Shown here in pieces: positions 1-40,598 of a DNA stretch of 40,598 nucleotides (position 1 is the first letter of the stretch; every line of letters starts with the position of its first letter). The position numbers and the translations under genes are program-made. The stretch covers positions 20,575 through 61,172 of the forward strand of contig JAWQFM010000036.1 in the NCBI GenBank assembly GCA_033442325.1, read 5' to 3'. The notes under the pieces are model-generated. The model did no database searches. It saw only the letters and a program-made list of their open reading frames with translations, and was not told the origin of the DNA. Origin of the DNA: Salpingoeca rosetta. Taxonomy: Eukaryota; Protista; Choanoflagellata.

Positions 1-2774
1 GGTGTGGGCGCTGCTGTGCGTGTTCTCTGCTTGCACCTGTGCACCATCACACCATCACCCACCACACCCCACACAGTCCACGGAACCAAACGAGACTACC
101 CACAACAGAACCGCCAGTGAGTGCCCGTCACAACGCGCACCCTCTCCCTTCTCTCCACCAACCCTGCGCCAGCCACGCACACGAACAACGCAACCCACCA
201 CCTCCCACTCACACACCTTGATTCGCGTTTCGCCTGTCGCTTGTTGTTGTGTGTGTTGTTGGTCTTGTTGATTCGTGTTTGGGCGATTGGTGGAAGATGC
301 CACAAATAATCGCCCGCCGCTGCGTTTGTGCGGCAACTGCTGTTTGCTTTCTGCGTTTGCTTGTTGAAGGGCGGACTTGCTTGCTTGCTCACTTGCTTGC
401 TTGGTTGCTTGGTTGGTTGGTTTCAATGAGACAAGAAGAACAAGAAGAAGAAGGGGAACAACACTGTGTGTGTGTGAATGCAACGCAGGCTCACAGGCCT
501 TGCAGGCTGCGGAGGGAAGAAGAGAAGGGGAGAAGAGAAGGGGGATGGAAAAGAAGAAGAAACAGCACACACGCACATACACACACACACGCTCTCTCTT
601 CTCTCTTCTCTCTCCTACTCCTTCTCCCTCCTCCTTCTCACAGTCACAACAGACAACCAACAGCCACAAAGGGCTGGAAGAGAAAACAAACAAGGGGAGG
701 GGGCAACAGCCACCCAGCCAGATCGCCATGGAAGAAAGCGGCGAGGCGATGGAGGGGGAAAAGGAGAACACCGTCCATCAACACACACGCACACACATCT
801 GTTGGGAGCCCCTTGTCTTGGGTCCTCCTTCCTTTTCTTGGCCTGAGCTTGGTTGAGGTGGCACAGCTCGCCATGGCATGGCACGCGTGGATGTGGGCAT
901 GGGTGTTGCATGTGGATGGGTTCCTCACTCTGTGTGTGAAAAGCGATTGAGGGAAACAGTGGAAGGGGTGGCAGCAGCAGAGAGGAGGAAGAAGGAGAAG
1001 AAGCAAGGGAAGGGGGTGGATGTGAGCATGCCATGCGTGAGTGGACAACAACAACACATGGGCGTGCAATGGTGATGATGTGTGCTTGGTGTTGTGCGTT
1101 GTATGTGATGGCACAAGGACACAAAGGTCAACCCCAATCACACACACAATCACACACCTCGTCCTCGATCAACGCAGCTGCCTGACATATGTACACACGC
1201 GCACGCACATCTGCAGTCACACACACACACAGTCACACACACATGGCATTGCAGAGTGAGACAACAGTGGACCATGCACACGCATGCACAGCAATGCAAC
1301 CACAACCACCACAACCACCACAACCACCACAACGACAACATCTTTCCCCTCCCCATCTCCATCCCCCTTATGCACGGTCACATGGCCAGATACACAGCCG
1401 TGGTGGTGATGGTGGCCATGATGAACGCCTTCCTCCCACTTCCCCCCGAACCCCTTCCACCAAAAACACGCACAGCATTGCGTGCCCTCACCTCGTGCAT
1501 CGTGTCGCTGTCGGCGTGATTGATGGCGCTGCGCACACATGTACACGCACGCACGCACACATGGCCGTGTGTGTTCCCAGTTGAGATGAGCAACGGAAGG
1601 GAGAGATATGGGCGACACGACACGACGGCCAGTCAACCCCAACCAATCCAATCCAGCATCCGCCGCCGTGTGTTGCCTGCTGCAGTCATCATCACAGTCA
1701 CACAATCACAATCACACACAGAAAAGGAATGAGCCACTGATATGGGTGTCATTGTCATGTGATATTACCACCACACCATTCACGTGCATGTGTACACGCA
1801 CCCCCATCCCCCAACCAACATCATCCGCCCTCCATCCCTGCCTTCCCTCTCCCTCCTTTCGCTCTGCACTCCCACGTCGCATCACCACCACCGTGTCACT
1901 TTCCCCTTTGCCCTGCTTCCCACCACTCCACACAACACAGCCCACTCACCAACCAACCGCCAACGATCATCCTCACCTGTGCTTGATGCAGCCAGCCAGC
2001 CAGCCAATGTGCCACAGCGAAGCCAGAACAAAAGGGAACCGCAATCACACGCCACGGCCACCATCGTCATCGCTGATGGAGCAGAAGAGGAGATGAAGGG
2101 GGAAGAGTGGCGGGCACCAGCCGTGTCCTTCCTTGTCCTCATCGGTGCAGCCCCAAACACGGTGAACCGTGCACAGGCACACGCACGGCCATCATCACAG
2201 CAGCACCAGCAGCACAAGCTTGCATGCCTGCCTGCGTGTATGTCTGTGAGGCACGGAGAACCAACCAGAGACGAACAACAATGAGCGGTGGTGGTGAGGA
2301 CAGGAAAGGAGGGACACAAGGGACCACGCATGGGAATATGCAGCTTGTTGTGGGCGGGGTGCATCACCTACACAGAAGAACAACGAAGCAAGCACCCACC
2401 AAGCAAGCATCCAACAAGCAAGCAAGCAGGCACAAAATATCACCACTGCTGCATTACCTGTGTTGGCCGTTGTCTCGATCACGCCTCAACAGCTCCACAT
2501 CACATGGGAAAGGCTGATGATGATGATGACACAGAGCAGAGGCGATTGGTTGGGAAAAGGGGGAAGGGGATTCGGTTGGGAAAACCCGCACATGTCCGCC
2601 TGCAGCCACGCACACGCACACATTGAATTGTGTGATTGATTCATGTGAGACACACGTCAGTGCAACCACCCCACAGCCAATGTCTGCTCTGGTGTGTTGG
2701 CATGCATGTGTACATGCGTGTACAAGCGTGCGTATGTGCGCGCGAATGTGTGCTACCGCCCCATCACCCCATCA

Positions 2775-2811
<37 letters not shown>

Positions 2812-4417
2812 CTCTCACTCACACTCACACACACAGCCCCAACGTCTCACCTTGTGCCTTCTTCCCTCGCACATTTGTGTGTGCGTGTATCGCCCTGCTC
2901 GTGTCATGAGGGCCTGGGAAGAGATCGGCCACCGTCCTGTGTAAAATCACACACATGTACACATGCGCAAGCACAAACAACAGATCAGCAAGAATGACAC
3001 CACGCAGTGAGCCAGCATGGCAGAAACAAACCACATCCACCTCATTTGCCACATTCACATCACCCACATCATCACCTGTGCACGCACATGTCACATCCCC
3101 ACACAAACACAACCGCCACCACCACCTCCTCCACAAGCAGCACAGCTGCACATGCAAGGGCATGCGCTGTCGACATGCACCACAAACTCTCACCACCACC
3201 AGCGTCGTCGTCATGCGAGGCAACAGCACATCGACGCACATCACATCCTGTGTGCGGTTGAAGAAAGAGGTGAGTTGTCACAGAATCAGGCTGTCAACGA
3301 CAACAAAACCCATTGCCACCACCAGCAGACCCAACGACATCCAACCAACGCTTCACAAACAACCACACACTTACATGCTGATGTTCACACCCAACACATC
3401 ACACACCACCCACATCACCACAACCACCACCATTCATCTCACCTCCACATCCATGGCCGCAGCCGCTGCTGTTGGTGACCAAAAACGACGAGGACGAGGA
3501 GGAGATGGACGAGAGGCAGAGGGCCAGTTCATCCACAATGCAGGCAGACATCAGCAGTTGCTGCTGTTGTTGGTGGTGGAAACGGTGGAAACGGTGAAAA
3601 CAAATGGCCCCTTGCCACGCCGTGTCCTTTGCTCGCTCGCTCGGCTGCTTGGTTGGTCGGTTGGATGGAGACGGAATGCATGGCCCCGTGTCCAAATCAA
3701 TCAAAAAAAGGGGGAACAAAAGACACATGAGTGGACAGAGCGGACAAGGAAAGTGGGAGGCGAAGAAGGGAACACAACATGTCAACCAACACACACACAC
3801 ACACATCTAAGTCGCCCCTCTCACCTTCATCACTCGTCATCGTCATCGTCGTTGGTTCCACCGCTTCATGCGCCTCCTCAACGCTGTGAAACGTGAGTGT
3901 GCACAGACACAAGATGGGAGAGAATGCAGGGGTGAGGTTGACAGCGAAGCATCATCAACCACCCGCCAGCCCCATCCAACCACCCGCATTGACACACATT
4001 CACACGCACGCACACATGTTGTCCCCACTCATCCCACCACCATGCACGCATACGCACACATTGCTCACCTCTTCATCAGAGCGACTGACATGTGCAATGT
4101 GTGCCTCACGCCAGATTGGAGCTGGTGTTGGCCGGAGTGTGATGGCGGCTGTGCAGTCGATGGCAATGGCGGCGATGATGGTGACTGAGGAGCTGAGGTG
4201 GAAGAGCGAGAAAGGAGAGCGAAATGGGGAAGGTTGATGATGATGATGGGGTAGTTCATGGCGGCTGCTTTCCCCTCCTCTGACGTGGCCCTGGTACCCA
4301 TGCAACCATCACACAACGACAAGACACAACGACATCATCACACACAAGGTACAGGCATGGCATGTGAGCACAGCAGGCGTGTTCACCTCCCTGTCCCTCC
4401 TCTGCTTTACTCCACCT

Positions 4418-4463
<46 letters not shown>

Positions 4464-4602
4464 TCTGCGACTGACTGCGTCGCTGTGATAGGATGTGCCC
4501 ACCATGACCATGGATGTGTGTGTCCACAGCTGCTCCTCCCATTCCATCATGTGTGCACCGCCCATCATCCTCCAACGATCCTCAGGTAGTCGCCCCCTGC
4601 AG

Positions 4603-4645
<43 letters not shown>

Positions 4646-6211
4646 GCATGTGAGCTGCACAGCTACGCTGCTGCACGAGATACAACAGCAGCAACACCAA
4701 ACACCCTCAGCAACAACAGCAACACATGCACCATGTGCAATCCAAAGCATCCATGATGGGCCCACCTTGCCTTGCTAACATGTGGGAACACTGCATGAAC
4801 ACAACAGCGGCAGCTGAATCGGGGAAGTTGCAGCAGCAGCAGTCGGCATGCGAGCCCACTTCCATCAACATTGTGATGTGTGCTGGCACCTCACCACCTG
4901 TGTGTGTGCGTGGTTGCAGGGAATGTGAATGGGAATAGAACACAACAGACACAGAGCAAGCCATCACGTCAGCACAGCAGAAGAAGTGAGTGACATCACA
5001 CGCACCACGTGTGTGCGTGTGTATGTGTCGGTGTGTGTCCATCATCCCCCCATCAACCCTCTTCCTTGTTCATTTCATCGCACCCCATCACCATCACAGC
5101 CCCATCACACAACCAACAACCACTCATCATCACCCACATGCCATGTGTGAGGCGAGTGCAGCTGGCACGCGTGGCAAGTATCCTCGACATTCCCTCATCC
5201 TGTTGCCTGTGCGTGTGCATCACCTGTAAGTGTGGTTGTGTGCGAGCACCAGCATGGTGAGTGAGTGGGAGGGAAGAGGGAGTATGGATATGTGCGCAGC
5301 CACACTGCTACTGCCACTGCTGGTGTTGTGCATGCAGGTGTGAAGAACAAAGGGAAGAGAGAGACAACTGAAAACAGAAGGGAGGGAACAAGACATGCTG
5401 CACCCCATCCTTCCTTCCATCCCTCTTCCTCACACCACCACCACACACCACCATCCTCTGTCACCAGCCAGCCACCACACCACACCACACCACATCACAC
5501 TCACCCAGCATCCCCCACCCCCACCTCATCCATCCATCCATCCATCCAACACACATCTCCTCTCCGTTTCCCCTCTTCTTCTCGCCCTCACCTCTGCTGC
5601 TGCTGCTGCTTCTCGCCGAAAATGCAACTTGTGCTGTCGGCACCTGTTCCCAGCTGCAAACAGCCAGCCAGCTTCCGCCAGCAGCAGTGGGCGATGGGTT
5701 GGTTGGTTGGTTGGTTGGCTGGTTGGTTGGTTGGGGGATGTGTTCAGCAGCAAGTGGTGGTGGTGCATTCTCTGCTGCTGCTGCTGCATCGGCGGTGGAG
5801 GGTGTGTTGGCTGCTGCTGCTGTTGTTGTTGTTGTGATGGCCGTCAGGGAGGGCGAGAAAGAGAGGGAAAGATAAGCAGCGGCTGCAAGGTGGAGAATGT
5901 GTAGGTGTACATGCGGTTGTGTGTGAGAACGAAGAATGAGACAGCGCATTAAGCAGAGCAAAGCAGGCAGCCGCACCACACACATGTACACGTTGGTTTC
6001 GGACAACAAGGGGAGACAGGAACAGCAGAGACAGCGACCACAACCACAGCACACTGGTGCGGTGCTCATCACATCAACACGCACATGCAGTGCTGCACTC
6101 ACGTTGTTCATCGCTCGCTTGCTTGTTTGTGGTGTGGTGTGTGTTGGTGCTGCTGCTTCCACAGCCGCACAAGCGTGGCTGGATGGTCATCACATGGCAG
6201 CGCCCGTCTGT

Positions 6212-6775
6212 TCATCCCACCAGAGCAGTGGTGATTGGTGCAGGAGGGGGTGGGGGTGACAGGTGCTGGCTCAAGGCCCTCTGTGGCGACAGCAGAAGGA
6301 AGGAGAAACAAGCGTGGAAGGTGATAGTCGTGTCGAGGGTGGGAAGGGAAGGAAGTGAGGAAACACACAAGAAAATGCGAGGTGGTGATGATGGCGTGTG
6401 GGTGGGTGGAGAAGAGAACACGCACGTCGACACACACACACACACACCTGCCATGTGTTGTCGCCACTAAACAGGTTGATCCTGGCAGACTCCAAGTGTT
6501 GACAGCAGCAAACAACACAGACAAGACACACGAGTGGGCAGATGGTGAGAGTGGTTGAATGGACACGAGAACAAGCAAGCAACGCACACACCACATCACA
6601 AACGTCCCCATACTCACTCAACAACTCCTTGTCCCAACGATACACTCCCGCACCTGCGTGCACCTGGGTGGAAAGGGACTTGAAGAACTCCTCAAACACA
6701 AACACAACGCGTCTCTGCATCATCTCCACCACCTCATCAGGGATCGACCGCAGGATCCTCGGAAGCTGAACGCAG

Positions 6776-6831
<56 letters not shown>

Positions 6832-7083
6832 GCGTGAGCGACGTGACATGCAAGCCATCACCAAACAGAATCCCCATCAAAAACCACATCACCCCTCACG
6901 CATCACTTCACATCCCCATGTCACCGATCTTTCACCACACCTCGAGGAGCCTGTGCTCGGGGAATGCGAATGCTGAACGTCTCCCAGTCCAGCAGGTCCT
7001 GGTAGGGCTGCAAGCGTGCAAAAAGCAAACGCCAATCCATCACATCGCAGCACCATGAGCGACGGGAGGGGTACATCCACCCA

Positions 7084-7137
<54 letters not shown>

Positions 7138-8725
7138 GAATGTGATACAGATACGCACACTGAGACACACACGGCACACACAAACACGCAAACAATGTAC
7201 AATCCATCCATACGCACCAGCACGTAGTGATCGACGACAATGACGGGGATGGTACCCGCAGCCATGATCTATGAGGCATGAAAGGGGGTGACAGGAGATG
7301 GAAGGTGGTGAGAGCACAAACAGGACCGAAATCGTCTGCAAAACACACACACACACACACACACACTCACTCTCTCTCTCTCTCTCACACACACAAACAC
7401 ACACACACACACACCTGAAGGGGTGGTACCCAAATGCTTCCACGATGAGCCCAAACTTGGTCTCCAGCGCCAGTTCCGTGTACATGTACTTGTTGAACTC
7501 TTCCTCTGCCTGCTTACACGAGGGGTCATATCCACCCTTCCCCTCACGGCCCATGCGCTCTTCGCCAAACCACCGACACGCGTACACCCACACAATGCCC
7601 CTGCGCATCCACGCACAAACGCAAGTGGTGTGTGTGTGTGTGTGTGTGAGGTGGGTCCAGACAGATACGCACACAGCACCTAAACCAGCTGACTTCGAGG
7701 CAACGCACGACACACACGGGAACGCAGTAACACATAACACATCACACGCGTATCACACCACACCTGCCGTTGTGAAGCTTGGAGAGGTGGTTGCGCATGG
7801 CATCAAGAACGAGCAGACGTGGTGGTGCCCCTGCACAACAGGGAAAGAAGACACATGTCAAGCAGCGGCACCCCGACAGGTTTGGAGTGAGATCGCAGTG
7901 GCACAAGAAGGGCGAGTGGTGGTGCATTAAGCGACACCAACCTCTCAAAACCCAGCAGCAGCAGCAGTGAACATCGAACCCCACATCACACCACGTCACA
8001 ACACGCACGCATGCACACATGCACAGACCTGAAGATGACGAGGTATTTCCTGTTTGTGCGGGCGGAACGCGTCACTGCTCCGATGTGAATGAATGAATGT
8101 CACCATGGAGAAGAATGGCATGGACACATCGAGGCTATCACGGTGGTGGAATTCACTCGGGCCAACCTGATGCAGGTGGTGATGCGAACAAGGCGGCATT
8201 GGTGAAGTGTAAGCAACAGCAGTCGTAGATGGTGAGCGTAGGCACGCACAGTCATGTTCCAACACACACACACACACACACATTGTACCTTTGCAAGAAT
8301 GCCGTGTTCTGCATCCCAGGGGAGACATGGTGCGTCACTGTACTCAAAACAGGATATGGTAGCGGCCCTCGTTCCAATACGCAAGTCTGCCATGCATCAT
8401 CACATGTGAGCGTGTGTGCGTGTGTGTGTGTGTGTTTGGAAGGCATCCATGAGCGCAGGTCCTCTCGCACGCACGACATCAAGATCCACAAGCACCACCA
8501 GCACCACCAGCACCACCAGCACCACAGGCAACAACAAACCACCACCTCAGCTGGAGAGATTGCGCTCGATGGCTGCGCTCACGGGACGCATCGACTCAAT
8601 GTTGCCAGAGTACGTGCCGTGCATGCAATCTTTCAGTCACAAGCACGCAAACACAATTATGAGGTGGTGGTGGGTGATAGTGACTGCTGTAGAAGCCCGC
8701 GCATCTGCACCGACGCGACACACAA

Positions 8726-8765
<40 letters not shown>

Positions 8766-9206
8766 ACACACACCTTCACACACACATACATACACACACG
8801 CCTTCACACCAGCACGACACGTCGGTGCCTGGAACGAAGAGGTAAGCCTTGGACAGGTCATCGGTGCTGTACGGCCGTCACGGATGGCGGTTCGGATGGC
8901 GCGGTCGATGGTTGGCAGAGGCGGCCTCTTCATCAGCAGTCAGAGGATACACGTACACCTGCCATAGATGCACGCACGCATGAACACGCAATCATAACAC
9001 ACACGGGCAGACAGAGGGTGTGAGGTCGTCATGCTTCGGTTGCACTCCATGCCACGTCGTTGCTGTTGCTGTGTTGGTGGGTCTTCACCTTGAACGATGG
9101 GCACGTGCGAAGAGCATCGACGGATACGCCGTGCGCGGTGATCGCTGACATCAGGACCGCCATTGGCAGTGCGATAGTGCAGCGGCATCTCGGGGCAGTG
9201 CGTTCT
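6212..9206 (-). pseudogene. Exostosin-family (GT47, EXT1/EXT2-like N-terminal domain) glycosyltransferase, multi-exon, disrupted by frameshifts and stops
   Basis: Minus-strand GT-AG exons give EXT motifs in the expected order: CPSFK|VYVYP (~9087/8958), YSTDDLSKAYLFVPGTDV (~8820-8875), LAYWNEGRYHILF/EYSDAPCLPWDAEHGILAK (~8290-8387), HRDSLDVSMPFFS...NRKYLVIFR (~8029-8166), G...SDAMRNHLSKLHNG (~7764-7830), YDPSCKQAEEEFNKYMYTELALETKFGLIVEAFGYHPFR (~7415-7600), IMAAGTIPVIVVDHYVL (~7217-7267), PYQDLLDWETFSIRIP/EHRLLE (~6941-7007), LPRILRSIPDEVVEMMQRRVVFVFEEFFKSLSTQ (~6664-6765), LESARINLF (~6450-6495). Several exons need frame changes. The 3' end is approximate. Confidence 0.85.
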
Positions 9207-9313
9207 GGTAACAGTGGTGGTTGTGGTTGAGACGATGGGTGCGTTTGTTGTGTGGTGAGGCACGCGGGTGAAAGGGGATGGGAGGAGTGTTGGGAGATAT
9301 CTGCAACGAACCG

Positions 9314-9384
<71 letters not shown>

Positions 9385-9419
9385 CACATACACACACACA
9401 CACACACACAAACACACGC

Positions 9420-10036
9420 ACTGTGTCAAAGAGTTCATTCTCTTCGGCAGACATGAAGCTGTAGAGACGAAGGCATGAAGAGAGCCGCACAGAAGGATTG
9501 CAAGACCATAGCGAGTGATGAGTGGTTCAGTGTGTGCAGGTACACACCACCACCAGCAGCAGCGGCGGCGTCGGCCGCAATGCACCCGCAACAACAACAC
9601 AATTCGGTGGTCGCACCTCATGTCACCATCATCCTTGTGCCGGAGCAGCGTCTCCCCTTCCTCTCTTCAGCTGAAGGCCTACTCTGTGGCCCAAACACGC
9701 ACGAGGAACAGAAATCAGGACCACACATCGCAGCAAAAGATCAAACGATGGCACACGAATAGCAGACAGCAGACGCATGGCAGAATGACCACGTCGACGA
9801 CCATATGCACACACACATACACATACAGTGTGCGCATACCTTTGAAAGCAGTCGCTCTGTCCCGCCATGAGCAGCACCTTGCCAATGTTACCAACATTCT
9901 GCTCCATCGACGCAACCAAGGGCATCCAGTGGATGGCAACCTGGTCGTTAACGGTAGCGAGATGGGTGTTGCAGTGAGCGAGGGAACGTGCGCAAGAGTG
10001 ATGAGCCGTCATCACACGGTGGCCGAGCGTCATGAG

Positions 10037-10101
<65 letters not shown>

Positions 10102-11115
10102 GCTCACTGTCATGATGAGACGTGGGCATGCCATCATCTTGCGCATCACGCATGTCCAGCGAGATGATGCCGCGCAAGCGGGCTGTTGTGGGGTGTGTGT
10201 GTGCGTGTGAGGAAACCACGTGTGCATGGGGCAGGTGATGAGCACCTACAGCGTGCATGCCATGTAAACTGACTTGATTGCAACCTGGGGGATGAATGAT
10301 GTGTGACTGTGGTCACGACAGAGGACTGACCGATGTCAGCGCAAATGCTGTGATTGCTCGCCCCTGTACCCCTGTGGAGGTGCGTCCCACTCAAACGTGG
10401 CCTTCTGTATTGCTGGTGTCTTGGTCTCCACCACTCTCAGTTGCCGATTCCTGTCTGTTTGTTGTTTACGTGGGAGGAAGAGACGATGCAACCGTGAGAG
10501 CACACGTGCCAACGGCAGCAGCACCAGCAGCAGCAAGGCAGCAGCAGTGATAGCAGTGGTTGTGCTTTGGAAATCGGATCACCAGCGTGCACTGATACAC
10601 ACACACGCACAACACACACGAGCGGAGGTGTGATTGCACCCACCTCGCAGGTGGCCGTGAATGACACTGCTAGCCGCTTGCCTTGTGGTGTGCGTGTGTC
10701 AGCGGCAAGTGTTGCCAGTGCACCCTCAAGAGCGTTGTTTCTGCAGGCCACTGCCATATCCAATCATAAGAGAACAGCACATGTTCATGTCAGCCAAGCA
10801 CAACAACGACGACCTGACGACGACGAAACCACCACTTTCAGCAGATCCACAGCCCCCTGCACACATCCTTGTGCCACAAGAAGAAGGAAAGAAGGGAGTC
10901 CACACCCACACCCACAACAAAACAGCAACAGCAACAACCGACAGCACTGCCACCACAAACAGGACACCGCGTCCCACGTTCACGTACTTGGTTGCCTGAC
11001 GCATGGAGCGAACGAATAGCGCCCAAGAAGAAGAAGAACAAGAACAAGAAGTCGAGGAAGGAGCAGTGGGCATGATGTGTGTTGGCTCACCTGGGCATCG
11101 TTGACGTGACGCCTG

Positions 11116-11165
<50 letters not shown>

Positions 11166-11460
11166 ATGTGTGTGTGTGTGTGCATGTGTGTCAGAGACCT
11201 TTCTTCCACATTGGTCTGGTTGGCTGTTGGTGACTGGGTAGCGATCACCAACAATCCCCTCTTCCCCTCTCCCACATCTCTCTTCTCCCCCATGCTGCTG
11301 TTGTGGTGACTGCCACATCACCCCCTCCTTCCTTCCTTGTCTTGCCTTGCCTCGCTGTGTGCACTGCACCAAAGAGAAGAAGAAGAAGCGAGTGCAAGCG
11401 AGTTTGGGCTGCCACATCTCCACAGTCGTGTCATCGACTGATTTCAGCTTTCCCGGTCTT
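9420..11460 (-). pseudogene. Possible further degenerate upstream exons of the exostosin-like pseudogene, or of another decayed gene
   Basis: GC-rich exon-like blocks between CA tracts, some with minus-strand splice-like ends (e.g. ~9840-9990 VNDQVAIHWMPLVASMEQNVGNIGKVLLMAGQSDCFQ; ~11198-11260). No family recognised. Confidence 0.3.
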
Positions 11461-11512
11461 CTTCTGCACAAACACGCACAACAGCCGTTTGTCGTGGCTG
11501 GTTGCGCGCAAT

Positions 11513-11557
<45 letters not shown>

Positions 11558-12627
11558 CGCTGCATTCGCTGCGACGAAAGGAAAGGATGTATGGGGAGGT
11601 GCGGTTTGGTCACACTCAGCCACAACAACAACCACAACAACAGCAGCAGGGAGCAGCAGGGAGCAGGGGGATATTGATGATGATGACAATGACACATGCA
11701 ATCCATCAATCAATCAATCAAGCAGACGAGCAAGCAGGCAAGCGAGCAAGCAAGCCAAACAAAGGGACATGTGTTCATTCACTCCGCTTGGACGAGCGAC
11801 ACGCCCACCACGTGGTGCGTGCGTGTGTGTTGTACTCACTGCTCTGCCCTCCTTTACACGGTTCCTCCCTGCCTCGCAGTCCTCTCTCCCTTTCTTTCCT
11901 TTGCACACCCCTTGCTTGACCTGCTCTCTGCACACCCTCTCTTCTCCACTCCCCCCCCCTCACTCACACGTCTCAAGTCACCTCCCTCTCACCCCCTCCC
12001 CCTTTGCCTTTGGCTGCAACGCTGTGCGTCTTCATCTTCACCACCACCATCTGTGTTGCAGGCTGACGATGATGGTGGCTTGAATGACAGCACCGTGTCC
12101 TTGAGCGGGTGCCATCACCGTGTGCCACGACAACAAGAGGCACTACCTTTTCTCTCGCTCTGTCTTGGTATGTGCATGGCTGATGGGGTGGGGGGTGTTG
12201 CCTGGGATTTCCACTCCACTGCACTGCACCTCAATCTCAATGTGCTGTGTGACGCGACATGCACACCACAGTTTGCACGCCTCCTTCCCCCACTTATCCC
12301 CTCAGCACGCCCTTGTTCTTGTCAGCCACACCCCACATCTCCCACACACTCTCTCTCTCCCCCTTGCCCCTGTCACGATGTGTGCTTGCTTCAGCAGGCC
12401 GCTGACATTGTCATCACCGCTGTCAGACTGTGGTCGGTGCCATGCACGGGCATGGAGACAGTGAGCCAGCTCGTGGTCTCCAGCGTGGTGGCTGGAATGT
12501 GCACTGAGGTGAAGGATCCCACCACCACACTTCCGCTTCCATGCCGCCATGGCTGACACCACTGGCACTGCTGGTTGACACGCACCAGCAGGCATCGCTC
12601 CCAGCGCCACACAAGAGGTGTGTGTGG

Positions 12628-12708
<81 letters not shown>

Positions 12709-12806
12709 TGAACATGTGTGAACATGTCGCTTCGTCGCTTCTCTCCTTTCTCCACTTTCGCCTTGCCAAGCCTCACCGCTGCCCCTTGTCGTCCTGCCGC
12801 GTTCAG

Positions 12807-12934
12807 GCTGTTGAGGCGCTGCTCGCTGTGATCCAGGGTGCCCGGCTCCCGCGAATCGCCCAACACCAGCGCGACCGAGAACTGCATCTCCGCCTTTGTC
12901 AAGATTGCACGCAACCCAGCACACGGCCTCTCAA

Positions 12935-13008
<74 letters not shown>

Positions 13009-13824
13009 TGCTACACTCCTTCTTCGCCGTCCTTTTTGCTTTGGTTGTTTGCTCTTGTTGTCACGTTTTCGTCGCTTATTCTTGACCTCCTCATCCACCC
13101 ATCTACTACCAACCCTTGCACAGACGAGATGCTGACGCATCTGCTTGACTGGCTGCCCATTACAGAAGACGACGATGAAGCAAAGTGCATCTACACATAC
13201 CTCGTCGAGCTCTTTTAAGCGTGAGTGCTACCACTGTGTTTTGTGAGTGTGTGTGTGTGTGTGTGTCTATGTGTGTGTGCATGGCCTGGTCGTGCTGCAT
13301 GTGTCGGTGGTGTGCTCTGTCGCCTGTCGTTCTTGTTCCCGACTGACTCTCCCGTCCCCCTCCTCATTGCTTCCTGTACCTCCCTCTCCTTCCTTTTGTT
13401 GTTGCTTCTGTAGGCAAGATCCACGCGTGACCGCGCCTGAGAGCCCGGTGAAGATTGTGCGTGCATTTGTTTGTGCAGGTGGTTGGCACCCCCGCGGCCG
13501 CCGTCGACGAGCCCCACTGCCAGGGCATGTACACAGCCTCATGGTGCGTGGGTTGTGTTGTGTGTGATTTATGTGATGTGTGTGTGTGTGTTTGCTGCCT
13601 CGAAGATGCGCGATTGTCGTGTACTTCGTGTACTTTCCCATCCTCTTCCTCCCTCTTCCTCCCTCCTCCTCTTTCCTCTCCTCATTCTCACGCCCTCGTG
13701 TCGTTTCCTCTCGTAGAACATGCAGGATTCGCCTGCCCACGGTGTGTTGGGGCAGTTGATGCAGGATCCCGAGGCGCACGCCCGCGTGCAGCGCGCTGTT
13801 GAGGCGCTTGGCTCGTCCACATAG
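12807..13824 (+). pseudogene. IPO5: C-terminal fragment of importin-5/karyopherin beta-3 (IPO5/Pse1-like), disrupted
   Basis: Exon 12807-12936 gives VEALLAVIQ/VPGSRESPNTSATENCISAFVKIAR, with a frameshift at GGG 12836-38. Exon ~13124-13220 gives EMLTHLLDWLPITEDDDEAKCIYTYLVELF followed by TAA (13216-18). These match the importin-5 motifs NATENCISA and WLSWLPLxEDxEEA. Later exons at ~13414-13543 and 13718-13824 end in TAG. No N-terminal importin exons were found upstream. Confidence 0.8.
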
Positions 13825-14587
13825 TCGCCATGTTGTGATGTGTCGTGTCAACTTGTGCACCAGTTGAACGAATGGCTGAATGTCTGTCGGTTCCTCTGTC
13901 GCATTCCTCTTGTTTCCGTTTCTTGCTCTCTTCCCTCTTCTTCTCTTCTCTTCTTCTGTTCTGTTCTTCCCTTCCTTCACTCTCCCTCTCGCCTGCCTGC
14001 TTGCTTGCTTGCTTATGTCACGCCCTTCTTGTGCTTGCCTGTTCTTTTCATTGTATGGCGCTGTGTACGGCTGAACACGTTCTTGGTGTGTTTGGTGGAT
14101 GTGTGCTGCTGCTGCTGCTGTGCGTATTTGATTCTGGCTTGTGACTGGAGGGTGTTGTTTGATGTGCAGAGGGGCTGGCTGTTGTTTGGTTGGCTTGGCT
14201 TCATGTTGCGTTTGGGCACTGTGTGTGTGTGGATGTGTGTTGGGAGCGTTGTTTGTGGGTTGTGTGGCGGACCTGTTCTTTCCTCAGTAAATGGCTCGAT
14301 GACGATGATGAGATCCGTTGACGGTGATGATGGTGGAGCGGCGGTGATGTTTGTGGTGTTGATGTGGCTCCAGACATTGGTGTGTTGTACCGACCAGGCA
14401 AGGCCAAGCCAGGAAGGAGCGGCTGTTGTTCCTTTTGGCGACAAAGCGAGTCGGGTAGTTGTTGCCGGCTGGCTGGAGGCACTTTATCCTGTGTGTTTGT
14501 TGTGTTCCTGTCGACAACGAGGGCTCGAATGAGATTGTTGACGAACATCTTCCACGGAAGCGCTGCTGTGCGGATAACCTCTGTAAG

Positions 14588-14622
14588 GTTTTGCGAATCG
14601 TCCAATGGCTGAGTCGCAAAAC
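14588..14622. promoter_or_regulatory. Inverted repeat enclosing a CCAAT box ~140 bp upstream of the ROCO start codon
   Basis: gttttgcgaatc-gtCCAATggct-gagtcgcaaaac: 12-bp arms with 1 mismatch and an 11-nt spacer containing CCAAT. Function is inferred from position only. Confidence 0.4.
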
Positions 14623-14760
14623 AACAACACACAAACAAAACAAACAAAGAAGAAGGAAAACAAACGAAGCAGCGCGTTAAGTTGTCGTCCTCCATTTTGT
14701 CGTCTTCTTCCAGAGCACGTCACAACAAGCCACAAGGAGAAAAGACGACGCGCTGTCGCC

Positions 14761-17700
14761 ATGTCCGGCGGAGAGAAGAGAGCGAGGGAGGAGGTGGAGG
14801 CGTTGCTGGCGCAGACGAAGCTGACGGATCGAGTGAAGAATAAGATCAGGGCCATCGCCAACAACACGTGTGGGGACAATGTGGGGTGAGTGCAAAAGCA
14901 ACCAAAACGACGTGTTGCAACATGCATGCCTGCATTGGACACAAGGCCACTTCTTGTGGTTGTGCTTGTGCTTATTCTTCCCCCCCCCCTCTCTCTCTCT
15001 GCTTGGCTTGTCCTTGTGTTGCAATGAGCTTGGTGTGGCTTGCTGTTGGGTGTTCACGTGTGCGTGTCCTGTCCCCTCGCACCACCTGGACACATCAACA
15101 GAGAGTGTGTGTGCGTGTGTGTTTGTGGCAGGTTGTGACTGGCACCCTCATGGTTTTGCTCTGTGTATCCTCAGTCTTCTTGCTCATTTCATGACACACA
15201 CCATTTGAAATTACAGCTTGAATAATGATGGCCTCGGCGTCATTGGGGCGCGTGCGGTGGCCAAGGCGCTCAAGGACAACACCTGCCTCAAAACGCTCTT
15301 GTGCGTGGTGATGATGAATCTGCATCGTGTGACATGCATGGTTGATTGGGATGGCGGTGTTGCATGTTGCACCCCTTTCTCCTCCCCTGCTTGCGCATGT
15401 TTGGACGTGTGTTCACCGTCGCTCCCTGCGGTTCTTGTGTGTCTGCACAGCCTGCACAACAATTCCATCGGCGATGAGGGCGCCGTGGCGTTGGCGGAGA
15501 TGCTGAAGCACAACACGGCCCTCGAAGAACTCAAGTGAGTGTGGACACGCACACACACACACACATGTATGCTGCGTCACTGCCGTTGCACCTTATCACG
15601 TGCACATGTGTGGCTGATGGGGTGGGGTTCAACGACTGTGTTGCCACCCACAACAATCATCATCACGCACTCACTCACTCTTCCTCATCCATGTGGCATC
15701 ATCGCCCTTCGTGGCATTATACCATCTGGACAGCCTGCAAAGCAACTCCATCGGCGATGAGGGCGCTGTGGTGTTGGCGGAGATGCTGAAGCACAACACG
15801 GCCCTCGAACAGCTCTTGTGAGTTTGAACACACACGCATGCACGAAGGCACCCGCTTTGAGCATGTGTGCATGTGGTTGTGCACGTCTGCAGCAGGCGCG
15901 CTGGCTGTTTGCCACCCCATGTGCTCGCCGCCCCCATCCCTCCTGCTCACCACCGCGTATGCTGTCACTGACCTCCCACTCCTCACTCCTCTCTCTTGTG
16001 TGTACACAGCCTGATGAGCAACCGCATCGGTCCTGAGGGCGCTGCGGCGTTGGCGGAGATGCTGAAGCACAACACGACCCTCGAAGAACTCTAGTGAGTG
16101 TGCACACGCACACACACACATGTATGCTGCGTCACTGCCGTTGCACCTTATCACGTGCACATGTGCCCATGTGTGGATTGATGACTGTGTTGTCACCCAC
16201 AGCAATCATCATCACGCACGCACTCACTCTTCCTCATCCATGTGGCATCATCCCCCTGTGTGGCATTATACCATCTTGACAGCCTGAGTGAGAACTCCAT
16301 CGGTCCTGAGGGCGCTGTGGCGTTGGTGGAGATGCTGAAGCACAACACGACCCTCACATGGCTCGGGTGAGTGTGTACACGCACACATGCACACATGTAT
16401 GCTGCGTCACTGTCGTTGCACCTTATTACGTGCACATGTGCCCATGTGTGGATTGATGACTGTGTTGCCACCCACATCAATCATCACGCTCTTCCTCACC
16501 CATGTGGCATCATCCCTCTGCCTGGCACCATACCGTCTTGACAGCCTGGAACGCAACCGCGTCGGCGATGAGGGCGCTGTGGCGTTGGCGAAGGTGCTGA
16601 AGCACAACACGACCCTCGAAATACTCATGTGAGTGGAAGCTCCTCTTTGCAATGTGTGTCTTCAGGCGCTTCTTCTGCAGTACACATGTGCAGATCGAGG
16701 CACCGCAAGCCGCCCACGATGTCTGTGCGACATGCTTGTCCAACCAACAAATGCTTCCATCCTTCACCTGTGCCACAAGTGCTGCCACGTCTTGTGCAAT
16801 TTGCATTTTCCCCCTTCTCCCTTTGCTTCCGCCATTGTGACTTCAATGTCGTAGGACCTGATGTGCGAGCGAGTACACGTGCACGTGATCCATCTGCAAC
16901 CCACTTTCATCCATGACCCGTGTTGCTTGCCCACCCGTTCCCCCTGCTCTTCCAACATGCATTTCTTGCCACTTGCAGCTTGGATAACAACTCCATCACC
17001 CCGGTTGGCGGTGCGGCGCTGGGTGCCGCACTGGACGAAAACCGCACGCTGTCTCGGCTTGAGTACGTCAATTGCGTTGCGCCTGCCTCATGAACGCCTG
17101 TGTCCTGTTGTGGATTTGTGTGACCAATCGCCACTCTTTTGAGTGCACGCCACACTGCAGATCGAGGCACCGCAAGCCGCCCACGATGTCTGTGCGACCA
17201 TGCTGTCCAACCAACAAATGCTTCCATCCTTCACCTGTGCCACAAGTGGTGCCACGTCTGTGCAATTTGCATTTTCCCCCTTCTCCCTTTGCTTCCGCCA
17301 TTGTGACTTCAAATGTCGTAGGACCTGATGTGCGAGCGAGTACACGTGCACGTGATCCATCTGCAACCCACTTTCATCCATGACCCGTGTTGCTTGCCCA
17401 CCCGTTCCCCCTGCTCTTCCAACATGCATTTCTTGCCACTTGCAGCTTGGATAACAACTCCATCACCCCGGTTGGCGGTGCGGCGCTGGGTGCCGCACTG
17501 GACGAAAACCGCACGCTGTCTCGGCTTGAGTACGTCAATTGCGTTGCGCCTGCCTCATGAACGCCTGTGTCCTGTTGTGGATTTGTGTGACCAATCGCCA
17601 CTCTTTTGAGTGCACGCCACACTGTGTGTGTTCCTCTCTGCTTGCTTGCATTTCTCCACAACCCTAACCACCAACCCTCCTGACCCACACACCACACTTG

Positions 17701-19123
17701 CTGCTTGTTCCCAACCACACGCTACCACCACATGTCCTCGTTCAGCATCGAGGAGAACTCCACCGCCACCGCCCGCGCCTTTGGTGCCGCGCTGCCCGTC
17801 GACCGAGAACTCAACACAGACTGGTCAGTCAACGCGTGCTTCCACTCTAGTCGTTCGCTCCTTGCCTTCTCTCGACCCTTCTCCTCACACACACACACAC
17901 GCTGCATGATGCTTGCGTTTAATTTTGCGTGAGATCACAGGGGTGATGACCGTGAGGGCAACGCCGCCTTCGATGAAGCACGCAAGGAGAAGAAACGACG
18001 ACACCATGAGCAACTGTTTGCCGCCTGCAGGGATGGCGACGCTCCAGCTGTCACGTCCCTCATCGAACAGGACAATGCAGATGTCAACCAACATAATGAA
18101 CAGGTATGTGCATTGTGTGTGTTGTGCTTGTATGTGACGGCGCTCGCTCATGGTTGCACCGGCCGTGTGTTCGTTTCCAACAGATCCTCACCACACGTGC
18201 CATGCCCCTTGCTTGCCCCACCCAATAACAGGGCGACACGCCGCTGCACGTTGCCTGCAGGCACAACCAGCCCGCCGTCGTGGAGCTACTCCTGAAGAAG
18301 GGCGCAGACACTGCCGTCAAGAACAAGAAGGTGTGCTTCGCGTCGTGTTGCTGTTTCTGAAGACGTGACACAACTGCTTCTTTGCTTTGCGCTGTGCCCC
18401 CCCCCTCTCCCTGCTTCCCTCCTTCCTCAACTCATGCGTTTTACCTTTCCAACACACGCAGGGAGAGACGCCCTATGATGTGGCACAAGCCAGCGGTCAT
18501 ACTGCCATCACCAGCATCCAAGGGCTGAAGTCAGGCGGCAAACCCCAGCAACAACCACAGCAACAACAGCAGCCAAAACAAGAGCCACCTGCGCCCACTC
18601 CTGCCGCCGGACCGAAGCAAGAAGAACAAGCAGCGCAAGACGTGAGTTATCAGAAGAGTGCTTGCCAGCAACGCACAAGCAAATGCATCACGTCACCCAT
18701 ACCATTCCTTCATCACGCTCTCCCTGGTCTCGTATCAAGCATAATCATGATGTCTCACACAACCATCACCACCGCCGCGACCAGCACCACCATCAGCAGC
18801 AGCCCGAACAGGCGCGCAGGGAGCGTCTCCAGCAGCGCATGCGGGAGGTCATAGCACGCTTCAACGCGACCATGGCGGGCAGGGCCAAACTCATCTTCAT
18901 TGGTCAGGGGCGCGCCGGCAAGACTTCCACGTTCCACTCACTCATGGGTCACACCTTCAACAAGCATGAGCACTCCACGCATGGCGCCGCCTCAACCGAC
19001 CTCGCCGTCATTGTCGAATCAATGGACGTTCACGACTGGCAGGTGTGTGAGTGAAGCTGATGCGAGCATGTGATGTGTGCGACGCATGGGTGTGAAGAGA
19101 GGTGGTGGTTGACACGATCATCC

Positions 19124-19159
<36 letters not shown>

Positions 19160-19703
19160 GGAGCTGGATGCGGAGATCTCGGAGCTGATGCGCAGTCTCT
19201 GCGGCACGGCGCTGGCGCAGGAATCTGGCGTGGACTTGCAGATGAAGCAGGCGATGATGAAGGCGAAGGCGAACTTTGAGAGCCGCATCGCCCAACACCA
19301 TCAGCAACAGCGGCAGCAGGAATCTGATAAAACACCGAAAGCAGCGGCTGCCAAGCTGAAGCAAGGACAGTCACAGCAGTCAATGGAGACGCGGTCACGG
19401 CCATCATCCCGCACGTCGCCAGCGACTGTCCCAAAGCCCAGCAAGACGCCTCACATGTGTGCGTCTGCACCCAAGAAGCAGACCACCCTAAACCCTTCCA
19501 GCCAAAGTGATGCTGCTGCGCGTGACAACAGCACCACTGCCACAACCGGCATGTCTGCGGAGGAAATGGAGAAAGCGATCAAAGAGTTCAACGTGGACGC
19601 CGTCATGGGCGAGGGCAAAGCGCGCGTCACGTTCAAGGTGTTTGACCTGGGCGGCCAGTCCACCTTCTACATCTTCCACCCTTTCTTCCTCACCAAGTGA
19701 GCC

Positions 19704-19749
<46 letters not shown>

Positions 19750-22700
19750 GGCCTCCTCACTCACTCACCCCAATATATTCCAACCCCCCCCCCCACCACA
19801 CATACAACCCACACCAGGTACGCGGTGTACCTGCTGGTGTTCTCCATGGAGGACCTGTTGCACGAAGACGAGAGCCATCGGGCAGAGGCGTGGGAATTTA
19901 TGGAGCACTGGCTCTCCTCCCTCCACCTCCACGCCAAGGGCGCACCCGTCCTCATCGTGGGCACCTTCGCTGACAAGATCAACGAGAGGAAGCAGCACGA
20001 GAACATCTCACGCGACATCTACAGCCGCCTGCGCCACAACCCCGCTTTCCCTGGCGTCATCCACAACGACAAGCATGGCCTGTGGTTCTGGCCTGTCGAC
20101 AACACCAAGTCCATCAATGACCCCATCATCCAGGACCTGCGCCAGACCATCTCCTCCACAGCACTGGCGCAGGAGTACGTGAGCCAGGAGGTGGCGGTGC
20201 CGTACCTCCACCTCTACGACAAGCTCAACGCCATCGCCCGCGACGAGCAACGGCCACTGCTCACGTTTGATGAGGTGGTGCAGATTGCGCGCACGTGTGG
20301 GCTGCGCACACGTGAGGAGACGAAGGCCTGCCTCCAATTCCTCCACCTGTACTCGATGGTGCTGTACTACGACCACGTGCCAGGCATGGAGGATTTCGTG
20401 ATCCTGAGCCCGCAGTGGGCGGTGGATACAATGACCCGCGTCATCCGTAACTTTGACCTGCACCACGACGTGCGTGATGGTGCGGCGAGGGCCGTTGGCG
20501 CGCAGCTGTGGGACGACCTCGTTGACCGCGGCATCCTGCACCGCCGTCTACTTGATGTGCTGTGGAGGGACTTGGAAGGTGGCATGGTTGAGCCCTTTCT
20601 CCAACTCATGATGGAGTACGGGTTGTGTATCCAGTACACAGCGCCAATGGTGCTGCTGTCCAGCCACCAACAGCAGCAACACCACCAGTACCTCGTCCCA
20701 GCCATCCTGCCGATGACGCTGGAGGATGAACAGGCGTCCTCGTCGGTCACGCTGAGCACGGCAGCAGCACAGCAGGCCAATCCATACGCTGGATATGAAG
20801 AGAAGACAGCCTACGTCGCCTTCAGCCTGAGAGAGTTCAAGAGGGGTGTAAGCGCCAAGATTGCAGACACGCAGCAAGCCTCTTTCCTGCCAGAGGGCCT
20901 GTTCCCGATGGTTCTGGCACGCGTGATGGCACACATGCAACACGGTGCAACGGAACCGCCCATGTTGAGCCGCACAGACGCCGTGATCTTCATGGATGCT
21001 GCTGAGATCGAGATGCAGCTCGTGCCGGCTGTTGGCGGCATCAAGATCAAGGTCATGACTGCACGTCCTCGCACGCTGCTGCACATGCTGTACGACACCA
21101 TCACAACAGCTGTCACGCAGCGCTACCCCGAGCTCAAGGCCACGTTGCTGCTGCCATTCAGTGACACGAGACTGCTGTTCTTCGAGGACGTGCACACCCA
21201 CCACATGACCCCTTACCCTAAAGGGCTTGAGAGCCTAAGGAGCACGGCAGCAGCACAGCAGCTCAATCCATACGCTGGATATGAAGAGAAGACAGCCTAC
21301 GTCGCCTTCAGCCTGAGAGAGTTCAAGAGGGGTGTAAGCGCCAAGATTGCAGACACGCAGCAAGCCTCTTTCCTACCAGAGGGCCTGTTCCCGATGGTTC
21401 TGGCACGCGTGATGGCACACATGCAACACGGTGCAACGGAACCGCCCATGTTGAGCCGCACAGACGCCGTGATCTTCATGGATGCTGCTGAGATCGAGAT
21501 GCAGCTCGTGCCGGCTGTTGGCGGCATCAAGATCAAGGTCATGACTGCACGTCCTCGCACGCTGCTGCACATGCTGTACGACACCATCACAACAGCTGTC
21601 ACGCAGCGCTACCCCGAGCTCAAGGCCACGTTGCTGCTGCCATTCAGTGACACGAGACTGCTGTTCTTCGAGGACGTGCACACCCACCACATGAACAAGA
21701 AAGCGCTTCGCGTTGGCCGCTCACAGCTGCTGTCACCAGGAGATCTGGTCGCCAAATATGGACCACTCTTGCCAGTTATGGGTCAGCAGGACAAATACGA
21801 TGCCTTCATCAGCTACAGGTGGGAATGTGTGAATGTGTGTGTGTGCATGTGTGTACATTGCGAACTGGGTGTCTTTCCTTCCCTCTCTCTCTCTCTCTCT
21901 TCCTTTCTCATCCCGGCATTCACCACCACGTCACAGGCAACGCGGCAACCGGGGTTTGGTGATGACCCTTCACCCAAGGTTGGAACAGCACGGACTGGTG
22001 ACCTTTGTGGACACCAACAACTTGGAGACAGGCGTCAACTTCAAGCATGCGTGCATGACAGCCCTGCACAACAGTGCTGTCGCCTGCCCCGTCGTCTCTG
22101 TCGGTGCCATCCATCAGATGCGCTCGCTCGGCCACAGTGACACGTGCGATAACGTGCTGTTGGAGTGGATGGCCATGCTGGAGTTGCAGCAGCTTGCTCG
22201 CCAGCACCAGGACCAGATCCGCCTTCGCCGCATCGTCCCGCTCTTCGTTGGCAGTGGCTGGCACGACAGCAACCACCATGTTATGAGCGCGGCGGAAGTG
22301 AGCGAGTACGACTCGTTTGACCGCCTGAAGCGGCTGGCAACGAAGCTGCCGGATGTTGTGAGCAAGAACACGACGTCAGCGCTGGACCAGTACTTTTCAC
22401 AGGTGCTGCGCCTGCCACCCCCACAGCAGCACAAGAGCGTGCGTGAAGTGGTGCTGTCGCTATTTGACGTTGATGCGGTGATTGCGGTGGATGCCGGCGT
22501 GGACCGCACGTCGCAGCTGCGCGAAATTGCAGAAAAGGTGCGCCAGGTTGTCGTCTCTGCCAGGAGCGAGGAGCAAGCAGCTCAGGAGCCAGCAGCTGCA
22601 CGTCGTTCCACGCAGGTATGGTTTTGTGTGTCTGCAGATATGCAAGCGTGCGCTTCTCTCTTCCACTTGGCACGCGTGCTATGTCTCACTCAACCCCTCT

Positions 22701-23018
22701 TTCCCATCTGTCCTGCAGTCATCTTCCTCGGTCTCCACCGCTACCACTCCTGTTACACCACCACCTGCCTCCTCATCGTCCTCCTCATCTTCGCCATTTG
22801 ATCCCGAGTTACTTGAATGGCTCAATCGCCACTCGCTGCTGCCGCACGTCGAGTCCGCCCTGGTTGAGCACGCTATCGACGATCTTCACGTGCTGGTGGC
22901 GCTCGTTCAAATGGGGGAGCTGACCATGCAGATCCTCAAGGCATCTGGTGTGCCAATGGGTGCTGCCTTCAAGCTGATTCGGGAGGCAAAGAAGTGCGAC
23001 GTGGACAGTTCTGTGTAG
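14761..23018 (+). CDS. ROCO-family LRR-ankyrin-Roc GTPase-COR-TIR-SAM protein (~1696 aa, 18 exons)
   Basis: Exons: 14761-14885, 15217-15300, 15451-15534, 15734-15817, 16010-16093, 16283-16366, 16545-16628, 16979-17062, 17446-17529, 17746-17823, 17941-18103, 18232-18330, 18462-18641, ~18785-19042, 19161-19696, 19818-21818, 21937-22615, 22719-23018. All are GT-AG and sum to 5091 nt, open to TAG. Motifs: RNI/NLRC3-type LRRs (LxxNxIGDEGAxALAEMLKHNTxLxxL); ankyrin GDTPLHVAC...LLLKKGAD; Roc G1 GQGRAGKT, G2 STHG, G3 DLGGQ, G4 VGTFAD; COR (LQFLHLYSMVLYY..VILSPQW, YLVPAILP, FLPEGLF); TIR YDAFISYR...TFVD...LETG...DNVLLEW; SAM WLNRHSL...GVPMGAAFKLI. Confidence 0.92.
15217..17529 (+). repeat. Array of eight 84-nt LRR exons (28 aa each, all phase 2), several with homologous introns
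   Basis: Each exon is exactly 84 nt and starts with C after AG. The introns following the exons at 15451, 16010 and 16283 share long near-identical sequence (gtgagtgtg..catgtatgctgcgtcactg.cgttgcacctta..acgtgcacatgtg...catgtggcatcatc...gacag). Confidence 0.92.
16689..17624 (+). repeat. ~467-bp tandem duplication containing an identical LRR exon
   Basis: 16689-17155 is repeated at 17156-17624. Exons 16979-17062 and 17446-17529 are identical, and the few differences lie in the first ~170 bp of the unit. Confidence 0.92.
20754..21694 (+). repeat. In-frame 455-bp tandem duplication within the large COR exon, separated by a 31-nt unique filler
   Basis: 20754-21208 matches 21240-21694 (offset 486 nt = 162 codons) with about 3 substitutions. 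The filler at 21209-21239 is ccccttaccctaaagggcttgagagcctaag. Confidence 0.93.
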
Positions 23019-24196
23019 TGTGACGGGTTATCGGCCCTGTTACCTCCTGTTCTGCGCTGAGTTATTTCTGTTCTCTTCCGTCTTTACCTTGTATGCCTTT
23101 CATCGATTCCATACGCCCGACTGTCGTAGACCACCGCTTGCACCGCTTCTGTCCCCTGTTTCTCCTCCTCTCACTCCTTGCCGACGTGGCGCCAAGGCGT
23201 GCTTCTTGTTGCTCTGCACCTTCCGTGCTTTCGTTGCCCTCCTGTGTCATGTCCCCACTTTTTACTTCACCTTTGTTCCACATACATCCTCCTTCAGTTC
23301 AGAATCCACATACGCATCACCCACCTCACATGGGTTCCCATCCACACCACAGCCTGCTTGTCATCACGTTCCACGTCAACCATCCATTTCACACCACACA
23401 CAAGTATGAACGCGTCAACTGACTTTGATGTGAATGTGTATTGGACATGACACGTCAACAAAGCAAATGAACAACCCTTCCACCTCACACAAATCTTCAT
23501 CTACCGACCCCCTACCCACGCTCATCGACGTCAGGCCACCGCTGATGGTAGGTTGTGGAGTAGCAGTTGAGCAGCACAACGCAGCCAACATCCGACAGCC
23601 CGTGCATATTGTCAAAGGCGTAACTCTGCAGAACCGGTCGCTAAATGCCTTGGAAGCAATCAAATCCAAACATGGCACACTTGTAAAGGTGGCACTTGAA
23701 CACTTCTTTGCAGCCTTTCGATCGACACAACACCACGATCCCACTCCCCCCCCCCCAAGCTCCGAGAAGACCCGAGCCCACAACACCACCAACGACAACA
23801 ACAACAACAACAACAACTTAAACAACAACAACAACGGCGGCTGCAATTCCACACCGCACAGAGGCGACTTCTGGCGTCAGTTGATCGTGGGTGGCATTCA
23901 CATGCAAACGGTGTACTGGTGTCACAAAGAAAGGCAGGCATCAGCACATACATGCAAGCAAGCACCTGCTCTCGGTCACAAGCACATGTGCAGTTCAAGC
24001 AATCACGAACAAGCACGGCTAATCACGTCAAACAGCACAGGCAGCTGCTTGAGATGCTGCTCGAAACAAGGCAAAAGAAGCAACAGCAGCATCAGCATCA
24101 GCGTTCGTTACACGTCACCCAGCAAAAGCAACGGGAATCAAGGCAGGTACATCAGTGGCCCACCACCCAATCAACAAATGCAATCAAAAACTGCAC

Positions 24197-24198
<2 letters not shown>

Positions 24199-24260
<62 letters not shown>

Positions 24261-24273
24261 GTCATCATCATCA
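24199..24273 (-). repeat. (TGA)n trinucleotide microsatellite in frame with, and starting at, the stop codon of the PH-PARP-like gene
   Basis: The plus strand reads (tca)n. On the minus strand this is 25 codons after ...EESAA: 24 TGA and one CGA. Confidence 0.9.
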
Positions 24274-24572
24274 CGCAGCAGACTCCTCGTCCACTGTTTC
24301 CAACCCGGGATCGGTGTCACCGCCGTTCATGTGTTGTTGCGTTAAGCTGTCGATGCACGCACGAAGCGCAACGTTCACCGTCTCCAGCTTGTCTGACGCG
24401 ATGGATCTCGCCTTGCCGGATGCACTGGCGTCTTGCATCAGCTTCTCCACGCAAGACGCAAGATGCTTCTGCAGCTCGCCGAACTGCGCGTGCATGTCCG
24501 ACACGCTTGCCTTTGACATGGTTGCCCTACAGGAGTGTGCATGTGCGTGCGTGTGTGTGTGTGTATGAGTGC

Positions 24573-24665
<93 letters not shown>

Positions 24666-25622
24666 CGTGTGTGTGTGTATGAGTGTGTGCGTGCGTGTGT
24701 GTGAGCAAGGATATTCAACAATTAGCGAGCACGCAGTCAAGCCACTGCAGCAACCCGCTCCTTTCGCCCACCACGACAACCATCAACGAGCAACACACCT
24801 GCGTTGGATGCTGTGCATTTGTATTTTGTAGATCCGGAACGCTTTCCTGGTCAGTGGCAGTGATCCTGTCCAAAAGACAATCGAAGTGGAGGAAGAGGCG
24901 CGTGTGTGTGCACGTGCGTGTATTTGCGTGAGTGAGTATTTGAGTGTGCATGTATTTGTGAGAGTTTTGTTTGTTTGTGTGTTCATGTGAGTGTGTGCGT
25001 GTTCTTCTTCTCTCGAATGTCTCATGAAATGCGTTGACAGGGTCAACACCATTCCAAGCCCCTCCTCCTCCTCCTCCTCCTCCTCCTACCACCACCGTAC
25101 CCTGTGCGAGCCTGGCCTGGTCGTCGATGAGAATGCTCTGCTCAATCTCGGGCCAGATGCGCGGCACCTGCGCCAGACTCCGCAGGTACTCTCCGTCCTT
25201 CGCATCCTCCACAAACGGCTGCACGTCCATCGTGGCCATATGGAAGGTGGTGGAAGGTGGTGGAAGGTGGTGGAAGGTGAATTGGCGTGCAGAGCGACAG
25301 CAAAACAGGCGACATGCGTAGCGGCGTCCTTGTACACACACCCCCCCCACCACACACACACACACACACACACGCACGCACACACACACACAACACAGCA
25401 CACACACACACACACACATGCACAACACAAGACAACACGGCACAGCGCACGTTTGGGAGCGGGAGGCGGAGGCGGTACGAGATGGAGCAGACGGGGAGAA
25501 TCTGCTGCGATTCGTACACAGCAACCTGAGGTGCGTGATTATGATTGTGATTGTGTTTGTTCGTGGGTGTTCGTGGGCGGGTGATGTTCGCACGTGATCA
25601 TGTTTGTTCGTGGTTGATGTTC

Positions 25623-25668
<46 letters not shown>

Positions 25669-26967
25669 GTGTGTGTGTGTGTATTTGGGTGTGAGAAGTC
25701 GTGCCATGGCTCAAGTTTGAACATGCAGGTGACTCAGCACAACACACAACCACAACCACAAACACACTCGAAAGCAACCCGTAACCCCCATCCACCCCCA
25801 AAGCACCACCCCCCTGCTTGCCCCCCCCCCACTCCGCTTATCGCGGGTGTGTACCTGCTTTAGCTTTGGCCCTGCTGCGCTGTGGCAGCCGACGGGTGGG
25901 GAGGTGTTCTGTGGATGTGCGAGGTCGATGTTTGGCATCATGATGGGGTCCTGACGCGTCACTTGATCGTCCAGATACAGCGACTCACGCACCCCAGTCT
26001 GGTTCATAGTGATGGCGGTGACGGACGGTTAGGTGGTGGTGGTGGTGGTGGGATGGTGAGTGATGGTGGGAATGATGCTGCTGCTGCTGCTGCTCGTGCA
26101 ATCGCACAGCGGTGGTTTGTGATGTTCACACACACACACACATGCACACACACACCTGGCCAAGCATGACGAGGACAGCAACGACGCGGCGCGTGCCGCT
26201 GGCGTCGGGCGGTGTGTAGTGCGACACAATCTTTCCATCAGGGAAGCAGTAGTACGCATCGCCAAGTGGGGAGGGCAGGCCACTGAACGCGCTCGTCTGG
26301 GGTCCCGCCTCAAGCAAGTGGTCGAGGTCGTGGCAGGGGTGGAACAGAACACGACACGTTGGCGGATAGCCGTGTGTCCGCTCCCACTTCTGGTACTGTT
26401 TGTTTGGTAATGATGATCATGGTGGTTTGGTGGTGATGTGTGGTGGTGCGTGGTGGCAACGTGTGAGAGGGGTGACAGAATGATAAGGACACAGTAATAA
26501 GAAGTAATGTGACACCGCCAGCCACCAGTGTCACACACGCGCGCAAAACGTACGCGTACACACACGCACACACACACACACTCTCTCTCTCACACACACT
26601 CACACACATACACACGCACACACACACACAAACACACACACAGTAGGCGCACGCACATCAGTCAATCATACCTTGGCCACGAAATCCCTAACGGCAGCCT
26701 CACGCATGCACAGGGTAGCCGTGAGGTTGAGGAGGAGATCAGAGCGGAAGCAGGCAGCAAAGCTTGCGGCCACAGCATCCTCCACCATCTCCACAGCATC
26801 GATTTCGCCGCCGGAACAGAGATCCAGCAGCTGGGAAACGCTCTCGGCCTCAGCCGTCGTCGTGTTGCGACGCGAACTCCGCTCCTCTGCAACGTGGTAC
26901 GGTCGTGTCATGGTGAGAAAGTGTGTGTGTGTGTGTGTGTTTGCATGTGTGTGTGTGTGTGTGTTTG

Positions 26968-27056
<89 letters not shown>

Positions 27057-27763
27057 CTGCCGTGAAGAAGTCGAGACGAGAAGAGGCTTCGAGATCCCCT
27101 CGCCTGTGGCGTCGTTTACCACCCCCCCACACACACACATATGCAGCACCCCATGCTTTCCATCCCTTTGCCTCCAGCAACAACAATGCACCTGGCTTGT
27201 CTGCGTCGATGGTGACTGGGTTGACACCGCCAGTCTGCTGTGCGAGTGCAGTCCACTGCTCCCTGATGGCACCGAGCACGCGCTGCCCGTCCTGCGCCGT
27301 CGAGAAGAACATGAAGAACGTGCGGTGCGGCACAACCTGCGGGCGGTGGGCACGTGTTTGGAACAGAGTTGCGAGGTTGTTGTGATAGTGATACACGTTG
27401 AGTGGTGAGATGTGAGCTGTGGGAGTCATGTGGTCATGCATGTTGAAGTGTGAGCTGTTGTGAGCTGTTTCGTCATCGTGCGTGTGTGTTGGACTCACGA
27501 TGGCCATGGGGTAGTTGCTCTTGCTGAGTTGGGGCCAGTTGGGCGCCGTGTTGGGCCACTTGCGGCTCTTGTTCAGGCACTTTCTTCTGCCGGCAACAAC
27601 TTGCACTGTGGATTGGGAGGGGGGAGGTGATAAGGCGTGGGTTTGGGAATGCACGAGCACCCAGTGGTTTGGATGCATATGCACGTGCAGCTTATGGGGG
27701 GGGGGGTGTTGAACACATGCACGCAGCGTGAAACGCACACACACACACACACAGCACATCATA

Positions 27764-27827
<64 letters not shown>

Positions 27828-28118
27828 CACATCATATCACACACACAACATCATTTCATACACACACAGCATCACACACTCACGGAGGGAGCTGAGTTGG
27901 ATGACGCCCTTGGGCGGATACGAGTCCTCGTCCTCATGATAGGCGATGATGTCGCGGTTAACAACGAGCCAGCGCCGCTTCCAGAGCTTGAGCATGCCGC
28001 CTTGCTTCCACATGTATGCGCTCACGGGCGCAGCGCTTGAGCCGGCGCCATTGCTTGTGGCTGACAGAGGCGCAGCGGTGGAGGACGACGACTTGCGAGG
28101 CGACTTGAACCGTGACAT
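24271..28118 (-). CDS. PH-domain protein fused to a divergent PARP/ADP-ribosyltransferase-like domain and a C-terminal helical region (~533 aa, 10 exons)
   Basis: Exons: 28118-27884, 27605-27499, 27336-27192, 26886-26672, 26395-26156, 25998-25855, 25525-25451, 25218-25101, 24865-24799, 24526-24271. All are GT-AG with consistent phases, totalling 1602 nt. PH: SAYMWKQGGMLKLWKRRWLVV..IIAYHEDE..PKGVIQL...HRTFFMF. PARP-like motifs in order: RVLFHPC, LGDAYYCFPDGKIVSHY, RRVVAVLVMLG, PPVGCHSAAG, QVAVYESQQILPVCSISY. Confidence 0.8.
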
Positions 28119-28438
28119 GATGATACTTCGTGCACTTGTGTGTGTGTTGCGCGTACTGCGTGTTGTGTGCTCTGTACTGTGGTGGCCTGAAAGAGAGGGA
28201 GAAGGAACGCCACGCACTCTACACAGTAAGCGTTCGCTTCAACTCAGTCTCACTTGAGATGAGGAACCAGTCCCAGGACACTGAGACAGTGGGTGGTGGC
28301 TGCTGGTTGAGATGCTGCTTGTGTTGTTTGTCTTTCGTTGCCGTCGTCTCCGCTCCAGCTGGATTTGTGCTGACTCAGCAACAACGCTTGCAATTCAAAC
28401 ACCATAAAGTGTAGTGAACACGAGCCCACGCACCGACA

Positions 28439-28484
<46 letters not shown>

Positions 28485-28510
28485 ATCAACCACGAACACA
28501 CACAACCACC
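28119..28510. promoter_or_regulatory. Short head-to-head intergenic region (probable bidirectional promoter) between the PH-PARP-like gene and AAMP
   Basis: Divergent ATGs at 28118 (-) and 28511 (+) are about 390 bp apart. Confidence 0.5.
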
Positions 28511-28519
28511 ATGGATGAC

Positions 28520-28581
<62 letters not shown>

Positions 28582-28912
28582 TCAGCGGGACGATGAATTG
28601 GCAGAAGTCGGCGCTGATGACGCGCTCGAAGTGATTGAGGTGGATAACACTGGCATGGACATGGAGGATGACGATGATGATGACGATGGTGATGATGGTG
28701 CTGACATGATGGACGGCGACGATGATGGTGATGCGAGTGAACAAGCACAGCAGCAGCAGCAGCAAGCAGAAGGAGACAAGGGCGAGGAGAGGCACGCCAA
28801 CCCATCTGCCATCTTTGAGAACCACACAAGTGAGCTTTGGGAGATGCGTGTGTTGTGTGTGCATGAGAGAGTGTGTGTGTAAGTGCGTGTGTGTGTGTGG
28901 ATATGTGCGTGG

Positions 28913-28950
<38 letters not shown>

Positions 28951-31461
28951 ATTTGTACATTAGTGTGTATGTGTGTAAGTGTGTGCACTTGCGCATGAGT
29001 GTGTCTTTGGGGAGGGGGCATATGCACTTTGTTTTCTCTGTGCTCCTTAATACATGTCTCTTCACACGTGTGCGCGTGCCGAGTTACTCCAACCAGCTTG
29101 CATCAGCTCACAATTCAGCTCACCACTCACCGTGCCATTACCGCCTGCCCCATCCAACTTGATTTCCTTGTCTCGCGCAGGCGCGGTCTTTGACGTGGCC
29201 GTTTCCCCCGATAACACAATTGCGCTCTCTGGGTCGCAGGATGACACAGCGGTACTCTTCAACCTCAAGGACGGAAACATCATCCACACATTCGACAGTG
29301 CGTTTTTGCCACCTATGTCACGCATGAGCTGCACGGCGTCCCCCTTGCGTTCATGATGAATTGACTGTCTGTAAAGGCGTCACAGCCTGCAACAACAGCT
29401 ACAGCTTGCGACAACCTGCGACAGCCTTCAGCAGCATGAAACAGCCCACTGCAACCCACCTGCAGATTGCCACCGCGCCAAGAACAAGAGCCACCATCAC
29501 TCATCCTCCTCCTCCTCCTCCTCCCCTTCTGTCTGCTGCCTCTTCTTGCCGCGTGTATGTGCATGTGTGCGTGCGTGTGTGCATGTGCACGTGTATTTTT
29601 TTTTTGTGTGTGTGCGTGTGTATTCTGCAGACCATCACGACAGCATCATTGCCACGGCATTTTCACGCGACGGCGCCTTCTTCGCCCTCGGATGCATGGA
29701 CGGCAGTGTCAGGTGAGCCCATGGCACTCCAACCACCAACTACCACCACCACGAGCACAGAATTGCATTGCCTGCGCTGTGGCAACGCCACGTTGATGAC
29801 CCGTCTCCAGCTCGCGTGCGTGCATGCGTGCATGTATGCGTGTCAGTCATCAACAGTGCCTGGTACAGTCCTCTCACGTCCGTTATTCCCCGTTCCTCCA
29901 CCACTCTACACCATGATCCCCATCACCACATATCACCGCCGTCAGCGTGTGGTCCAACAAGTGCGAGAAGCTGCTGGATCTTGATCTCGGCGATGATCTC
30001 ACGGTAAAGCGAGAATGCGTCTATGCATGCGCCCGCTATGCTGTACTTTCTGTTTGATTGGTTGTGTGTGTGTGTGCATGCTATGGTGTCTCGCATGTCT
30101 TGTGTTCCTGTCCAATTCGTGTTGCTGCTTGCTCACCAATAGCGCCTTGTTCGCACTGCTCGTCCCCCTCTCCCTCTCCCTCGCTCCCCTCACACACCCT
30201 CTCACATACACACACACTCTCTCTTTCTCTTGTTCGCGTCCTTGCTTCTTCTTTCTCTGCAGTGGATGCGCTTCCACCCGGTTGCGTCATTTTTGCTTGC
30301 AGGCTCCGCCTCCGGGGGCGTGGTCATGTGGGCGGTGCCCAGCGGCACCATGTTCAACTTCTTTGGCCACGGCGTGAGTGGCAGCATGTGTGTGTGTCTG
30401 TGTCTGTGTCTGTGTGTGTGTCTGTGTCTGTGTCTGTGTCTGTGTGCGTGTGCATGTGTGTGTGTGTGTGCACGTGCATGCGCTTGCTTGCATGAATGGT
30501 TGCTTGCGCACGCGTGCTCGTTTCTGTCATCAACTTCACTCCCTTCATTCCTGTCCGCCTCTTTGTGTATGTTCTCATCTCTACACTCCATCACCGCCTC
30601 CATCACCGCCTCCATCACCGCCGTCTGTCAGGATGTTGTGTCGTGCGGCGCGTGGTTCCCGAACGGCCGCGCGTTTGTGTCCGCCGGTGACGACGGCCAA
30701 CTGCTCGCATGGAGCCCGAAGACACGCGAGGTCACGTGCAGAATCGACGGTCCGTTCGCCCTCTCTTGTCTTGTCTTGTGTTGTCTTGTCTTGTCTTGTC
30801 TTGTCTTGTGTCATGTTGTCTTGTCTTGTCTTGTCTTGTCTTGTCTTGTCTTGTGTCGTGCTGTCTTGTCTTGCCTTGTGTCGTGTTGTCTTGTCTTGCC
30901 TTGTGTCGTGTTGTCTTGTCTTGTGTCGTGCTGTTTTGTGTATCGATGCAATCCATTGTGATTGGCCGTTGCGCCACGTGCCCTTGACATCACGACCTAC
31001 GCCTCAGCCCACACCGCTACCCTCTACTCACACCCCATCCCACACCACAACACCACCGCCACCGCCCTTCCTCCTCCCACCTCAACCCACATCCCCATGT
31101 CCATCTCCATGTCCAACCCCGCCGCCTGCACAGCCAAGACGCATCAGTTTCACCAAACCCCCGTCACCGCGGCCGCGTGCCATCCAGACAACATCCTCGT
31201 TGCCACCGGTGGGCCCGATGCCAAGGTCTGCCTCACCAGCACCAAGACGGGCAAGGTCGTGTCCGTGTTTGAGGACCACGGGGACGCGATTGAGGCTGTT
31301 GCCTTCTCCTCGTCGTCGCCGACGCTGCTTGCCAGCGGATCACTCGACGGCACCATCGTCGTGCGCAACCCAGCCACCAAGTTCAAGCTCGCCACACTCA
31401 AGCATGAGGTGTGGTGCTGTCTCTGTGTATGTGTGTGTGAGAGAGTGAGAAAGGTTTTGTA

Positions 31462-31492
<31 letters not shown>

Positions 31493-32109
31493 CTGTGTCT
31501 GTGTCTGTTTTTGTATGTGTTTGTGCGTGTGTGTGTTTGTGAATGTGTGTGAATGTGTGTGTGAATGTGTCTGTGTCTGTTTTGATGTGTGTGCGTCTGC
31601 CTGGGTTTGTTAACCCCCCCCCCCTCCTTGCGAAGCCTTCTCTCTTCACTTCACCCACTAACATCGCTCATCGTCTCCTCTCAACCTTTTAACTCCCCCC
31701 CCCCCCAATCTTACTCCTCAGGCGGCAATTGTGCAGTTGACATTCCACCCAACGCTGCCGCTGCTGTACTCGTGCAGTGCAGATGGCACGGTGCGCGTGT
31801 GGGATGCGCGCAACGGAGCAAGCATCCACACCTGCTATGGCCACACGGACGCTGTTCTCGGCTTTGCCATCTTCGAGTGAGTACCAGTTGTTGTTGTTTA
31901 AGTTGTTGTTGTTTCGTGGTGGTTGTTTCGTGGTTGCTGCTGCTGCTGCTGCAGTCATCTCGCCTTTGTTGTTGTTGTTGTTGTTGTTTCGTGGTTGCTG
32001 CTGCTGTTGTTTCGTGGTTGCTGCTGCTGTTGTTGTTGTGAACGGCCGATGTGTGCTGCCGTTGTGCGCGACTTGCTCCTCCGCATCTTACTCACACATC
32101 CCCCTCTGC

Positions 32110-32205
<96 letters not shown>

Positions 32206-32330
32206 TCCTTCTCTCCTCTCCCCCCAAACCAATCACTACGGCCGCAATCAGTGAGGGCCGCAAGGTGCTGACTGGCGGCGACGACAACAAAGTCATGCTC
32301 TTTGACATCCAGAACCTGCCGACATCGTGA
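28511..32330 (+). CDS. AAMP: Angio-associated migratory cell protein / Sqt1-like WD40 repeat protein (Rpl10/uL16 chaperone family), ~437 aa, 9 exons
   Basis: Exons: 28511-28829, 29181-29297, 29631-29712, 29946-30003, 30263-30373, 30632-30749, 31134-31408, 31722-31876, 32252-32330 (1314 nt, open). An acidic N-terminus is followed by WD40 repeats typical of AAMP/SQT1: FENHTSAVF..SGSQDD, HHDSIIATAFSRDG..GCMDGSV, DLTWMRFHP..LLAGS..MWAVPSG, FFGHG..SCGAWFPNG, ASGSLDG, SCSADGTVRVWDARNG..GHTDAVL, VLTGGDDNKVMLF. Confidence 0.9.
28523..28579 (+). repeat. (CAG)19 coding polyglutamine tract at the AAMP N-terminus
   Basis: MDDK is followed by 19 pure CAG codons. Confidence 0.9.
30764..30930 (+). repeat. 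(GTCTT)n/(GTCGT) pentanucleotide microsatellite in an AAMP intron
   Basis: Degenerate tandem ttgtc units. Confidence 0.85.
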
Positions 32331-32331
32331 C

Positions 32332-32332
32332 C

Positions 32333-32400
<68 letters not shown>
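32332..32400 (+). repeat. (CAA)n microsatellite immediately after the AAMP stop codon
   Basis: About 23 tandem caa units. Confidence 0.9.
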
Positions 32401-32402
<2 letters not shown>

Positions 32403-32466
32403 CATGTGCCTGGCACCTTGTTTCCTTTATTGATCCGCTTAAACTCCCTCCCTCCCCTCGAATGAG

Positions 32467-32541
32467 TCAACAGCCCGTATAAAACACCTCATCTGATGCA
32501 GCAAAGGGACAAGACGAAGACAATGGCGAGTGACATAACCA

Positions 32542-32616
<75 letters not shown>

Positions 32617-32839
32617 TTGAACAAGGGAACTGGGTATAATCGATGGACCTCGACGGTCTTGGGAACCTCCGGTGCCCGGGCTACATAAATTGCCTGGACA
32701 CAGAGAGTGAGTAGAACAACTAACCTTATAAAAGATGGGATATTTATAAAGAAGCCCACAACACAAAGTGTGTGCGGAGTAATAGAGTATTACTCCACTT
32801 AGCTCGCTGTGTACTGCCGCCCGGCTTCCGAACGACGAC

Positions 32840-32907
<68 letters not shown>

Positions 32908-34262
32908 AGCAAGGCGGTAAACACGCCACATCCCAGTTCACATGTTCCGACCCGCTCTCTTAGTTCAGCAAGCAGCACCAGCAACGAGCATGAAACAGCG
33001 TCATCCCACAGAACCAACACCTGTCTCAAAGTGATCGCGGTGTGGCACAGCTGTCCACCGTGAATTGTAGCTGTCACACAACCATCAACACACGTCATCG
33101 TGAGGACACATGCAATGCAACTTTGGAAACGCGTGTCTGAACACAACAAGCAGTCCGCAATACACCCTCACACTCTTGCAGACATCTATGCACATGTTGA
33201 TGTCTTCAACACACCATGCACGCGCGTCAAGACTGTTGGGATCGGAGCAGTAAATGGTCAGCCTGTGCATGTGCATGTGTGTGTGTGTATGCGTGTGTAT
33301 GTGTATGTGTGTGTGTATGTTTGTGTGTGTGTGTGTGTGTGGGTGTGTGTGTGTGTGTGTGGAGAAGACAATAACAGCAGCTAAAAATCACATTCAAAAG
33401 CATTCAGCCACACTCACTCACCCGCCCAACGTGAAGAAGGAGCTGTCTGCTGGTGGGTGAATGAAGCACGAAGCAGACACCAAATCGAATCCTTGTGGTG
33501 GCCCACACCTACATCGCGTCAAACCAACAAGCAAGATTCGGTTAACTATCCATGGGCGAGGCATTCCAATCGCTTGCGCACGACAGGCCGCCCCTGGAAT
33601 GCTCATCCACACGCTCACTCATTCACACATCCACACGCACACACACTCTCTCTCATTCGCACACACACTCTCACTCATTTACGCACAGATTCACATCCAC
33701 TCACTCATTCACATCCACACACATCCACTCACTCATTCACATCCACACACATCCACTCATTCACATCCACACATCCACTCATTCGCATACACACACATCC
33801 ACTCATTCGCATACACACACACACACACGTTGACATGGCGAGTGCTTTGAGGTCCAGAGGCAGCGGCGTCTGGAACGGTGCCATTGTCTTCATTGCTGCT
33901 TCGCTCGTTGTCGTTGTGCTGGCCGTCGTACTTGCCATTGCCGTCGTCGTCCTTTGTGTTGAGGAGGAAGAGGACGTTGCCCTGACACCGGAGACGCTAC
34001 CCTCCCCACGTTTTCTGTCTTGCAGTTGGCTGCGTCGTTGTTCGATGACGTGTCGCAGAGCCTCGATACGCCGATTGCGAAAGCCTTGTTCGCTTTGACG
34101 ATCGTCCTGTGCGCTGTCAACGCTGCGGTGCTGAAAGAACTGGGCCTTCTCCCTCTCTGCGCTCGCGGGCCCATCATCCTGCTCGTCTGCACACGCGCTT
34201 GTCGCCAGAAACACCACCACCACCACAATAAGGACCAACAGCACCTTTGATGCCCCCTGCAT
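32467..34262 (-). CDS. Hypothetical secreted protein: signal peptide, charged pro-like region, Thr/Ser-rich linker, Cys-rich C-terminal part
   Basis: Exon 34262-33829 (MQGASKVLLVLIVVVVVFLATSACA-DEQDD...RNRR...DRKR...TTTAMASTTASTTTTS) splices in phase 2 to 33508-33422 (CGPPQGFDLVSASCFIHPP) and then to 33262-~33172 (LTIYCSDPNSLDARAWCVEDINMCIDVCK). Later exons are less certain (ERVGTCELGCGVF; NLCSPG; EVFYTGC-stop at 32467). Confidence 0.6.
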
Positions 34263-34829
34263 CACCAACGTCGTGGAAGCGAAAGCGACAGGAGGAAGGA
34301 CAGAAGGAACTGGGCTGTACGTTTCGGCCGTCCTCAATACACAACACCATAAAGTGCAGTTGACTTGAATTGTTCCCTAATTTCAGGGCCAGATACACAC
34401 CGCCTTCAACCGAACCAGCAGCGGCAAAAGAGCAAAGACGACGAACAAGACGACAACAAACCAGGAAAGCAAACACAAGAACGACTGCGGGCAAAAGGTG
34501 AGCGCGGAGTGCGTGGTTGGCGACAGGGGGCAAAGGGCGGGTACGGAAGCAACGCTATGTTGTGTGCGTGTGTGTACATGCGTGTGTGTGCGTGTGTGTC
34601 ATATGGTGAGTTTTGGATCTGCTGTCTTCACATTCTGTGCTCACCTTTTCCTTCGTGCCCACACTGTCACTTTCTTTGGCGTTATCACGCTGTCGCTGCC
34701 GCCGCCGCACGGGACCATCAACGTAGGGACAAACGAGACCTGAGCACACCAGTTCCAGTGCGAGCACTTGGTCCCCGAGCAAGCACACTGTGTTTTGTTT
34801 GTTTCCATACCCAGCACAGGGCATGAACC

Positions 34830-35819
34830 ATGGCTGGAGCGAGAAAACTTCAAGGTGCGCGCGCATGTGTCTGTCGTCGAGTGTGGCGGCACGGTGGTGT
34901 CCGTTGTGTTTCGCGGTTGCGGTGTCTTGGTTCCTGTTGAGGGCCCTTCTGCCAGCCACCCACACGTCATCACCTTGACCCGTGTGCGACTCGCACTCAT
35001 ACCCACGTATTGCTTGCGCTCTGCTATGTCTTTTGTTTGGCGGCAACAGGAGAAATCGACAAATGCGTAAAAGCTGTGAACGAGCTTAGTGATCAGTTTG
35101 ACTTTACATGGGAGAAGGTACGTGTCTGTGTGTGTGTGTGTGTCTCAATGCGTGTGCGTGTGTGTGTGTGTGTCTGTGTGTCTATGTGTGTCTGTGTGTC
35201 TATGTGTGTCTGTCTGTCTGTGGTGACCGCTGAGCAGGCTGTTGTGGAAGTGCTCTGTACCTGTGCGCGTGTGTGCATGTGTGTGTGTGTGTGTGTGCGG
35301 GCCCGTGGCGTGTGCAGTGATGTTCGTGGTTATTGACTTCCCTCCTCCCTTGCTGTCAGGCCGAAAATGCGACCAACTCGAACCAGAAGGACAAGTTTGA
35401 GGCTGAGCTGAAGAAGCTCATCAAGAAGCTTCAGGTCAGGCCTTTTGTTTTGGGGGGGGGGCAGTGTCGACTCGTGTGTGTCTGTGTATATGTGTGCGTG
35501 TGTGCGTGTGTATCTGTGCGTGCGTGCGTATCTATGCGTGCGTGCGTATCTGCGTGTGTGTGCGTATCTATGCGTGCATGTGTCTGCCTTTTGCCTACCT
35601 TCTGCCTGTCTGTTTCGACTGTCTGTCCGTCTTGACTTCAGACGGCATCACCTCGCCTTGCTCACACGCCACACCGTGCTCGCTGCCTTTGCTCTTGCAG
35701 AAATTCCGGGACCAGATCAAGACATGGCTGACGAGCTCCGACGCAAAGACGCAGGAGAAGATGCTCAAGGAGTACAGGCGAAAAATCGAAGTGGTGAGCG
35801 TGTGTATATGTGTTTGTGT

Positions 35820-35852
<33 letters not shown>

Positions 35853-36138
35853 TGTGTTTGTTTGTTTGTTTGTATGTGTATGTGTATGTGTGCGTGCGTG
35901 CGTGTGGCTGTTTGTTTGTATGTGTGTGTACGTGTTTGTGTTTGTATGTGTGTGTGTGTGTGCGTGTATGTGTGTTTGGAGGAGATGCACACCAAACGCC
36001 ACGAGCTCACGCGGTCACACGCGCGCGCGCGCGCGTGTGTGTTTGTGTGAACAGCGAATGGAGCGGTATCGGGACTTGGAACGCGATGCAAAAACAAAGG
36101 CCTACTCTAAAGAAGGTCCGCCTGCACACCAGATCACG

Positions 36139-36178
<40 letters not shown>

Positions 36179-36510
36179 CGCTTTGAAAAGCGTGTGCTCC
36201 CTGACGACCATATCGCGACGGAGACAGCCTACCACCGCTCGAATCATCCATCTCACCAACTCACCACCACCACCACCACAACCTCCCCTCCCCCCCCCCC
36301 CTGCATCTGCTGCGTTGTGCCCAGGGCTTGACCGGCAGGCGCGGCTTGACCCCGAGGAGCAGGAGAAGAAGGACATGCAGGACTGGATCAACAAGACGAT
36401 GGACGAGCTGCGGGTGCGCATCGACCTCCTCGAGGCCTCGCTCGTCGCAAAGGGAAAGCGCAAGAAGGCCTCCCTCTCCGTACGTACACACACACACACA
36501 CACACACACA

Positions 36511-36558
<48 letters not shown>

Positions 36559-38738
36559 TGCACCACCTGCCATCACGCTGCTGCTGCTGGTGGTTGGCGA
36601 GGCGGTGGGTGGCGGGTGCTGTTGGTCGCCGTGGTGGTGGTGGTCCTTGAGTTATCGCTTTCTGTCATCGATGCAACAAACTCCAGTGACTCACGCTACT
36701 GCACCAACCCCCTCCTCCTCCTCCTCCTCCTCCTCTTCCTCCTCCTGCTTTGACTGCCGCCTGCCCTGCGTGCGCTCGCCCGTGTTGCCCCGTTGCGACA
36801 GGATGATGAGGTTGAGAACCGCAAGTTCTGGATCCAGAGCCACAAAATCCACATCAGCCGTCTCGAGGTGCCTTTCCCTGCACAAGCACACATGCACACA
36901 TGCACACATGCACACATGCACATGTCATGGCTCTGCTGCATGATTCGAAGAGGGGCGTACCGGAGTGGAGGATGTGTGTGTGTGTGTGTGTGTATGTGTG
37001 TGTATGTGTGCCACCGTGTGTAATACTGTGTTTGTGTATGTGTACGTCGCTTTTCATTGTAGCTTGTGTCGTTTTGTTTCCACCAGTCACACATTACGCG
37101 GGCAGTCACTCACACCTGGATGATGTTCGTTTTGTCATCATGTGTGTGTGTGTTTGTTTTGTGCCACCGTGTGTGTGTGTGTGTCGCCGTTTGTGCTGCG
37201 ATATGTTACGATGTGCGTGCGTGCGGCAGCTGCTGCTGAAGCTGCTCGACAACGACTCTGTGCCGGCGGCGCAGATTGAGCCGCTGCAGGACGAGTTTGA
37301 GACGTACTTTGACGAGAACGAGAACAGCGACTTTTACGAGACGGACTGGTTCTACGAGGACCTCGAGGAATTCCTCAGAGACAACGGGGTGCGCTGCCGC
37401 CCTTGCGTCAGCATGCTCATATCGCTTTGTGGTGATGGTGGTGCATGTGGTGGTGGTATTGCACAAACTGCACGCTGCCTGCTCATAACCCCCCCCACCC
37501 CTTCCTCCGCTCCTGCCTGCTCACCACGTTCGTATCTCCATCTTAGATGCCTGGAGCGTTGGAACCGCCAGAAATTCCACTCGAGGTGCGACCACAACAC
37601 ACACGTGACATGTGTTGATTCTGGCGTTGCACATGCTGCTGCTGTTGCTGCACATGGTGCTGCTGTTGCTGCATGTGTTGTTGCTGGCTGCTGCCTCTCT
37701 CCAACTCGCTGACCTCGCCCACAACTCACTCACAATATTTGCAACTTCCTTCGCCATCCATCCATCCATCCACTCAATCATTCATTCATGTGGTCCTTTG
37801 CAGCCTGAGCCACCAAAGGAAGAGGACAAGAAGAAGGACAAGAAGAAGAGTAAGCACCCGATCCTATCGAGCCTTTGTCTTGTGCATTGACTCCGAAACA
37901 CCATTTCACCCACGTCACATCTCAACACAATTCAACACAATTCAACACATCTCAACACAACTCAACACCTGCACCGCCGCACCCTCACCTCCCGCGCCAC
38001 ATGTTTTGCCTGTGTGCTTGCGCGCGTGCCAATTTACAGAGAAGAAGAAGGAGAAGAAGTCCACCAGCACCGCAGCATCGGAAAAGGTTTGTCCCTCGCC
38101 ACCACACACGCACACACACACACATACAACACACACACACACACACCAACCACCACAACTACCACATCGTCATCATTCCCTTTACCTCATTCCCCCTCAA
38201 CACCCCTTCCCTCATCCACCCCCACCTCCACCTCTTCTGTTGTGTGCACCAGTCGACGCCCAAGACGGCGCCATCTGCGCCCGCAGGAGCAGTGACAACT
38301 AGCAACGGCAACGGCAGCAATAAGGTTGCAGCCACGCCAACAAAGGCAAAGCCAGCAACAGCAACAGCAACAGCAACAGCCGCAGCAGGAGGGAAGGGCA
38401 AGGCTGTGCCGGGGACGCCAGCCAAGGGCAGCAAAGGCGGCCCAACAGCAGCAGCGAGCACCCCAACCAAGCCCGCGCCAGCATCAACCTCCTCATCCAC
38501 CACAACAGCAGCAGCAGCAGCAGCAGCAGCGGGCGGCAAGACGGCAACAACAGCAGCGACCACAAAGTCATCATCATCGTCGTCGTCGTCGGCGGCACCT
38601 GGAGCGCGCGGTGGTGTTGTACTGCCGCCGTCACCGAGCAAAGGGCCGGCCCTCCCGCGCCAGTCGTCAGCTCCGGCCGCATCCCCAGCAAAGGTGCACA
38701 GTGATGGTGGTGGTGGTGGTGGCGGTTGTTGCTGTTAA

Positions 38739-38775
<37 letters not shown>

Positions 38776-39449
38776 CTTGTTGTTGTTCTTGTTGTTGTTC
38801 CTGCTGCTGCTTTGCATGTGAACATACAACGGCACTTTATTGTCACGTTCCTGCTCATCACCCCTTGTCACTCCATGGCGTTTCTTGTGCGCAGGCTGCA
38901 CCCGCCATCAACTTTGCTGCAGCCGCAAGGGTTTGTTTCGCTGCTTCTGATGTGGATGCGCGCGCGCGTGTGTGAGTGTTTGTTCGTGCGGGCATTGCCT
39001 GCGTGTCTCGTCTGTTTCTGTTGCATTCACGAGACCGTCTTACACGTTTTCGTTTGCTCCTTGTCCCCCCTCCCTTTCATCACTGGATGCCGTGTTGACA
39101 CCACCTCAATACAGCAACGGACCAAGTCTGGCTCAAAAGGTGAGGAAACACAGTGTCTGTGCTGCCTCCACTGACGCCTTGCATTCCGTGCCCTTGCTCC
39201 ATGACTCATTACTCACCACCACCACCACCATCACAACCAACCACCCTTATCAGCGTCGCCTGATGTTGGGCCGGCTGCGCCCCAATCACCTCGCCAGGCA
39301 GCAGCACCCCGCCCACCGGTCAGCAGACATGCACGCGCACTTACAAACATGCACATGTTTATGCACACACATATACATGCGCCTGCGCACATTCACCCAC
39401 ACAAACATAAAACACACACATCCACATACACACACTCACTCACACGCAC

Positions 39450-39531
<82 letters not shown>

Positions 39532-39857
39532 CGACGACGACNNNNNNNNNNNNNNNNNNNNNNNNNNNNNNNNNNNNNNNNNNNNNNNNNNNNNNNNNNN
39601 NNNNNNNNNNNNNNNNNNNNNNNNNNNNNNNNNNNNNNNNNNNNNNNNNNNNNNNNNNNNNNNNNNNNNNNNNNNNNNNNNNNNNNNNNNNNNNNNNNNN
39701 NNNNNNNNNNNNNNNNNNNNNNNNNNNNNNNNNNNNNNNNNNNNNNNNNNNNNNNNNNNNNNNNNNNNNNNNNNNAGATGGTGCCGGCACTGGTGTTAAT
39801 ACCCTCGTTATCGTAAATCACTTTTTCTCACGTTACATTTTCCTCCCGATAGGGTGG

Positions 39858-39902
<45 letters not shown>

Positions 39903-40598
39903 CGTTCCTCATCAGGCAACTGCGGGACGTTGAGGACTTCCTGACGATTACGGGCGGGTCGTATCGACCGGAGATGCCGCGGCAAGGGCCCATCCATTAC
40001 CCGACGCTCCCGCTCAACCTCTTTGAAACGTGAGTCGCAGGCAGCGAACACGCGTGGTTGATGAAGGAGGGGGGGGGACGGTTGCATTGTTAGAAGAAGA
40101 GTGTATGCAGAGTGTTTGCGATGCGTGTCGCGTCTACATACACACACACACACACACAAGCACACACACACACACACAAGCACACACACACACACAAGCA
40201 CACACACACACACAACATACACACACACACACACACACGATGAAGCAAATTGACGTTGCATTGTTGCATCACCAACTGACACTTGTGTTGTGTTCTCTTT
40301 TGGGTTCTCAACAGAACGGAGATCTACTCAAAGCTGCTGGACACAACGCTCTTCTTCATCTTCTACCACAGACCCGTGCGTTTGCGTTGCATTGCGTTTT
40401 GCACGTGGTGTATGTGCTGTTGTATGCGCTGCTGTGCTGGCGCTCAGCTGTTCACGTGCTGTGCTGATGATAGCCCTTCACCACCGCGGCCCCTTTCTTT
40501 CCCTCTCTCACGCAAAACACACACGCAAACACACGCAAACACACACACACACCCATACACGCATATACGCGCATCTCCCACGAACACGACCATCCAGA
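34830..40598 (+). CDS. CNOT3: CCR4-NOT complex subunit 3 (NOT3/NOT5), multi-exon, incomplete (assembly gap; continues past the window end)
   Basis: Exon peptides: MAGARKLQ (34830-34854), [13 protein letters not shown] (35050-35117), [22 protein letters not shown] (35360-35434), [16 protein letters not shown] (35701-35793), [22 protein letters not shown] (36055-36115, 36325-), HISRLE|[14 protein letters not shown] low-complexity middle follows. After the gap come YRPEMP..HYPTLP (~39915-40029) and the NOT-box start [17 protein letters not shown] (~40314-40374). Confidence 0.93.
39542..39775. other. Assembly gap (234 N) inside CNOT3, abutting (CA)n/(CGA)n repeats
   Basis: Run of N characters. 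Confidence 0.99.

Follow-up and report, generated by a model that had tools for sequence, protein, structure and literature searches.

A tandem array of one-repeat LRR exons with hypervariable ligand-facing codons in a Roc-COR/TIR gene of Salpingoeca rosetta

Related receptor systems

A receptor design with one leucine-rich repeat (LRR) per exon, in which fast evolution is limited to the ligand-facing codons, is known from the ROCO genes of brown algae and the NOD/NLRC genes of vertebrates, and is undescribed in the closest relatives of animals; our literature searches for such a family in choanoflagellates found nothing. We describe here a gene of this type in the choanoflagellate Salpingoeca rosetta, found in a window (the whole stretch of DNA analysed) of 40,598 nt. 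The LRR-ROCO genes of Ectocarpus and Saccharina, which have been proposed as immune receptors, likewise have an LRR sensor N-terminal to Roc-COR (PMC3341825, PMC11378527). They share with the S. rosetta gene the presence of one LRR per exon, array introns which are all in phase 2, a number of LRRs which varies by paralogue, inactivated LRR exons in introns and positive selection on concave-face positions, as judged in our case from pN/pS and intron divergence. Alternative splicing of LRR exons has been documented in Ectocarpus (PMC3341825, PMC11378527). On the other hand, the brown-algal exons have 72 nt and code for a 24-residue plant-type LRR, whereas those of S. rosetta have 84 nt and code for a 28-residue LRR of the ribonuclease-inhibitor (RI)/NOD type. 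The brown-algal proteins are plain LRR-Roc-COR, while the S. rosetta protein has a TIR domain and ankyrin repeats in addition. Further differences are the choanoflagellate lineage and the subtelomeric location.

Vertebrate NOD/NLRC genes (PMC6642158) also contain one 28-residue RI-type LRR per frame-preserving exon, with the exon border within the beta-strand; the likeness considered here is one of exonic modularity. Vertebrate NLR proteins have a NACHT switch and a CARD or PYD effector, whereas in the S. rosetta protein these are Roc-COR and TIR, respectively. Plant TIR-NLR proteins contain a TIR effector, a nucleotide switch and an LRR sensor, the same three-part logic as the S. rosetta protein. 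They belong to multigene families in which the solvent-exposed xxLxLxx positions are hypervariable and whose evolution proceeds through birth and death together with gene conversion. Nevertheless, the plant TIR is N-terminal and the switch is NB-ARC, whereas in S. rosetta the TIR is C-terminal and the switch is Roc-COR; LRR class and exon structure are also unlike.

A few other proteins share part of this organization. LRRK2 and MASL1 (MFHAS1) have ankyrin and/or LRR repeats N-terminal to Roc-COR, and the S. rosetta G4 region, VGTFADK, resembles the LRRK-type motif, VGTHLD. On the other hand, LRRK2 and MASL1 are single-copy, conserved and devoid of a hypervariable LRR face, and their output is a kinase or none, not a TIR. 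SARM1 is ARM-SAM-SAM-TIR, with neither LRR nor Roc-COR, while the S. rosetta protein has no SAM domain detected by Pfam. Lamprey VLR also have LRR cassettes with a variable concave face, framed by fixed capping repeats at both termini, but they are assembled somatically from non-coding donors, whereas the S. rosetta cassettes are exons of complete germline genes.

The gene PTSG_13103 and its LRR exons

The gene in the window is S. rosetta PTSG_13103 (100% protein match). Its annotated coding region (14761-23018, + strand, as are all features given here) has 16 exons and codes for a 1445 aa LRR-Ank-Roc-COR-TIR protein, according to exact exon mapping and Pfam. The first coding exon (14761-14885), which ends in phase 2, corresponds to the helical cap at the N-terminus of the LRR solenoid. 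The LRR exons come next, followed by a 78-nt exon (17746-17823) which codes for the capping repeat at the C-terminal end of the LRR domain. Three exons (17993-18509) contain the ankyrin repeats, residues 226-311 (Pfam Ank_2 1.4e-12, Ank 5.8e-10). The Roc GTPase domain (18875-20016; Pfam Roc 1.5e-16) is divided by a low-complexity insert; in its translation, the nucleotide-binding motifs GQGRAGKT (P-loop) and DLGGQ of the predicted GTPase are intact. COR-A (20203-20709; Pfam 2.4e-18) and COR-B (20875-21165; Pfam 1.7e-12) were detected in the open reading frame of the window. As COR directly follows Roc in the Pfam matches, this is a ROCO gene, and the comparison with Ectocarpus made in the original prediction is borne out, with the addition of ankyrin repeats and TIR.

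The TIR domain (21793-22255, residues 1112-1226) contains one intron and reaches 31.9 bits with Pfam TIR_2, the cut-off being 28. Its closest solved relative is the SARM1 TIR (E 5e-4). The alignment stops short of the catalytic helix, and the Glu of an LLEW motif lies at the expected catalytic place, outside the alignment. The last exon (22719-23018) codes for a Ser-rich linker and a helical tail of about 70 aa; no Pfam family, SAM included, matches residues 1365-1445, even at E 10. Neither NACHT nor NB-ARC has a Pfam match along the full protein. Judging from these domains, the protein lies outside the NLR (STAND) class, although it would be NLR-like in its working.

The LRR region consists of eight exons of 84 nt, bounded by AG/GT. 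Since each of them is open only in its base-2 frame, every intron in the array must be in phase 2. Each exon codes for a single RI/NOD-type LRR of 28 residues, with the LxxLxLxxN pattern (Pfam LRR_6 2.5e-16). In the AF2 model (pLDDT 92.6), three-residue strands recur every 28 residues and comprise exactly x3-L4-x5; each repeat also has a helix. The best fold matches of the LRR model (Foldseek) are the NOD2 LRR, which comes first with 32-39% identity, NLRPs and ribonuclease inhibitor.

Exon 1 (15217-15300) is of a "first" type, with a single copy in every paralogue of the subfamily. The five central cassettes follow: exon 2 (15451-15534; x7x8 HN, x2x3x5 EE-N), exon 3 (15734-15817; QS, EQ-F), exon 4 (16010-16093; MS, EE-Y), exon 5 (16283-16366; SE, TW-G) and exon 6 (16545-16628; ER, EI-I). 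Exon 7 (16979-17062), with the motif SITPVGGAALGAAL, is of a "last" type, of which every other paralogue has a single copy, and exon 8 (17446-17529) is its duplicate (100%). The original prediction had described all these exons correctly in number, length and phase, as well as the strings at the x positions and the junction residues N, F, Y, G and I. The core which it had proposed as common to the central exons, 48 nt long, is present in them with 1, 1, 4, 4 and 2 mismatches, respectively.

At the DNA level, the array is a tandem exon-plus-intron repeat with a period of about 262-283 nt, far above chance. The original prediction had noted that several neighbouring introns are near-identical: This is true for introns 2, 4 and 5, which are 88-93% alike, and for introns 6 and 7 (97%), but intron 3 (15818-16009) is unlike all of them in sequence. 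It is 71-77% like the cassette introns of two more diverged paralogues (L019 and L014), a likeness which marks the array as a mosaic.

It was also claimed that every exon junction creates a new binding surface, since the intron splits the codon of the beta-strand. The strand as a whole is indeed combined anew at each junction, x2, x3 and x5 coming from one exon and x7 and x8 from the next. On the other hand, the first base of the LRR exons is C in all eight exons of the window and likewise in the core cassettes listed (42 of 43), so the upstream exon alone nearly always fixes which residue the split codon gives. The idea of a new residue at each junction can be discarded, as exon base 1 is C in all but one of the cassettes listed.

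Splicing and duplications at the locus

RNA-type sequencing runs, analysed as Logan unitigs, contain joints at the predicted exon borders which are absent from DNA-type runs: The family is expressed, with splicing at those borders. As paralogues cross-map at 95% identity, depth and most joints are uninformative for PTSG_13103 itself. Of the eight LRR exons, the annotated PTSG_13103 protein contains only five: Exons 2, 4 and 8 are skipped, although intact, which leaves uncertain the array that is actually expressed from this gene. Exon mapping places the single "last" exon of this protein on exon 7, but exons 7 and 8 are identical, so it could equally be either. The skipped exon 4 is present in independent DNA-type runs, with contigs which cover 15803-16073 and 15780-16063 with zero mismatches.

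The absence of intact exons from the public protein might point to regulated alternative splicing of the symmetric cassettes, which would produce several isoforms from PTSG_13103 alone and could add to germline diversification. With 84 nt and phase 2-2 in every cassette, the frame is kept whichever subset is used. In addition, the model of L003, the other long array, uses four of at least ten cassettes, and precedents are reported for brown-algal ROCO genes and human NLRP3 (PMC11378527, PMC6642158). Against this, the models of eight short-array paralogues use all their genomic cassettes, and the skipped exons have canonical AG/GTGAGT sites with normal pyrimidine tracts. The RNA-type joints mostly have different letters at their x positions, and those which match sampled loci correspond to paralogues. 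De Bruijn assemblies collapse repeats with a 48-nt identical core, which would produce the same apparent skipping, so the annotated model may simply reflect a collapsed transcript assembly. We consider regulated splicing unlikely, although it deserves some weight.

Exons 7 and 8 are identical because both lie within a 467-bp tandem duplication (16689-17624; 2.0 copies, 98% identical), which doubles the "last" LRR exon. A second tandem duplication, of 486 bp and in frame, is found in COR-B (20754-21694; 1.9 copies, 99% identical); the annotated model splices out one of its copies as a 483-nt "intron" (21190-21672). Neither duplication is present in the sampled paralogues. The 467-bp duplication may be a real recent event or an assembly artefact. 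Both duplications might come from near-identical subtelomeric paralogues or reads which were mis-joined in the 454/Sanger assembly: They have similar sizes and 98-99% identity, are found solely at this locus, and the annotated model sidesteps both, one of them through an ad hoc intron within an open reading frame. Assembly gaps are also found in sister arrays and near 39.6 kb of the window. Nevertheless, arrays in this family grow precisely by tandem exon-plus-intron duplication, and some DNA-type depth is found over the second 467-bp copy, although unitigs cannot bridge the junction. An artefact is quite possible, though somewhat less likely than not.

The gene family and selection on its cassettes

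In the S. rosetta genome, COR-A has at least 53 matches; the core cassette (searched with a 29-nt piece of the core) has at least 120, while the reversed control gives 0. Most cassettes are found 13-80 kb from a contig end, and in contigs of known length the cassette clusters are 13-78 kb away from an end. They lie on the + strand at contig starts and on the - strand at contig ends, so that the 5' end of the gene points toward the contig end. We assume, following the genome paper (PMC4054682), that contig ends are chromosome ends; that paper mentions subtelomeric repeats in common, without these genes. PTSG_13103 is part of a paralogous block (12450-23018) which is common to at least eight other contig-end loci, according to tiled blastn against L001-L017. 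Mean identity is 80-96% per 150-nt tile, and the block comprises the introns as well as some 2.3 kb before the start codon.

The original prediction had pointed to the conservation of the introns which flank the variable exons. They are indeed conserved, but nothing points to an intron function, as the whole gene and its upstream region (about 2.3 kb) are 84-96% identical among paralogues: Introns are conserved because they belong to a subtelomeric block with about 90% identity. Functional intron elements, such as selector or docking sites for regulated splicing, are unnecessary, since conservation is even along the introns.

We have analysed paralogues at 20 loci, which include about 43 of the at least 120 central cassettes, about a third. 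Between the fixed first and last LRR exon types, the number of central cassettes varies from 1 to 8 (12 loci). Among the cassettes there are 35 combinations of variable patches, built from 25 different 5' patches and 30 different 3' ones. Cassettes are also born and lost: An intron of L016 contains the remnant of a dead cassette, and 81-nt variants are found in L017 and L019. Exon shuffling, as had been proposed, agrees with this picture, in which cassette number and order vary among paralogues and variable patches are reassorted; gene conversion would also fit.

The ligand-facing codons are x2, x3, x5, x7 and x8, at and beside the strands in the AF2 model. In 21 independent cassette pairs, whose choice by nearest flanks biases toward low intron distances, 161 of 294 x bases differ (55%), versus 421 of 3464 intron bases (12%) and 176 of 1470 scaffold bases (12%), with an odds ratio of 8.7 and a P of 6e-61. 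Among the 35 unique central cassettes, pN at x positions is 0.56, versus a scaffold pS of 0.23 and pN of 0.095; these pairwise values, like the intron comparisons, take neither recombination nor common ancestry into account. The first and last exons, which are positionally orthologous across paralogues, give the same result, with an x pN of 0.45-0.47 versus a scaffold pS of 0.08-0.13. In the Roc-COR exon of the same genes, pN is 0.055 and pS 0.27. Fast evolution is confined to the ligand-facing strand codons.

It might be argued that the x codons are simply unconstrained and drift neutrally, while purifying selection acts on the rest of the repeat and no diversifying selection is required. Surface positions of LRR strands do accept most residues, and pS inside the x codons is high and noisy (0.31-0.38). 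Nevertheless, neutral sites cannot outpace the neutral rate, and in the same pairs x bases differ 4.5 times as much as the flanking introns. The excess is about tenfold in pairs whose introns differ by 3-6%, and x pN is twice the synonymous divergence of both scaffold and Roc-COR exon. As the scaffold diverges at the intron rate, the contrast does not come from an unusually frozen scaffold. Neutral drift is therefore very improbable. Diversifying selection at the x positions, another element of the original prediction, is supported by a pN well above the pS of scaffold and Roc-COR exon and above an intron divergence of 0.12. Taken together, these sequence data support diversifying selection plus gain, loss and reassortment of cassettes.

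A putative receptor repertoire and its meaning

The original interpretation, in which diversifying selection plus exon shuffling or alternative splicing generates a receptor repertoire, is partly supported. In our opinion, the array is probably the domain with which a cytosolic NLR-like receptor senses its ligands; this receptor would have a Roc-COR switch in the place of NACHT/NB-ARC and a TIR output. The phase-2 intron cuts the beta-strand codon x5, so that each concave strand (x2 x3 L x5 / L x7 x8) is formed by the joined ends of two exons. PTSG_13103 would be one copy of a subtelomeric block which is repeated at many chromosome ends. Ectopic recombination, unequal crossing-over and gene conversion would hold scaffold codons and introns about 90% alike and, acting between and within copies, would gain, lose and reassort cassettes, while diversifying selection would maintain the differences at the five ligand-facing codons. 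The outcome would be an inherited (germline) repertoire of binding surfaces over dozens of genes. The ligands would be non-self or danger molecules, whose binding would switch Roc-COR, and the TIR domain would then signal, possibly through NAD+ cleavage by analogy with SARM1.

Diversity might also be created by programmed or somatic diversification within a clonal population, such as VLR-like copying, mutation of x codons or subtelomeric switching. Some pairs with near-identical flanks (2 differences in 180 bases) have 8 of 14 x bases different, and the genes are found in recombination-prone chromosome ends. But every cassette that we have studied belongs to a complete, spliced, conventionally inherited gene, donor-only cassette stores were not seen, and identical cassettes recur across genes, as ordinary gene conversion predicts. 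The differences listed for the read runs include no x-base change. Homogenised introns next to selected exons are also found in MHC genes. We thus find somatic diversification hardly credible and favour germline diversification.

A survey of choanoflagellate gene content (PMC6040629) did not detect LRR-containing NLR cytosolic sensors. This gap would be filled, through another switch domain, by a family with dozens of members, whose cytosolic LRR-Roc-COR-TIR proteins would have a hypervariable binding face. The same solution, symmetric one-repeat exons with variation focused on the concave face, would then have emerged in brown algae, in vertebrates and in choanoflagellates, at least three lineages which are distant from each other.

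A more speculative extension, which we consider rather improbable, is an NLR-like Roc-COR/TIR surveillance system of choanoflagellates, shuffled at chromosome ends so that clonal lineages differ, with an LRR module perhaps shared with animals. If the shuffling part is true, subtelomeric ectopic exchange of one-repeat exons would be fast enough to differentiate the receptor content of clones, and would be the counterpart, on the side of the receptors, of the var/VSG contingency families. If the part on descent is true, the 84-nt RI-type LRR exon module would be homologous with that of animal NOD/NLRC genes. In any case, genome editing and defined bacterial interactions are available in S. rosetta, which makes a receptor role directly testable, and the subtelomeric setting would offer a tractable model of how chromosome-end recombination and selection shape a receptor repertoire.

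Structure of the gene and its LRR exons

The open frames located 3' of the LRR array code for ankyrin repeats, a Roc GTPase, COR-A, COR-B and a TIR domain. The window ORF matches Salpingoeca rosetta PTSG_13103 at 100% identity, and this 1445-aa protein maps back to the window as 16 exons at 14761–23018. Pfam finds LRR_6, Ank, Roc, COR-A, COR-B and TIR_2 in the whole protein, with no match to NACHT or NB-ARC and no C-terminal SAM domain. The solved structure closest to the TIR domain is SARM1. The AlphaFold model of residues 1–260 is confident (pLDDT 92.6) and places a three-residue strand every 28 residues, at x3-L4-x5. In fold, it is closest to the LRR domains of NOD2 (32–39% identity), NLRPs and ribonuclease inhibitor. 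Further downstream, open frames at 30200–31600 show motifs like those of WD40 repeats, such as SAGDDGQLLAWSP and SGSLDGTIVVRN, which suggest a separate, intron-rich WD-repeat gene.

The LRR exon array is a genuine and strongly non-random feature. As originally noted, the region 15217–17529 of the window contains eight exons of 84 nt with AG/GT borders. The sole open frame of each one begins at its second base, so all array introns are in phase 2 and the gain or removal of any exon keeps the frame. Each exon corresponds to one 28-residue repeat: L-x7-x8-N-x-I-G-x-x-G-A-x-A-L-A-x-x-L-x-x-N-x-x-L-x2-x3-L, followed by the split codon x5. The junction residues first quoted match the window exons, and the 48-nt core described for the five central exons is found there with 1, 1, 4, 4 and 2 mismatches.

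At the DNA level, the array is a tandem repeat of exon plus intron, with a period of about 262–283. Introns 2, 4 and 5 are 88–93% alike. Intron 3 does not resemble them. It is 71–77% like the cassette introns of L019 and L014, two paralogues that are more diverged, which makes the array a mosaic. LRR exons 7 and 8 owe their identity to a 467-bp tandem duplication (98% identical) that contains both. Within the coding exon of COR-B there is a second, in-frame tandem duplication of 486 bp (20754–21694, 1.9 copies, 99% identical). The public gene model treats one of its copies as a 483-nt "intron" (21190–21672), and the segment is single copy in the sampled paralogues. The junctions of both duplications are absent from all sampled paralogues: They are either recent events or assembly errors. 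An N run at 39600–39800 is an assembly gap, which explains the low-GC bin at 39–40 kb; the window belongs to a gapped scaffold. Microsatellites of the (CA)n/(TG)n type are very common in introns and intergenic DNA of the whole window (for example at 13242–13279, 19127–19155 and 19706–19748), and they give rise to long spurious Cys-Val or His-Thr open frames.

A family near contig ends

We have searched the genome (55.4 Mb, 68 contigs) and found 53 or more matches to COR-A. For a 29-nt segment of the cassette core there are 120 matches, against none for the reversed control. On contigs of known length, all cassette clusters are located 13–78 kb from a contig end, and six further clusters, on other contigs, lie at 13–51 kb. 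Family genes are on the + strand near the start of a contig and on the - strand near its end, so that their 5' LRR end points to the presumed chromosome end. The S. rosetta genome paper reports that most telomeres share repeated subtelomeric regions, these genes are not described there (PMC4054682). When the window is tiled against eight paralogues, mean identity per tile is 80–96% from about 12450 across the whole gene, including introns and upstream DNA.

Twelve of the 20 sampled loci belong to the same subfamily as PTSG_13103. Their layout is fixed, with one "first" LRR exon, one "last" LRR exon and a variable number of central cassettes between them (1–8). Variants of 81 nt are found in L017 and L019. 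N runs, which are assembly gaps, cut cassettes in three sister arrays, L003 (G000:C13:1705894-1715893), L011 and L017, so cassette counts of long arrays are lower bounds; such gaps also account for the long "introns" of L003. In L016 (oriented position 4791–4874), the 542-nt intron preceding the last LRR exon contains a dead central cassette, truncated, with a 1-nt deletion and no donor site, which is evidence that cassettes are lost. Two internal ROCO paralogues, L002 (G000:C1) and L015 (G000:C6), also have 84-nt one-LRR exons, but their scaffolds have diverged strongly (pN 0.45), so the exon design predates the homogenised subtelomeric subfamily. No 84-nt LRR exons are found within 8 kb upstream of COR-A at seven other internal ROCO loci.

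Diversity of the concave face

A strand receives x2, x3 and x5 from one exon but x7 and x8 from the following one, so recombination in introns makes new strand combinations. To this extent a junction can yield a new surface, as had been proposed, but rarely through the split codon: Its residue is nearly always set by the upstream exon, since the first exon base is C in 8/8 window exons and in all but one of the 43 core cassettes listed. Among these 43 cassettes, 25 different 5' patches are combined with 30 different 3' patches in 35 ways. One 5' patch occurs with differing 3' patches, and conversely, which indicates that recombination takes place within cassettes, not just between them.

The five ligand-facing x codons are far more variable than the remaining (scaffold) codons. 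In 35 unique central cassettes, x-position pN is 0.56, compared with a scaffold pS of 0.23 and a scaffold pN of 0.095. The first and last LRR exons, which are positionally orthologous, give 0.45–0.47 for x-position pN and 0.08–0.13 for scaffold pS. In the Roc-COR exon of the same genes, to which x positions do not apply, pN is 0.055 and pS 0.27. When the flanking introns of 21 independent cassette pairs serve as the linked neutral standard, x bases differ in 55% of cases (161/294), intron bases in 12% (421/3464) and scaffold bases also in 12% (176/1470); for x against intron bases, the odds ratio is 8.7 (P 6e-61). In pairs with just 3–6% intron difference, 53% of x bases still differ. Relaxed constraint cannot push divergence above the neutral level. 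The best reading of these comparisons is therefore diversifying selection on the concave face, as the original prediction held. The "nearly invariant" core is present, but as scaffold and introns are conserved to the same degree, the uniformity of this core mainly reflects recent homogenisation.

Expression and relation to known systems

Joints at the predicted exon borders are seen in two RNA-type runs, which have zero coverage across several introns, and are absent from two DNA-type runs. The family is thus expressed and spliced at the predicted borders. Most of these joints differ from the window precisely at x positions, and two have been traced to paralogues in the sample: one links the first exon of L017 to its RW cassette, the other an SE..TAL cassette to a last exon. 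Unitigs cannot separate isoforms of PTSG_13103. Its annotated protein includes only LRR exons 1, 3, 5, 6 and one of the identical pair 7/8. The model of L003, the other long array, uses 4 of at least 10 cassettes, while every cassette is used in the models of eight short-array paralogues. The missing cassettes fit either exon skipping in long arrays or collapsed transcript assemblies.

Two known systems are similar. Brown-algal ROCO genes have one LRR per 72-nt phase-2 exon; these exons are shuffled and alternatively spliced, and concave sites are under positive selection (PMC3341825, PMC11378527). In human NOD/NLRC genes, each frame-preserving exon encodes a single 28-residue RI-type LRR and its border falls within the strand (PMC6642158). 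PTSG_13103 joins a ROCO switch, as in the former, to an exon module of the NOD type, as in the latter. To this combination it adds ankyrin repeats and a TIR domain, as a member of a subtelomeric family. The survey by Richter et al. found no member of the NLR family in choanoflagellates; TIR-Ank proteins are mentioned there just in passing (PMC6040629). In the literature searched, we have found no description of a choanoflagellate LRR-Ank-Roc-COR-TIR family. A role of the PTSG_13103 family as putative immune receptors is plausible.

Follow-up and report, generated by a model that had tools for sequence, protein, structure and literature searches.

The gene PTSG_13103 of Salpingoeca rosetta, located in the 40,598-nucleotide stretch of DNA analysed here (the window), encodes a protein of 1445 amino acids (P0153, annotated as a hypothetical protein) whose TIR domain is most likely an NAD+-processing enzyme, as judged from a close paralogue of demonstrated activity. 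In the explanation that fits best, and which seems to us highly probable, P0153 is a cytosolic LRR-ankyrin-Roc-COR-TIR-SAM protein with a TIR domain of a subfamily marked by the motif DNVLLEW, which would process NAD+ via the glutamate E1196 and give rise mainly to a canonical cADPR signal and not to bulk depletion of NAD+. By the same analogy, canonical cADPR is most likely the main product of this TIR, and a SARM1-style NAD+ depletion is not indicated.

PTSG_13103 is a multi-exon gene that extends from position 14761 to 23018 of the window, as delimited by tblastn of P0153, and like all features described below it lies on the forward strand. The DNA of the window is eukaryotic and has short introns (GT..AG) as well as numerous (TG)n tracts, and the TIR domain itself is interrupted by one of these introns. 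Strand A of the domain is encoded by the end of an upstream exon (21793-21818), comprising KYDAFISY and the first two bases of an arginine codon, and is followed by a GT..AG intron of 118 nt (21819-21936) with (TG)n and (CT)n simple repeats inside. The arginine codon is thereby split (AG/G), the frame resumes at 21937 with QRGNRGLVMTLHPRLEQHGLVTFVDTNNLETGVNF, and the residues that span the junction in the annotated protein are ISYRQRGN. A second GT..AG intron of 103 nt (22616-22718) separates the TIR exon from the last exon, in which the stop codon is found at 23016-23018. The spliced model from the TIR to the stop is 100% identical to P0153 over 366 amino acids, and the glutamate encoded by GAG at 22163-22165 is therefore numbered E1196.

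PTSG_13103 is transcribed and spliced. When raw reads from stranded RNA-seq were aligned at ≥98% identity, the joint 21818 to 21937, which skips 118 nt, was found in 9 and 22 reads of two runs and the joint 22615 to 22719, which skips 103 nt, in 1 and 20 reads. RNA reads also cover the glutamate codon, without any variant, at a depth over the core of the TIR that is low (0-9x) and to which paralogue-derived reads contribute. Two continuous open reading frames (21833-22801 and 19507-22140) are artefacts of read-through into introns of this eukaryotic gene, and a prokaryotic reading of these frames was rejected.

According to Pfam, the domains of P0153 are arranged in the order RNI-type LRRs, ankyrin repeats, Roc GTPase, COR-A/COR-B, TIR, and a SAM-like domain. 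Membership in the ROCO proteins is supported by scores of 61.1 bits for Roc and 66.8 bits for COR-A on P0153, with Roc preceding COR, and by 47.8 bits for COR-B on the open reading frame of the window. In this assembly, the COR-B of the window copy carries an in-frame tandem duplication.

The C-terminal domain was more difficult to classify. AlphaFold2 (AF2) folds the last approximately 70 residues of P0153 as five helices, and the domain (residues ~1375-1438; 22803-22994), which follows a Ser/Thr/Pro-rich linker, is modelled with a pLDDT of 91.3. A search for SAM in the last exon yielded no Pfam family at E-values up to 1, the A2 profile of the domain found no match in the PDB, and Foldseek returned weak, non-significant E-values. 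A VIA search of 48,161 chains returned SAM domains for nearly all of its top 40 matches, among them those of p73 (Z 8.1), EphA2 (7.7), tankyrase (7.0), and the SAM of SARM1 (6.9). These SAM matches range from Z 8.1 to 5, values that are modest for a small helical domain, at an rmsd of about 2-3 Å over 60-68 residues. We conclude with moderate confidence that the modelled C-terminal domain of P0153 has a SAM fold.

The region upstream of it encodes a genuine TIR domain. On full-length P0153, TIR_2 (PF13676) matches residues 1116-1226 with 31.9 bits (gathering score 28; E 2.2e-7), and the TIR exon alone obtains a lower score (27.6 bits) because strand A sits in the preceding exon. The TLR/plant-type model PF01582 reaches 17.9 bits on P0153 and stays below its cut-off. 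An AF2 model of the TIR, built on a family alignment of 89 sequences (A1), has a mean pLDDT of 94.2 and a pTM of 0.92 and displays the expected order of β-strands and α-helices, with strands at model residues 5-10, 58-65, 114-116, and 193-195 and a short bridge at 34-35. This flavodoxin-like α/β fold matches more than 50 TIR entries with VIA Z scores of 12-16. In VIA alignments, the model superimposes on RUN1 with Z 15.8 (rmsd 3.4 Å, 165 residues, 16% identity), on the TIR of human SARM1 with Z 14.4 (rmsd 2.3 Å, 140/140 residues, 24% identity), on AbTir with Z 13.5, and on MyD88 with Z 13.1.

In the model, the helix-D region is expanded to about 75 residues between strands D and E, and strand E together with helix E occupies model residues 193-228, so that the TIR reaches to approximately 22585. 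The main exon part of the domain, from helix A to helix E (P0153 residues 1120-1336), accordingly corresponds to 21937-22585, as placed by the AF2 model and VIA-align. The first-pass annotation of this DNA had recognized a TIR domain at 21790-22260; the domain is real, with TIR_2 above its cut-off, and by the AF2 model the proposed end falls short. The peptide it had quoted is present, with KYDAFISY running to 21818 and the glutamate of DNVLLEW encoded by GAG at 22163-22165, except that one residue had been dropped in LETG-NF, which reads LETGVNF.

Other searches with the TIR region added little on its subtype. A feature search of the ESM Atlas led to generic TIR_2 clusters at 0.93, which supports a TIR and is uninformative about the kind of TIR, and PADLOC gave a weak match, N-terminal only, to an Argonaute-associated TIR model (E 2e-4). 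No NCBIfam model matched the TIR region, and phmmer with the single TIR-exon sequence found no TIR in the PDB, just chance matches (P450, SepL). A word-index protein search with the 226-residue exon gave no significant hit among 898 candidates within a length window of 124-395 amino acids; full-length kin were missed because this length window excludes them.

The candidate catalytic glutamate E1196 (GAG, 22163-22165) forms part of the family signature D-N-V-L-L-E-W (22148-22168, as defined by alignment column counts) and is located in the helix formed by residues 84-99 of the AF2 model, at the start of helix C. A HMMER search of 1.84 billion representatives (<50% identity) detected 182 relatives at E ≤1e-3, of which the 150 listed were fetched; a local jackhmmer alignment contained 157 domain instances from 149 of them. 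Among these matches listed, the helix-C motif is strongly conserved, with D in 149, N in 124, L in 149, E in 152, and W in 140 of the 157 instances. In the 89 sequences of A1, this glutamate and one proline are the sole invariant columns, and conservation is also high for S, Y, and R of strand A (93-99%), D1145 (98%), and G1152 (96%), and reaches 70% for F1155.

When the profile of A1 was searched against all PDB sequences, D-N-V-L-L-E-W aligned with D-W-V-H-K-E-I of SARM1, the glutamate falling on E642. In the same alignment, Y1119 and R1120 of the S1118-Y1119-R1120 motif in strand A (encoded within 21793-21818, the Arg codon being completed after the intron) fall on Y568 and R569 of the S567-Y568-R569 of SARM1, whereas D1145, G1152, and F1155 of the BB-loop region DTNNLETGVNF (22010-22042) fall on D594, G601, and F603. 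Of these SARM1 residues, D594 and G601 are important for function, as titles of PDB mutant entries also indicate. The position of SARM1 W638 is taken by an asparagine in the TIR of the window. The domain thus has a glutamate where helix C begins, a glycine in the BB loop, and an acidic residue after strand B, as looked for in a catalytic TIR. The proposal of the first-pass annotation that GAG at 22163-22165 occupies the position equivalent to SARM1 E642 is borne out by the A1 profile, by its location in the AF2 model (pLDDT 94), where it opens helix C, and by the structure-based assignment of E1118 in a paralogue of 88% identity (bioRxiv 10.64898/2026.04.20.719644). The numbering of SARM1 E642 was verified on the sequence of the E642Q control in Table S4 of that preprint.

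The members of this subfamily that could be named belong to S. rosetta, S. infusionum, Hartaetosiga balthica, and the chrysophyte Epipyxis, or derive from MMETSP transcriptomes and environmental eukaryotic contigs. A DNVLLEW TIR is usually found as a fusion, C-terminal to Roc-COR: each of the nine long members that were scanned has Roc and/or COR ahead of its TIR, and one of the nine has the arrangement Ank-Roc-COR-TIR-SAM_1 with a Pfam-significant SAM. Associations of TIR with ankyrin repeats in choanoflagellates had been noted in 2018 (PMC6040629). In S. rosetta itself, a word search with the paralogue P0001 retrieved 26 proteins of 832-2648 amino acids with a TIR of the DNVLLEW type, and FISYR, the BB loop, and DNVLLEW are unchanged in 25 of 27 aligned S. 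rosetta proteins. One exception is P0173, in which the TIR alignment breaks at these motifs, and the other is P0172 (2282 amino acids), which reads DNVLLQW, has its BB loop deleted, and possesses a PARP catalytic domain (Pfam PF00644).

One of the S. rosetta paralogues, F2UB80 (PTSG_12359, P0154), has been assayed. The construct that was tested corresponds exactly to P0154 residues 1034-1255, with E1118 as the glutamate, and 195 of its 222 residues (88%) are identical in the TIR of the window. All 27 differences between the two occur at family columns that are at most 48% conserved, and every column with at least 70% conservation is identical. F2UB80 is encoded in the same genome, belongs to the same LRR-Ank-Roc-COR-TIR-SAM family, and has an identical FISYR, BB loop, and DNVLLEW; it occupies a different locus and is, of the two, the copy that was assayed. 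In row 33 of Table S4, the F2UB80 TIR is entered as active and as a producer of cADPR, neither NAD+ depletion in E. coli nor any 2' or 3' isomer is recorded for it, and S. rosetta is named among the non-metazoan cADPR producers (bioRxiv 10.64898/2026.04.20.719644). These activities refer to the isolated TIR over-expressed in E. coli.

Similar signatures at helix C are found in tested TIRs of about 225 amino acids from other eukaryotic supergroups, namely L1IYH1 of Guillardia theta (DHVLMEW), which is active for cADPR as well (bioRxiv 10.64898/2026.04.20.719644), and Aphanomyces TIRs (DNLLLEY), whose construct is not flagged as active. Given 88% identity to an active paralogue with the conserved columns identical, the prediction of the first-pass annotation that this is an enzymatically active TIR and not a scaffold is very probably right.

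How closely this TIR resembles that of SARM1, as the first-pass annotation had stated, depends on the measure employed. Human SARM1 is the best match of the A1 profile among PDB sequences (E 1.7e-11, 47.6 bits, whole domain), and in structural alignments its identity of 24% is unsurpassed and its rmsd of 2.3 Å is low. SARM1 and its C. elegans orthologue TIR-1, with a weak match to Cat1, are also the few structures in which the profile spans helix C and what lies beyond. However, TIR-1 obtains 32.8 bits with this profile, less than the plant proteins Roq1 (39.7) and L6 (37.9), a PDB search with the single sequence of the window TIR does not find SARM1 even at E-values up to 10, and plant TIRs occupy the top ranks both by Foldseek and by VIA Z score (15.8 versus 14.4 for SARM1). 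The description of the TIR as SARM1-like holds only in part.

With human SARM1 (PDB 6O0Q, 6O0U, and others), the window TIR shares the catalytic glutamate, the SYR motif, and the equivalents of D594, G601, and F603, and both proteins have a SAM-fold neighbour. The differences concern the architecture, which is ARM-SAM-SAM-TIR in SARM1 and LRR_6, Ank, Roc, COR-A, COR-B, TIR_2, and then a SAM fold in P0153, the helix-D region, which is about 75 residues longer than that of SARM1, the asparagine in place of W638, and the outcome of the assays, since the SARM1 control depleted NAD+ and formed several isomers whereas cADPR alone is listed for F2UB80 (bioRxiv 10.64898/2026.04.20.719644). Nor are SARM1 proteins the nearest relatives, as the 157 instances from 149 of the 150 matches listed carry the DNVLLEW-type motif.

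The plant TIRs RUN1, RPV1, L6, RPP1, and Roq1 share with the window TIR an expanded helix-D region and the catalytic glutamate in helix C, and they yield the highest Z scores (15-15.8). They too form the effector end of an LRR receptor with a nucleotide switch. Unlike what is seen with SARM1, however, the A1 profile aligns just to the N-terminal half of plant TIRs, and their identity amounts to 14-18%. The switch is Roc-COR in P0153 and NB-ARC in plants, and the TIR is C-terminal in the former and N-terminal in the latter. From the higher Z scores of plant TIRs, the low score of TIR-1, and the ROCO architecture it follows that the TIR of the window, though of the catalytic type, belongs to a separate, Roc-COR-linked protist subfamily and is not a SARM1 orthologue. 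Choanoflagellates carry separate, bona fide SARM1 homologues (PMC6040629), and a TIR atlas assigns SARM1 to its 'Clade 8' with a few choanoflagellate sequences (PMC13142454); the accessible portion of its supplements contains no entry for Salpingoeca, PTSG, or F2UB80.

The likeness to SARM1 raises the question whether P0153 might be an executioner of the SARM1 type which, once activated, acts chiefly by hydrolyzing NAD+ to ADPR and nicotinamide and causes cell death or arrest, a mode of action shared by SARM1 and many bacterial TIR systems. The whole-domain profile match, the close superposition, and the SAM-fold domain adjoining the TIR would agree with such a role, and the family member of Guillardia theta with DHVLMEW depleted NAD+ when expressed overnight (bioRxiv 10.64898/2026.04.20.719644). 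Nevertheless, we regard it as unlikely, for most of the tested TIRs showed no NAD+ depletion (bioRxiv 10.64898/2026.04.20.719644), the paralogue with 88% identity has an entry for cADPR and none for NAD+ depletion in an assay in which the SARM1 control depletes it, and both the architecture and the asparagine at the W638 position depart from SARM1. An enzyme with the chemistry of plant TIRs, forming 2'cADPR or 3'cADPR, products of the pRib-AMP/ADP type, or 2',3'-cNMPs as a synthetase acting on nucleic acids, would be in line with RUN1, RPV1, and RPP1 as top structural matches (Z 15-15.8, 158-171 residues aligned). Their rank is explained by the expanded helix-D region common to both, and in view of the low identity, the profile coverage confined to the N-terminal half, and the canonical cADPR formed by the paralogue without 2' or 3' isomers (Table S4), this chemistry seems very improbable to us.

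Equally small is the probability that we give to a non-catalytic scaffold of the TLR/MyD88 type, which would recruit partners by TIR-TIR contacts only. The TIRs of MyD88, MAL, and IL-18R-beta align at Z 12-13, and some TIRs are inactive although they retain the glutamate, which then points out of the pocket (bioRxiv 10.64898/2026.04.20.719644). On the other hand, the glutamate and the adjoining motif are invariant across a family sampled below 50% identity (glutamate in 152 of the 157 instances among the matches listed), PF01582 remains below its cut-off, F2UB80 is active, and the lone S. rosetta paralogue in which the glutamate is replaced by glutamine also lacks the BB loop and looks like an exception. 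An enzyme that forms mainly canonical cADPR thus remains the preferred reading for P0153.

For such a cADPR-forming enzyme, a possible course of events can be outlined. The LRR/ankyrin part would sense a cue, whereupon the state of the Roc-COR GTPase would change, and the GTP state would gate the TIR. As in other TIR enzymes, activity is expected to require TIR-TIR assembly, for which the C-terminal SAM-fold domain and dimerisation of Roc-COR may provide the driving force. The assembled TIRs would then form composite active sites in which NAD+ is cyclised, in dependence on E1196, to cADPR, which could serve as a second messenger.

PTSG_13103 had already been annotated and the activity of its sister TIR was reported in 2026 (bioRxiv 10.64898/2026.04.20.719644), so the result is not new; as the enzymatic nature of the family has just been shown elsewhere, our claim for the TIR of the window is confirmatory and adds one more locus. 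What deserves attention is that the DNVLLEW type of TIR is consistently coupled to Roc-COR, often with a SAM, in choanoflagellates, a chrysophyte (Epipyxis), and uncultured eukaryotes, and that its motif is near-perfectly conserved in at least 25 S. rosetta paralogues. This coupling and this conservation suggest that unicellular relatives of animals possess a TIR signalling system gated by a GTPase, which is relevant to the wiring of TIR-based immunity before animals arose. A more far-reaching possibility, which we put forward as tentative and would ourselves rather doubt than endorse, is that DNVLLEW TIRs are the dedicated output module of widespread protist ROCO receptors, in which a Roc-COR switch, and not the NB-ARC or NACHT of NLRs, gates SAM-assisted assembly and cADPR signalling, and which in S. 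rosetta have expanded to at least 26 paralogues that have variable LRR/ankyrin sensors. If this were true, the closest relatives of animals would possess an NLR-like repertoire of innate immune receptors in which the nucleotide switch is of a third kind.

When PTSG_13103, the annotated 1445-aa S. rosetta protein with LRR-Ank-Roc-COR-TIR-SAM architecture, is compared with the window, its residues ~927-1122, which extend from COR-B through the start of the TIR domain, find two matches, at 19813-21318 and at 21241-21867. Since the same residues map twice, the window holds an in-frame tandem duplication of ~160 codons that is missing from the annotated protein; the two repeat units lie at about 20754-21240 and 21241-21694, within 19813-21867. 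The duplication may reflect a genuine difference between alleles or between assemblies, or it may have arisen as an artefact of the assembly.

Repetition is also seen in the LRR region of this gene (15200-17600), where RNI-type LRR units of ~28 residues are each encoded by one small exon and the exon-intron cassettes recur in nearly identical form. For example, the cassettes at 16861-17142 and 17328-17609 yield identical 93-aa ORFs. The window appears to contain more LRR units than the annotated PTSG_13103 uses.

Many RNA-seq reads align as far as 21966 and 22362 and then diverge into other sequence. Such loose ends are the pattern that would be expected of reads from closely related expressed paralogues and, as they fit this origin, estimates of expression for a single paralogue require care over unique mapping.

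Among the S. rosetta proteins with the same type of TIR domain, the paralogue PTSG_12997 (2282 aa) possesses a PARP catalytic domain (Pfam PF00644), and its TIR domain lacks the BB loop and reads DNVLLQW, i.e., with Gln in place of the catalytic Glu. PTSG_11903 (1728 aa) retains DNVLLEW and has a long extension C-terminal of its TIR that appears similar to PARP, though by eye only; no PARP family is present in the precomputed Pfam list for this protein. The next gene downstream of the TIR gene, at 24271-28118, was read as PH-PARP-like in the first-pass annotation, from sequence only. Because the TIR paralogue PTSG_12997 has a PARP catalytic domain, this PARP-like neighbor is possibly of interest.
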